Notes under the pieces: generated by a model | Databases searched by the model: none | Told to the model about the DNA's origin: nothing | What the model saw: the letters and a program-made list of their open reading frames with translations, nothing else | Source of the DNA: Escherichia coli | GTDB taxonomy: Bacteria > Pseudomonadota > Gammaproteobacteria > Enterobacterales > Enterobacteriaceae | NCBI RefSeq assembly: GCF_030013205.1 | Contig: NZ_CP122648.1 | Reading direction: 5' to 3' (one strand) | DNA: 64,000 nt | In this document: in pieces, positions 1 to 64,000 of the stretch | How positions within the stretch are numbered: position 1 is the stretch's first letter | Layout: each line of letters starts with the position of its first letter | Program-made: the position numbers and the translations under genes

Positions 1-1083
1 TACGTTACCTCGAACGGACTTCATCTTAACGGCCACGCACTGGAATTGCGTACCTTCAACCTGCTGCACGTTATAGCTGCCGTATCCAGTGACATGCACT
101 GAGCCGCTAAAAGCGTCGCCAATCAGCATGCCATTTACCCACGAATACTGTAGCACCGTCAGGTCATCACGCCCCTGTTGAGGACCGAAATGCGCTCCTA
201 ATTTGAACTTCGCCCGGTGCGCAGTGAACATTTCCTCCCTGAGTGGAGTAAGAATACCGTACCGACCATTTCCGTTTTCCAGGCGAATCATGAATTTTCC
301 GATGTCGGTTTCTACCTGGGAATAACTGGACTCCGGGTAGCTAACGGCCAGACCTACGGTCGATGCTGAGTCAGCATCCTTCACGCATAACTGGGTTTCT
401 GTCCCAGCCGTATAAATTTTCACGCCATAGGGAACGGTTACGCACGCCGTTAGTGCGGAATCTCCTGTATGGTAGTTATCCATATCCAGAGAAACACCAT
501 TTGTAGGGCTCACCAGATATTTTCCTGCTGGCCAATAGAGTACCTTAGCTCCGCAATTGGACCAGCGGTTTAGGGCAAGAGTGTCATCTGCAATACCATC
601 TCCCTTTGCTCCGAAGTGGTAAGGGGTAAGGAGATAGGTGTTGTGCTGATGTTGAGTAATAGGTACAGAATCAGCATATGGCTGTTTAACAATAACAAGC
701 GCATCTCCTAGGCCAGTGTCAGGGTTTAATAATTGCTGTCGCAACTGATCCGGGTCATACTTCAGCACATTAGGAAAATAGAACTGCTGCACACCGTATG
801 CATCATAAACAGCCATCGAATGGCCTTGCACAGTTACGAACTTGGCAATCTGTCCGTTATATACCGGGTAACCAGCCGCATTAATGATGATTGGTTGCGA
901 AACAGGAACATGAGAACCGTCTTCGTTCTCTATATAAACCTGAATCTGGTTTTCAGGATTTACAGGGTCAGTGTCAATTTTACCGATATAAATTTTGCCA
1001 TTGGCTACGGCTTTAAAAGAACGCGCCATAGTGAAAAGTTGCGAAGGCATCGATACGATCACATTGGCTGTAATGTCTGTCAT
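1..1083 (-). CDS. Tailspike protein, partial (N-terminal 361 codons; gene runs off window start)
   Basis: ATG at 1083. N-terminus [59 protein letters not shown] matches the recalled head-binding domain of P22 gp9; the rest diverges. Confidence 0.8.
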
Positions 1084-1141
1084 TTAATTTGCTCCAGATA
1101 CAATGAATCGCCGCAGCGTGGCCACGGTGAATTTTGGGCAT

Positions 1142-1164
1142 AAAAAAACCCAGCCGAAGCTGGG
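1142..1164 (-). terminator. Intrinsic terminator between ant and tailspike
   Basis: Hairpin CCCAGC-CGAA-GCTGGG with a 7-nt U-tract on the minus strand. Confidence 0.55.
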
Positions 1165-1183
1165 TCGTTGCGTTGGTTATCTG

Positions 1184-2113
1184 TCAGTAGTTATGTACTG
1201 AAGGAGGTAATTCTTTATTCTTAAGTCTCATCCATGCAGAAAGATTCGTTGGTCCGCCTGGCTCATTGATATCAACATCTCGTGTGTGGTTGATTAAAAC
1301 GTCTCTCGCCATTCCGATAACATACGAGAATTCATGACCGTAGTCGTAGCATCTGCCGGAATAGTTCGATTGAATTTGTTTTAGCGCCGGATACAGTTCG
1401 CGGAATAATGCCTGTGAGCGGTTGGCATAATCCCATAACCATACAAGGCTGTTTGCTTCTTTTGCAGAAAGCTCGTTGGTTTTCTTCTCTTGTTTGCCAA
1501 TGAACTCACCTTCAAGTGGAACTCGAGCTGCAAGTGATAGTGCTTCGGTAAACTGCTCCTCACTGATTTCTTTGTACGAACATCCAAAATGGGATTTCAG
1601 TGACGACCACATGGTGATCATCGCCTTAGCCTGTTTTTCTTTTGGCAGAGACTGACCGCGACTCATGACGAGTTGTTTAATGGCTTCCTGCTGTTCAGTG
1701 GTGATTTTACCCGGCAACGCCTTTTTAGCTTTGCGTGGGTTAACTACATGGCCTTTAGTCCAGTATTCGTAGAGCACATCGTCACACTCTTCCTGATACT
1801 GGATTACCTTGTCGCGGATTTCAGGGCGTACTTTGTTAGGGCTAATGGTTTGCAGCCAACCTGCAAGTTTGCGAAGTGCCAAACAAATAATCTCACGGCG
1901 CTGTTCATCACCTGAAAGCTGCATTGTGATTTTCACAATGGAGGTTTTAAACCGCTGCTTCATTTTCGTAAACTGTGAAGCCCAATCCATACCCATACCT
2001 TCAACGATAGGTTTCATTGGGGTGTACGGCTCACCGTTGTGATTGACGACATAAAGCTCTGCGCCGTGGAATGGCACGTTGATAGTAGATACTGCTGTTG
2101 CTATACTTTTCAT
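1184..2113 (-). CDS. ant: Phage antirepressor (Ant-like)
   Basis: 309-aa ORF immediately downstream of the arc-like gene, in the position of P22 ant; N-terminus [47 protein letters not shown] resembles the AntA antirepressor family as recalled. Confidence 0.75.
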
Positions 2114-2179
2114 GTCAGTTTTTCCTCAAAATTTACTGGCGATTTAAGCCCGAGCTACTCGCAATAGCTTGGGCTTTAC

Positions 2180-2326
2180 TCATTCTGGACAAACAATTCC
2201 ATCCTTAGCTACTGACTCCTTTAGTCTCCTCAATACCTCATTACTGAACGACCGATCATCCTTTTTCGCGGACTGCTCCAAAGCCTTTTCCAGCCATTCT
2301 GGCATCCTTAATGTCTTAACTTTCAT
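2180..2326 (-). CDS. arc: Arc-like ribbon-helix-helix repressor, 48 aa (not in ORF track)
   Basis: Translated by hand: MKVKTLRMPEWLEKALEQSAKKDDRSFSNEVLRRLKESVAKDGIVCPE, with AAGGAG RBS 5 nt upstream. Sits between the divergent mnt-like gene and ant as in P22 immI. Confidence 0.7.
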   Translation of the reverse strand: MKVKTLRMPEWLEKALEQSAKKDDRSFSNEVLRRLKESVAKDGIVCPE

Positions 2327-2430
2327 TTTTGCTCCTTTGTATGTGGTACGCATACATAGTATTTAGGTACGCATTGATAGTCAATAGATACCTACATATC
2401 CTGTGGTAAAAAATTATTCAGGATGCGCCG

Positions 2431-2682
2431 ATGTCTGATCGTAAGTACAAAAACCCTCAAGTGAATCTGAGGCTTCCTGTAGAGATAAAGGAACGTCTTA
2501 TTGAACTGGCTGAGGCTAATTCTCGTTCATTAAATGCTGAGATGGTCGCAGCACTTGAAGCATGGACCGAAAAAAACAAACACATTCAAGCACTAGATCT
2601 TGCAACTATAGCATCGCGACTGATAGAGCTTGAGCATGATGTTGAGAAGTTAAAATGCATGCATGGCAATGGTGAAAAATGA
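2431..2682 (+). CDS. mnt: Mnt-like ribbon-helix-helix repressor
   Basis: 83 aa; N-terminal NLRLPVEIKERLIELAEANSRSLNAEMVAAL resembles the recalled P22 Mnt RHH motif; divergent from arc-ant. Confidence 0.7.
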   Translation: MSDRKYKNPQVNLRLPVEIKERLIELAEANSRSLNAEMVAALEAWTEKNKHIQALDLATIASRLIELEHDVEKLKCMHGNGEK

Positions 2683-2996
2683 AACGTATCGCTATCCTAT
2701 TGCTCCTGTGTCTCTCGAGCATAGCTAACGCAGAAACAAAATCAGACGATAGCAGTTTTGATGAAATACAAGGCCTCATGATAGCTTCGAAAATGGCTGG
2801 TATGTGTGGTGCAATCAAACAAATGGCAATATTCCAAGAATCTACAAACATGCCGGGTGGGAATGAATTCTTGCAGAGATTCCTTACTACAGAGCAAGCA
2901 AGGCTTGGGATGACTCCGCAGCAATTTCTTGAAGCATGTCAGAAATCAATCTCTATTTATACCACCTATTACAATATGAGCTCTGAGAAAAAATAG
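2679..2996 (+). CDS. Secreted protein of unknown function (moron)
   Basis: 105 aa with a signal peptide MKRIAILLLLCLSSIANA. Its ATG overlaps the mnt stop (ATGA). Confidence 0.55.
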   Translation: MKRIAILLLLCLSSIANAETKSDDSSFDEIQGLMIASKMAGMCGAIKQMAIFQESTNMPGGNEFLQRFLTTEQARLGMTPQQFLEACQKSISIYTTYYNMSSEKK

Positions 2997-3005
2997 ACTA
3001 GGATT

Positions 3006-3191
3006 TCAACAACTTCCGCGTCCCTGAGTAATTCTGTCGCGGATTTGCTTCTTACGGTGATTTAAGCTGGAGAGTTTGGCTTCTGCTTCTGATATTTGCG
3101 CATCCAGATCTTTAAGTTCAAGCTCTGAAAGTCGCTGGTCAAGCAGGGTTTGGTTTAACTCAATGTTGTTCAGACGTTCTTCTATAGTCAT
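3006..3191 (-). CDS. Small coiled-coil protein, hypothetical
   Basis: 61-aa ORF with AAGGT RBS; Leu/Glu heptad-rich sequence. Confidence 0.35.
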   Translation of the reverse strand: MTIEERLNNIELNQTLLDQRLSELELKDLDAQISEAEAKLSSLNHRKKQIRDRITQGRGSC

Positions 3192-3216
3192 ATTGTTACC
3201 TTAGTGGGAGATTAGT

Positions 3217-3441
3217 ATGATTTCTGCTATTTTATCGGTGCTGCTAGCGTCATTATTCATCGGAGTGGTGTTGATCTCCCCGATGCCAATAATATCAATA
3301 TTATTCATCTTGATGATCGGCTGGTTGTGGCTTAAAAAGGCAAGAAACGATTATTTTTTATCCATAAGAGATAAGCAATTAGAGCTTTTCCGCTTGGGGT
3401 ACACTGGCGACTTGCCATTCTTAACATACCAAAAAAAGTAA
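3217..3441 (+). CDS. Small membrane protein (2 predicted TM helices), hypothetical
   Basis: 74 aa, hydrophobic N-terminal two thirds and basic tail; GGGAG RBS; followed by a terminator hairpin. Confidence 0.5.
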   Translation: MISAILSVLLASLFIGVVLISPMPIISILFILMIGWLWLKKARNDYFLSIRDKQLELFRLGYTGDLPFLTYQKK

Positions 3442-3447
3442 TAATCA

Positions 3448-3470
3448 AGCCGGTTCACTCCGGCTTTTTG
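3448..3470 (+). terminator. Intrinsic terminator after the 74-aa membrane protein gene
   Basis: Hairpin AGCCGG-TTCACT-CCGGCT followed by TTTTT. Confidence 0.5.
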
Positions 3471-3820
3471 ATATGTCGCTCGCAGAACTCAACAAGCCTG
3501 CTCATTAAGTAGCAGTAAGTCTCGTTGGCTCTTCCTGGTTCAACATCAACACCTACCCTTGAGCAGATATCGAATGCCATGTGAGCGCACTCATGGGCAA
3601 TAGTAGATAGTTTGCCATTGAACACGCCTATCACATGCAAAACACCATTCTCGCTACTCATTGTATGAGACGCTCCGTTGGCGTCCGAGTCATGCACGTC
3701 AACGCCAAGTTTTTGATGCAGGCGTTGCCATTCTGGAAAGTCTCTACAAAACACAATTGTACCGCTCTCAAAGAGCGGAACGAGCATCTTTGGTACGTTT
3801 CCAATGTTAACTTTTTTCAT
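3455..3820 (-). CDS. Small HExxH-motif protein, putative zinc metallopeptidase-like (moron)
   Basis: 121 aa containing IAHECAHMAFD (HExxH) and several Cys/His residues; AGGA RBS. No homolog recalled. Confidence 0.55.
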   Translation of the reverse strand: MKKVNIGNVPKMLVPLFESGTIVFCRDFPEWQRLHQKLGVDVHDSDANGASHTMSSENGVLHVIGVFNGKLSTIAHECAHMAFDICSRVGVDVEPGRANETYCYLMSRLVEFCERHIKKPE

Positions 3821-3850
3821 GGTATCCTGCGCAAAACTAAGGAGGTTGGT

Positions 3851-4039
3851 GTGAAGAAAAAATTTGTAAACGTTGCAAAGTGCGCAATTTTTATATTTTT
3901 TATGACCTTTTACGGATTTAGTGCCGGAGAAGGTTTCGATCGTGATGCCAATGCATTCAGTTTCTTTTGTCTGTCTATAGTGGTCATAATTGTATGGGTG
4001 GAATTAAAGCAAACATTGTTTCATGTGCTAGGGAAATAA
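3851..4039 (+). CDS. Small membrane protein (about 62 aa, GTG start), hypothetical
   Basis: Strong RBS AAGGAGG 5 nt before GTG; two hydrophobic segments (AIFIFFMTFYGF, FFCLSIVVIIVWV); AT-rich. It is the 3' part of track ORF 3635..4039. Confidence 0.4.
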   Translation: MKKKFVNVAKCAIFIFFMTFYGFSAGEGFDRDANAFSFFCLSIVVIIVWVELKQTLFHVLGK

Positions 4040-4056
4040 CCATCCATGGCTTTCCG

Positions 4057-6321
4057 TTACTTCTGGTTATCATCACTGTTCATCCAGTACATGATGCCTA
4101 GCCTTGATATGGTTTTCTTATCTGATTCTGGAAGTGAGTTGTAAAACGAGCGCCAAGCAGAAGAGCGTCTTACAGTTGTATCAACGATGCTTTCTGGTGC
4201 TTGTTTTACTGCCAGCCTTGCTGCTTTCTGGAATTCTGGTGAGCTAATTAGCTTTTCTGCAGATTCAATTGATTCAGCGCCGCCCATCGCCCTGATTTTG
4301 CTGGCGACTTTTGCCCCAATTTCTGACCCAGCAACAGCACCTACTGCACTGAACGGTCCTGACACAGTTGAACCAACCGCAGTGCCAATGCGTTGGGCAT
4401 GGTTAGCAACAAATTCATTTGCCGCAGTGACGCGATTAAACCGTTTGACGAACTCGTTTAGTCTTCCTGTAGTTATCTCGTAAGATTTTGCGTCTTTGAT
4501 AGCCTTTGCGACCTTATATACATCGTTCAGACCTGACATAGTCTCTTTTGGTAAATGTCGGGCAAGATTGCGCATCTGCCCGTTTGCTAACATGTTTTGA
4601 TACCAGTCAGCAAACCCTGCAGGATTAAAATCAGCGCCACGTTTTCCGTTCGAAAGCATATCCCGAAGACCTGTTCCCAGTAGCTCGGTTCTTAGCTTCC
4701 TGGACGGCGTGTTTTGCATCAATTCACGAAATCCTTTGGCATCGCCTTTCGACATTGCCTGTAGTGCTGTAGTTGCTTTGCGAGAAACATCACCGTTCAG
4801 CGTTCTGCCAGTTAGATTAATCATTTGCTCTTCCATGCTTTTTCGCATCTGAACAAGCCTCTGAGCAACTTCAAAATCACGTAATGCATTTGTCTCTGAC
4901 AGCGCCGCCTTTTGATCATCGGCGAGCGAACCGTAAAGCCTCGATAAAGCAGCGCGATCAGCATCTTTATATGGTCCAGAATTCTTATGAAGTGCATCAC
5001 CAACAAGTCGTCGTTGCTTATTGAGATTTGCATAAGTTAATGCGCCGTTCTTGCCTGGATTAATTGCCCGAAAGACTCTCTTTTCAATAGGGTCAAGGTT
5101 TTTCATCCCGCCAAGATCTTCTGCCACCTGTTTGAGCATTGACCTTGTTGATGGCGCATCAATTTTTGCACCTGCAGGCATCGCCTTTTCAACATTGCGA
5201 TAAAGCTGGTCGCTTCGTTTCATCAGCGCAGACATTCTTCCATTGACCGTATCAATAAACTTGTCGCTCATACCAAGAGCATCTTTTGCACCGGAAACGC
5301 GATCAATTATCTCCCCCGCGCCCTGTGCTAGCTGCCTGATTGCTTCATTTTCCTGCACCTGTAGAGCAGAACCCGCACGGGACTTGATTGCTTGCTCAAC
5401 TGCCTTGTATTGCTCGTTCCCGGAAAAGTGTGAAGGGAGTAATGAATCAACATTAAGCCTTTCAGCAGACTCCAGAACTTCAGCCTGAGGATTGATATCT
5501 AGTTCATCAAGCGATGAAGCGAGATTTGGCCTTTTTTGTGCTGCTACTGTGCGAACGACTTCCTCTGGGTTCCTCGTCGCAGGAGTCATTGGTACACCTT
5601 GTGCTGCTCTTGCCTCTGCGGCATGAACCGCAGGATTTGTTGCCTCTGCGGCATCACCGGAGAATGGTGATGTTTCTGTTGGCGCAGTGGTCGCTCTCTG
5701 TGCAGATGTTTTATTGCCACTAATTATATTTGATGCACCACGAACACCACGGGTAACGCCATTTATCAGGCCATGCGTAGCAATGTTAAGTCCGGCATTA
5801 ATAGCGGCATTTTCGGCAAAATCACCCTCCTGATTTGCAGCATCAGCAAGAGAACCTGCAATCATGTTTCCTGCGGAACCGATGTCTCCTGCGAGCTTTG
5901 CTGGCGCTCCAGCAACTTTTGCCGCTGTGCCAATTGGCAGGAGATACCCACCAATTGTTTCACCGGCTTGCGCCCAAGGGTCTGTCGGTCGATCGACAGG
6001 GCGATAAACATCATCCAAAACCTTGGGGCCACCAAGCCCCTGGCTGATTGCATTAATCAGACTTGCGCCACCCTGCAATACGTCAAATGGTATGTTTACC
6101 AGACCACGACCAGCCTGTTCTGCAATTTGCCCTGCGCTTTGACCACCAGTGAGCCAGTCAGTAGCTTTTCCCACCAGAGATTGTTCTTCTGGCTGCGATT
6201 GGTTTTGAGTGGATTGATCACCAGAAGACAGCATCTGAGCAATGCGACGTGCTCCCTCAGTATCGCCGGCAGCATCAGCATTCCTTAACGCCGTCATCAA
6301 CTGTTCACGACTATAGGCCAT
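4057..6321 (-). CDS. DNA ejection/transfer protein (P22 gp16-like by synteny)
   Basis: 754-aa ORF directly downstream of the gp20-like gene; Gly/Ala-rich segments. Confidence 0.7.
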
Positions 6322-7706
6322 TACTGCTCTCCGAGATATTTGCTAATTAATTCGTCATCGGACAATTGCTGTTGAGGTTGGCTATCGCCATAACTTGAGG
6401 AAAGAAAACGTTTTGCCGCAGAGTTCAATGACTCACCCTTCTTAACATCCATCCCCATGATGTTTCGGTTGCGATCAGATTGTCCTGGGCTGCCATTTGC
6501 ACTCATCCACTCTGACTTAAACTCGTTGAACTTCGCGTTATTACTTTCCATTTTTGCCATACCCCTTAACCATCGAGCCATGACCATTGGATTATCCGTT
6601 TCGCTTGGAATGCCTTTCCTTGCAAACTCAATATCCTTATCTGATGCAGGGCCGGGAGGGAGAAGCTTGGTTGCCTGCGCATTGGCTAGTTGGTTGAATC
6701 TAATCCGCATATCTCGGAGGTAGTTATCTTGCCCCGTAAGCTTAGAGAACATATTTTCAGCGTTACCGAACAAACCAGGAGTTGGCTTCTCCTTCTCCAG
6801 CGTGTCAGCGAGCGTTGTCATTGAATCGGCAGCATTACGACTAGCTGCCGCATCACCTGCTGATTTTTCTATAGCCTTTTCCATGTTCACTGATAATTTT
6901 GGCGCTGCATTAATAAGTTTCTCGGCCTTTTTTTGTGCCTGTTGTACTTCAAAACCGAATTTCTGCTTATCAAGTGCCAGTCTTTCTGCTGCAAGTCCGT
7001 GTCCGGTCATTGCAGACTGATAGGAAAGGTTTTGCCCCCTAATAGCCCTCGCATTCGTCATGTCATTATTGCGAATGGTTTCGTTAATTCTTTGCTGTTC
7101 CTGCTGGCGACCAACCATCTTATCCTGAACAGCAAACGCCTTTTCTGGTCCAAGCGCACCGAGAGACATAGTAGTCAGCATGTGTGATAGCTGCTCTGGA
7201 TTCTGGATACCTGTCTGAATCATCCAGTCAGCATTAGCACCAACGCGATTTAACCTGTCCTTGTTGTCAGTAATGAATTTACTGTAGGCTTCCGGCCCCT
7301 GAGAAAGAGCGACGTTAGCTCTCATGGCTAAATCGCCCATATCGTTGCGTTGCTGATCATTAAGACCTGAAAAAGCCTGTTGTGCCTGTGCAACAAACGC
7401 TGGATTTTCCTGGGCAAACTTAAATAGTCCCGATGGATCACCAGAAGCCCATGCATCAGCGTGAACCTTATTGAACGCCCTAATCGCTTTCTGTTGCTGT
7501 TCCTGCTTATAAATATCAGCAACTCCAGCCAGACCACGTAACGCGGTCAGACTAACGTTATTTGCACCTGATCGAGACAGTTCATTGTTTTCGCGGATCA
7601 GACCAAGCGTTGCATTAATGTCGCTTGCCTTTGGCGCATTCTCGTTTTGCGCACCAATGCCAGCCAGAAAACCACCAGAATTAATACCCTGTTGCCACGT
7701 AGCCAT
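6321..7706 (-). CDS. DNA ejection/transfer protein (P22 gp20-like)
   Basis: 461 aa, the size of P22 gp20, in the gp7-gp20-gp16 order. Confidence 0.7.
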
Positions 7707-7716
7707 TGATTACCCC

Positions 7717-8409
7717 TTAAAACAGTGAACCAAGCAGACCAAGACCAGCACCGATACCAGCACCCCACGGAGTTGATAGCTCGAGAGCACTGGCTATGCC
7801 ACCACCCAAAAGCGCACCGGATGCAGCACCACTAACCCCCTGCTGCAATGCTGACGGTCGGTTGGCATTTGCCGCAGCCAGCGCCGCGCTTTGCTGTGAA
7901 ATCTGACTCATGTTGTTGGCATATGTTTGCCCGGCGTTTGCCTGCCCCTGAAGAGCGCCAAGACCGATATTTGCCAGGTTGTTGTAATTGTTCATTTGTC
8001 CAGATAGCCATTGCTGACCAAGCGTTGGTGCGATTGTTGCTAACTGATTACTGGTTGCGGTGGAACCCAATCCACCTGTTGCTTCCGCTGCCGCAAGACT
8101 CTGATAGCGAGCCTGACCTGAAAGGTCTTTATACTGCTGAGAGTTGTAATACTGGTTAAGTGCCTGACCTTGCCCTTCCAGAGACGATAAGTTCTCGAGG
8201 CTGCCGACATACTTATCAGCCAGAGGAGTAAACGGCTTCAGGTTGTTCATGATGGTGTTGAACTGCTGATTTTGCAGGTCTGCTGCATACTTCTGAGCTT
8301 CTGCGGCATACTTTGCACTTTTATCAGAACTGCCACCTTTCCCGCCTTTTTCAGGGCAATAAGGTTCCTCGCCGCGCAGTTTTCTGCCCAGCTTAAATGC
8401 ATATAACAT
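7717..8409 (-). CDS. DNA ejection/transfer protein (P22 gp7-like)
   Basis: 230 aa starting MLYAFKLGRKLRGEEP with a Gly-rich C-terminus, recalled as typical of P22-like gp7. Confidence 0.7.
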   Translation of the reverse strand: MLYAFKLGRKLRGEEPYCPEKGGKGGSSDKSAKYAAEAQKYAADLQNQQFNTIMNNLKPFTPLADKYVGSLENLSSLEGQGQALNQYYNSQQYKDLSGQARYQSLAAAEATGGLGSTATSNQLATIAPTLGQQWLSGQMNNYNNLANIGLGALQGQANAGQTYANNMSQISQQSAALAAANANRPSALQQGVSGAASGALLGGGIASALELSTPWGAGIGAGLGLLGSLF

Positions 8410-8411
8410 GG

Positions 8412-8870
8412 CTATCTCCCGTGCTTCAGGAAGTCGATTAGTTCTTCGCGTGTGGCGCTGTAAAACGTCACGTCATCCACGCCTTTGAAGTATTTCTTGA
8501 TGGTTCCTACACGCTTAAGGCCAATCATTGCGCAGTACATCTGCCCGTGGCGGAATTTGCGTGCAGCGAACGATGTGACGCACTGAACGGTGGTGTTAGT
8601 CAGAATGTATCGCCAGAACGCCAGCCCGATTTCCTTGCTGAAGCCGCGAATCTCTGGCAGGTACATGGCGTGGCAATCAAAGGTCAGCGGCTGAATCTCC
8701 TGATAGTAAACAATTCCGCCGAACTGCCCGTGCACGTTCACCTCAAAGTAACGGCATTCAGGCTTGTAGTCGTATCCATCGCCGTTGTTGCTCCCGGCGA
8801 TAATGTCAGGGTGATTTCCTACTGCTTCGATCAGGTCGATGTTTCGCGTTGGTTTGAAATGAATCATCAC
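8412..8870 (-). CDS. Phage protein between needle and ejection genes (gp14 position)
   Basis: 152-aa ORF, start overlapping the needle gene stop. Assignment is by synteny only. Confidence 0.5.
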
Positions 8871-9688
8871 TGCTCCGCGATTATCTTGATGGTTGTGGCA
8901 GTAAACGCCGCACCATTCGACTGAATGGTTAACGTGCTGCCATTTGTGGCAAGAAAGCCGTCTTTATCCACGCTGAAGAACGTAGCTAACAGGATGTTGT
9001 CGGTTGTTGTCGCTGAGTTGCGACTGCTTACCAGTGTGTCAGGAACAGAACCGGAAAATGTTAGCTGCATTGACCTGTTGGCGGTTCCGCTGGGCCACGT
9101 CCCGACGATCGACAGCTTGAAGAACAAGGTTTTGTTCTCGTTGAACACAACCATCTTGTTGTTAACGGTGTCGAAGAATGGTGCCAACGTGCCGGATGAC
9201 GGCGTGAGCGTTTTCAGCAGGCTAACAAGGTTGGTAGGCGCTGTCGGAATTGTTACCGATACCCCTGAGTAAACAACCTCTGATTTCTTGCGCGTGGTGG
9301 CATACTCAAGCGCAGATATTCTTGTTGCGTGATCACCAACTGTGCTTTGTAGCGTCGAAATACTTCCCTCTGCCGCTGTGAGCCTGGTATCAAGTGCGTC
9401 GATATCGGTTGTATTCTGAGTTATGCGCGCATCATGGTTTGCTAACTCAGATTCATTGGCAGCAATTCGCGTATCGTGATCAGCCAGCTCTGTTTCAGCA
9501 GCCGTAATCCTTGTTTCATGATCTGCAAGAGTGCTTTCCGCTGTTGCAATTCTATGTTCATGATTGATGAGAGTTGCTTCAGCAGCTTCAATTCTGGATT
9601 CATGGTCTGCAAGGGTGACATCCTGCTCATCGTTCCTAACCTGTGCATCATAAGCGCCCTGTCCGGCCTCGTTGGCTTTGTTAGCCAC
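8867..9688 (-). CDS. Tail needle (P22 gp26-like) with coiled-coil repeats and C-terminal knob
   Basis: GTG at 9688. [20 protein letters not shown] and ADHESRI heptads match recalled gp26. The frame stays open upstream to the coat stop, encoding [30 protein letters not shown] (gp26 N-domain-like) with no in-frame ATG. Confidence 0.75.
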
Positions 9689-9838
9689 GTTACCAACATC
9701 AGTGCCCTGTGCGATAACGTAAAGCAGATACGACTGCGAGAAGATATTGCGTGGAAGGACTGATGTGTCGAGCCGTGTAGAGCATTGTTCGTGCCATTGT
9801 CTTCTCCCAATAAAAATGGGGCCGAAGCCCCACCAAAA

Positions 9839-11092
9839 TTACTGCCCGGCAATAACGATGCCCGTATATTCAGGAACAAGTACAGAGCAACCGTACAGAG
9901 TGGTGAAACGCGCAGTGGTTACGCCTTTGATGTGGTCGAAGGCGTAAGACATGATCAGCGTAGCGCCCTGCTCGGTGGTTGCTGTCATTACCTGTGGACC
10001 CTGACCAGTCGGGAACGCCAGTTTGCCGTACATCAGCTCAACAGAACCATCAGCCCAGAACAGGTTGGCCGGTGCGGCATTCTTGTTGAGAATGGTGATT
10101 GCTGCGCTACTTGCCGCGTTAGCATCAACGTTTGCATATGGTCGGCTGGCGACATCCGCGTTGTCAGGCGGCAGAATTTTCGGGGAGATAGTTACTGTCG
10201 TTCCGCTTACTGCCAGAACGCGGAATACCTGCGGCTGCCCGGTGGTATCTTTGGTGATCTGGTGTACGGAATTAACCCCTGCAATGGTAAACGCATCGCC
10301 AACCTGCAAACCTTCAGCAGATACCGTAATGGTCCCCTGTCGGTTATCCACTGGCATATCGTTAGCATCTTTCGCTTCAACCTTGTGCGCAGGTGCTGCT
10401 GCCAGCGTAATGGAAGTTGCTGTACCCTTCGGAACACGACCAGAAATATCGGTCTTGTAGCTATCGAAGGACGCAACAGGAGGGATCTGCGCTTTTTCGT
10501 ATGCTGTCAGGGTTGCGCCCTGAGCATAGGCACGGTGACCAAGCTCGCCAGCAAGGTCTTTGTAGTTGAAGGGGTTCCAGAAAGAGCGACGATTGATACC
10601 CTGCGGTACACCAATCGCCGTCATGGTGGCATCAATACCTGCCGCACAGTTCCACAAATCACGGCCCTGTGTACCTGTGGTTGAGTCAGCCATCGTGATC
10701 ACGTTAGTAGCACGCTGCGTGACCATGGAAATCAGGTCCGAGTCAATCTGTGCAGCAAGGCGCATACCTGCGGCGCGACCAGCTTCAGTTTTATGTTCCG
10801 GGTCACGCATTTCACGCGCATCCAGAGTGTACAGAATGTTTTTCGGCTCCTTGAACACAGAAGGAACAAGGCGCTGAACCAGTGCTGTTGGCGTTTTGCT
10901 GCTGAGGTCGAGGCCTTCCTCAATGTTCATGTGGTAATGCTGCGGACGATACAGAACATCACCTGCTCGCTGCATTGCTGTATCACCGGGACGGAATTTT
11001 TTAGCGTTACGGGAAACTACGCAGGCGGCCTCAAAGCCTTCAACGTAGTTTTCGAACATGATTTCAAGGTCTTTTGCTAATTGGTTAGCCAT
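9839..11092 (-). CDS. Major capsid (coat) protein, P22 gp5-like
   Basis: 417 aa following scaffold; C-terminal region similar to recalled P22 coat. Confidence 0.8.
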   Translation of the reverse strand: MANQLAKDLEIMFENYVEGFEAACVVSRNAKKFRPGDTAMQRAGDVLYRPQHYHMNIEEGLDLSSKTPTALVQRLVPSVFKEPKNILYTLDAREMRDPEHKTEAGRAAGMRLAAQIDSDLISMVTQRATNVITMADSTTGTQGRDLWNCAAGIDATMTAIGVPQGINRRSFWNPFNYKDLAGELGHRAYAQGATLTAYEKAQIPPVASFDSYKTDISGRVPKGTATSITLAAAPAHKVEAKDANDMPVDNRQGTITVSAEGLQVGDAFTIAGVNSVHQITKDTTGQPQVFRVLAVSGTTVTISPKILPPDNADVASRPYANVDANAASSAAITILNKNAAPANLFWADGSVELMYGKLAFPTGQGPQVMTATTEQGATLIMSYAFDHIKGVTTARFTTLYGCSVLVPEYTGIVIAGQ

Positions 11093-11110
11093 GCTTAATG
11101 CTCCGATAGG

Positions 11111-12004
11111 TTATTTTTTTGCCTTTTTAGCGGCGAAATACGGCGTCCAGTCACCAGTTTCCAGCGCCTTGGCTTTCAGTTTGTCGAGGTTATTGATTAC
11201 TGCGCCGTTGCTCCCCTTAACTGTCGGGGTTGTGGCTGCCGTGGTTTTTGCTTTTGGCATGATTCTGGCCTTCGATTCGATACGTTCCAGCAGACGACCA
11301 ATTGCTACGGGGTTGGTAGCTTCTGCCAGTTGCTTGCGCAGTTCAGCGTTGCGACCGAGCGCCAGAACAACGATTTCCGGCTTCTCTGACTCAAACAGGA
11401 TCGCGTTTTGTGTCTCGATGGGGATTTCCTCGAGTACGGCCTGTTCTGCTTCCTGATAGCCAGGAACCTTGAGAGCCTTAACACGTTGCTGATATTTGGA
11501 TAATCGCTCTTGATAGGCAGCCTGAAGCTCCTGCTCCTTCTGCTTGCGAGCCATCTCCTGTTGCTGGTACTTGCCGTTATCCTCTGCCCACTTAGCCATG
11601 CGTTGCTGATAGATTTCTTCATCGAAACCGATGTCCTCATCATCCAGTTTTGGCATTCGCGGTGGTTGAGTGATTACCGGCTGCTGCTCGACAGGTTTCT
11701 GAGACTGACGCATCAGCTCTTTCAGCTCGCGGTCTTTCTCTTTAATCGTCTTGCGCAGGTGTTTTACCAGTCCATGCTCTGCGCTATCTTCACTGGTTGG
11801 CGAATCCAGCTTTTCGTCACCAAAGTAGAATTCCTGTTCTGATTCGTCGTCATCAGTTTCAGTAGCTTCCTCTGCATCATTGCCGGAGGACTCACTGCCA
11901 TCTTCTGTTTCGACTTCTTCAGCCAGTTCGACATCATCAGGAATCTGCTCTGATGTATCGGTTTCGATTTCAACTTCTGGTGTGTTTTCTGCCATCTGGT
12001 CCAT
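11111..12004 (-). CDS. Scaffolding protein
   Basis: 297 aa, highly acidic N-terminus, Lys/Glu-rich helical protein between portal and coat. Confidence 0.8.
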   Translation of the reverse strand: MDQMAENTPEVEIETDTSEQIPDDVELAEEVETEDGSESSGNDAEEATETDDDESEQEFYFGDEKLDSPTSEDSAEHGLVKHLRKTIKEKDRELKELMRQSQKPVEQQPVITQPPRMPKLDDEDIGFDEEIYQQRMAKWAEDNGKYQQQEMARKQKEQELQAAYQERLSKYQQRVKALKVPGYQEAEQAVLEEIPIETQNAILFESEKPEIVVLALGRNAELRKQLAEATNPVAIGRLLERIESKARIMPKAKTTAATTPTVKGSNGAVINNLDKLKAKALETGDWTPYFAAKKAKK

Positions 12005-12094
12005 TTGTTACCCCTGTTTACTCGATGTTCAGCCCATCGGAAGGCAATAGGGTGCCAGGCCTCATAAAGACAGCCATTGCACGTTATGGGTTAA

Positions 12095-14293
12095 TTACTG
12101 CTGTGGTTGTTGCTGAGTTGATTTTTGCAGGATGCTGCTGATGTCCATGCGCTGCGCATGGCCCTGTGCCTGACTTTTCAGGACAAGCTCTGCATCAGCA
12201 CGGGCATTGTCTCCTTGCTGTTGCTGGAACTGTCCGAGCAGTTTCAGCGCCTCACGGATATCAGATTTCTGCTGACTATCGGCAGATGCGAGTATTTTCA
12301 CAACATTTGCCGCTGCAACCTGAGCATCAGTCTGTGCCTGGAATGCTTTAACCTGAATGGCTGCCTGTTCGTTCTGCGCTTTCTGCAATTCAGCCTGACC
12401 AGCAAGAAGCTGACCTTGCGCTGCAACCATAGCCGGATCTGGCTGACTGGCCTGTTGTTGTTTCGCCTGTTCAACCATCTGCTGTTCTTCTGGCGTTCTC
12501 GGCTTGATAACTCCAGACAGAAGCAACTGATTGCGGTTGTATTCTTTAAGGTCGTCCATCCCTTCGCCGTCCATATTGTCGAGGATCATCGACGATACAA
12601 GGTCGTGTTTCGGCGTTCCGGGCGGGATAAGTGCCAGCATGGAAAGTAACGACTTAACCGTTGCATCACGGCGAGTAGCGAACGACTGACCAACATCGAC
12701 AGTCACTTCATAGTTACCCTGCGAAAGGTCGTTAAGCGCGATAACCTGCCCTGTCTGACGGTCAACCACTTCACCAGTCATCAGCGCCACGTCATCGCTG
12801 CCGTCCTCATTAACGATACGCATCGGCGTATCACTGCCATAGACCTCACGCGCCATAGAAAGCCACACAACGCCAGCGCGACGCATGGATTTAGCCATGT
12901 TGTCCATGTAGATATAGGACTGCGTGTCCATCCGGTTAAAAATGCTATCAACGGTATCGGTGGCGACGTTGCTCGGCATGTTCTCAAGCTGCGACGCACC
13001 TGTAATTTGCTGAATAGCCGTTCCGGTGTACTGCAATAGCCCGGCAAGAGCTGGAGGCATTTGTGTCGGAGGCGTATAACTGCTGACCTGAGCCTGCGCA
13101 GTAATATCTCCGTTTTTGTTTTTCAGACTGACCATCGGCAGGAACGCCGGGCGCTTTTTGTTGCGCTCCGCCCAATGAGTGGCGAGAGGACCAGGAATCA
13201 TGTCAACATCAACTACAGGAATGCCATCACCGCCAGCCTGAGTAGCGTTATCTGCAATCATGGAAACCATCAGGTTCTCAAGACGCTGTGCATCCATCGC
13301 TTTTGCTGCGTGACCTTCGATTCGCTCCTGATTATCAACAAATGATCGACGCCCATATACCGGGATGAGAGGAATATGTTCGCCCGGAATACGCTTCGGT
13401 TCTTCCAGCCATTCAGCGCCAGACAGAAGACCGCAATAAACGCGGCGCTTCTTCACCGTTCGCTCGCCAATCAGTTCGAATGCACCATCGGTCAGCTCGT
13501 CGACAATATCTTTGATTTGCTCTTCATCATAAATTGCCGTTTCTCCGCTAACAGGGTTGCGCCACGCCGTGAGCTTCACCTTCTCTATGCGAACTTCGTA
13601 GTAGCGTCCAACATAGATGGCATCGGGCGTTGACCAGTCATACTGAGTACCAGTGTCATCACGAGAAAGGCTTGCTGCGATGGAATCAGGGTATTCAGCC
13701 TCGAACGCTTTGGGCGTCATGGAGAACATTTCCATAGCCCACATAGCATCAGAGCGGTCATATTGCTTGCTGTCCTGATCGAAGAAGACGCATGTCGCTG
13801 GGTCGTAAACAGGAAGAAGGCTGATGCGTCGCTGCTCGTTACTCGGATCCATTTCATCTTCGTAATCGGCACACATGCGGAAACAACCGAATCCGCCCGT
13901 TACAGCATCATCAAATGCGTTATCACACGCTTCACCACCGGATGTTTCCTGATAGTCAGCGCGGAATTTACCATTCATCTTTTCGGCTAACGCTTCCGAT
14001 GCCTTATCGTCCTTCGGCCTGAATTTAACGCTGATGCGATTCTGTCGATACTCGCCAATGATGCGATCACATTCACGGGCAATCTTATTCAGTTCAAAGC
14101 GCGGGTAATGCTCAAACCTGCCTTCATCAAATGAGTAACCAGCGTTTGTGCTGCCTTCCCACTGTGCGCCGGATACCCGGACGAAACGTTGAGCCTCAAT
14201 AATCTGCTCACGCATATCCTGCGTTGCTGACCAGGCATTATCAAAGTTGCACAGCACCTTGCGATGCCAGTCAGTCATCTTTTTTTCTGCCAT
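12095..14293 (-). CDS. Portal protein, P22 gp1-like
   Basis: 732 aa; C-terminal PRTPEEQQMVEQAKQQQASQPDPAMVAAQGQLLAGQAELQKAQNEQ closely resembles the recalled P22 portal barrel region. Confidence 0.9.
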   Translation of the reverse strand: MAEKKMTDWHRKVLCNFDNAWSATQDMREQIIEAQRFVRVSGAQWEGSTNAGYSFDEGRFEHYPRFELNKIARECDRIIGEYRQNRISVKFRPKDDKASEALAEKMNGKFRADYQETSGGEACDNAFDDAVTGGFGCFRMCADYEDEMDPSNEQRRISLLPVYDPATCVFFDQDSKQYDRSDAMWAMEMFSMTPKAFEAEYPDSIAASLSRDDTGTQYDWSTPDAIYVGRYYEVRIEKVKLTAWRNPVSGETAIYDEEQIKDIVDELTDGAFELIGERTVKKRRVYCGLLSGAEWLEEPKRIPGEHIPLIPVYGRRSFVDNQERIEGHAAKAMDAQRLENLMVSMIADNATQAGGDGIPVVDVDMIPGPLATHWAERNKKRPAFLPMVSLKNKNGDITAQAQVSSYTPPTQMPPALAGLLQYTGTAIQQITGASQLENMPSNVATDTVDSIFNRMDTQSYIYMDNMAKSMRRAGVVWLSMAREVYGSDTPMRIVNEDGSDDVALMTGEVVDRQTGQVIALNDLSQGNYEVTVDVGQSFATRRDATVKSLLSMLALIPPGTPKHDLVSSMILDNMDGEGMDDLKEYNRNQLLLSGVIKPRTPEEQQMVEQAKQQQASQPDPAMVAAQGQLLAGQAELQKAQNEQAAIQVKAFQAQTDAQVAAANVVKILASADSQQKSDIREALKLLGQFQQQQGDNARADAELVLKSQAQGHAQRMDISSILQKSTQQQPQQ

Positions 14294-14294
14294 A

Positions 14295-15710
14295 TCAACC
14301 TACACCACAAGGAATTGAGTAACTGGAATAGTCGGGTTGCGCAGCCGACTCTGGGCAATGCATACACATCATCAGCGCATCAGCCAGGTTAGGAGATGGA
14401 ATACCGAGCTTCTGCTTCATTTCGACCTTAGTCATAAGCTCCAGCTTCCCGTTGTTATTGAATTTGCGCTGAATCTGCGTCAGTTCTGCAAACAGCTTCT
14501 CCAGCATCTTCTCGCCTATCGCTTCTTTGTCAAAACTCAGCATGTCGTCGGGGTCCGCATACTCACCGTGAACAACCGCCCGATATGTCAGATACAGCCT
14601 GTCAGCCAGCGCGTAATAGAATTGCGCTCGCTTATTGCGGAATACATCGCCAATAGTGCGAACGTTGTCGCCCTGTACGGCTTCATCAGCCCATGCTCCG
14701 GCCTGATAAGGCGAATCTTCATCAAATGGCGATTCGCTGCCCTTGAACATCGTGGCGGTGATTTTCTTACCGGAGAACGCTTCCGCTGTCTGTCTGCGTA
14801 GACCTGCACCAACACCATCACCATCCCACAGGTAATGGTCAGCGCCGTCTTCAATAGCCAGCGAAGTAGCCCAGTCAGCACCCTCGTTGATGTCCATCAG
14901 CAGGCCTTCGGCAATGCGCTTAACAACCGAACCGTGACGCGATGCATAACCTTTAGCATCTGGCCCTGTATCTGATGGGTCATGTGCAGAAACAACCGCG
15001 CCTTTCGCTTTCCATCCGAGTTTCTTGTGCGCATCGGTTGCGGCTTCAAGCCATTCACGTTTGATGATTGCCATATCACTTGCGCTTACTGGCTCACCAA
15101 GCCAGATGTGACGATACAGTGTCTGATTTCTGCGTTTACACTCTTCCATCTCCAGACGGAGAACTTCAGGAAAATGCGGGTTGTCGGTGTAGTTCACCGT
15201 CAGCAGGCAAATATCATCGGGAGGATTTACAACGAATCGCTGATAGGTATCGTCGAGGATGTTCTTCGGGTTAAAGCTCACCCATATTTCGGAAAACGGC
15301 TTGCGGATGGTTGGTATCAGGATGTCCCATGATTCCTTTGTTACCGCTTCCGCTTCTTCCACCCAGCAGATATCAATGCCTTCTAGCGATTTAATCTTCG
15401 TTGGGTTGTTTTTTATGCCGTAGAACATGAATTCAGCATTCGTTCCGAGATGACGAATCATTGAACGCTGAATTTCAAACTCAGCCGAATACCCTTCACG
15501 CTCGATGGTGTCTTCAAGCAACCGGATTACCGAATCGCTGATACTGTTTTGCAGTTCACGAGCGCAGAGAATACGCACAGGCTGCCGACGCGCCGCTTCA
15601 ACAAGCAGCCTCGCAATTGCCCATGACTTACCGCTACCTCGACCGCCTTTGGCGACTTTGTAGCGATGCGCCTCAATGAACGGTTCAAAGATAGGATTAA
15701 TCGAGGTCAT
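14295..15710 (-). CDS. Terminase large subunit
   Basis: 471 aa with Walker A-like KGGRGSGKS near the N-terminus; sits between terS and portal. Confidence 0.9.
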   Translation of the reverse strand: MTSINPIFEPFIEAHRYKVAKGGRGSGKSWAIARLLVEAARRQPVRILCARELQNSISDSVIRLLEDTIEREGYSAEFEIQRSMIRHLGTNAEFMFYGIKNNPTKIKSLEGIDICWVEEAEAVTKESWDILIPTIRKPFSEIWVSFNPKNILDDTYQRFVVNPPDDICLLTVNYTDNPHFPEVLRLEMEECKRRNQTLYRHIWLGEPVSASDMAIIKREWLEAATDAHKKLGWKAKGAVVSAHDPSDTGPDAKGYASRHGSVVKRIAEGLLMDINEGADWATSLAIEDGADHYLWDGDGVGAGLRRQTAEAFSGKKITATMFKGSESPFDEDSPYQAGAWADEAVQGDNVRTIGDVFRNKRAQFYYALADRLYLTYRAVVHGEYADPDDMLSFDKEAIGEKMLEKLFAELTQIQRKFNNNGKLELMTKVEMKQKLGIPSPNLADALMMCMHCPESAAQPDYSSYSIPCGVG

Positions 15711-16147
15711 TTTCCGAATAGAGTGCTCATCGGTGATGTTTCAATCTGAATTGCGCCGCCGTCTTTGCCTGTTAGCTCGTGATCAACCTTGTCGCGCCAT
15801 TTATCCTTCTGTCGGTTCTTAAGCCAGAAGATGGCAGCGGTTGTATCAGGCGGGTAATACTTCTCAAGCGGAGTTTCGACAATTCTGTTTTCAATAACAC
15901 GAATATCGATGTCTGGAGCCACGAAGCCCATAGCGCGTTGATAAAGACGATCACTAACTTCTGCATCAGCGACGGCCTTACCCTTTTTTATGGACTCCGA
16001 AAACTTAGGATAATCAATCTTCCACTTGTTAATAGTTGACTCACTGACTTCAAAGAAATCAGCAAGTTCTGCATCGGTGTAGCCCAGCAAGCACAGTTTG
16101 CGTGCCTGTTCGGCATACGCCTCTTGATACTTTGTTGGGCGCGCCAT
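15707..16147 (-). CDS. Terminase small subunit
   Basis: 146 aa with N-terminal HTH-like region, overlapping the terL start. Confidence 0.8.
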   Translation of the reverse strand: MARPTKYQEAYAEQARKLCLLGYTDAELADFFEVSESTINKWKIDYPKFSESIKKGKAVADAEVSDRLYQRAMGFVAPDIDIRVIENRIVETPLEKYYPPDTTAAIFWLKNRQKDKWRDKVDHELTGKDGGAIQIETSPMSTLFGK

Positions 16148-16149
16148 GT

Positions 16150-16392
16150 TTATGCTCCGGTGGTGAACAGGTCTAACGCTTCCTTCGATTTACGCACCGC
16201 TTCGATAGTGCGGGTCGTGATATCCGAATTAGCGCCGCCTGACTGGAAGTGAATTTTGAATAGTTCAAGCTTCAGCTCGTCAGTGCCAATGAACTGAAAT
16301 GCTTCTTCTGCGGCTGCGTTCTGGTTCATGACCAGTTTGTAAATCTCTAACTGGAATTTCTGTTCTTCAGTCATGGGAATAATCTCTGCCAT
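16150..16392 (-). CDS. Hypothetical phage protein upstream of terS
   Basis: 80-aa ORF tightly packed against terS. Confidence 0.45.
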   Translation of the reverse strand: MAEIIPMTEEQKFQLEIYKLVMNQNAAAEEAFQFIGTDELKLELFKIHFQSGGANSDITTRTIEAVRKSKEALDLFTTGA

Positions 16393-16495
16393 TGTTGGCT
16401 CCGTTTATCCGTTAAAAGGGATATCAGTTAAGTTATCCCGTGTAGGGTATAAGCCATTATCAAAGCCACTCTGTAGGGAATGGCTTTTGTAATAA

Positions 16496-16876
16496 CTACT
16501 GTTCGCTTAGCTTCTGCTTCAGCAAGTAACCTTCGAGCATCCAGATTTTGTTTACAGCATTCTGCCGGGCAATCTTCCGACCAATTTCTGCATCAAAGTT
16601 TTCCGGGCTTGCACAGGCACTCTCTCCGGTAACGGTGAAGCCATTCTTCAGCACCAGTACGCAGAAAGTGAGCAACTTCAATGGTGATAAATCACGATCG
16701 CCTTCTTCTGGTTTTTCCCTGCCACAATATTCGTTGCTGGAAATGGCACCATTTCGTCCATCATAAGCAGTAAAGTAATGCTCGCTTTTAATCACGTCTT
16801 CGATGTGCTGCGGGGTGATTCGCGGTGCCGTTTTGCCTTTCTCAACGATTTCTTTTTCGATTTGCTGGTCGTTCAT
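16496..16876 (-). CDS. Phage protein of unknown function (possibly Gp49/Sf6 gp66-like)
   Basis: 126-aa ORF between the lysis remnant and terS; family assignment is recalled from position only and is unverified. Confidence 0.5.
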   Translation of the reverse strand: MNDQQIEKEIVEKGKTAPRITPQHIEDVIKSEHYFTAYDGRNGAISSNEYCGREKPEEGDRDLSPLKLLTFCVLVLKNGFTVTGESACASPENFDAEIGRKIARQNAVNKIWMLEGYLLKQKLSEQ

Positions 16877-17114
16877 AATTATGACCCTGTGGAGTGGTTG
16901 CTTGATTAGGATGTCTTTCCATCAGTCCGCCACCACAAAGAATCTTTTTTGCCATAAGGCTGGAGGTTCATCTTTCAGTGGCTGCCAGTGTTATTTCCCC
17001 ACTTACTGGCTTGGGTTGTTTCGCTGTACTGCCGTAACTGGTTACCCAGAATAAATTTTGGTTTCATTATCAAGCCCATCCGTAGATAGGCTTTGTAATG
17101 AACTGGCTCTTATC

Positions 17115-17267
17115 TCAACGCAGCCCCTTACCGCGCGCCAGATGCTCAATATCAAGCATCAGCAATGAGATGTTTAATCTGGATTCACTCCAGAAGTGAT
17201 CACCACCCTGTCTACAGAGCCAGATGTGAAGGATGATGAGTAGAATTATCGCTATCATCGAAGGCAT
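17115..17267 (-). CDS. Possible small ORF (50 aa) downstream of Rz remnant
   Basis: Hand translation MPSMIAIILLIILHIWLCRQGGDHFWSESRLNISLLMLDIEHLARGKGLR with AGGA RBS; start overlaps the Rz stop. Could be spurious. Confidence 0.25.
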   Translation of the reverse strand: MPSMIAIILLIILHIWLCRQGGDHFWSESRLNISLLMLDIEHLARGKGLR

Positions 17268-17480
17268 TGCGTCCTGATGTACTCCTGCAGGTAGTTAACC
17301 TGCGCGGTTATCCTGTCGATTCCACTTCGGAGACGGTAATAATTGAGTTCAGCATCTGCTGTAAGTCTTGGGCTTTCTCCATCGCCCATGCCGCTGGCTC
17401 TGGTCGTTGACTTTGCACAGGTGGCGGCGACTTGCAGGCGCTTACGACCAGCAGAAACATCAGCACGGAGACTTTCGATA
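17255..17480 (-). pseudogene. Rz: Rz (i-spanin) remnant, C-terminal part only
   Basis: ESLRADVSAGRKRLQVAATCAKSTTRASGMGDGESPRLTADAELNYYRLRSGIDRITAQVNYLQEYIRTQCLR aligns with the recalled lambda Rz C-terminus. The upstream part of the ORF has no Rz-like TM/N-terminal region and overlaps xis antisense. Confidence 0.65.
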
Positions 17481-17499
17481 TCGAAGCAGAGGACATCAA
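17308..17499 (-). CDS. Rz1: Rz1-like o-spanin lipoprotein, embedded in Rz frame +1
   Basis: Signal peptide with lipobox (LLVVSAC) followed by a proline-rich segment KSPPPVQSQRPEPAAW; the true start may be an internal Met. Confidence 0.65.
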   Translation of the reverse strand: MMSSASISKVSVLMFLLVVSACKSPPPVQSQRPEPAAWAMEKAQDLQQMLNSIITVSEVESTG

Positions 17500-17587
17500 C
17501 GACTGCTATAACCACTGGATGATATGGGCGCAGATAGCGCATGCAGACGTAACAAATATTCGAATTGAAGAACTGAAAGAACACCAA

Positions 17588-17608
17588 ACCGCCTGATGGC
17601 GGTTTTTT
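17588..17608 (+). terminator. Terminator-like hairpin upstream of xis
   Basis: ACCGCC-TGAT-GGCGGT followed by TTTTTT. Confidence 0.4.
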
Positions 17609-17635
17609 CTTGCGTGTAATTGCGGAGACTTTGCG

Positions 17636-17854
17636 ATGTACTTGACACTTCAGGAGTGGAACGCACGCCAGCGGCGCCCAAGAAGCCTTGAAACAGTTCG
17701 TCGATGGGTACGCGAGTGCAGGATATTCCCTCCTCCGGTTAAGGATGGAAGAGAGTATCTGTTCCACGAATCAGCGGTAAAGGTTGACTTAAATCGACCA
17801 ATAACAGGTAGCCTTTTGAAGAGGATCGGAAATGGGAAGAAGGCGAAGTCATGA
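17636..17854 (+). CDS. xis: Excisionase, lambda Xis-type
   Basis: 72 aa, MYLTLQEWNARQRRPRSLETVRRWVRECRIFPPPVKDGREYLFHESAVKVDLNRPITGSLLKRIGNGKKAKS matches recalled lambda Xis; overlaps the int start. Confidence 0.93.
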   Translation: MYLTLQEWNARQRRPRSLETVRRWVRECRIFPPPVKDGREYLFHESAVKVDLNRPITGSLLKRIGNGKKAKS

Positions 17855-18902
17855 GCGCCGGGATTTACCCCCTAACCTTTATATAAGAAACAATGGATAT
17901 TACTGCTACAGGGACCCAAGGACGGGTAAAGAGTTTGGATTAGGCCGAGACAGGCGAATCGCAATCACTGAAGCTATACAGGCCAACATTGAGTTATTTT
18001 CAGGACACAAACACAAGCCTCTGACAGCGAGAATCAACAGTGATAATTCTGTTACGTTACATTCATGGCTTGATCGCTACGAAAAAATCCTCGCCAGCAG
18101 AGGAATCAAGCAGAAGACACTCATAAATTACATGAGCAAAATTAAAGCAATAAGGAGGGGGCTACCTGATGTTCCACTTGAAGACATCACCACAAAAGAA
18201 ATTGCGGCAATGCTCAATGGATACATAGACGAGGGCAAGGCGGCGTCAGCCAAGTTAATCAGATCAACACTGAGCGATGCATTCCGAGAGGCAATAGCTG
18301 AAGGCCATATAACAATAAACCCGGTCGCTGCCACTCGCGCTGCAAAATCAGAGGTAAGGAGATCAAGACTTACGGCTGACGAATACCTGAAAATTTATCA
18401 AGCAGCAGAATCATCACCATGTTGGCTCAGACTTGCAATGGAACTGGCTGTTGTTACCGGGCAGCGAGTTGGTGATTTATGCGAAATGAAGTGGTCTGAT
18501 ATCGTAGATGGATATCTTTATGTCGAGCAAAGCAAAACAGGTGTAAAAATTGCCATCCCTACAACATTGCATGTTGATGCTCTCGGGATATCAATGAAGG
18601 AAACACTTGATAAATGCAAAGAGATTCTTGGCGGAGAAACCATAATTGCATCTACTCGTCGTGAACCGCTTTCATCCGGCACAGTATCAAGGTATTTTAT
18701 GCGCGCACGAAAAGCATCAGGTCTTTCCTTCGAAGGGGATCCGCCCACCTTTCACGAGTTGCGCAGTTTGTCTGCAAGACTCTATGAGAAGCAGATAAGC
18801 GATAAGTTTGCTCAACATCTTCTCGGGCATAAGTCGGACACCATGGCATCACAGTATCGTGACGACAGAGGCAGGGAGTGGGACAAAATTGAAATCAAAT
18901 AA
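17832..18902 (+). CDS. int: Tyrosine integrase, lambda Int-type
   Basis: 356 aa, near-identical to recalled lambda Int from MGRRRSHERRDLPPNLYIRNNGYYCYRDPRTGKEFGLGRDRRIA to HLLGHKSDTMASQYRDDRGREWDKIEIK. Confidence 0.95.
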   Translation: MGRRRSHERRDLPPNLYIRNNGYYCYRDPRTGKEFGLGRDRRIAITEAIQANIELFSGHKHKPLTARINSDNSVTLHSWLDRYEKILASRGIKQKTLINYMSKIKAIRRGLPDVPLEDITTKEIAAMLNGYIDEGKAASAKLIRSTLSDAFREAIAEGHITINPVAATRAAKSEVRRSRLTADEYLKIYQAAESSPCWLRLAMELAVVTGQRVGDLCEMKWSDIVDGYLYVEQSKTGVKIAIPTTLHVDALGISMKETLDKCKEILGGETIIASTRREPLSSGTVSRYFMRARKASGLSFEGDPPTFHELRSLSARLYEKQISDKFAQHLLGHKSDTMASQYRDDRGREWDKIEIK

Positions 18903-18990
18903 TGATTTTATTTTGACTGATAGTGACCTGTTCGTTGCAACAAATTGATAAGCAATGCTTTTTTATAATGCCAACTTAGTATAAAAAAGC
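18903..18990. other. attL: lambda P' arm plus 15-bp core TTAGTATAAAAAAGC (core at 18976-18990)
   Basis: Sequence after the int stop matches the recalled lambda attP P' arm (GATTTTATTTTGACTGATAGTGACCTGTTCGTTGCAACAAATTGATAAGCAATGCTTTTTTATAATGCCAAC) and ends in the reverse complement of the GCTTTTTTATACTAA core; bacterial DNA toward ybhC follows. Confidence 0.85.
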
Positions 18991-19036
18991 AGGCTTCAAC
19001 GGATTCATTTTTCTATTTCATAGCCCGGAGCAACCT

Positions 19037-20320
19037 GTGAACACATTTTCAGTTTCCCGTCTGGCGCTGGCATTGGCTTTTGGCGTGACGCTGACCGCCT
19101 GTAGCTCAACACCGCCCGATCAACCTCCTTCTGATCAAACCGCGCCTGGTACCTCTTCTCGCCCGATTCTGTCGGCAAAAGAAGCGCAGAATTTCGATGC
19201 TCAACACTATTTTGCATCCCTGACACCAGGTGCGGCAGCGTGGAATCCTTCCCCGATTACCCTGCCTGCGCAACCTGACTTTGTTGTCGGCCCGGCGGGT
19301 ACTCAAGGTGTAACGCATACCACGATTCAGGCGGCGGTAGATGCGGCAATTATCAAGCGCACCAACAAGCGCCAGTATATTGCCGTGATGCCTGGTGAGT
19401 ATCAGGGAACGGTGTATGTCCCTGCCGCTCCGGGTGGAATTACTCTGTACGGTACAGGTGAAAAACCGATTGATGTGAAGATTGGGCTTTCCCTTGATGG
19501 TGGCATGAGCCCTGCCGACTGGCGTCACGACGTCAACCCGCGCGGCAAATATATGCCAGGTAAACCAGCGTGGTATATGTACGATAGCTGCCAGAGCAAA
19601 CGCAGCGACAGTATCGGCGTTCTCTGCTCTGCGGTCTTCTGGTCACAAAACAATGGCCTGCAACTGCAAAACCTGACCATCGAAAACACGCTGGGCGATA
19701 GCGTAGATGCGGGTAACCATCCGGCGGTGGCACTGCGTACTGATGGCGACAAAGTGCAGATCAATAACGTCAACATTCTCGGTCGTCAGAACACCTTCTT
19801 TGTTACCAACAGTGGTGTGCAAAACCGTCTGGAAACCAACCGTCAGCCGCGTACTCTGGTGACCAACAGTTACATTGAAGGGGATGTGGATATCGTTTCT
19901 GGTCGCGGCGCAGTGGTGTTCGATAATACCGAATTCCGCGTGGTGAACTCACGTACTCAGCAAGAAGCGTATGTGTTTGCACCGGCAACACTGTCTAACA
20001 TCTATTACGGTTTCCTCGCCGTAAACAGCCGTTTCAATGCTTCCGGTGATGGCGTGGCGCAACTGGGCCGCTCGCTGGATGTTGATGCTAATACCAACGG
20101 TCAGGTGGTGATCCGTGATAGCGCCATCAACGAAGGTTTTAACACGGCGAAACCGTGGGCCGATGCGGTGATTTCCAATCGTCCATTCGCAGGTAACACC
20201 GGCAGCGTTGACGATAGCGACGAAATACAGCGCAATCTGAATGACACTAACTACAACCGCATGTGGGAATACAATAACCGCGGCGTGGGTAGCAAAGTGG
20301 TTGCAGAGGCGAAGAAGTAA
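19037..20320 (+). CDS. ybhC: Outer-membrane lipoprotein, pectinesterase-like acyl-CoA thioesterase YbhC
   Basis: 427 aa, GTG start, lipoprotein signal LTACSS; K-12 synteny beside the lambda attachment site. Confidence 0.9.
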   Translation: MNTFSVSRLALALAFGVTLTACSSTPPDQPPSDQTAPGTSSRPILSAKEAQNFDAQHYFASLTPGAAAWNPSPITLPAQPDFVVGPAGTQGVTHTTIQAAVDAAIIKRTNKRQYIAVMPGEYQGTVYVPAAPGGITLYGTGEKPIDVKIGLSLDGGMSPADWRHDVNPRGKYMPGKPAWYMYDSCQSKRSDSIGVLCSAVFWSQNNGLQLQNLTIENTLGDSVDAGNHPAVALRTDGDKVQINNVNILGRQNTFFVTNSGVQNRLETNRQPRTLVTNSYIEGDVDIVSGRGAVVFDNTEFRVVNSRTQQEAYVFAPATLSNIYYGFLAVNSRFNASGDGVAQLGRSLDVDANTNGQVVIRDSAINEGFNTAKPWADAVISNRPFAGNTGSVDDSDEIQRNLNDTNYNRMWEYNNRGVGSKVVAEAKK

Positions 20321-20362
20321 AAAAGAAAACCCGATAGTCTGAACCATCGGGTTAATGAAACT

Positions 20363-20391
20363 GGGCGCTATATTTCATAGCGCCTTTTTTT
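20363..20391 (+). terminator. Intrinsic terminator after ybhC
   Basis: GGGCGCTAT-ATTTC-ATAGCGCC followed by TTTTTTT; probably bidirectional with convergent ybhJ. Confidence 0.6.
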
Positions 20392-22651
20392 ACATCTGAC
20401 GGTTTTTATTGAAGTTAATCAAACTACCCGCCTTGATAATCTCGCGCTCTTCGGCCGTCAGGCTTTCCATGTAAAGCGTAATTTCCGTTACCGGCGCATC
20501 TTCATGGATCACATAACCTTTAAACGTCGTACCCGGATTATCCAACGCTGCTTTAATGCCAGGGATGTAAATGTAATCCCCCACTTCAAACGTTGGTGCT
20601 TCCGCCATTTGCAGCGGTAACATCCCCCAGTTGATGACGTTAGAACGGTAGCGTTTAGTCGCGTATTCCTCGGCAATATTCGCCAGACCGCCAATCACAC
20701 GCTGGCAGCTCGCCGCCTGCTCACGCGCAGAACCATCGCCTGGTTTCACCGCATAGACCATGCTGCCAATTTCAGTTTGCAGCGGATCAATATGCTCCTG
20801 ACCAGCAATCTGCTTAATGCGCGCAAACACCTCTGTCAGCTCACTGACATTCCCCGCCAGACGCTGATTTTCCAGTTCAGCAGTCGCTTTACTTCTGCCA
20901 ACATAACCTGGATCGCGGCGTGACAGGGTAAACTCCGCCAGACCAATCGGATTTGAACGATAAGAAGAGGTTTCACCGGAAGGAATCAGTTCGTCGGTGG
21001 TGGTCACTTCGTCGAGGATCTTCGAGCACACTTTGAGGACGATATTGTCAGTCAGCGCACCCAATTCCGGCCAGTCTTTAATGTTCGGTCCGTAAATCAG
21101 CGGTTGCTGGGTCGCCCCTTTCACAAAGCCCTGATAAACACGGTTTTTATACGGCGTTACATCGAAGGCGTACTCCGGCACGTTGTCCCAGCAATCCAGC
21201 TCGCTGGCAGAGGTTAAATAGCCACCGTTTGCCGCAGTCGCAGCGATGGAACGAGCGTCCATCAACGCCACTGCTGACATCTGCCCATTGGCTGGCTTAG
21301 AGCCTTCGCGGTTCGGGAAGTTACGCGTGGTGTGGCGAATACTCAAACCGTTGTTGATTGGCGTATCGCCCGCGCCAAAGCATGGGCCGCAGAACGCGGT
21401 TCTGATGATTGCGCCTGCGCCAATCAAATCTGCTACCACGCCTTTTTTGGCTAAATCCATAAACACCGGCTGTGATGACGGGTAAACCGCCAGCGAGAAG
21501 GTGTCATTGCCACAGGATTGACCGCGCAGTGCATTCGCCGCCGCGATGACGTTTTCGTAGTTACCGCCAGAACAGCCCGCGATAATCCCCTGCTGCACTT
21601 TCAGGCGACCATTTTCCACTTTATCCAGCAGCGAGAGTTTGGCTTTACCGTGTGCCACGCGTTCGGACTCAATTTCAATCTCACGCAGAATGTCGGTCAG
21701 GTTCTGGCTCAGCGTGTCGATTTCATACACGTTGCTCGGGTGAAACGGCAGCGCAATCATTGGCTTGATGGCGCTTAAATCAACGCTGATGCAGCCATCG
21801 TAGTACGCCATCGGTTGAGGGTTAAGCTGGCAGTAATCCTGGCCGCGACCGTGCAGCGCCAGCCAGTTATGGACTTCTTCATCGGTTTGCCAGACAGAAC
21901 TTAAACAGGTCGTTTCAGTGGTCATAACGTCAACGCTGTTACGGAAATCGGTAGAGAGCGCAGCAACACCGGGACCTACGAATTCCATCACTTTGTTTTT
22001 GACGTAGCCGTTTTTGAACACGGCACCGATGATAGCCAGCTCCACATCCTGTGGCCCCACATACGGCGCAGGTTTTCCGGTCAAATGCACCGCAACCACG
22101 CCCGGATAGTCGATATCCCAGGTGTCATTAAGCAGCTGTTTTACCAACTCGCCGCCGCCCTCACCGACTGCCATTGTCCCTAATGCACCGTAACGGGTGT
22201 GGCTGTCTGACCCGAGGATCATTTTGCCGCCGCCTGCCATCATCTCACGCATATATTGATGGATGACCGCAATATGCGGAGGCACAAAAATACCGCCATA
22301 ACGCTGAGCCGCCGATAAACCAAAAACATGGTCATCACCGTTAATGGTGCCGCCGACGGCGCAAAGTGAGTTATGGCAGTTGGTCAGCACATACGGCAGC
22401 GGGAAACGTTCCATACCGGACGCTTTAGCGGTCTGTACAATACCAACAAAGGTAATATCGTGAGAGGCTAATGAATCAAACTTAATTTTAAGTTTATCCA
22501 TATTTCCGGACGTATTATGAGAAGAGAGAATAGACCAGGCAATAGTGCCTTTTTTTGCTTCTTCTTTTTTAATTTCGCCGGTGAAATGTTCTTCGGCAAT
22601 TATTTCGTTATTACTGGCGAGAAACACGCCTTTTTCAGATAACTTGATCAT
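20390..22651 (-). CDS. ybhJ: Aconitase-family hydratase YbhJ
   Basis: Aconitase-like 4Fe-4S cluster motifs ([15 protein letters not shown]); the K-12-length product (753 aa) starts at MIKLSEKG, 8 codons inside the track ORF. Confidence 0.9.
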
Positions 22652-22833
22652 CAAATGCTCCAGATATCTGCGCACCGAGAAGTGCGCAGAAAGATAATAA
22701 ATGGATATACTCTAAATAATTAGAGTTGCAGGAAGGCGACTAGCGAGTGAATCCCCAGGCGCTTACATAAGTAAGTGACTGGGGTGAGCGAACGCAGACG
22801 CAGCACATGCAACTTGAAGTATGACGAGTATAT

Positions 22834-24267
22834 TTACAGCATGTTCCAGCCGATCAGCATATTCCACCACCACACGCCGAGGGTGATATGCACCAGGAAG
22901 GTTAATATCGTCAGTACCGCACCGACCAACCACCAGGATTTAATATCGTTATAACCCACGCCAAAGATGACCGGACCTGCCGCGCCGCCATAGTGAGTAA
23001 CCATGCCGCCATAGGAGTTGGAGAACAACAGTGCCAGCGCGGTTAACATTAACGGTGCGCCGGAGACGTTCGCCAGCATGGCAAATACCGGTAACATAGC
23101 AACGATATAGGCACTACCGGAAGCGAAGAAATAACGAACGATGATGCTGAGGAAAATAATAACGAAGAAAGCAACGTTACCGTGACCATCAAATGCCAGG
23201 TTATTTTTAAAGACTTCAGCTAACCATTCGAAGAATTTAACTTTCGATAATAAGGAGCTTAAGCCGATAATACCGCCGTACCAGATTAAGGTATTCCAGC
23301 CGCCTTTATTTTTAACCACGTCTTCCCAGGTAACGATACCCAGCAGCAGCATGGTCGCCATAACAACGATTGCCACGGTGGATTCATCAACCCCCAGGGA
23401 CTTACTGAAAATCCAGCCCAGCAGCGCCAACACAAAGACACCGAGCAGCATTTTTTCGCGGATTTTCATCGGTCCCAGTTCGGCAAGGCCCGCTTTGGCG
23501 ATGGTTTTATTATCCACCTTCTTAATTTCTGGCGGATACATGGTGTAAATCACCAGCGGGGTGACCAGCAGCATAATGATGCCCGGCAATCCGGCGGCCA
23601 GCGCCCATCCACCCCAGCTAATTTGCAGGTGCAGAATGTCGTTGATCATTTTCAGCGCCAGAATGTTCCCCGCCATTGCGGTAAAGAACATATAGCTGGT
23701 GGTTTTGGTGACCATGTAAATGGACATCATCAGGTAATGTCCAACACGACGCGGACTTTTTTCCGGTTCTGACCCCAAAGCCACCGCCACGCTGTTGATG
23801 ATCGGTAACACAATGCCGCCCGCACGCGCGGTGTTAGACGGTGTTGCCGGAGCCAGTACCAGATCGAGGAATACCGTAACGTAACCCAGACCCAGCGTGG
23901 TGTTACCGATTTTACCAATCAGCAGATAGGCAATACGTTTACCTAAGCCGGTGGTCACAAATGCGGCGCTTAAGGTAAACGCCGAGAACACCAGCCAGGT
24001 GGTACCTGAAGAGTAACCGCTTAATACGGCGGTGGTCTTAAACGCACCGTCGGATAAGTTACCGACCACCACCATTGAGGCAGCAACGGCAATTAACAGT
24101 ACGACAGGTTCCGGGAAAGGCTTGATAACCAGCCCCACAATGGCCGCCAGGTAAATACCAAAAAGCACCCACGCCAGTTCGCTTAATCCTGCCGGAGCTG
24201 GCATAAAGCCAATAATACATGGGATCGCTAATATCAGAATTAGCTTCCATAACGATTTTTTATTCAT
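22834..24267 (-). CDS. ybhI: DASS-family anion transporter YbhI
   Basis: 477-aa polytopic membrane protein; K-12 synteny. Confidence 0.9.
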   Translation of the reverse strand: MNKKSLWKLILILAIPCIIGFMPAPAGLSELAWVLFGIYLAAIVGLVIKPFPEPVVLLIAVAASMVVVGNLSDGAFKTTAVLSGYSSGTTWLVFSAFTLSAAFVTTGLGKRIAYLLIGKIGNTTLGLGYVTVFLDLVLAPATPSNTARAGGIVLPIINSVAVALGSEPEKSPRRVGHYLMMSIYMVTKTTSYMFFTAMAGNILALKMINDILHLQISWGGWALAAGLPGIIMLLVTPLVIYTMYPPEIKKVDNKTIAKAGLAELGPMKIREKMLLGVFVLALLGWIFSKSLGVDESTVAIVVMATMLLLGIVTWEDVVKNKGGWNTLIWYGGIIGLSSLLSKVKFFEWLAEVFKNNLAFDGHGNVAFFVIIFLSIIVRYFFASGSAYIVAMLPVFAMLANVSGAPLMLTALALLFSNSYGGMVTHYGGAAGPVIFGVGYNDIKSWWLVGAVLTILTFLVHITLGVWWWNMLIGWNML

Positions 24268-24342
24268 TTAAAATCCTGTTCTTTCTGTATGACTCATACA
24301 GAAGTCCTTTATTGATTGTCCTTATCCTGACAACGAATTTTT

Positions 24343-25395
24343 TCAGGGAAGAAAAACTTCACCGGAAAATATTTTTCTGGTTGTCCGAATAACAGATGCG
24401 CGTAACGTCGTGGCATCCTGACCTTCATTACTTAAATGAACGTCGAGCGCACCACTGGGGTGTTCAATATTGATATTGCCGTATCCTACAGAAGGGACGA
24501 TTTGTCGGGTGACGGTGCCTTCCAATGCACAACTACTGGAAATGGCAATAGCACCGGTTATCGCCAGCGCGCGATGGCAAGAATGCGGCATAAAATAACG
24601 CACATTAATTGCTCCGCCTTTCTGCGCTGGAGAAATAAGCACAGGTTTAGGGATAACCATATTACTGACATCGCCTAAGCCCATTGCTTTACCCGCTTGT
24701 AGACGGATAGATTCAATGCGGGCTAATAATGCTTTGTCGGCATCCAGCTCCGCCGGTAATTCATAGCCTGTTTTTCCCAGATATTCAGCAGGAATAATGA
24801 CAACTGGCATCGCCATATCGATACAAGTCACCGGGACATCGTCAAAATAATCAATCTGATTATCAGTCGGGAAGATTTTTCCGGTTTTGGTTCCGGCGGC
24901 ATTCAGGAAAGTGAGCGCAACCGGTGCGGCAGTACCCGGTACGCCGTCAATTCTGGCGCTACCCTCGTACTCGACAACACCATTTGGCGTTTGCACATCA
25001 GCTTCGATGAACGTACCCGTATTGACGTTGCGGATACGTACGCGGGTTACTGGCGAAGTCGCTGCAATCAAACCATTTTCAATGGCGAATGCCCCAACCC
25101 CAGACAACATATTGCCGCAGTTTGGTGTTGTATCGACACGCTGCTCATGGACAATAACCTGAGCAAACAGATAATCGACATCAGCACGCGGATCGTCGGA
25201 ATGGCTAATAATGGCGACTTTACTGGTCAGCGGATTACCGCCGCCAATACCGTCAATTTCCAGATCGTTACCGGAACCCATAATTGCCATCAATATTTTA
25301 TCGCGCTGCGTTTGATCTTCGGGTAGATGTTCCGCTAACAGGAACGCGCCCCTCGAGGTTCCACCTCGCATCATCACGCAGGGTATTTTTTTCAT
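24343..25395 (-). CDS. ybhH: PrpF-family isomerase YbhH
   Basis: 350 aa; K-12 synteny. Confidence 0.9.
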   Translation of the reverse strand: MKKIPCVMMRGGTSRGAFLLAEHLPEDQTQRDKILMAIMGSGNDLEIDGIGGGNPLTSKVAIISHSDDPRADVDYLFAQVIVHEQRVDTTPNCGNMLSGVGAFAIENGLIAATSPVTRVRIRNVNTGTFIEADVQTPNGVVEYEGSARIDGVPGTAAPVALTFLNAAGTKTGKIFPTDNQIDYFDDVPVTCIDMAMPVVIIPAEYLGKTGYELPAELDADKALLARIESIRLQAGKAMGLGDVSNMVIPKPVLISPAQKGGAINVRYFMPHSCHRALAITGAIAISSSCALEGTVTRQIVPSVGYGNINIEHPSGALDVHLSNEGQDATTLRASVIRTTRKIFSGEVFLP

Positions 25396-25578
25396 AATAA
25401 TGCCCTCAATTTAAAAACATAACTTATTGCGATATGGTTACATTAAGGGCAAAGCATCTCTAATGACTTTAGCTCAACGATTAATAACATTTTTTCATTA
25501 ATTTAAGTTGGCTAAATGCAGTTAAAATTTTTAACGGCCAGCCACCCAAAATCGACGCTTCCATTTTCCGGAGTAATA

Positions 25579-26532
25579 ATGAAGCATGAATTATCAAGTA
25601 TGAAGGCATTTGTCATACTGGCAGAGTCCAGTTCATTTAACAATGCCGCTAAATTACTCAATATTACGCAACCTGCATTAACGCGAAGAATAAAAAAGAT
25701 GGAGGAAGATTTACATATTCAACTATTTGAGCGTACAACTCGCAAGGTTACGTTAACAAAAGCAGGAAAAAGATTGCTCCCGGAGGCGCGGGAATTAATA
25801 AAGAAATTCGATGAAACGCTTTTTAATATTCGTGATATGAATGCTTATCATCGTGGTATGGTGACATTAGCGTGTATTCCGACCGCAGTATTTTATTTTT
25901 TACCGCTGGCAATCGGTAAATTTAATGAGCTTTATCCCAATATTAAAGTGCGGATTCTGGAACAAGGTACGAATAATTGCATGGAATCGGTGCTGTGTAA
26001 CGAATCAGACTTTGGCATAAACATGAACAACGTCACAAATTCATCCATCGATTTTACCCCACTGGTCAACGAGCCGTTCGTGCTGGCCTGTCGGCGTGAC
26101 CATCCATTGGCCAAAAAGCAGCTTGTAGAATGGCAGGAGTTAGTGGGTTACAAAATGATTGGCGTACGCTCCTCCAGCGGCAACCGACTGTTGATAGAAC
26201 AACAGCTGGCCGACAAGCCCTGGAAGCTGAACTGGTTTTACGAAGTGCGTCATCTTTCGACGTCATTAGGACTGGTGGAGGCGGGACTGGGGATTTCGGC
26301 GCTTCCTGGTCTGGCAATGCCCCATGCACCCTATTCTTCGATTATTGGTATCCCGCTGGTGGAACCGGTTATACGTCGGACATTGGGGATTATTCGCCGC
26401 AAAGATGCCGTGCTTTCTCCGGCAGCTGAACGCTTTTTTGCCTTGCTGATTAATTTGTGGACTGACGATAAAGACAATTTGTGGACCAATATCGTCGAAC
26501 GCCAGAGACATGCGTTACAGGAGATAGGTTAA
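25579..26532 (+). CDS. ybhD: LysR-family transcriptional regulator YbhD
   Basis: HTH motif NITQPALTRRIKKMEEDL; start chosen at MKHELSSM (317 aa), 21 codons inside the track ORF. Confidence 0.85.
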   Translation: MKHELSSMKAFVILAESSSFNNAAKLLNITQPALTRRIKKMEEDLHIQLFERTTRKVTLTKAGKRLLPEARELIKKFDETLFNIRDMNAYHRGMVTLACIPTAVFYFLPLAIGKFNELYPNIKVRILEQGTNNCMESVLCNESDFGINMNNVTNSSIDFTPLVNEPFVLACRRDHPLAKKQLVEWQELVGYKMIGVRSSSGNRLLIEQQLADKPWKLNWFYEVRHLSTSLGLVEAGLGISALPGLAMPHAPYSSIIGIPLVEPVIRRTLGIIRRKDAVLSPAAERFFALLINLWTDDKDNLWTNIVERQRHALQEIG

Positions 26533-26572
26533 TACACCGGCGCAGAAGAGACTGCGCCGGGTAAATCAGCGG

Positions 26573-27604
<1,032 letters not shown>

Positions 27605-27722
27605 CTAAAATTAGTCGCTTTTGGCGGTGAATGCTGAATTAAAACGCAGAATTTTGTCCGATAGTGGTATCGGTGTACCATTCGCGCAGAAGAAAATTCT
27701 TAACCTTAATCTGGAATACGCC

Positions 27723-28541
27723 ATGACCACACGCGTGATTGCTCTCGACTTAGACGGCACCTTATTGACCCCGAAAAAGACCTTGCTTCCATCATCGATA
27801 GAAGCCCTGGCCCGCGCTCGCGAAGCAGGCTATCAATTAATCATCGTCACAGGTCGCCATCACGTCGCTATTCATCCTTTTTATCAGGCGCTGGCGCTGG
27901 ATACACCTGCTATTTGCTGTAATGGCACCTATTTGTATGATTATCATGCAAAAACCGTGCTGGAAGCGGACCCAATGCCCGTTAATAAAGCCCTGCAACT
28001 CATTGAGATGCTGAATGAACACCACATTCACGGTCTGATGTATGTCGATGATGCAATGGTCTATGAGCACCCGACCGGGCATGTCATTCGCACGTCTAAC
28101 TGGGCGCAAACCCTGCCGCCGGAACAGCGTCCGACTTTCACACAAGTCGCTTCTCTGGCTGAAACGGCGCAACAAGTTAACGCCGTATGGAAGTTCGCCC
28201 TGACGCACGATGACCTGCCGCAATTGCAGCATTTTGGTAAGCATGTCGAACATGAACTGGGACTGGAGTGTGAATGGTCCTGGCACGATCAGGTTGATAT
28301 TGCACGCGGCGGCAACAGCAAAGGTAAACGTTTGACGAAATGGGTTGAGGCACAAGGTTGGTCGATGGAAAACGTCGTGGCATTCGGCGATAACTTTAAT
28401 GATATCAGTATGCTGGAAGCCGCTGGTACAGGCGTGGCGATGGGCAACGCCGATGACGCGGTAAAAGCGCGCGCCAACATTGTGATTGGTGATAACACCA
28501 CCGACAGCATTGCCCGGTTCATTTATAGCCACCTGATTTAA
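27723..28541 (+). CDS. ybhA: HAD-family pyridoxal phosphate phosphatase YbhA
   Basis: HAD motif I IALDLDGTLL; start at MTTRVIALD (272 aa), 34 codons inside the track ORF. Confidence 0.9.
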   Translation: MTTRVIALDLDGTLLTPKKTLLPSSIEALARAREAGYQLIIVTGRHHVAIHPFYQALALDTPAICCNGTYLYDYHAKTVLEADPMPVNKALQLIEMLNEHHIHGLMYVDDAMVYEHPTGHVIRTSNWAQTLPPEQRPTFTQVASLAETAQQVNAVWKFALTHDDLPQLQHFGKHVEHELGLECEWSWHDQVDIARGGNSKGKRLTKWVEAQGWSMENVVAFGDNFNDISMLEAAGTGVAMGNADDAVKARANIVIGDNTTDSIARFIYSHLI

Positions 28542-29600
28542 TCAGGCGGTTATCGACACACTTTTAATTTGCGCGTACAGCCACAGGCCTGGTTTGATCG
28601 CCAGTTCATCCCTGGCCCACGGGCTGATACGCGCCCACAGCGTTTTACCGCCGACTTCCAGCTCCACTTCCACCTGGCCGTTGTCGTCATAACTATTAAC
28701 AACTTTTGCCCGCAATACGTTACGAATGCTGGTTTGCTGCGGCGGTTGTAAAACCAGCGAGACATCGGAAGCCTGAATGCGGATGCGTAGCGCAGCTTGC
28801 AGCGGTTCGTCCAGCTTATTGACCCACAAATGCTGATCGCCCAGCGCCAGCGCGGTCATCGCGTAATGCGGATGATGCTCAAGCACCGTCACTTTCAGAA
28901 TGCTACTTTGTTGCTCTTTCGGCAGCCACGGATTCATCACGCTACTGCCCCACACTTCCTCCAGCGCGCCAAAGGCTTTCACCTGACCGTTTTCCAGTAC
29001 CATCACTCTGTCTGCCAGATGGAGGATCTCATCCAGCGAATGGCTGACATACAACATCGGAATGTTGATTTCCCGTGTCAGCCGTTGCAGATAAGGCAAC
29101 AGTTCGCGTTTACGCGGAATATCCAGTGACGCCAGCGGTTCATCCAGCAACAGCAATTCCGGTGCTGTCAGCAAAGCCCGACCAATCGCCACACGCTGTT
29201 TTTCGCCTCCGGACAGGCTGCCTGGTAAACGGTCAAGCAACGGTTCAATGCCTAAAAGCGCCACCAGCTTATCGAACTGATCGACCATACTTTTCGACAT
29301 GCCGTAGCGCAGATTGCCACGCACTTTGTAATGCGGGAACAGCCGTGCATCCTGAAAAACATAGCCAACGCGACGCTTTTCTGGCGTCAGGCAGATACCT
29401 TTTTCGGCATCATTTAGTACCCGCCCATTGAGGACAATCCGCCCTTTTTGCGGGCGCGTCAGTCCACTGATGGCGTTAATCAGCGAAGTTTTTCCGGCAC
29501 CGGAGACGCCAAAGATAGCAGTGATGCCATTGGCGGGCAGCGTTTCATTAATGGTCAGGCAATGGTTGCCCAACGTCTGGGAAAAATTCAGTTCCAGCAT
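28542..29600 (-). CDS. modC: Molybdate ABC transporter ATP-binding protein
   Basis: 352 aa with Walker [10 protein letters not shown] and ABC signature LSGGEKQR. Confidence 0.93.
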
Positions 29601-29602
29601 GA

Positions 29603-30292
29603 TTAGCGCCCCGCCCGTTCACGGCTGATTCTGGCCAGCCATTCTGAAATCAACAGGGAGATCATCGCCAGCGCAATAGAAATAATGCACAGTCTCGCCG
29701 CGCCACTTTCCCCGCCGGGGGTCTGGATCAGGGTATACATGGCAGAGGGAATAGTTCGCGTTTCGCCAAGAATGTTCGACACAAAGGTGATGGTTGCACC
29801 AAACTCACCGAGAGAACGAGCAAAAGCCAGTACCGTACCAACAATAATGCCCGGTAAGGTCAGCGGTAACGTGATAGTAAAGAAAACTCGCCAGCGCCCG
29901 GCCCCCAGTGTTCTTGCGGCCTGCTCCAGTTTGATATCAACACCTTCCAGCGCCAGACGAATCGCCCGCACCATCAGCGGAAAAGACATGACAGCGGCAG
30001 CGAGAACCGCACCGCGCCAGCTAAACGCGAAAGAAAGACCAAACCAGTCATACAGACGTTCACCGATAAATCCGCGCCGTCCCATCGAAACTAATAATAA
30101 GTAACCGACGACCACGGGCGGTAACACCAGCGGTAGATGCAGTACGCTGTCGAGCAGAGCTTTGCCCGGAAACGTGCAACGCACCAGTAACCAGGCAAAA
30201 AAGATCCCAAACGGCAGGCTAAACAGCACAGCCAGGGAAGAAACTTTCAGGCTTAATAAAACTGCCTGCCATTCTGGATCGGTCAGTATCAT
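29603..30292 (-). CDS. modB: Molybdate ABC transporter permease
   Basis: 229-aa membrane protein between modA and modC. Confidence 0.93.
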
Positions 30293-31065
30293 TACTTGGT
30301 TGTAAATCCGTAACGTTTAAAGATTTCCGCAGCCTGCGGCCCTTTCAAATAATCATAAAATGCTTTCACTGTCGCATTGTTATGCCCTTCCACAACAGCA
30401 ACCGGATATTCCACTTTTTTATGTGAATCTTCCGGGAAGGTGGCAACCACTTTTACCCCTTTGCTGGCAACTGCGTCAGAACCGTAAACAATGCCCAACG
30501 GCGCTTCATTGCGTTCGACCAACGCCAGCGCGCCACGAACATCTTCCGCCGGAGCCAGTTTCGGGGAGAGCGTATCCCATGCGCCCAGTTTTTGCAGTGC
30601 TTCTTTTGCATAAATGCCAGCGGGAACATGTTCCGGATCGCCAACCGCCAGGCGACCGCCATTCAGCAGTGAAGTCCAATTGGTTTTGCTGTCGATGGTG
30701 AAATCTTTCTGCTCGCTGGCTTTCGGTGCTACAACGACCAGGCTATTGCCGAGCAGTGTCTGACGTGTAGCTGTATCGATCGCTTTTTTATCAACCGCAT
30801 AATCCATCCATTTCTGATCGGCAGAAATAAACAGATCCGCAGGCGCACCCGCTTCAATCTGACGGGCCAAAGTAGATGACGAAGCGAAAGAAGAAACCAC
30901 ATCCACGCCTTTCTCTTTTTTATACTGCGTAGCAATGTCCTGCATTGCGTTAGTCAGTGATGCGGCGGCGAACACCGTGATTTTCCCTTCATCTGCCAGT
31001 GCATTGCCAGCAACAGCGAAAGAGAGTGCCGCCCCGGCAAACAAGTTCAACCATTTACGAGCCAT
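30292..31065 (-). CDS. modA: Molybdate-binding periplasmic protein
   Basis: 257 aa with signal peptide MARKWLNLFAGAALSFAVAGNALA. Confidence 0.93.
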   Translation of the reverse strand: MARKWLNLFAGAALSFAVAGNALADEGKITVFAAASLTNAMQDIATQYKKEKGVDVVSSFASSSTLARQIEAGAPADLFISADQKWMDYAVDKKAIDTATRQTLLGNSLVVVAPKASEQKDFTIDSKTNWTSLLNGGRLAVGDPEHVPAGIYAKEALQKLGAWDTLSPKLAPAEDVRGALALVERNEAPLGIVYGSDAVASKGVKVVATFPEDSHKKVEYPVAVVEGHNNATVKAFYDYLKGPQAAEIFKRYGFTTK

Positions 31066-31078
31066 TGGTAACCCCTTA

Positions 31079-31108
31079 ATGTAACGTTATGTAGGCGTCA
31101 ATATAACG
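31079..31108. promoter_or_regulatory. ModE operator at the modA promoter
   Basis: ATGTAACGTTATGTAGGCGTCAATATAACG contains the recalled CGTTATATTG...TACATAACGTTACAT operator (reverse complement) just upstream of modA. Confidence 0.6.
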
Positions 31109-31230
31109 GCTAACTCAGAATTTTCCCAGCAGTTATTGCTAACCTTTGTGAGGTAGATGAGAAAAAATATCGGCAGGAAAAGCAGGAAGTTGAGCAAAAG
31201 AAATGCCCGACTAAGCGGGCATTCAGGGAA

Positions 31231-31398
<168 letters not shown>

Positions 31399-31508
31399 TC
31401 ATGAGACTATTCTAACCGCTAAGCACAGAAAAGCACTCCCCTTTTGTGCGGTCAGCTTTGCGTGGCGTTCGTTTTCCGTCACAATAAGACTTTTGCCAGG
31501 ACATTGTT

Positions 31509-32297
31509 ATGCAGGCCGAAATCCTTCTCACCCTTAAGCTCCAACAAAAATTATTCGCCGACCCGCGCCGCATTTCGCTACTAAAACACATTGCGCTTTC
31601 CGGTTCCATTAGCCAGGGAGCGAAAGATGCCGGTATCAGCTATAAAAGCGCCTGGGATGCCATTAACGAGATGAATCAGTTAAGTGAGCATATTCTGGTC
31701 GAGCGCGCAACAGGCGGTAAAGGTGGCGGCGGCGCAGTACTGACCCGCTATGGTCAGCGACTGATTCAGCTCTATGACTTACTGGCGCAAATCCAGCAAA
31801 AAGCCTTTGATGTGTTAAGTGACGATGACGCCCTGCCGCTGAACAGCCTGCTGGCCGCGATCTCACGTTTTTCACTGCAAACCAGCGCCCGTAACCAGTG
31901 GTTCGGTACCATCACCGCCCGCGATCATGATGACGTTCAACAGCATGTTGATGTCTTACTGGCTGATGGAAAAACACGCCTGAAAGTCGCAATTACCGCA
32001 CAAAGCGGCGCGCGTCTGGGGCTGGATGAAGGCAAAGAAGTGTTGATATTGCTAAAAGCGCCGTGGGTAGGCATTACTCAGGACGAAGCTGTCGCACAAA
32101 ACGCCGACAACCAATTACCGGGTATTATTAGTCATATTGAGCGCGGCGCAGAGCAGTGCGAAGTATTAATGGCGCTACCCGACGGGCAAACACTGTGCGC
32201 CACAGTGCCGGTAAATGAAGCGACTTCTCTTCAGCAAGGACAGAATGTCACGGCCTACTTTAATGCCGACAGCGTGATTATCGCCACGCTGTGCTAA
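31509..32297 (+). CDS. modE: Molybdate-responsive transcriptional regulator
   Basis: 262 aa; K-12 synteny. Confidence 0.93.
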   Translation: MQAEILLTLKLQQKLFADPRRISLLKHIALSGSISQGAKDAGISYKSAWDAINEMNQLSEHILVERATGGKGGGGAVLTRYGQRLIQLYDLLAQIQQKAFDVLSDDDALPLNSLLAAISRFSLQTSARNQWFGTITARDHDDVQQHVDVLLADGKTRLKVAITAQSGARLGLDEGKEVLILLKAPWVGITQDEAVAQNADNQLPGIISHIERGAEQCEVLMALPDGQTLCATVPVNEATSLQQGQNVTAYFNADSVIIATLC

Positions 32298-32364
32298 GCG
32301 TGTTGACAATTTGTTATGAAACACGTATCCCTGTCAGTAATCGCTGCACAAAATGGGATATAAA

Positions 32365-33837
32365 ATGTCATCGTTGCAAATTTTGCAAGGCACGTTTCGT
32401 CTTAGCGACACAAAAACGCTGCAATTGCCTCAGCTAACGTTAAACGCGGGTGATAGTTGGGCGTTTGTCGGTTCGAATGGAAGCGGGAAATCGGCCCTGG
32501 CCCGTGCGCTGGCGGGGGAACTTCCGCTTTTGAAAGGTGAACGGCAAAGCCAGTTTTCCCACATCACTCGTCTCTCCTTCGAGCAATTGCAAAAGCTCGT
32601 CAGCGACGAATGGCAGCGGAATAACACCGATATGCTCGGCCCTGGCGAAGATGACACCGGGCGTACCACGGCTGAAATCATTCAGGATGAAGTAAAGGAT
32701 GCACCGCGTTGTATGCAACTGGCGCAGCAGTTCGGTATTACCGCCCTCCTCGACCGACGCTTTAAATACCTTTCCACTGGCGAGACGCGAAAAACCCTGC
32801 TGTGTCAGGCGCTGATGTCGGAGCCTGACTTGTTGATTCTTGATGAGCCGTTCGATGGCCTGGATGTTGCCTCACGTCAGCAGCTGGCTGAGCTACTCGC
32901 CTCGTTACATCAGTCCGGTATTACTCTGGTACTGGTGCTCAATCGCTTCGATGAGATCCCGGAATTTGTCCAGTTTGCTGGCGTGCTGGCGGATTGTACG
33001 TTAGCGGAAACGGGCGCTAAAGAGGAACTGCTCCAACAAGCACTCGTTGCGCAACTGGCGCATAGCGAACAGCTTGAAGGTGTACAACTGCCGGAGCCGG
33101 ATGAACCTTCAGCACGTCACGCCTTACCCGCCAACGAACCGCGCATTGTGCTGAACAACGGCGTGGTTTCTTATAATGATCGCCCCATTCTTAATAACCT
33201 TAGCTGGCAGGTGAATCCAGGTGAACACTGGCAAATTGTCGGGCCAAATGGCGCGGGAAAATCGACGTTATTAAGCCTGATTACTGGCGATCATCCGCAA
33301 GGTTACAGCAACGATTTGACGCTTTTCGGACGACGTCGCGGCAGCGGCGAAACCATCTGGGATATCAAAAAGCATATCGGTTACGTCAGCAGTAGTTTGC
33401 ATCTGGATTACCGGGTCAGTACTACTGTGCGTAATGTGATTCTTTCTGGCTATTTTGATTCGATTGGCATTTATCAGGCCGTTTCGGATCGCCAGCAAAA
33501 ACTGGTGCAGCAGTGGCTGGATATTCTCGGCATTGATAAACGCACGGCTGACGCTCCGTTCCATAGTCTTTCCTGGGGGCAACAACGCCTGGCGCTGATC
33601 GTCCGCGCGCTGGTGAAACATCCGACGTTGCTTATTCTCGATGAACCACTACAGGGGCTTGATCCGCTCAATCGCCAGCTTATCCGCCGGTTTGTTGATG
33701 TGCTGATTAGCGAAGGTGAAACGCAATTGTTGTTTGTTTCGCACCACGCTGAAGATGCGCCTGCCTGTATTACCCATCGTCTTGAGTTCGTGCCAGACGG
33801 CGGACTCTATCGCTATGTGCTGACAAAAATAAATTGA
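32365..33837 (+). CDS. modF: ABC-family ATPase ModF (two ATPase domains)
   Basis: Two Walker A motifs (GSNGSGKS, GPNGAGKS); start at MSSLQILQG, 4 codons inside the track ORF. Confidence 0.9.
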   Translation: MSSLQILQGTFRLSDTKTLQLPQLTLNAGDSWAFVGSNGSGKSALARALAGELPLLKGERQSQFSHITRLSFEQLQKLVSDEWQRNNTDMLGPGEDDTGRTTAEIIQDEVKDAPRCMQLAQQFGITALLDRRFKYLSTGETRKTLLCQALMSEPDLLILDEPFDGLDVASRQQLAELLASLHQSGITLVLVLNRFDEIPEFVQFAGVLADCTLAETGAKEELLQQALVAQLAHSEQLEGVQLPEPDEPSARHALPANEPRIVLNNGVVSYNDRPILNNLSWQVNPGEHWQIVGPNGAGKSTLLSLITGDHPQGYSNDLTLFGRRRGSGETIWDIKKHIGYVSSSLHLDYRVSTTVRNVILSGYFDSIGIYQAVSDRQQKLVQQWLDILGIDKRTADAPFHSLSWGQQRLALIVRALVKHPTLLILDEPLQGLDPLNRQLIRRFVDVLISEGETQLLFVSHHAEDAPACITHRLEFVPDGGLYRYVLTKIN

Positions 33838-33900
33838 GTCGGTAGTGCTGACCGTGCCGGAGGCGGCCTAAGCGCCCTCTCCGGCCAACGGTTCGACGCA
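33838..33900. repeat. REP-like palindromic element after modF
   Basis: GCCGGAGGCGGC...GCCCTCTCCGGCC imperfect palindrome resembling the REP consensus. Confidence 0.35.
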
Positions 33901-34005
33901 TCCAGGCATGAAACCGCGTCTTTTTTTTCAGATAAAAAGCGCAATCATTCATAAACCCTCTGTTTTATAATCACTTAATCGCGCATAAAAAACGGCTAAA
34001 TTCTT

Positions 34006-34099
34006 GTGTAAACGATTCCACTAATTTATTCCATGTCACACTTTTCGCATCTTTGTTATGCTATGGTTATTTCATACCATAAGCCTAATGGAGCGAATT
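34006..34099 (+). promoter_or_regulatory. gal operon control region: GalR operator OE, CRP site, P2/P1 promoters
   Basis: GTGTAAACGATTCCAC (OE) then ...TTTGTTATGCTATGGTTATTTCATACC... with overlapping extended -10 elements, as recalled for galP1/P2. Confidence 0.8.
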
Positions 34100-35116
34100 A
34101 TGAGAGTTCTGGTTACCGGTGGTAGCGGTTACATTGGAAGTCATACCTGTGTGCAATTACTGCAAAACGGTCATGATGTCATCATTCTTGATAACCTCTG
34201 TAACAGTAAGCGCAGCGTACTGCCCGTTATCGAGCGTTTAGGCGGCAAACATCCAACGTTTGTTGAAGGCGATATCCGTAACGAAGCGTTGATGACCGAG
34301 ATCCTGCACGATCACGCTATCGACACCGTGATCCACTTCGCCGGGCTGAAAGCCGTTGGCGAATCGGTACAAAAACCGCTGGAATATTACGACAACAATG
34401 TTAACGGCACCCTGCGCCTGATTAGCGCCATGCGCGCCGCGAACGTCAAAAACTTTATCTTTAGCTCCTCCGCCACCGTTTATGGCGATCAGCCCAAAAT
34501 TCCATACGTTGAAAGCTTCCCGACCGGCACACCGCAAAGCCCTTACGGCAAAAGCAAACTGATGGTTGAACAGATCCTCACCGATCTGCAAAAAGCCCAG
34601 CCGGACTGGAGCATTGCCCTGCTGCGCTACTTCAACCCGGTTGGCGCACATCCGTCGGGCGATATGGGCGAAGATCCGCAAGGCATTCCGAATAACCTGA
34701 TGCCATACATCGCCCAGGTTGCTGTAGGCCGTCGCGACTCGCTGGCGATTTTTGGTAACGATTATCCGACCGAAGACGGTACTGGCGTACGCGATTACAT
34801 CCACGTAATGGATCTGGCGGACGGTCACGTCGTGGCGATGGAGAAACTGGCGAACAAGCCAGGCGTACACATCTACAACCTCGGCGCTGGCGTAGGCAGC
34901 AGCGTGCTGGACGTGGTTAATGCCTTCAGCAAAGCCTGCGGCAAACCAGTTAACTATCATTTTGCACCGCGTCGCGAGGGCGACCTTCCGGCCTACTGGG
35001 CGGACGCCAGCAAAGCCGACCGTGAACTGAACTGGCGCGTGACGCGCACACTCGATGAAATGGCGCAGGACACCTGGCACTGGCAGTCACGCCATCCACA
35101 GGGATATCCCGATTAA
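34100..35116 (+). CDS. galE: UDP-glucose 4-epimerase
   Basis: Starts MRVLVTGGSGYIGSH (Rossmann GxxGxxG), 338 aa; track ORF begins 14 codons upstream. Confidence 0.95.
   Translation: MRVLVTGGSGYIGSHTCVQLLQNGHDVIILDNLCNSKRSVLPVIERLGGKHPTFVEGDIRNEALMTEILHDHAIDTVIHFAGLKAVGESVQKPLEYYDNNVNGTLRLISAMRAANVKNFIFSSSATVYGDQPKIPYVESFPTGTPQSPYGKSKLMVEQILTDLQKAQPDWSIALLRYFNPVGAHPSGDMGEDPQGIPNNLMPYIAQVAVGRRDSLAIFGNDYPTEDGTGVRDYIHVMDLADGHVVAMEKLANKPGVHIYNLGAGVGSSVLDVVNAFSKACGKPVNYHFAPRREGDLPAYWADASKADRELNWRVTRTLDEMAQDTWHWQSRHPQGYPD
34119..34134. promoter_or_regulatory. GalR internal operator OI
   Basis: GTGGTAGCGGTTACAT inside the 5' end of galE, the recalled OI sequence. Confidence 0.75.
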
Positions 35117-35125
35117 GGAACGACC

Positions 35126-36172
35126 ATGACGCAATTTAATCCCGTTGATCATCCACATCGCCGCTACAACCCGCTCACCGGGCAATGGATTCTGGTTTCA
35201 CCGCACCGCGCTAAGCGCCCCTGGCAGGGGGCGCAGGAAACGCCAGCCAAACAGGTGTTACCTGCGCACGATCCAGATTGCTTCCTCTGCGCAGGTAATG
35301 TGCGGGTGACAGGCGATAAAAACCCCGATTACACCGGGACTTACGTTTTCACTAATGACTTTGCGGCCTTGATGTCTGACACGCCAGATGCGCCAGAAAG
35401 CAACGATCCGCTGATGCGTTGCCAGAGCGCGCGCGGTACCAGCCGGGTGATCTGCTTTTCACCGGATCACAGTAAAACGTTGCCAGAACTCAGCGTTGCG
35501 GCATTGACGGAAATCGTCAAAACCTGGCAGGAGCAAACCGCAGAACTGGGGAAAACATACCCATGGGTGCAGGTCTTTGAAAACAAAGGTGCGGCGATGG
35601 GCTGCTCTAACCCGCATCCGCACGGACAGATTTGGGCAAATAGCTTCCTGCCTAACGAAGCTGAGCGCGAAGACCGCCTGCAAAAAGAATATTTTGCCGA
35701 ACAGAAATCACCAATGCTGGTGGATTATGTTCAGCGCGAGCTGGCAGACGGTAGCCGTACCGTTGTCGAAACCGAACACTGGTTAGCCGTCGTGCCTTAC
35801 TGGGCTGCCTGGCCGTTCGAAACGCTACTGCTGCCCAAAGCCCACGTTTTACGGATCACCGATTTGACCGACGCCCAGCGCAGCGATTTGGCACTGGCGT
35901 TGAAAAAGCTGACCAGTCGTTATGACAACCTCTTCCAGTGCTCCTTCCCCTACTCTATGGGCTGGCACGGCGCGCCATTTAATGGCGAAGAGAATCAACA
36001 CTGGCAGCTGCACGCGCACTTTTATCCGCCTCTGTTGCGCTCCGCCACCGTACGTAAATTTATGGTTGGTTATGAAATGCTGGCAGAGACCCAGCGAGAC
36101 CTGACCGCAGAACAGGCAGCAGAGCGTTTGCGCGCAGTCAGCGATATCCATTTTCGCGAATCCGGAGTGTAA
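35126..36172 (+). CDS. galT: Galactose-1-phosphate uridylyltransferase
   Basis: 348 aa; gal operon synteny. Confidence 0.95.
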
Positions 36173-36175
36173 GAA

Positions 36176-37324
36176 ATGAGTCTGAAAGAAAAAACACAAT
36201 CTCTGTTTGCCAACGCATTTGGCTACCCTGCCACTCACACCATTCAGGCGCCTGGCCGCGTGAATTTGATTGGTGAACACACCGACTACAACGACGGTTT
36301 CGTTCTGCCCTGCGCGATTGATTATCAAACCGTGATCAGTTGTGCACCACGCGATGACCGTAAAGTTCGCGTGATGGCAGCCGATTATGAAAATCAGCTC
36401 GACGAGTTTTCCCTCGATGCGCCCATTGTCGCGCATGAAAGCTATCAATGGGCTAACTACGTTCGTGGCGTGGTGAAACATCTGCAACTGCGTAACAACA
36501 GCTTCGGCGGCGTGGACATGGTGATTAGCGGCAACGTGCCGCAGGGTGCCGGGTTAAGTTCTTCCGCTTCACTGGAAGTCGCGGTCGGAACCGTATTGCA
36601 GCAGCTTTATCATCTGCCGCTGGACGGCGCACAAATCGCGCTTAACGGCCAGGAAGCAGAAAACCAGTTTGTTGGCTGTAACTGCGGGATCATGGATCAG
36701 CTAATTTCCGCACTCGGCAAGAAAGATCATGCCTTGCTGATTGACTGCCGCTCACTGGGGACTAAAGCAGTTTCCATGCCGAAAGGTGTGGCTGTCGTCA
36801 TCATTAACAGTAACTTCAAACGTACCCTGGTTGGCAGCGAATACAACACCCGTCGTGAACAGTGCGAAACTGGTGCGCGTTTCTTCCAGCAGCCAGCGCT
36901 GCGCGATGTCACCATTGAAGAGTTCAACGCTGTTGCGCATGAACTGGACCCAATCGTGGCAAAACGCGTGCGTCATATCCTGACTGAAAACGCCCGCACC
37001 GTTGAAGCTGCCAGCGCGCTGGAGCAAGGCGACCTGAAACGTATGGGCGAGTTGATGGCGGAGTCTCATACCTCTATGCGCGATGATTTCGAAATCACCG
37101 TGCCGCAAATTGACACTCTGGTAGAAATCGTCAAAGCTGTGATTGGCGACAAAGGTGGCGTACGCATGACCGGCGGCGGATTTGGCGGCTGTATCGTCGC
37201 GCTGATCCCGGAAGAGCTGGTGCCTGCCGTACAGCAAGCTGTCGCTGAACAATATGAAGCAAAAACAGGTATTAAAGAGACTTTTTACGTTTGTAAACCA
37301 TCACAAGGAGCAGGACAGTGCTGA
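36176..37324 (+). CDS. galK: Galactokinase
   Basis: 382 aa; GHMP kinase motif GAGLSSSAS. Confidence 0.95.
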
Positions 37325-38358
37325 ACGAAACTCCCGCACTGGCACCCGATGGTCAGCCGTACCGACTGTTAACTTTGCGTAACAACGCAGGGATGGTAGT
37401 CACGCTGATGGACTGGGGTGCGACTTTACTTTCAGCCCGTATTCCGCTTTCCGATGGCAGCGTCCGCGAGGCGCTGCTTGGCTGCGCCAGCCCGGAATGC
37501 TATCAGGATCAGGCCGCGTTTCTGGGGGCCTCTATTGGTCGTTATGCCAACCGCATCGCCAATAGCCGTTATACCTTTGACGGTGAAACCGTGACGCTTT
37601 CGCCAAGCCAGGGCGTTAACCAGCTGCACGGCGGCCCGGAAGGGTTCGACAAACGTCGCTGGCAGATTGTGAACCAGAATGATCGTCAGGTGCTATTTGC
37701 CCTGAGTTCAGATGATGGCGATCAGGGCTTCCCGGGTAATCTCGGCGCGACGGTGCAATATCGTCTGACCGACGATAACCGTATCTCCATTACTTATCGC
37801 GCCACAGTTGATAAACCTTGCCCGGTGAATATGACTAATCACGTCTATTTCAATCTTGACGGCGAGCAGTCTGACGTGCGCAATCACAAGTTGCAGATTC
37901 TGGCGGACGAATATCTGCCGGTTGATGAAGGCGGCATTCCGCACGACGGCCTAAAATCTGTCGCTGGAACGTCTTTTGATTTCCGCAGCGCCAAAATCAT
38001 CGCCAGTGAGTTTCTTGCCGACGACGATCAGCGCAAAGTGAAAGGTTACGATCACGCGTTCTTGTTACAGGCCAAAGGCGATGGCAAGAAAGTGGCGGCG
38101 CATGTCTGGTCAGCAGATGAAAAATTGCAGCTGAAGGTCTACACCACCGCTCCGGCTCTGCAATTCTACTCCGGCAACTACCTCGGCGGCACACCGTCGC
38201 GGGGAACCGAACCTTACGCCGACTGGCAAGGGCTGGCGTTGGAAAGCGAGTTTCTGCCGGACAGCCCGAACCACCCTGAATGGCCGCAACCGGACTGCTT
38301 CCTGCGTCCTGGCGAAGAGTATTCCAGCCTGACGGAATATCAGTTTATTGCTGAGTAA
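37318..38358 (+). CDS. galM: Aldose 1-epimerase (mutarotase)
   Basis: 346 aa; overlaps the galK stop. Confidence 0.95.
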
Positions 38359-38362
38359 TGTT

Positions 38363-38383
38363 AAGCCCTCGTCATGAGGGCTT
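38363..38383 (+). terminator. Hairpin after galM
   Basis: AAGCCCTC-GTCAT-GAGGGCTT with a short T run. Confidence 0.45.
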
Positions 38384-38560
38384 TATCTTCATATTGTTCA
38401 AATCACCAGCAAACACCGACATATTTGCAACTCAATATTCACAACAACCTTACACTGCGACACTATTTTCGCTATGGTTATGCGTAAGCATTGCTGTTGC
38501 TTCGTCACGGCAATATAATGAGAATTATTATCATTAAAAGATGATTTGAGGAGTAAGTAT

Positions 38561-39313
38561 ATGGCTGTAACTAAGCTGGTTCTGGTTCGTCATGGCGAAA
38601 GTCAGTGGAACAAAGAAAACCGTTTCACCGGTTGGTACGACGTGGATCTGTCTGAGAAAGGCGTAAGCGAAGCAAAAGCAGCAGGTAAGCTGCTGAAAGA
38701 GGAAGGTTACAGCTTTGACTTTGCTTACACCTCTGTGCTGAAACGCGCTATCCATACCCTGTGGAATGTGCTGGACGAACTGGATCAGGCATGGCTGCCC
38801 GTTGAGAAATCCTGGAAACTGAACGAACGTCACTATGGTGCGTTGCAGGGTCTGAACAAAGCAGAAACCGCTGAAAAGTATGGCGACGAGCAGGTGAAAC
38901 AGTGGCGTCGTGGTTTTGCAGTGACTCCGCCGGAACTGACTAAAGATGATGAGCGTTATCCGGGTCACGATCCACGTTACGCGAAGCTGAGCGAGAAAGA
39001 ACTGCCACTGACGGAAAGCCTGGCGCTGACCATTGACCGCGTGATCCCTTACTGGAATGAAACCATTCTGCCGCGTATGAAGAGCGGTGAGCGCGTAATC
39101 ATCGCCGCACACGGTAACTCGTTACGTGCGCTGGTGAAATATCTCGATAACATGAGCGAAGAAGAGATTCTTGAGCTGAATATCCCGACTGGTGTGCCAC
39201 TGGTGTATGAGTTCGACGAGAATTTCAAACCGTTGAAACGCTATTATCTGGGTAATGCTGACGAGATCGCGGCGAAAGCAGCGGCCGTTGCGAACCAGGG
39301 TAAAGCGAAGTAA
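38561..39313 (+). CDS. gpmA: 2,3-bisphosphoglycerate-dependent phosphoglycerate mutase
   Basis: Starts [17 protein letters not shown] (catalytic RHGE motif), 250 aa. Confidence 0.95.
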
Positions 39314-39336
39314 ACGTCATTCGCTTAAAAATGAGA

Positions 39337-39365
39337 AAGCCGACTGCAAGTGAGTCGGCTTTTTT
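39337..39365 (+). terminator. Intrinsic terminator after gpmA
   Basis: AAGCCGACT-GCAAGTGA-GTCGGCTT followed by TTTTTT. Confidence 0.65.
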
Positions 39366-39394
39366 GTTTGTCGTTGCTAACAATGGAGCACATT

Positions 39395-39465
39395 GCCTGA
39401 TGCGACGCTGCGCGTCTTGTCAGGGCTACGGTGATTCATCGGATACGCCACTCTGACGGCGCATC
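39395..39465. repeat. REP/BIME element between gpmA and aroG
   Basis: GCCTGATGCGACGCTGCGCGTCTTGTCAGGGCTACGG is a canonical REP; an inverted partial copy follows. Confidence 0.6.
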
Positions 39466-39478
39466 CGACAATTAAACC

Positions 39479-40531
39479 TTACCCGCGACGCGCTTTTACT
39501 GCATTCGCCAGTTGACGTAACAGAGCATCGGTATCTTCCCAGCCGATGCAGGCATCAGTGATGCTCTTGCCATAGGCCAGCGGTTCCCCACTCTCGAGGC
39601 TCTGATTGCCTTCCACCAGATGGCTTTCCACCATCACGCCAATAATGGCCTTTTCGCCACCGGCAATCTGCTGGCAAACGTCAGCACAAACATCCATCTG
39701 CTTTTTGAATTGTTTTGACGAGTTAGCATGGCTGAAATCGATCATCACCTGTGCTGGCAGGCCTGCTTTGTTCAGCCCTTCTTTCACTTCAGCAACGTGC
39801 TTCGCGCTGTAGTTAGGCTCTTTACCACCGCGCAGAATGATATGGCAATCGCCGTTACCGCTGGTATTCACAATCGCCGAATGCCCCCATTTCGTTACGG
39901 ACAGGAAGCAGTGCGGCGCACCGGCGGCATTAATGGCATCGATAGCCACTTTAATCGTACCGTCGGTGCCATTTTTGAAGCCGACCGGACAAGAAAGACC
40001 AGACGCCAGTTCGCGGTGCACCTGCGATTCCGTAGTACGTGCGCCAATTGCCCCCCAACTCATCAGGTCCGCGAGATATTGTGGGGTGATCATATCGAGA
40101 AATTCACCCGCTGCTGGCAAACCGCTGTCGTTAATATCAAGCAGCAATTTACGGGCAATACGCAGACCGTCGTTGATCTGGAAGCTGTTATCCATATGCG
40201 GATCATTAATCAGCCCTTTCCAGCCCACCGTTGTACGCGGCTTTTCAAAATAGACGCGCATTACGATTTCCAGCTCATCTTTCAGCTCTTCACGCATCGT
40301 CAGCAAGCGAGTGGCATACTCTTTTGCTGCGACAGGATCATGAATTGAGCATGGGCCAATCACCACCAGCAGGCGATCATCATTACCTTTCAGGATCTTA
40401 TGGATCGCTTTTCGGGCATGGGCAACCGTATTCGCGGCATTTTCAGTAGCGGGGAATTTTTCCAGCAATGCGACAGGAGGAAGTAACTCTTTGATTTCTT
40501 TGATGCGTAAATCGTCGTTCTGATAATTCAT
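39479..40531 (-). CDS. aroG: Phe-sensitive DAHP synthase
   Basis: 350 aa starting MNYQNDDLRIKEIKELLPP. Confidence 0.95.
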   Translation of the reverse strand: MNYQNDDLRIKEIKELLPPVALLEKFPATENAANTVAHARKAIHKILKGNDDRLLVVIGPCSIHDPVAAKEYATRLLTMREELKDELEIVMRVYFEKPRTTVGWKGLINDPHMDNSFQINDGLRIARKLLLDINDSGLPAAGEFLDMITPQYLADLMSWGAIGARTTESQVHRELASGLSCPVGFKNGTDGTIKVAIDAINAAGAPHCFLSVTKWGHSAIVNTSGNGDCHIILRGGKEPNYSAKHVAEVKEGLNKAGLPAQVMIDFSHANSSKQFKKQMDVCADVCQQIAGGEKAIIGVMVESHLVEGNQSLESGEPLAYGKSITDACIGWEDTDALLRQLANAVKARRG

Positions 40532-40601
40532 GTCTGTTCCAGTGTTGCCATACTTATCTTAGTGAATGCAATACTTCCAATCTATATCTTCCGTCAGAAT
40601 G

Positions 40602-40619
40602 TGTAAACGGGGTTTTACA
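40602..40619. promoter_or_regulatory. TyrR box upstream of aroG
   Basis: TGTAAACGGGGTTTTACA fits TGTAAA-N6-TTTACA. Confidence 0.7.
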
Positions 40620-40846
40620 CTATGAACGGATTAATCCTGGAATTAGCAAGAAAAACGCCAGATTGTCGCGAAAAACGAGATCTCTCCTACAATTTCTAAC
40701 TGTAACTCCTTTGTTTGTTAATTATTTCAAGATTCTCTGCTGGGTATCTTTGCCTGGCTGAAATCTTAAACCATTGCCTTATATTCACCTGCAAATGCAC
40801 TGTTGGAAGAGGTTATCCGACATAACGACCATAACAGGAGCATCCT

Positions 40847-41227
40847 ATGAAAATGACAAAACTGGCCACACTATTTTTGACTACCACTCTAAGCCTTGCC
40901 AGCGGTGCCGCACTGGCTGCCGATAGCGGAGCGCAAAGCAATAACGGCCAGGCAAACGCCGCAGCTGATGCGGGCCAGATAGCCCCTGATGCCCGTGAAA
41001 ATGTCGCGCCAAATAACGTCGACAATAACGGGGTAAATACCGGTTCTGGCGGCACAATGCTGCATCCGGATGGTTCTTCAATGAACAATGACGGCATGAC
41101 CAAAGATGAAGAGCACAAGAACACCATGTGCAAAGATGGTCGCTGCCCGGATATCAATAAAAAAGTCCAAACCGGTGATGGCATCAACAATGATGTCGAT
41201 ACCAAAACCGACGGTACCACGCAGTAA
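40847..41227 (+). CDS. ybgS: Secreted protein YbgS
   Basis: 126 aa with a signal peptide; Asn/Gly/Asp-rich; K-12 synteny. Confidence 0.85.
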
Positions 41228-41340
41228 CCCTGCGAAATAGCCAATAATGGGAGAGCGGAGTCTCTCCCTTTTAATTTTTCCCTTCTAAAAGCAGTATGAT
41301 GTCATAAAGTTAAGTGAGAATAATTAAGGGATGACTCGTC

Positions 41341-42282
41341 ATGGCGCACTCACACTCACACACTTCCTCACACCTGCCAGAAGATAATAATGCTCGTCGC
41401 TTGTTGTATGCTTTCGGCGTGACTGCCGGGTTTATGCTCGTAGAAGTCATTGGTGGTTTTCTTTCCGGTTCTCTGGCATTGCTGGCCGATGCGGGTCATA
41501 TGTTGACCGATACTGCCGCCCTGCTTTTCGCCCTACTCGCAGTGCAATTTTCCCGTCGTCCTCCCACCATTCGCCACACTTTCGGTTGGCTAAGATTGAC
41601 CACGCTCGCGGCGTTTGTGAATGCCATCGCCCTGGTGGTGATTACTATTTTGATTGTCTGGGAGGCGATAGAACGCTTCCGCACTCCGCGTCCGGTCGAG
41701 GGCGGCATGATGATGGCAATTGCCGTGGCTGGGCTGCTGGCAAATATACTTTCTTTCTGGTTACTTCATCACGGCAGCGAAGAGAAAAACCTCAACGTGC
41801 GAGCAGCGGCACTGCATGTGCTCGGGGACCTGCTGGGTTCGGTTGGGGCTATTATTGCCGCGTTGATTATTATCTGGACCGGCTGGACACCTGCTGACCC
41901 CATTCTCTCAATACTGGTGTCGCTTCTGGTTCTGCGTAGCGCGTGGCGACTGTTGAAAGATAGCGTGAATGAATTACTTGAAGGTGCACCGGTATCGCTG
42001 GATATCGCCGAACTGAAGCGTCGTATGTGCCGGGAAATCCCGGAAGTCCGCAATGTGCACCATGTACATGTATGGATGGTAGGCGAGAAGCCGGTGATGA
42101 CGCTGCATGTGCAGGTGATCCCGCCACACGATCACGATGCCTTGTTAGATCAGATCCAACACTACCTGATGGATCACTATCAGATTGAGCACGCCACTAT
42201 TCAGATGGAATATCAACCTTGTCATGGGCCAGACTGCCACCTGAATGAAGGGGTGTCTGGCCATTCACATCATCACCATTAA
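41341..42282 (+). CDS. zitB: Zinc efflux transporter (cation diffusion facilitator)
   Basis: 313 aa, His-rich N- and C-termini (HSHSH, HSHHHH), six TM segments. Confidence 0.93.
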
Positions 42283-42998
42283 TGGGACAGCGCGCGTGAA
42301 CCTCTTTCGCGTGCGCTGTTGATCCACATCCGGCTGCCGTTGAGGGCAATAAAGGTCAGGATGATGTACTCCAGAGACATGGCGTAAACGCCCTGAAGTG
42401 CAAAAATAACGACGCTAATCACGTTAATAATCACCCACAACAGCCAGTTTTCCACATACTTACGCGTCATCAGAATCATTGCCACGATAGATAACACCAT
42501 CATGCATGAATCCCAGAACGGGAAAGCGTCCGGTTGCAGTTCAGGCATCACAACCTGTAATCCTAATGCTTGCATGATCATGACTGCCACGCGGGTCAAA
42601 AATGCAAACACCGGATTGATAAATACCGTCATCAGACCAATCGAAACAACGCAAACCGCCAACCAGCTTAGCGCCTTCGGCAATGGCAACCAGCGAATTT
42701 TCAACTCCGCCTCGTTCTGACTGGTTTGTCGCGACCACGCATACCAACCGTAAATATTCGCGGCAAAGAAAAACACCTGTAATAGCAGGCTGGCATACAG
42801 CTGAATCTGAAAGAAAATAATGCCAAACAAGGTGACGTTGATCAGGCCAAAGAAGTAGTTGCTGATCTTCTCCAGACTGGCAAGGCCAATACACAGCAAC
42901 CCGGCGATCGTGCCTACCGCTTCGATCCATGAGAGATCATAACCGCCTGCTCCTATTGGTATATGTACCAGGATATTCTGCACACTAAAAAAATCCAT
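42279..42998 (-). CDS. pnuC: Nicotinamide riboside transporter
   Basis: 239-aa membrane protein downstream of nadA. Confidence 0.93.
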
Positions 42999-43035
42999 CT
43001 TTCCCCCAAAGCGTAACGTTACGCCTTATTATTCG

Positions 43036-44079
43036 TTATCCACGTAGTGTAGCCGCAAAATCCAGCATACGATTGAGCGGCACCAGCGCCCTCTCTCGCA
43101 GCCTTTCATCAACATGAACCTCGTGATTGCTTCCTTCCTGTTCTAATGCCTCTGCGATGGCCTGAAGGCCATTCATGGCCATCCACGGACAATGCGCGCA
43201 GCTGCGGCAGGTTGCACCCTCACTTGCGGTTGGTGCTTCCAGTAACTCTTTATCTGGCACCGCCTGCTGCATTTTGTAGAAAATACCCCGATCGGTTGCC
43301 ACAATAAGCCTCTGATGTGGCAATGTTTTCGCAGCAGCGATCAGTTGACTGGTGGAACCGACCGCATCCGCCATATCGACAATAGCTTGTGGTGATTCTG
43401 GATGCACCAGTATGGCAGCATCCGGGTATTCTTCTTGCAAGCGGGTTAACGCCTGAGTCTTAAATTCATCATGCACAATGCAGGCACCCTGCCAGCATAA
43501 AATGTCTGCGCCCGTCTGTTTTTGCACGTAACGCCCCAGATGTTTGTCGGGAGCCCAGATGATTTTTTCACCCAAACTATCCAGATGATCAATAAGTTCG
43601 ACAGCAATGCTTGAAGTTACCACCCAATCTGCCCGCGCTTTTACCGCAGCAGAAGTGTTGGCGTAGACGACGACAGTATGATCGGGATGGGCATCGCAAA
43701 ATGCGTTAAATTCTTCAACTGGGCAGCCGAGATCCAGTGAACATTCAGCCTGAAGTGTCGGCATCAGAATTGTTTTTTCCGGACTGAGAATTTTGGCGGT
43801 TTCTCCCATAAATCTCACCCCAGCGACTAACAACGTAGAAGCGGGATGCTTTGCACCGAAGCGCGCCATTTCCAGAGAATCAGAAATACAGCCACCGGTT
43901 TCTTCTGCCAGTTGTTGAATTTCGGGATCGGTATAGTAATGGGCAACCATCACCGCATTACGTTCTTTTAGCAGACGTTTTATCTTCTCGCGGTAATACG
44001 CTTTTTCATCAATGCTTAACGGCGTCGGCTTCGGGGGGAAAGGATAAATCGCCGTGTCTGGATCAAACATCACGCTCAT
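43036..44079 (-). CDS. nadA: Quinolinate synthase A
   Basis: 347 aa starting [18 protein letters not shown]. Confidence 0.95.
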
Positions 44080-44151
44080 CTTACCATCTCGTTTTACAGG
44101 CTTAACGTTAAAACCGACATGAGCGTAATATTCGCTGTTATCGGTGTAATT

Positions 44152-44169
44152 TGTTTTATATGCTAAACA
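44152..44169. promoter_or_regulatory. NadR operator upstream of nadA
   Basis: TGTTTTATATGCTAAACA palindrome (TGTTTA...TAAACA). Confidence 0.65.
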
Positions 44170-44356
44170 AGATAGTCGAATGGTGGGGAAAAGTCACTCG
44201 AATTACGTATGAGATGCCGAATGCCACACTTTGCGTCTTATTTCTCCGACGTAAAGTTGTTTACGCAGCAAACGCGGAGTATGTCATCTGGGTTAAGAAT
44301 TGAAATTGAGAGATGCCTGAATAGCAAAAAAGCGCCTTTAGGGCGCTTTTTTACAT

Positions 44357-44432
44357 TGGTGGGTCGTGCAGGATTCGAACCTGCGACCAATTGATTAAAA
44401 GTCAACTGCTCTACCAACTGAGCTAACGACCC
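44357..44432 (-). tRNA. tRNA-Lys(UUU)
   Basis: Reverse complement equals the recalled E. coli tRNA-Lys (GGGTCGTTAGCTCAGTTGGTAGAGCAGTTGACTTTTAATCAATTGGTCGCAGGTTCGAATCCTGCACGACCCACCA). Confidence 0.95.
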
Positions 44433-44465
44433 CTTGCGGGATTATGCTGCTTTAATCATTCAGGA

Positions 44466-44541
44466 TGGTGGGTCGTGCAGGATTCGAACCTGCGACCAAT
44501 TGATTAAAAGTCAACTGCTCTACCAACTGAGCTAACGACCC
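44466..44541 (-). tRNA. tRNA-Lys(UUU)
   Basis: Identical copy of the 76-nt tRNA-Lys sequence. Confidence 0.93.
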
Positions 44542-44590
44542 ATACGGGTGTTACCTGAAAGATTTCTACTCGAAACCAATCTTTAAGATT

Positions 44591-44660
44591 GGTGGGTCGT
44601 GCAGGATGACTCGCTTCGCTCGCCCTACGGGCCGTTGCTGGCGCAACGTTATCCTTCACG
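44591..44660 (-). repeat. Spacer unit: truncated tRNA-Lys 3' end (17 nt) fused to a ~55-bp conserved repeat
   Basis: TGGTGGGTCGTGCAGGA followed by TGACTCGCTTCGCTCGCCCTACGGGCCGTTGCTGGCGCAACGTTATCCTTCACG; second copy at 44877-44950. Confidence 0.5.
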
Positions 44661-44687
44661 CTTAACATCTGAGTTTGATGTTAAAAC

Positions 44688-44763
44688 TGGTGGGTCGTGC
44701 AGGATTCGAACCTGCGACCAATTGATTAAAAGTCAACTGCTCTACCAACTGAGCTAACGACCC
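44688..44763 (-). tRNA. tRNA-Lys(UUU)
   Basis: Identical copy of the 76-nt tRNA-Lys sequence. Confidence 0.93.
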
Positions 44764-44765
44764 GG

Positions 44766-44841
44766 TGGTGGGTGATGACGGGATCGAACCGCCGACCCCC
44801 TCCTTGTAAGGGAGGTGCTCTCCCAGCTGAGCTAATCACCC
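44766..44841 (-). tRNA. tRNA-Val(UAC)
   Basis: Reverse complement equals the recalled E. coli tRNA-Val1 (GGGTGATTAGCTCAGCTGGGAGAGCACCTCCCTTACAAGGAGGGGGTCGGCGGTTCGATCCCGTCATCACCCACCA); 2 nt from the adjacent tRNA-Lys. Confidence 0.93.
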
Positions 44842-44876
44842 GATACTACGCTGGATACTACAACTAACTAGGTTAG

Positions 44877-44950
44877 TGGTGGGTCGTGCAGGATGACTCG
44901 ACTTCGTCTCGCCCTTCGGGCCGTTGCTGACGCAACGTTATCCTTCACGT
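44877..44950 (-). repeat. Spacer unit: truncated tRNA-Lys 3' end fused to the conserved repeat (second copy)
   Basis: TGGTGGGTCGTGCAGGA followed by TGACTCGACTTCGTCTCGCCCTTCGGGCCGTTGCTGACGCAACGTTATCCTTCACG. Confidence 0.5.
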
Positions 44951-44976
44951 TTTACTACCGCTTCCACCTTAGCGAT

Positions 44977-45052
44977 TGGTGGGTCGTGCAGGATTCGAAC
45001 CTGCGACCAATTGATTAAAAGTCAACTGCTCTACCAACTGAGCTAACGACCC
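44977..45052 (-). tRNA. tRNA-Lys(UUU), first gene of the operon
   Basis: Identical 76-nt tRNA-Lys sequence. Confidence 0.93.
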
Positions 45053-45089
45053 ACTTTTTCGTTGCTTTCGGTTTGTTTGATATCCCGTG

Positions 45090-45125
45090 GCAACGGCGGC
45101 ATATATTACTGATTTCAGACTTGAG
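45090..45125 (-). promoter_or_regulatory. Putative tRNA operon promoter
   Basis: On the minus strand: TTGCGC, 16-bp spacer, TAATAT, then GC-rich discriminator, with an AT-rich upstream region. Confidence 0.4.
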
Positions 45126-45216
45126 CGCAACAAAAATTTCGATGTAGATCACTCAACTGCTTATGATTCGCACGACACGACCAGAAATAATGCGACTTCT
45201 GGTCGTGTGTTATGCA

Positions 45217-46008
45217 TTACATCGCGTTCAGACGTTTTTGCGCCTGTTTAGCGCCATCAGTACCAGGGTATTTACTGATAACCTGCTGGTATACGGCTTT
45301 CGCTTTTGCGGTGTCACCTTTGTCCTGCATGATGACGCCGACTTTAAACATCGCATCTGCAGCCTTCGGTGACTTCGGATAGTTTTTCACTACCGAAGCA
45401 AAATAATACGCAGCGTCATCTTTTTTACCCTTGTTGTAGTTTAACTGACCCAGCCAATAATTGGCGTTTGGCAGGTAAGTTGAATCAGGGTAATTTTTGA
45501 TGAAATTCTGAAATGCCACCATTGCGTCATCCTGGCGGGATTTATCCTGCACCAGCGCAATAGCTGCATTGTAATCCGTGTTTGCATCACCGCTTTTCAC
45601 CGGCGCGCCAGCATTCGCAGTACCAGCATCAGCTGTCGGCGTCGTTGATGCCGCCGCACCGCTTTGATCGCCGCTGGTTGATTGCGCCGCTGCACCACCG
45701 CTGCTGAGGCTATCGATCTGCAACAGGATCTGCTTTTGCCGCTCCATGACCTGATTCAGTTGATACTGATTTTCCTGAATCTGACCACGCAGGGAATCAA
45801 TATCGGATTGATTATCAGAGAGTTGTTGCTGGAGTTGGGTTAAAAGCTGGCTGTGAGCATTTGAAATACGCTCAAGTTGAGTGACGCGGTCTTCGACCGA
45901 GCCTGAGCCGACACTACTGATTGGTGCCTGAGCAAAAGCGGCCCAGGGGGCCGCTATACCAACCAGTAACGACAGACTCAATAGTTGATGTCTGAAGTTA
46001 CTGCTCAT
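45217..46008 (-). CDS. cpoB: Cell division coordinator CpoB (YbgF), TPR protein
   Basis: 263 aa with signal peptide, coiled coil and TPR-like C-terminus; last gene of the tol-pal cluster. Confidence 0.93.
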   Translation of the reverse strand: MSSNFRHQLLSLSLLVGIAAPWAAFAQAPISSVGSGSVEDRVTQLERISNAHSQLLTQLQQQLSDNQSDIDSLRGQIQENQYQLNQVMERQKQILLQIDSLSSGGAAAQSTSGDQSGAAASTTPTADAGTANAGAPVKSGDANTDYNAAIALVQDKSRQDDAMVAFQNFIKNYPDSTYLPNANYWLGQLNYNKGKKDDAAYYFASVVKNYPKSPKAADAMFKVGVIMQDKGDTAKAKAVYQQVISKYPGTDGAKQAQKRLNAM

Positions 46009-46017
46009 GCAATTCTC

Positions 46018-46563
<546 letters not shown>

Positions 46564-46573
46564 TTAATTATTA

Positions 46574-47866
46574 TCACAGATACGGCGACCAGGCAGGGAA
46601 TTTGACCTGTCCATCAGTTGCCGGAAGACGCGCTTTGAAACGCCCATCTGTAGAAACCAAATTCAGCACGGATCCCATCCCCTGAGAAGAGCTGTAGATT
46701 ACCATAGTGCCGTTAGGTGCCAGACTTGGCGTTTCATCCAGGAACGTGGACGACAGAACTTGTACGCCTCCCGTTGCCAGATCTTGTTTGGCAATGTGCT
46801 GCTGCCCACCATTGGAGCTGACCATTACCATAAATTTACCGTCGCTGCTGACATCCGCATCCTGGTTCTGCGAACCTTCCCAGGTAATACGTTGTGGCGC
46901 ACCGCCGTTGATATTCACTTTATAAACCTGTGGACGACCGGCCTGGTCAGAAGTAAATGCCAGGTTCTGGCTGTCCGGGAACCAGGTCGGTTCGGTATTG
47001 TTACTGCGACCATCCGTCACCTGGCGGATCTGACCAGAAGCCAAATCCATTACGTACAGGTTCAGACTACCGGTTTTCGACAAGGCGAATGCCAGTTTGC
47101 TGCCGTCTGGCGAGAATGCAGGTGCACCGTTGTGACGCGGGAATGAAGCCACCTGACGTACAGCGCCATTTGCCAGCGTTTGGATGACCAGCGCGGAACG
47201 ACCGCTTTCGAAGGTCACATAAGCCAGTTTAGAACCGTCTGGTGACCACGCCGGAGACATCAGCGGCTGCGGTGAACGGTGAACGACAAACTGGTTGTAA
47301 CCGTCATAGTCAGATACGCGCAGTTCATACGGGAACTGACCGCCGTTGGTCTGAACAACGTAGGCAATACGGGTACGGAACGCACCTTTAATGCCGGTCA
47401 GTTTTTCAAACACTTCATCACTGGCGGTATGACCAGCATAACGCAGCCACTGCTTGTTCACTTTGTACGAGTTCTGAGCAAGTACAGTACCCGGTGCGCC
47501 GCCAGTGTCAACAAGTTGATAAGCAACATTGTAAGAACCATCCGGATTCGGAGTGACCTGACCGACAACTACAGCGTCAATGCCCAGTGCGGACCATGCA
47601 GCTGGTTGTACTTCCTGCGCACTACCCGGCTGCTGTGGCAGACGAGCGCGATCTAACGGATTAAATTTACCGCTGTTACGCAAGTCGGCAGCAACGATGC
47701 CGCCAATATCTTCAGGTGCCGCACCAGGGCCCGCCCACTGGAAAGGAACAACTCCAATAGGACGACCGGAATCTACACCGCTGTCGATCACAATGCGGAC
47801 TTCAGCATGCAGAACTGATGCCCACAGTATGAGAAAACCAAATGCTACTCGTAATGCCTGCTTCAT
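46574..47866 (-). CDS. tolB: Tol-Pal system periplasmic protein TolB
   Basis: 430-aa beta-propeller protein with signal peptide; start at MKQALRVAF, one codon inside the track ORF. Confidence 0.93.
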
Positions 47867-47998
47867 CATATCTCCCTTATCTGGACCGATGGCCCACGAT
47901 AATTTAGCAGAATGTTAACAAACTAAAATACACAAAACTACCAGAACCCCGTGGCAACCGGTGCCTGATGTTGACCGTCGGAACAGTCAACATCGCGA

Positions 47999-49264
47999 TT
48001 ACGGTTTGAAGTCCAATGGCGCGTTTTTGAACACTTCATATACTGCCTGGCTTGGTGGTTTCGGGATCTTCGCAAGTTTAGCTGCTGCCAACGCAGCCTG
48101 ACAAAGTGCGGGATCGCCACCTTCAGGTTTGATATCCAGTAACATACCATCGGGTGCCAGTTTTATGCGCAGCGTACAGGTTTTGCCTGCATAGGACGAT
48201 GCGTCGTAGAACTTACTTTCGATAGCAGATTTAATCTGCCCGGCATAGTTATTGATATCGGCCCCTGATGCGCCATTGTTTTTAGTATTACCACTCCCAG
48301 CAGGCGAAGCATTGTTCCCTTTCGCCCCTCCCCCCGTTTTCGGTGCATTCTTACCAGAGCTTAGCTCACCGAAAATATCATCTGCCTCTGCGGCAGCTTT
48401 TGCTGCAGCGGCTTTTTCAGCTGCTGCTTTTGCCGCTGCCGCTTTTTTGTCTGCGGCGGCTTTTTCTGCCGCTGCTTTTTTATCAGCTGCTGCCTTTTCA
48501 GCAGCCGCTTTTTCTGCTGCTTTTTTGTCGGCTGCAGCTTTCTCTGCTGCCGCTTTCTTATCAGCTGCAGCCTTTTCAGCAGCCGCTTTCTTCTCAGCTT
48601 CTGCCTTGGCTTTTTCAGCAGCTTCAGTTGCTGCTTTCTTTCTTGCTTCAGCTGCAGCTGCTTCTGCCGCTTCCGCTTTCTTCTTCAGTGCCGCCGCGGC
48701 TGCCTCGGCTTTTTTCTGCGCTTCGGCTGCGGCTTTGGCGGCTTCTGCTTCTGCTTTTTTCTTCGCGTCTGCAGCCGCTTTCTTCGCTGCTTCTTCCGCA
48801 GCTTTAGCATCCGCTTCGGCCTTCGCTTTAGCATCTGCCGCCGCTTTCGCTGCCGCTTCTTCCGCTTGCTTCTGCTTTAACTCGGCCTGTTTTGCGGCTT
48901 CTTCAGCCTGCTTTTTCTGTTCCTGAGCAGCTAACCGCTCTTTCTCAAGTTGCTTCAGGCGTTCCTGTTCAGCCGCTTGTTTCTCACGCAGTTCTTCAGC
49001 AGCCTGCTGTTCCTTCATCTTGCGCTGCTCATCAGAACGCTTCGCGCTTGATTCCTGGCTTTGCATGCGTTTGTACTGCTCAACTACCGCACCTGAATCA
49101 ACCATGACAGCGTCGATGGATGAACCACCGCCGCCTCCGGCTGAAGCTTCTATATTCTCATCGAACGAACTCCAGATCAGCGCCGCAAATAAGATGACAT
49201 GCAGCACTGCTGAAATAATTATCGCCCGCTTGAGCTTGTCGTTTTGTTCGGTTGCCTTTGACAC
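47999..49264 (-). CDS. tolA: Tol-Pal system protein TolA
   Basis: 421 aa: N-terminal TM anchor, long Ala/Lys/Glu-rich helical domain II, C-terminal domain III. Confidence 0.93.
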   Translation of the reverse strand: MSKATEQNDKLKRAIIISAVLHVILFAALIWSSFDENIEASAGGGGGSSIDAVMVDSGAVVEQYKRMQSQESSAKRSDEQRKMKEQQAAEELREKQAAEQERLKQLEKERLAAQEQKKQAEEAAKQAELKQKQAEEAAAKAAADAKAKAEADAKAAEEAAKKAAADAKKKAEAEAAKAAAEAQKKAEAAAAALKKKAEAAEAAAAEARKKAATEAAEKAKAEAEKKAAAEKAAADKKAAAEKAAADKKAAEKAAAEKAAADKKAAAEKAAADKKAAAAKAAAEKAAAAKAAAEADDIFGELSSGKNAPKTGGGAKGNNASPAGSGNTKNNGASGADINNYAGQIKSAIESKFYDASSYAGKTCTLRIKLAPDGMLLDIKPEGGDPALCQAALAAAKLAKIPKPPSQAVYEVFKNAPLDFKP

Positions 49265-49328
49265 TCTCGGTTTCCAAAAACTGTTCGCCTGTTACCCGCT
49301 CTCTTTCAAGCAAGGGAAACGCAGATGT

Positions 49329-49757
49329 TTAGATAGGCTGCGTCATTAAACCAACCGATTTCACACCCGCACTATGTAACAAGTTCAGTGCTTTAATTAT
49401 TTCATCGTAAGGCACATCTTTTGCGCCACCGATCAGAAAGACCGTTTTCGGGTTGGCCTTGAAACGGCTGGACACTTCCGCCACCACCTGCTCTGGTGGT
49501 AAACGCTCCAGGCGATCTTTCTCAACCACCACGGTGTACTGACCAATACCAGACACTTCAACAATCACTGGCGGATTATCGTTACTGCTCACCGCCTGTG
49601 ATTCAGTAGCGTCTGGCAGATCGACCTCCACGCTCTGGGTGATGATGGGCGCTGTCGCCATAAAGATCAGCAACAGCACCAGCAGTACGTCCAGCAACGG
49701 TACAATGTTGATTTCGGACTTGAGATCGCGACGACCTCGTCCACGCGCTCTGGCCAT
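49329..49757 (-). CDS. tolR: Tol-Pal system protein TolR
   Basis: 142 aa, single TM; ExbD/TolR family. Confidence 0.93.
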   Translation of the reverse strand: MARARGRGRRDLKSEINIVPLLDVLLVLLLIFMATAPIITQSVEVDLPDATESQAVSSNDNPPVIVEVSGIGQYTVVVEKDRLERLPPEQVVAEVSSRFKANPKTVFLIGGAKDVPYDEIIKALNLLHSAGVKSVGLMTQPI

Positions 49758-49760
49758 GGC

Positions 49761-50854
<1,094 letters not shown>

Positions 50855-50952
50855 TTTACATCCCGGTAATGCAACAAAAGTTAGAGCTTTTAAACGCTGC
50901 TACTATACGCGCGCGATTGAGGTTTGGGAATGAGGGCAAGTTAAGGGAGCGT

Positions 50953-50988
50953 AAAAATTTATGGGCCTGAAGCGGCCCATAAATTTTT
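50953..50988 (-). terminator. Intrinsic terminator after ybgE
   Basis: ATTTATGGGCC-TGAAGC-GGCCCATAAAT flanked by T/A tracts (bidirectional shape). Confidence 0.6.
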
Positions 50989-51003
50989 AAAGAGAATTCT
51001 GAT

Positions 51004-51297
51004 TTAAAAGAAGAAGAAAATCAGCCCGACAATGAGAACAATATCGGCAAGCAAAGGGCAAAAAATCCCTTGCCAGAGAACCTTCTGCGGACGAAAGCCC
51101 ACGCCGTGAATAACACCAGCACAGACGGCCCACATCAGCAATAAACCATGCCAGATTTCCAGTTCACTGGTCTTCGCGGCGAAACGTGACGGGTCCCAAA
51201 ACATACATCCTGCTAACAGAAGCGCCATCACGAAGGAAAGCGCCCGCAGGGGGCGCTTGTCCATTACCGCATACAAGGTTGCGATAATCTTACTCAT
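51004..51297 (-). CDS. ybgE: Small membrane protein YbgE
   Basis: 97 aa, downstream of cydX. Confidence 0.9.
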   Translation of the reverse strand: MSKIIATLYAVMDKRPLRALSFVMALLLAGCMFWDPSRFAAKTSELEIWHGLLLMWAVCAGVIHGVGFRPQKVLWQGIFCPLLADIVLIVGLIFFFF

Positions 51298-51410
51298 CAG
51301 ATGTCTTCTTGACCGGCTTTGCCTGATTCGACGTGCTCAAGCGCCAGCGCGGTGATTACCCCAAACGAACAGGCAAGAAGCGTTCCCAGAATCCATGCGA
51401 AATACCACAT
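51297..51410 (-). CDS. cydX: Cytochrome bd-I accessory subunit CydX, 37 aa (not in ORF track)
   Basis: Hand translation MWYFAWILGTLLACSFGVITALALEHVESGKAGQEDI; 14 bp after the cydB stop, overlapping the ybgE start by 1 nt. Confidence 0.85.
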   Translation of the reverse strand: MWYFAWILGTLLACSFGVITALALEHVESGKAGQEDI

Positions 51411-51424
51411 TTTTAGCTCCTTAC

Positions 51425-52564
51425 TTAGTACAGAGAGTGGGTGTTACGTTCAATATCTTCTTTGGTGATACGACCGAACATTTTCCAGTAACACCAGGCG
51501 GTGTAGAGCAGAATGATCGGTACCAGAACCACCGCAACCCAGGTCATGACGTTAAGTGTCAGCTGGCTGGAAGTTGCATCCCACATTGTCAGACTTGCGT
51601 TCATCATGGTGCTGGACGGCATCACAAACGGGAACATTGCGATACCGGCAGTCAGGATGATGCAGGCCAGCGTCAGGGAGGAGAACACAAACGCCCACGC
51701 GGCTTTATCCATACGTGCAGTCAGGATGGTCAGCAGCGGCAGAACCACACCCAGTGCCGGAATAGCCCACAGAATTGGCGTGTTGTTGAAGTTTACCAGC
51801 CATGCGCCAGCTTCACGAACCACTTCTTTATTCAGCGGGTTAGAGGCTGCGTAATGGTCCATTGTCGATTTCACGACATAACCATCGATACCGTACATCA
51901 CCCATACGCCAGCCAGTGCGAAGCAGACCAGTGTCACCAGTGCCGCCACCTGAGCCGTTGCACGGGTACGCAGGTGCAGTTCGCCCACGGTACGCATTTG
52001 CAGGTAAGTCGCGCCCTGAGTAATGATCATTCCTACGCTCACCACGCCAGCCAGCAGGCCGAACGGGTTAAGCAGCTGGAAGAAGTTACCGGTGTAGTAC
52101 AGACGCAGATATTCATCAACGTTGAACGGTACGCCCTGCAACAGGTTACCGAACGCCACACCAATCACCAGCGGCGGAACGAAGCTACCAATGAAGATGC
52201 CCCAGTCCCACATGTTACGCCAGCGGGTTTCTTCAATCTTGGAGCGGTAGTCAAAACCGACCGGACGGAAGAACAAAGATGCCAGCACGAGGATCATCGC
52301 CACATAGAAGCCGGAGAACGCAGCGGCATAGACCATCGGCCAGGCAGCAAAGAGTGCGCCGCCCGCGGTGATCAGCCAAACCTGGTTACCGTCCCAGTGT
52401 GGTGCAATGGAGTTAATCATAATTCGACGCTCGGTGTCGTTACGACCGAGGAAACGGGTGAGCATGCCCACCCCCATGTCGAAACCGTCAGTGACTGCAA
52501 AACCAATCAGCAGAACGCCAACCAGCAGCCACCAGATAAAACGCAATACTTCATAATCGATCAT
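51425..52564 (-). CDS. cydB: Cytochrome bd-I ubiquinol oxidase subunit II
   Basis: 379-aa polytopic membrane protein. Confidence 0.95.
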   Translation of the reverse strand: MIDYEVLRFIWWLLVGVLLIGFAVTDGFDMGVGMLTRFLGRNDTERRIMINSIAPHWDGNQVWLITAGGALFAAWPMVYAAAFSGFYVAMILVLASLFFRPVGFDYRSKIEETRWRNMWDWGIFIGSFVPPLVIGVAFGNLLQGVPFNVDEYLRLYYTGNFFQLLNPFGLLAGVVSVGMIITQGATYLQMRTVGELHLRTRATAQVAALVTLVCFALAGVWVMYGIDGYVVKSTMDHYAASNPLNKEVVREAGAWLVNFNNTPILWAIPALGVVLPLLTILTARMDKAAWAFVFSSLTLACIILTAGIAMFPFVMPSSTMMNASLTMWDATSSQLTLNVMTWVAVVLVPIILLYTAWCYWKMFGRITKEDIERNTHSLY

Positions 52565-52579
52565 TTGACGACTCCTGTC

Positions 52580-54148
52580 TTAGCGTGCCGGCTGAGTAGT
52601 CGTGGAAGACTGCTCAAAGTGATAGCGACCGGTTTTCAGGCTGCTTGGGCCGAGGCGTGCATACTTGAACATTAAGAACAATTCTGCCACCAGGAACAGG
52701 GTATACAGGCCGCAAATCAGCACCATTGAGAAGATGAGATCGCCTGCGGTCAGTGACGAGTTCGCCACAGCTGTCGGCAGCACTTCACCGATAGCCCACG
52801 GTTGGCGGCCATATTCAGCCACGAACCAGCCCGCTTCTACAGCAATCCACGGCAGCGGAATACCGTACAGCGCGGCGCGCAGCAGCCATTTTTTCTCGCC
52901 AATGCGGTTGCGGATGACACTCCAGAAAGAGAGCGCGATGATTGCCAGCAGCAGGAAGCCACACGCCACCATGATACGGAACGCGAAGTACAGCGGCGCT
53001 ACACGCGGAATGGAGTCTTTGGTTGCCTGTTGAATCTGCGCTTCAGTCGCATCCGCCACGTTTGGCGTATAGCGTTTCAGCAGCAGACCGTAACCGAGGT
53101 CTTTCTTCATGCTATTGAACTGGTCACGAACCGCCTGGTCGGTAGAACCAGAACGCAGTTGTTCGAGCAGAGAGTACGCCTTCATCCCGTTACGAATGCG
53201 TTCTTCATGCTGCACCATCAGCTCTTTCAGGCCGATAACCGGGGTATCCACGGAACGCGTTGCAATGATGCCCAGTGCGTAAGGGATCTGGATTGCAAAT
53301 TTGTTCGTCTCCTCTTCCTGATCAGGAATGCCGAACAGAGTAAAGGCAGCAGGTGCAGGTTGCGTTTCCCACTCGGCTTCAATAGCAGCCAGTTTGGTTT
53401 TCTGCACGTCGCCCATTTCGTAACCAGATTCATCACCCAGAACAATAACAGACAGAACGGCAGCCATACCGAAGCTGGCAGCGATAGCAAAGGAGCGTTT
53501 AGCGAAGGCGAAGTCACGACCTTTCAGCATATACCATGCGCTGATACCGAGGATGAACATCGCGCCAGTCACATAACCAGAGGCTACAGTGTGAACGAAT
53601 TTCACCTGAGCAACCGGGTTAAGCACCAGCTCGGAGAAGCTCACCATCTCCATACGCATAGTTTCAAAGTTGAAATCGGATGCGATTGGGTTTTGCATCC
53701 AGCCGTTCGCAACCAGAATCCACAGTGCGGACAGGTTTGAACCGAGCGCCACCAGCCAGGTGACACACATATGCTGAACTTTACCCAGACGATCCCAACC
53801 GAAGAAGAACAGACCTACAAAGGTGGATTCGAGGAAGAAGGCCATCAGACCTTCGATTGCCAGCGGCGCACCGAAGATATCCCCTACATAGTGGGAATAG
53901 TAAGACCAGTTAGTCCCGAACTGGAACTCCATGGTCAGACCGGTAGCCACACCCAGAGCGAAGTTGATACCAAACAACTTGCCCCAGAACTTGGTCATAT
54001 CTTTATAAATCTGTTTGCCGGAAAGGACGTAGACCGTTTCCATAATGGCCAGCAGGAACGCCATACCGAGCGTCAGTGGCACAAAAAGGAAGTGGTACAT
54101 CGCGGTCAAGGCAAACTGTAAGCGCGACAGTTCGACTATATCTAACAT
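52580..54148 (-). CDS. cydA: Cytochrome bd-I ubiquinol oxidase subunit I
   Basis: Start at [12 protein letters not shown] (522 aa), one codon inside the track ORF. Confidence 0.95.
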
Positions 54149-54953
54149 CATGACTCCTTGCTCATCGCATGAAGACTCCGAGAGTGAACCCCGTTAGAAA
54201 GGGTCACACGCATGCCCCAATACAAAATTATTTGCTCGCCTCTATCGTTGCCATTTCATCAAAAGAGGAAAAGACAATGATAAAAAAGTTACAAATATGT
54301 TAATGAATAAACCAAATTGATCCCGTAATTATATTACGCCGCAAAATCCTTACAATAAACAGGTTTTTATTGAGCAAATTTGCATTTTTCGACAGTGATC
54401 AATTTATAGCGAAATTGTCACGATCTCACCAATTTGATCTACGACAATTTATCGTGTTTTGCAGATTTTTTTCAAGAATTAAAAATTGATTTATATCAAA
54501 ACCAACCAAATATGTTAATTATGTATAAACCATAGATCATTGGTGATTTTATTGTTAATTTATTGTGAAATATTTATGCAACACAATTATTACAATGAAA
54601 AGGTATAGATAAAAAACCAGTGTTTTATTTAACAGAACCGCCTTATCCACTTTTTATAATACCAATTGATTAGATTAGCCAATTTGTTGCTATTTTACAT
54701 AACATATTTTTATCAAAGTTAATTGATTGTTGCGTTTATGAGCACCGGCCGTAAGCCCGTTATGTTATTGTTTCATTAGTAATAATCACTTAAATGTATC
54801 GATGAAACAGGTATGACTTAGCGGGAGTGATTGTTTCTGAGTGAACAGAGACCACTTTCGCCTGATAAATGAAAAATGAGCGATTTTTGCAAGTTAGTTT
54901 TTCTATAGCCGAGTACGCTCAGCGCCTCGCTTGATTACAATGAGGTTGCTGCT
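54149..54953. promoter_or_regulatory. Long AT-rich region upstream of cydA (cydAB control region) merging into accessory DNA
   Basis: About 800 bp of AT-rich non-coding DNA with TTGAT-containing motifs; cydAB is known to have a complex FNR/ArcA-regulated promoter. Individual sites not resolved. Confidence 0.4.
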
Positions 54954-55898
54954 ATGAGTCCTGATAATATCAGTTCTGCTGTCAATCGCTTCTCAGGTTG
55001 GCCATCTAATGATCCTCTAAAAACAGATAAAGAATCAATGACATCACCCATGACTGTGCAGGTAATAAAGATGATTGCCGCCATCCTTGACCCACATCGG
55101 ATAGTCGTTGGAATCGATACACTTTATACAACGCAGCGCGAAACATTTACCTCAGAGAGTCAACAGCTCATTGAATCAGCATTGCAAACACTTCATGTGA
55201 TGAATTTAAATAACCTGGAAACAAATCTCGATGAGGAAGGTCACTATCTGGCTTTTGGATATAACGTTGACACTCCTGACAGAATAACCGTTTCTGCTTA
55301 TAATGAAAAAAAGCCTGGCTGCTATGGCCAATGTCTTTTAATACAGGATGACGAAACAGACTTATTTAACCTGATAAAAGTTAAAATTTTTGAAGCCAGA
55401 CATAATTATGTCGCTCAATTGATGAGCGATCCGGAATTTATGTTCAAATTTAGTTATAGCGCTCAACAAAATAGATTAGAACCTCATCTTCTGGTTCCCA
55501 CTTATTTCCCTCTAAAAACAAACGAACCGGTTACGCAAGAGGATGTACTGTTACTTTATCGTTTCTTTAAAATGGATGGTGATTTTAATATATTAACATC
55601 AGATGAATACATGAGCATCATGACACCTCTGATGAAGTGTGAGCGCAGCATCCACGACCACAACAGGTATGTGACGGGCAAAGATACCCTTCTTCTGGAC
55701 TATCCTCCTTCTGGTAACCAGATATATTTCCATATTTTTCCTGACGAATCAGCAACACTAGTCCTTTATTTTTCAAACAATGACATTGAATGTTTCGTCT
55801 TTGAAAGAGATATTCCGAGCCAGTATCGCTTTTTCAAAATGTTTACCAATCTGGCACTGGTTATTGATCAGTTAACCGATGCCAATCAAATACTTTAA
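54954..55898 (+). CDS. Hypothetical protein (AT-rich accessory gene)
   Basis: 314-aa ORF with GAGG RBS; AT-rich codon usage unlike the flanking core genes; no motif recognised. Confidence 0.55.
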   Translation: MSPDNISSAVNRFSGWPSNDPLKTDKESMTSPMTVQVIKMIAAILDPHRIVVGIDTLYTTQRETFTSESQQLIESALQTLHVMNLNNLETNLDEEGHYLAFGYNVDTPDRITVSAYNEKKPGCYGQCLLIQDDETDLFNLIKVKIFEARHNYVAQLMSDPEFMFKFSYSAQQNRLEPHLLVPTYFPLKTNEPVTQEDVLLLYRFFKMDGDFNILTSDEYMSIMTPLMKCERSIHDHNRYVTGKDTLLLDYPPSGNQIYFHIFPDESATLVLYFSNNDIECFVFERDIPSQYRFFKMFTNLALVIDQLTDANQIL

Positions 55899-55978
55899 TT
55901 TTTATATATTCCCTGTGGCAAATATTGCTAAACAATGCCCGGGGATTAATTTTTATTACTCACGGAAAGATTTAAATA

Positions 55979-56401
55979 ATGATCCCATCTCAAATCTCTT
56001 TCAACACCCTTCCTGTCAATGCAACATACGCTTCAGAGACAACAGTTGACACACAAAAATTCTCTGACATCCTCTACTCAGCGGGGTGTTCCCTAAAGGA
56101 TCTGGCTTATCTGAGCAGATGTCTGGCATCAATACATCCGACTATCGCCAAAAACATTTATGAAACAGAAAATCTCAGCGATCAAAAATTACTACATATT
56201 GATTGCCGTAGTACAAATGAAATCAAGATAAATATCTTTTTTGGTCAACAACGAGAAGGATTAATTGAAATTAGTTCTGACACAGTCATTTTTTCGATAC
56301 TGTCTTCATTGATTGACTCCACCATTTCTAAATTTCAACACCAAAACCCCGTTAACGGTTCTGTAAATCCTGACCTATTGTATGAGGATTATACTGATTA
56401 A
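55979..56401 (+). CDS. Hypothetical protein (AT-rich accessory gene)
   Basis: 140-aa ORF immediately downstream, same strand, acidic C-terminus; no motif recognised. Confidence 0.5.
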   Translation: MIPSQISFNTLPVNATYASETTVDTQKFSDILYSAGCSLKDLAYLSRCLASIHPTIAKNIYETENLSDQKLLHIDCRSTNEIKINIFFGQQREGLIEISSDTVIFSILSSLIDSTISKFQHQNPVNGSVNPDLLYEDYTD

Positions 56402-56948
56402 ATCCCTCCTGTCGCGAAAAATGGCCTGCGTTATTGCCAGACGTAATAAAACTTTTGATTAACGTTTCTCGTACTGGTAGCACCTTCATGTACTTTTCTT
56501 TTTTACGAAAAATCAAAAGAGCTAACAAAGGTCATAATTCGCATGAATCATTAATTATTTGTTATTTTCAACATTATTTTTACATTAAGCAGAGATGAAT
56601 TGCTGTGAAATTCGACTTAACTTTTATGAAATGCATTTACTCATGGCTAAAGCCACGTCACAAAAATGCAAATTAGAAGTTGATCACAATTATCTCAATA
56701 CATCAAATCAAGTTAATTTTAAAAATTTAACATTCATGACATCAGTTGACATAACACACTGAATTAAAATGAGAATTTGAAAACACACTTTAAACAATCA
56801 TTTCCCGAAAGACATTTTGAAAATAGATCAATTGCAACATTACGGTCAGATAAAGACACTCCTGTGATATTAAACCTGTGCCGTTATGAACGGCCATAAA
56901 TACGACGTGTGTAACTTATTTTACTCTCTGTCTTACAAAGGATTACCC

Positions 56949-57398
56949 ATGAAGAAAGCAACACTTGTGATTGGCGTTATTGGCGCGGACTGCCATGCAG
57001 TAGGCAATAAAGTTCTGGACCGCGTTTTTAGCAACCATGGCTTCAGAGTCATTAATCTGGGCGTAATGGTCAGCCAGGACGAATATATTGATGCGGCCAT
57101 TGAAACTGGCGCTGACGCGATTGTCGTCTCCTCTATCTATGGGCATGGCGATATCGATTGTCTGGGCATGCGCGAACGCTGCATTGAGCGTGGGCTGGGT
57201 AACATCCTGCTCTATGTGGGCGGTAACCTGGTGGTCGGAAAACATGACTTCGCTGACGTGGAAACCAAGTTCAAAGAGATGGGATTTGATCGCGTCTTTT
57301 CCCCAAGTCATGACTTAGAAGATGTTTGTCAGCTGATGGCCCACGATATCAACCAACGTCATGACGTTGATACTCGCATTCTTGAAGAGGCAATCTGA
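56949..57398 (+). CDS. Glutamate mutase S (sigma) subunit, B12-binding
   Basis: Starts [23 protein letters not shown] (cobalamin-binding DxHxxG-type motif); about 149 aa; track ORF begins 21 codons upstream. Confidence 0.85.
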
Positions 57399-58786
57399 TG
57401 CAAATCGTCTCTGTCGATATTGGTTCGACGTGGACCAAAGCAGCCCTCTTCACCCGGGAGGGGGACGCGTTAACGTTGGTTAACCACGTTCTGACCCCAA
57501 CCACCACCCATCATCTGGCGAAGGGGTTTTTCTCCAGCCTGGACCAGGTGTTAAACGTAGATGATGCCCTCCCCCTGTTAAACAGTGGTGAGGTTGCATT
57601 GAAGTATTCCTCCTCTGCCAAAGGTGGGCTGGCGGTTGCCGCAATGGGATTGGTGCCTTCTATCACCCTGGAAACCGCGAAAGTAACCGCTCACTCTGCG
57701 GGTGCTAAAATTGCGCAATATTACGCCTACAAGCTGAACCGCCGTGATATCCAGGCACTGGAAGAAACGCAGCCCGATATTCTCTTGTTCACCGGCGGCA
57801 CCGATGGCGGAGAAGAAAGCTACGGACTGAATAACGCCCGTGTGTTGGCAGAATCCAAACTCGACTGCGCCATTATTTATGCCGGAAACCGGGATATTCA
57901 GGACGAGGTGCAGGAGGTCCTCGGGCATAAAGACCTGACCATCGTCGACAACGTTCTGCCCGATCTTGACCATCCGAACCCTTTAGCCGCACGCCAGGCT
58001 ATTTGCGACATATTCCTTAAACGCATCGTTAAAGGGAAAGGGCTGGATGTCATTGTTGATAAAACAGGCGAAGAACCAATGCCGACACCATGGACGGTCT
58101 TTGAACTGGTTAAGGCAATCAGTAACGTCGATCACAGCTGGAAAGAGTTCATGCTGATCGACATGGGCGGCGCAACCACCGATGTTTATTCCGCCTGTGC
58201 CAACACGCTCTCGCCCGACACCGTTCTACACGGCGTACCGGAACCCTTCGTGAAACGGACGGTGGAAGGCGATCTGGGAATGCGCGTCTCGGCAATGGTG
58301 GTTGGTGAAAGTGCGAAAGAGTTAGTCAATGTGAATTTTGCTCAGCAACCCGCACAGCTGGACGCTTTTTATCATTACCTCCGCCATCTAGTCGCTCATC
58401 CCGACTACTTACCCGCGAATGCAGAAGAAAAATATTTCGATACCGTCCTGGCCGGAGTGTGTGTGGGTTATGCCACCGAAAGACATGCGGGCACCAAAAA
58501 AGAGGTCTGCACCTGCGTCGGCAATGTCGATTTACAGATGGGACGTGATCTGACAACCGTGCGTAAAGTCGTGGGTTCCGGCGGATGGCTCTCGCGTGCC
58601 AGTCAGTTCGATATGCATCACTGGTTGAAATACCGCGAGTTAAACGACGACGGTAAACGCATTCTCTTACCGACCGAATTTGAATATTACCGCGATTCCC
58701 GGGGGCTATTACCACTGCTGGCAAACGTCGCCAGAGTCGATCCGCTGGCCGCCGCGCGCACCAGTATTCAATGCTTAACCCTATAA
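57398..58786 (+). CDS. Glutamate mutase accessory protein (GlmL/MutL-like)
   Basis: 462-aa ORF between the S and E subunit genes, the position of glmL in clostridial glutamate mutase operons. Confidence 0.75.
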   Translation: MQIVSVDIGSTWTKAALFTREGDALTLVNHVLTPTTTHHLAKGFFSSLDQVLNVDDALPLLNSGEVALKYSSSAKGGLAVAAMGLVPSITLETAKVTAHSAGAKIAQYYAYKLNRRDIQALEETQPDILLFTGGTDGGEESYGLNNARVLAESKLDCAIIYAGNRDIQDEVQEVLGHKDLTIVDNVLPDLDHPNPLAARQAICDIFLKRIVKGKGLDVIVDKTGEEPMPTPWTVFELVKAISNVDHSWKEFMLIDMGGATTDVYSACANTLSPDTVLHGVPEPFVKRTVEGDLGMRVSAMVVGESAKELVNVNFAQQPAQLDAFYHYLRHLVAHPDYLPANAEEKYFDTVLAGVCVGYATERHAGTKKEVCTCVGNVDLQMGRDLTTVRKVVGSGGWLSRASQFDMHHWLKYRELNDDGKRILLPTEFEYYRDSRGLLPLLANVARVDPLAAARTSIQCLTL

Positions 58787-58804
58787 CAATTAAGGCTGCA
58801 ATCA

Positions 58805-60250
58805 ATGGAACTTCGAAATAAGAAATTAACCCATGACGAATTCATGACCGAGCGGCAACAGGTACTGAAAACCTGGGAAACCGGCAAGGATGTTGAAAAC
58901 TTTGAAGATGGCGTTAAATACCAACAAACCATCCCTGAGCATAAACGCTTCTCTCTTGCGCTGCTGAAAGCAGACAAGGAAGGTAAAACCCTTAGCCAAC
59001 CGCGCGCAGGTGTGGCGCTGATGGACGAACACATCGAACTACTGAAAACACTACAAGAAGAGTGCGATCTGCTGCCGAGCACTATCGATGCATATACCCG
59101 TCTGAATCGGTACGAAGAAGCGGCTGTAGGGATTAAAAAATCCATCGAAGCCGGAACCTCTAAACTGAACGGTTTGCCGGTAGTTAACCATGGCGTCGCA
59201 GCTTGCCGTCGCCTCACCGAAGCCCTGCAAAAACCGCTACAGATCCGCCACGGCACGCCAGATGCGCGTCTGCTGGCTGAAATCTCGATGTCCAGCGGCT
59301 TTACCAGTTACGAAGGCGGCGGCATTTCCTACAACATTCCGTATGCCAAACGCGTAACGCTGGAAAAATCGATCCGCGACTGGCAGTACTGCGACCGTTT
59401 AATGGGGATGTATGAAGAACACGGGATCCGCATCAACCGCGAACCGTTTGGCCCACTAACGGGTACGCTGATCCCGCCGTTTATCTCGCACTCTATCGCG
59501 ATCATCGAAGGCTTGCTGGCGCTGGAACAGGGTGTGAAATCTATCACCGTTGGTTATGGACAGGTCGGCAGCCTGACGCAGGATGTTGCGGCGATCCAGT
59601 CTCTGCGTGAACTTGCACACGAATATTTTCAGAGCTATGGCTATACCGACTATGAATTAAGTACCGTGTTTCACCAGTGGATGGGCGGCTTTCCGGAAGA
59701 CGAATCGAAAGCGTTCGCTATTATCTCCTGGGGCGCAGCCGTCGCGGGGATGTCTGGTGCCACCAAAGTCATCACCAAAAGTCCGCACGAAGCCTGGGGT
59801 ATCCCGACTGCCGCTGCCAACATTCAGGGGCTGAAAGCCTCCCGCCAGATGCTCAACATGGTCAACGAGCAGAAATTCCCGCCGTGCCCTGCGGTTGAAC
59901 TGGAAATTGAACTGATTAAGAGCGAGGTTCGCGCAGTACTGAATAAAGTGTTCGAACTGGGTAATGGTGATATTGCGCGCGGTACGGTGCTGGCATTTGA
60001 AGCGGGCGTACTGGATGTGCCGTTTGCACCAGCCGCGTGTAACGCGGGCAAAATTCTTCCGGTCCGTGACAACACCGGCGCGATACGCGTACTGGAAGCC
60101 GGAGCCGTTCCATTGCCAAAAGATATTCTCGACCTCCACCACGATTACGTTGCTGAACGCGCACGCTTTGAAGGACGCCAACCGACATTCCAGATGGTTG
60201 TAGATGACATCAATGCTGTATCCCACAGTAAATTAATAGGAAGACCATAA
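58805..60250 (+). CDS. Glutamate mutase E (epsilon) subunit
   Basis: 481-aa ORF following the glmL-like gene; operon context. Confidence 0.8.
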   Translation: MELRNKKLTHDEFMTERQQVLKTWETGKDVENFEDGVKYQQTIPEHKRFSLALLKADKEGKTLSQPRAGVALMDEHIELLKTLQEECDLLPSTIDAYTRLNRYEEAAVGIKKSIEAGTSKLNGLPVVNHGVAACRRLTEALQKPLQIRHGTPDARLLAEISMSSGFTSYEGGGISYNIPYAKRVTLEKSIRDWQYCDRLMGMYEEHGIRINREPFGPLTGTLIPPFISHSIAIIEGLLALEQGVKSITVGYGQVGSLTQDVAAIQSLRELAHEYFQSYGYTDYELSTVFHQWMGGFPEDESKAFAIISWGAAVAGMSGATKVITKSPHEAWGIPTAAANIQGLKASRQMLNMVNEQKFPPCPAVELEIELIKSEVRAVLNKVFELGNGDIARGTVLAFEAGVLDVPFAPAACNAGKILPVRDNTGAIRVLEAGAVPLPKDILDLHHDYVAERARFEGRQPTFQMVVDDINAVSHSKLIGRP

Positions 60251-61491
60251 TGAAAATAAAACAGGCCCTGTTCACCGCTGGCTACTCCTCATTCTATTTC
60301 GATGACCAGCAGGCGATAAAAAACGGAGCGGGTCATGACGGCTTTTTTTATACCGGGGAGCCAGTAACACAGGGGTTTAACGCCGTACGTCAGGCCGGGG
60401 AGTGCGTATCGGTACAGTTGATTCTGGAAAACGGCGCGGTCGCCGTAGGTGACTGTGCTGCCGTACAGTATTCCGGGGCAGGTGGTCGCGATCCACTGTT
60501 CCTCGCGGAGCACTTTATTCCGTTCCTCAACGACCATATCAAGCCATTACTGGTAGGCCGCGATGTGGATACTTTCCTGCCGAATGCCCGTTTCTTCGAC
60601 AAATTGCGTATTGACGGCAACTTGCTGCATACCGCCGTGCGCTACGGATTATCACAGGCGCTGCTTGATGCTACCGCGCTGGCAACCGGCCGTCTGAAAA
60701 CTGAAGTGGTCTGTGATGAATGGCAGTTGCCACGCGTGGCGGAATCCATTCCATTATTTGGTCAGAGCGGCGACGATCGATATATCGCCGTCGATAAGAT
60801 GATCCTTAAGGGCATCGACGTGCTGCCCCATGCACTGATTAATAACGTCGAAGAGAAACTGGGCTTTAAAGGTGAAAAACTGCGCGAATATGTCCGCTGG
60901 CTGTCGGATCGTATTCTGAGCAAGCGCACCAGCGCACGCTACCACCCTACCCTGCACATCGATGTATACGGCACTATCGGTCTGATCTTCGATATGGATC
61001 CGCTTCGCTGTGCGCAATACATCGCCAGCCTGGAAAAAGAAGCGCAAGGCCTGCCGCTCTACATTGAAGGTCCGGTCGATGCCGGTAACAAGCCCGATCA
61101 AATTCGCCTGCTGACCGCGATTACCAAAGAGCTGACGCGCCTCGGTTCCGGCGTGAAACTAGTGGCCGATGAATGGTGTAACACCTACCAGGATATTGTT
61201 GATTTCACCGATGCCGCCAGTTGCCACATGGTGCAAATCAAAACCCCGGATCTGGGCAGTATTCACAACATCGTCAATGCAGTTCTTTATTGCAACAGCC
61301 ACAGCATGGAAGCGTACCAGGGCGGCACCTGCAATGAAACTGATGTCAGTGCCCGCACCTGTGTCCACGTCGCCCTTGCCGCTCGCCCCATGCGTATGCT
61401 GGTAAAACCAGGGATGGGCTTTGACGAAGGCCTCGATATCGTCTTCAACGAAATGAATCGTACTATCGCGCTGTTGCAGGCTAAGGATTAA
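60250..61491 (+). CDS. 3-methylaspartate ammonia-lyase
   Basis: 413-aa enolase-superfamily-size ORF immediately after the mutase genes, overlapping the glmE-like stop. Confidence 0.8.
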   Translation: MKIKQALFTAGYSSFYFDDQQAIKNGAGHDGFFYTGEPVTQGFNAVRQAGECVSVQLILENGAVAVGDCAAVQYSGAGGRDPLFLAEHFIPFLNDHIKPLLVGRDVDTFLPNARFFDKLRIDGNLLHTAVRYGLSQALLDATALATGRLKTEVVCDEWQLPRVAESIPLFGQSGDDRYIAVDKMILKGIDVLPHALINNVEEKLGFKGEKLREYVRWLSDRILSKRTSARYHPTLHIDVYGTIGLIFDMDPLRCAQYIASLEKEAQGLPLYIEGPVDAGNKPDQIRLLTAITKELTRLGSGVKLVADEWCNTYQDIVDFTDAASCHMVQIKTPDLGSIHNIVNAVLYCNSHSMEAYQGGTCNETDVSARTCVHVALAARPMRMLVKPGMGFDEGLDIVFNEMNRTIALLQAKD

Positions 61492-61494
61492 CAA

Positions 61495-62865
61495 ATGGCT
61501 CGTTCTTTTAAAGTCTTATCGCCTACGGCAATCCTCGGGTATGGATTCCCGGAGGAGAGCTTCCGCAAAGCGATGGCAGAATCGCCCGATCTGATCGCCG
61601 TTGATGCTGGCTCTTCCGATCCTGGCCCCCACTACCTCGGGGCGGGCAAACCGTTTACCGATCGCGCAGGGGTCAAGCGCGATCTGCGCTATATGATCAC
61701 CGCAGGCGTGCAAAATAATATACCGGTGGTGATCGGAACGGCCGGCGGTTCTGGTGCCGCTCCACACCTGGAGTGGTGCCGAGAAATAATTCATGAGATT
61801 GCCCGGGAAGAGCACCTCTCGTTCTCGATGGCGCTGATCCCGGCAGACGTTGACAAAGCCATCGTCCACCAGGCGCTGGATAACGGCAAAATCACGGCGC
61901 TGGATTTTGTCCCGCCGTTAACCCACGACGCGATTGACGAAAGTACGTATATCGTCGCGCAAATGGGCATCGAACCCTTCCAGCAGGCGCTGAAAGAAGG
62001 CGCGCAAGTGGTGCTGGGCGGGCGCGCTTACGACCCGGCCTGCTTTGCTGCGCTACCGATCATGCAAGGCTTTGATGAAGGTCTGGCGCTGCATTGTGGG
62101 AAAATCCTTGAATGCGCGGCAATCGCCGCAACGCCCGGCTCAGGCTCTGACTGTGCGATGGGCATCATTGATGACAACGGCTTTACGCTGAAGACATTTA
62201 ATCCGAAGCGTAAATTTACCGAAACGTCAGCAGCTGCACACACACTGTATGAGAAATCCGATCCCTACTTCCTGCCAGGACCTGGCGGCGTGTTGAACCT
62301 GAAAAGCTGCACATTTAAAGCGGTCAATGACGGCGAAGTGTACGTCAGCGGTTCTAAGCATGAAGAAACGCCGTATTCCCTGAAACTGGAAGGTGCGCGA
62401 CGGGTGGGCTTCCGCTGTCTGACCATCGCCGGAACGCGCGACCCGATCATGATCGCCGGGATCGATAAAATCATCGATGAAGTCAAAACCAGCGTTTCGC
62501 GTAACCTGTCGCTCGACGATGACAGCATTCACATCAATTTCCACCTGTACGGCAAAAACGGGGTGATGGGCGACCATGAACCGATGCAAACTGCCGGGCA
62601 TGAGCTGGGGATTGTCCTTGATGTAGTTGCACCGACCCAGGAAATTGCCAACAGCGTTTGCTCGCTGGTGCGCTCTACCATGCTGCACTACGGCTATGAA
62701 AACCGCATCGCTACCGCAGGTAATCTGGCGTTCCCGTTCTCCCCTTCTGATATTCAGGGCGGGCCGGTATACGAATTTTCCATATATCACCTGATTGAAG
62801 CCAACGACGCTCTGCGTTTTGATTTCCATATTGAACAGGTGACGCCAGAAGGAGTTCAGGCATGA
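61495..62865 (+). CDS. DUF1446 / AtuA-like protein, function unknown
   Basis: 456-aa ORF 3 bp after the ammonia-lyase gene; family assignment recalled, not verified. Confidence 0.6.
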   Translation: MARSFKVLSPTAILGYGFPEESFRKAMAESPDLIAVDAGSSDPGPHYLGAGKPFTDRAGVKRDLRYMITAGVQNNIPVVIGTAGGSGAAPHLEWCREIIHEIAREEHLSFSMALIPADVDKAIVHQALDNGKITALDFVPPLTHDAIDESTYIVAQMGIEPFQQALKEGAQVVLGGRAYDPACFAALPIMQGFDEGLALHCGKILECAAIAATPGSGSDCAMGIIDDNGFTLKTFNPKRKFTETSAAAHTLYEKSDPYFLPGPGGVLNLKSCTFKAVNDGEVYVSGSKHEETPYSLKLEGARRVGFRCLTIAGTRDPIMIAGIDKIIDEVKTSVSRNLSLDDDSIHINFHLYGKNGVMGDHEPMQTAGHELGIVLDVVAPTQEIANSVCSLVRSTMLHYGYENRIATAGNLAFPFSPSDIQGGPVYEFSIYHLIEANDALRFDFHIEQVTPEGVQA

Positions 62866-63061
62866 AACAGTCAATTGTCTCACTGGCGCAAGTCATTCGT
62901 TCGAAAAATGCCGGACCTTACGAACTGGTTTTAGATATTTTATTTAAAACCAAAGAAAACTATGAGCGAGTCAAATCATCAGGGCAATTAACCCCAGAAC
63001 TGATTGGGTGATGCTGCCAACTTACTGATTTAGTGTATGATGGTGTTTTTGAGGTGCTCCA

Positions 63062-63337
63062 GTGGCTTCTGTTTCTATCAGCTGTCCCTCCTGTTCAGCT
63101 ACTGACGGGGTGGTGCGTAACGGCAAAAGCACCGCCGGACATCAGCGCTATCTCTGCTCTCACTGCCGTAAAACATGGCAACTACAGTTCACTTACGCCG
63201 CCTCTCAGCCCGGTACGCACCAGAAAATCATTGATATGGCCATGAATGGCGTCGGATGTCGCGCCAGTGCACGCATTATTGGCGTTGGCCTCAACACGAT
63301 TTTCCGCCACTTAAAAAACTCAGGCCGCAGTCGGTAA
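63062..63337 (+). CDS. insA: IS1 InsA
   Basis: 91 aa [43 protein letters not shown] (zinc finger). Confidence 0.93.
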
Positions 63338-63759
63338 CCTCGCGCATACAACCGGGCAGTGATGTGATTGTCTGCGCTGAAATGGACGAACAGTGGGGCT
63401 ACGTCGGTGCTAAATCACGTCAGCGCTGGCTGTTTTACGCGTATGACAGGATGCGGAGGACGGTTGTGGCGCACGTCTTCGGTGAACGCACTCTGGCCAC
63501 ACTGGAGCGTCTTCTGAGCCTGCTGTCGGCCTTTGAGGTCGTGGTATGGATGACGGATGGCTGGCCGCTGTATGAATCACGCCTGAAGGGAAAGCTGCAC
63601 GTTATCAGCAAGCGTTATACTCAGCGCATTGAGCGGCATAACCTGAATCTGAGACAACATCTGGCAAGGCTGGGACGGAAGTCACTGTCGTTCTCAAAAT
63701 CGGTGGAGCTGCATGACAAGGTCATCGGGCATTATCTGAACATAAAACACTATCAGTAA
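63256..63759 (+). CDS. insB: IS1 InsB frame (expressed as InsAB' by -1 frameshift)
   Basis: 167-aa frame overlapping the insA 3' end; A-run slippery site before the insA stop. Confidence 0.9.
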
Positions 63760-64000
63760 GTTGGAGTCATTACCACTGATTGCGCGCTTATATCATGTTG
63801 AACCTGACTTTATTCACCGTATTGTCTGGTTTGATCCTTCTAACGCAGTAAAAATCGTCATGCCACGAGATATTATCTCCGGGAATGTAGGTGACAATGA
63901 TGTCTATGGTGCACAGCAACATGCACCTTTATTAAATATGAGTTTCGATTTGTAAAAATCCGAATACTTTTAGCCAACTGACATCCCGTCACTTATTGCA

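Follow-up and report, generated by a model that had tools for sequence, protein, structure and literature searches.

IS1 splits the small-subunit gene of a probable citramalate lyase in the methylaspartate island of Escherichia coli ETEC4079

Results and Discussion

The two genes that follow the 3-methylaspartate ammonia-lyase gene mal in the pig strain E. coli ETEC4079 very probably encode (S)-citramalate lyase (cmlA and cmlB), and the IS1 element that splits cmlB most likely leaves this lyase inactive in the strain. The window analyzed here is a 64-kb part of the ETEC4079 chromosome, the record of which is a closed circle. The gene pair had been called uncharacterised in an earlier note on this DNA, a description that has to be withdrawn since its products match the deposited citramalate lyase CmlAB. 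CmlAB is an already known enzyme with a recently solved structure and represents no new biology, and the insertion is an ordinary strain-specific knockout that is already annotated by RefSeq.

The insertion in cmlB

The features of the operon around the insertion are as follows.

56949..57398, + strand: glmS, methylaspartate (glutamate) mutase subunit S (NCBIfam NF002612, 252 bits; RefSeq)
57398..58786, + strand: glmL, mutase accessory/reactivating protein (NCBIfam TIGR01319, 890 bits; RefSeq)
58805..60250, + strand: glmE, methylaspartate mutase subunit E (NCBIfam TIGR01503, 863 bits; RefSeq)
60250..61491, + strand: mal, 3-methylaspartate ammonia-lyase (Pfam MAAL_N/MAAL_C; TIGR01502, 542 bits)
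61495..62865, + strand: cmlA, probable citramalate lyase large subunit (DUF1446/AtuA family), intact, 456 aa
62862..63006, + strand: cmlB 5' fragment, codons 1-48 plus 1 nt (RefSeq pseudogene "DUF4387 family protein, missing C-terminus")
62999..63006: target-site duplication, left copy, ACTGATTG, 8 bp
63007..63774, + strand: IS1 element, 768 bp, in operon orientation (sequence, RefSeq)
63775..63782: target-site duplication, right copy, ACTGATTG, 8 bp
63783..63955, + strand: cmlB 3' fragment, rest of codon 49 to stop (RefSeq pseudogene "missing N-terminus"; Pfam on the rejoined ORF)

The full island order is glmS-glmL-glmE-mal-cmlA-cmlB-gltP-(...)-fumD-cobO, with fumD lying just outside the window. 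Every neighbor of cmlAB is a methylaspartate-pathway gene in the RefSeq annotation of the island, and the pair is linked in ETEC4079 to mal and to the glutamate mutase and class I fumarase (mesaconase) genes. The mal stop codon (61489-61491) and the cmlA start (61495) are separated by a 3-bp spacer preceded by the Shine-Dalgarno sequence AAGGA, and the cmlA stop codon (62863-62865) shares a 4-bp overlap, ATGA, with the cmlB start at 62862; both junctions are as the earlier note had given them. An AT-rich leader of 547 bp lies before glmS. Neither a cobalamin riboswitch nor another RNA element was matched in this leader or the rest of 52000-64000 (Rfam, E ≤ 0.1).

The inserted element is a complete IS1, as shown by its length, its short target duplication, its imperfect terminal inverted repeats (ends GGT...ACC, identical at 19 of 23 positions) and its insA/insB' arrangement with a -1 frameshift at an A6C motif. 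The motif lies at 63313-63319, insA spans 63062-63337, and the insB' frame ends at 63759. The left end of the element occurs once in the window, with 0 expected in shuffled sequences. The element differs from the usual family pattern in its duplication, which is 8 bp here compared to the more usual 9 bp, since the ninth base is A and the terminal base of IS1 is C. When IS1 and one 8-bp copy are taken out, the two halves of cmlB join in frame as an ORF of 318 nt (105 aa), and removal of 9 bp instead loses the frame. Therefore, the range of 8-9 bp suggested before can be narrowed to 8 bp. That IS1 splits the second gene was seen correctly, but the break lies one base into codon 49, so that 48 codons are complete and not about 47. 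In its present form, the 5' fragment runs into IS1 and reaches a stop at 63009-63011. The C-terminal half resumes after the element, as had been described, with the 3' fragment starting at 63783. In RefSeq, the two pseudogene halves stand on either side of an IS1 transposase. The rejoined CmlB matches the intact gene region of the sister strain ETEC4067 at 100% (tblastn), and the cmlB flanks of sister strains are likewise 100% identical and free of IS1.

Only about 150 records match the IS1 variant found in cmlB at 99% identity or more. The best matches among those listed come from swine strains, and copies that are 100% identical occur mostly in swine E. coli. A lineage-typical IS1 copy has transposed into codon 49 of cmlB.

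Identity of the gene pair

CmlA is matched by the Pfam family AtuA/DUF1446 (PF07287) at 74 bits, against a cutoff of 22.8, and the rejoined CmlB by DUF4387 (PF14330) at 134 bits, which upholds the domain assignments made earlier. Much closer matches were found among solved structures. CmlA is identical to 9erq_A at 417 of 456 positions (91%, E = 4e-290), and rejoined CmlB to 9erq_B at 88 of 104 (85%, E = 5e-57). Chains A and B of PDB 9ERQ and 9EVF, present together in both entries, are named "Citramalate lyase subunit A (cmlA)" and "B (cmlB)", and the entries are titled "Citramalate lyase - AMPPNP - citramalate complex" and "Citramalate lyase - ADP - pyruvate complex". The predicted folds of both subunits superpose on these deposits. 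The 9erq_A sequence is 100% identical to the product of the gene directly after mal in a Klebsiella michiganensis locus with the same gene order.

The activity of CmlAB is assigned from these deposition titles and from one preprint using an enzyme received as a gift, both concerning orthologues. This 2026 preprint uses the Raoultella planticola enzyme, with both subunits expressed, as a CoA-independent lyase that yields pyruvate and acetate, and an acetyl-CoA auxotroph given this enzyme and FumA shows mesaconate-dependent growth (bioRxiv 10.64898/2026.01.16.699985). Judged by its sequence, the E. coli orthologue probably shares this activity. Current database names trail the deposited structures: NCBIfam has no model for CmlA or CmlB, Pfam offers the family names above, and RefSeq uses "acyclic terpene utilization AtuA family protein" and "DUF4387", while some homologues are called "3-methylaspartate ammonia-lyase".

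Compared with the solved CmlAB, whose sequence is identical to the K. michiganensis DSM 25444 protein, the ETEC4079 pair has the same two-gene build of DUF1446 and DUF4387 and the same position after mal. It differs in that the orthologous DUF4387 gene is present but split, so that no intact adjacent small subunit is found. The ETEC4079 locus is a disrupted member of the CmlAB-type lyases and not a different family.

The IS1 break point lies within helix 45-51 of CmlB, which folds as a single compact domain. Ten residues of CmlB are invariant across homologues of 38-77% identity, and the break divides this set: K72, R77, D88, Q93, Q94 and P97 are all encoded by the 3' fragment. IS1 leaves the conserved RSKNAGP strand of the N-terminus on one fragment and the invariant loop of the C-terminus on the other. 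CmlA and all other island genes are intact, but a complete small subunit cannot be made. Since no complete CmlB is expected, the lyase is most likely dead in ETEC4079 and the route would stop at citramalate. We infer that loss of CmlB abolishes citramalate lyase activity, and the earlier suggestion of an inactive pathway extension in ETEC4079 is a reasonable one and most likely correct. The knockout may carry no physiological cost.

Distribution and synteny

To see how the pair is placed in other genomes, the 80 closest cmlA loci, drawn from many phyla, were compared. Among them, the gene directly upstream of cmlA is mal in 75 of 77 loci and the gene directly downstream is cmlB in 75 of 76; glmS, glmE and mal occur together in 63 of 67. 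These loci span Enterobacterales, Betaproteobacteria, Riflebacteria, Spirochaetes and others, and the eight-gene island order is kept across Enterobacterales. In a Holophagaceae locus that has no mutase genes, cmlAB adjoins a split class I fumarase. Co-function with the mutase and ammonia-lyase operon, as proposed earlier from the gene junctions, is borne out by this linkage well beyond E. coli, and is explained by CmlAB being the enzyme after mesaconase in the pathway.

Within the species, the pair is carried by about 21% of complete E. coli genomes. It is matched in one place over at least 80% of its length, at 98-100% identity, in 1121 of 1125 genomes with the pair. The IS1 insertion described here was seen in ETEC4079 only. 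One other genome has cmlB reduced to a 127-bp remnant, and in four more, IS1 has independently damaged the distal half of the operon at other places. A hotspot for IS1 in the distal operon was considered and rejected: five independent events among about 1125 genomes is roughly at or below the number expected by chance with a median IS1 count of 11 per 5-Mb genome.

Alternative explanations

The most serious alternative is that, in E. coli, the whole island is cryptic or silent, in which case the split of cmlB would be neutral decay of an unused operon with no phenotype. We regard this as possible, though the less likely reading. Kronen and Berg (PMC4682846) saw neither growth of O157:H7 on glutamate nor methylaspartase activity under all conditions tried, and the distal IS1 damage and the cmlB remnant in other genomes point the same way. 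However, the same authors cite earlier work in which methylaspartase activity was reported to be widespread among enterobacteria. In addition, nearly all carriers match the pair over most of its length in one place and the gene order is conserved across Enterobacterales, which argues for purifying selection. A functional pathway might also survive in ETEC4079 if CmlB were accessory or regulatory and CmlA alone cleaved citramalate. CmlA is intact and carries most of the family-wide invariant residues, yet this reading is improbable given the near-constant pairing of cmlB with cmlA, the relatives of 530-735 aa in other lineages that have DUF4387 fused at the C-terminal end of DUF1446, the co-crystallization of both subunits in 9ERQ and 9EVF, the invariant residues of CmlB, and the use of both subunits in the preprint.

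The database names would make CmlA an AtuA-type terpene enzyme or a second methylaspartate ammonia-lyase, and the Pfam AtuA match fits the former. Both ideas are contradicted by the data and were rejected on gene context and domain content. The island lacks the remaining atu genes (geranyl-CoA carboxylase, hydratase, dehydrogenases); CmlA has no MAAL_N/MAAL_C or enolase-superfamily domain, the MAAL domains being in the upstream mal product; and the ammonia-lyase label was called unexplained by Kronen and Berg (2015; PMC4682846). Moreover, the closest solved relative of CmlA was crystallized with citramalate and with pyruvate. It is just as hard to credit that IS1 in cmlB is a misplaced repeat. 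The ETEC4079 genome has about 20 IS1 copies, and repeats are a classic source of misassembly, but the closed chromosome holds a full-length element within a perfect 8-bp duplication, and its flanks rejoin exactly in frame, which is the signature of transposition.

Comparison with known systems

The classical citramalate lyase of Clostridium tetanomorphum is a CitDEF-like complex with an acyl-carrier subunit (EC 4.1.3.22; PMC4682846). CmlAB is predicted to catalyze the same reaction, from (S)-citramalate to pyruvate and acetate, at the same end of the methylaspartate pathway. In contrast to the classical enzyme, CmlAB binds AMPPNP or ADP, and the island has neither an acyl-carrier subunit nor the activation genes citC/X/G. 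No homology of CmlA or CmlB to CitD, CitE or CitF was found in Pfam, which returned just AtuA and DUF4387, or in NCBIfam. In the PDB comparison, the only strong neighbors of the two subunits were their own deposits, with no fold relation to the classical lyase. The fold and subunit make-up of CmlAB appear unrelated to those of the acyl-carrier-dependent enzyme.

AtuA, from acyclic terpene utilization in Pseudomonas and Thauera, shares PF07287 with CmlA, with DUF4387 as a partner domain, and in its proposed reaction a tertiary beta-hydroxy acid likewise gives off acetate (PMC4847356). It differs in genomic context and in its proposed substrate, a CoA ester (HIHG-CoA). An atuABCDEFGH-type cluster with geranyl-CoA carboxylase is not found at the ETEC4079 locus. 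The Thauera AtuA homologue is listed as a single 615-aa protein (PMC4847356), which falls in the size range of the DUF1446-DUF4387 fusions; the fusions scanned for domains are 33-46% identical to CmlA. A further described system is the glutamate-fermentation cluster of E. coli O157:H7 (PMC4682846). It is the same island, FumD mesaconase included, with 98.5% DNA identity over cmlAB, but there cmlAB is uninterrupted.

Pathway and mechanism

In the proposed route, GlmS and GlmE, with GlmL and the CobO adenosyltransferase, would convert glutamate to 3-methylaspartate, which Mal would deaminate to mesaconate. The class I fumarase FumD, shown to be a mesaconase by Kronen and Berg (2015; PMC4682846), would hydrate mesaconate to (S)-citramalate. 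CmlAB would then cleave citramalate to pyruvate and acetate, using neither CoA nor an acyl-carrier prosthetic group. Kronen and Berg noted the DUF1446 gene after mal as being of unknown function and called the fate of citramalate "unclear". When cells were grown on citrate, acetate or propionate, they detected no activity of citramalate lyase, and these cells had high activities of citrate lyase, isocitrate lyase and methylcitrate synthase (their methylcitrate-pathway marker), respectively. CmlAB fills the step that was missing from their enterobacterial pathway. ETEC4079 is predicted to be unable to complete the pathway and its sister strains able to do so; with ETEC4067, it forms a naturally occurring near-isogenic pair in which the contribution of the pathway in the pig gut could be tested.

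CmlAB appears to bind an adenine nucleotide beside its substrate. Our preferred reading is that the nucleotide serves a transient acyl-phosphate-type activation or another cofactor role, with no net ATP hydrolysis. More tentatively, ATP could transiently phosphorylate the C4 carboxylate of citramalate, the acyl phosphate could act as an electron sink like the classical thioester, and acetyl phosphate, or acetate with regenerated ATP, could be released. If this were true, all of the DUF1446-DUF4387 family, with AtuA and the CoA-transferase III fusions among its members, would form a class of acetate-releasing C-C lyases with a new mechanism. In that case, ETEC4079 could serve, beside its isogenic sister ETEC4067, as a cmlB-null control provided by nature.

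Polarity of IS1 on gltP-fumD-cobO is possible, and the route might then stop before citramalate. Scans of promoter and terminator consensus sequences bearing on this gave counts no higher than in shuffled sequences, and a convincing terminator was seen only after cobO.

Gene order and features of the island

Over the 3 kb surrounding the gene pair, the sequence matches the closed E. coli ETEC4079 chromosome (NZ_CP122643.1) at 100% identity; this strain was isolated from pig faeces in Belgium. The accessory island that carries cmlAB sits between cydAB and sucABCD. It comprises, in order, two short hypothetical genes, glmS, glmL, glmE, mal, the DUF1446/AtuA gene (cmlA) and the DUF4387 gene (cmlB), followed past the window end by a dicarboxylate/amino-acid:cation symporter, a class I fumarate hydratase (fumD), cobO and a divergent LysR regulator. 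All island genes besides cmlB are annotated intact. The ORF list and the raw sequence both bore out the 3-bp and overlapping junctions that had been claimed downstream of mal.

mal: 60250-61491
cmlA: 61495-62865, 456-codon ORF after a 3-bp spacer
cmlB: start at 62862, overlapping the cmlA stop as ATGA
IS1: 63007-63774, 768 bp, GGT...ACC ends, terminal inverted repeats matching at 19/23 positions
insA of IS1: 63062-63337
A6C frameshift motif of IS1: 63313-63319; the insB' frame is also present
perfect 8-bp direct repeat ACTGATTG flanking IS1: 62999-63006 and 63775-63782

The GC content of cmlB (62862-63006 and 63783-63955) is 0.39, compared to 0.55 for the overlapping cmlA and 0.49-0.55 for the other operon genes.

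The gene pair encodes citramalate lyase

Pfam placed the large protein in AtuA/DUF1446 (74 bits) and the rejoined small protein in DUF4387 (134 bits), while the NCBIfam profile search returned no model for either. The family assignment in the earlier note was thus correct, but its description of the genes as uncharacterised was not upheld by a PDB sequence search. The large protein matched 9erq_A/9evf_A (E = 4e-290, 417/456 identical) and the small protein matched 9erq_B/9evf_B (E = 5e-57, 88/104 identical), chains named by the depositors 'Citramalate lyase, subunit A (cmlA)' and 'subunit B (cmlB)'. The entry released on 2025-10-22 bears the title 'Citramalate lyase - AMPPNP - citramalate complex', and the one released on 2025-10-08 is titled 'Citramalate lyase - ADP - pyruvate complex'. 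As a sequence match this is decisive, and it settles the identity of the pair as the citramalate lyase CmlAB. CmlAB is already a known enzyme through these depositions and its use in a preprint; the Pfam, NCBIfam and RefSeq names are not yet updated.

The enterobacterial cluster was described by Kronen and Berg (2015), who showed that FumD is an efficient mesaconase (PMC4682846). At that time, the function of the DUF1446 gene downstream of mal was unknown. No citramalate lyase activity was found in citrate-, acetate- or propionate-grown cells. Citrate lyase activity was high in the citrate-grown cells, isocitrate lyase in the acetate-grown cells and methylcitrate synthase (a marker of the methylcitrate pathway) in the propionate-grown cells. 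In the authors' conclusion, 'the fate of (S)-citramalate ... is still unclear' (PMC4682846). In the preprint, the enzyme was a gift of the Berg laboratory expressed as cmlAB, and together with FumA it allowed an acetyl-CoA auxotroph to grow on mesaconate (bioRxiv 10.64898/2026.01.16.699985).

Citramalate lyase is a heteromer of the cmlA and cmlB products and works without CoA or acyl-carrier genes. It was crystallised with citramalate and an ATP analogue, and also with pyruvate and ADP. The E. coli orthologue would be expected to catalyse the same reaction, which would complete a route from glutamate through methylaspartate, mesaconate and (S)-citramalate to pyruvate and acetate. The active site is probably lined by the family-invariant residues, namely the D37-x-G-S-x-D-x-G-P loop, H91, R177/D180, H200-x-G-K-x-x-E-C207, H249...Y-E-K254 and N410. 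For AtuA, which gave the family its name, a role in releasing acetate from 3-hydroxy-3-isohexenylglutaryl-CoA has been tentatively assigned (PMC4847356); if so, both enzymes would break the same kind of bond in a tertiary beta-hydroxy acid. In the preprint, cleavage was expected to become unfavourable at high acetate (bioRxiv 10.64898/2026.01.16.699985), which argues against net ATP hydrolysis. With low confidence, we favour a catalytic or cofactor role for the nucleotide, possibly in transient acyl-phosphate activation.

Conservation of the pair

One genome per species was scanned for cmlA, and the 80 closest loci (60-99% identity) came from Enterobacterales, Betaproteobacteria, one alphaproteobacterium, Riflebacteria, Spirochaetes, Lentisphaerae, Oligoflexales, Aminicenantes and Holophagaceae. 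Neighbours were counted by tblastn with the island proteins, using only loci with enough flank. The pair does co-occur with mutase operons in other genomes: mal lies immediately upstream of cmlA at 75/77 loci, cmlB immediately downstream at 75/76, and glmS, glmE and mal are all present at 63/67. A FumD-like class I fumarase was found at 42 of 60.

One exception, a Holophagaceae MAG (L084, 9633-13764), lacks mutase and mal genes within 10 kb; there, cmlAB precedes a 323-aa ORF with no annotation and a class I fumarase split into Fumerase and Fumerase_C. This arrangement looks like a stand-alone mesaconate-to-pyruvate module. An Accumulibacter MAG (L056, 10001-11676) carries cmlAB at 68% and 53% identity next to an outer-membrane efflux protein and a 4-alpha-glucanotransferase; mutase, mal and fumarase genes are absent within 10 kb.

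In distant relatives, DUF4387 is joined to the DUF1446 C-terminus in proteins of 530-735 aa, and these fusions support the view that the two domains are obligate partners. In the metagenomic protein P0355 (1096 aa), DUF1446 and DUF4387 are naturally fused with a family III CoA-transferase, which hints that some family members act on, or pass their product to, CoA esters.

IS1 insertion into cmlB and its consequences

The earlier note had placed the IS1 split after about 47 codons with an 8-9 bp duplication; the exact values are codon 48 and 8 bp. Removal of IS1 and one 8-bp repeat joins the halves in frame as a 318-nt ORF (105 aa), and removal of 9 bp instead loses the frame. By tblastn, the rejoined CmlB is 100% identical to the intact gene region of the sister strain ETEC4067, whose flanks are also 100% identical to the window. 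Both halves are already labelled pseudogene fragments in RefSeq. The coordinates, the in-frame rebuild, the ETEC4067 match and this annotation confirm the split.

CmlB is modelled as one compact alpha/beta domain, in which the break would fall inside helix 45-51. The 5' fragment retains the RSKNAGP strand (R13, K15, N16, D25), and the 3' fragment holds K72, R77, D88, Q93, Q94 and P97. Since no complete subunit can be made and the pair is present in a single copy in the genome, ETEC4079 has likely lost lyase activity. The suggestion that the pathway extension may be inactive in this strain was therefore sound, as was the earlier reading overall.

IS1 insertions are classically polar, and within the island a strong terminator-like site was seen only after cobO, so the symporter, fumD and cobO may be expressed at a lower level. 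The phenotypic cost of the knockout may be small, since Kronen and Berg failed to induce the O157:H7 cluster (PMC4682846). IS1 has turned cmlB into a pseudogene in this one strain, an ordinary event that RefSeq already records. Its remaining value lies in annotation transfer and in the pairing of a natural cmlB-null strain with one that is isogenic.

Distribution of the insertion and other IS1 lesions

The pair is present in 1125 of 5426 complete E. coli genomes, in 1121 of which a match at a single location covered at least 80% of the pair's length. Among complete E. coli genomes, this cmlB insertion occurs in ETEC4079 only. The flanks are 100% identical but free of IS1 in many swine ETEC/O139 relatives, and 100%-identical copies of the same IS1 variant were found mostly in swine strains among the matches listed (about 13-22 copies per chromosome there). 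Together, these comparisons point to a recent jump from within the lineage.

Independent IS1 lesions affect the distal half of the operon in four further E. coli genomes, with IS1 in the orientation of the operon in all four:

VE-T9 (L003): break in cmlB near codon 30, and a rearrangement further downstream
EC2641 (L004) and 14EC033 (L086): symporter truncated; a deletion runs across fumD and cobO and reaches into the LysR gene
E200086 (L085): simple IS1 insertion at about codon 68 of fumD

An IS1 hotspot in the distal operon was considered and rejected, as the number of lesions is not above a rough expectation from IS1 copy number.

Other observations in the window

The two hypothetical ORFs at the island head, 54954-55898 (314 aa) and 55979-56401 (140 aa), have a GC content of 0.37-0.38 and no match in Pfam or NCBIfam. 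Among the fetched loci, they occur only in sequences close to E. coli, namely two loci from MAGs (96-99% identity) and one Escherichia sp. locus, where the larger ORF has 50% identity, and they are absent from other enterobacterial island copies. The 547-bp leader upstream of glmS, the first gene of the B12-dependent mutase operon, is AT-rich (56402-56948, GC 0.32), and an Rfam search found neither a cobalamin riboswitch nor another family at E <= 0.1. From position 1 to about 18900, a P22-like prophage adjoins ybhC, with portal, capsid, tail needle, antirepressor, Arc-family and integrase/excisionase genes and several lysis and transglycosylase genes annotated as partial.
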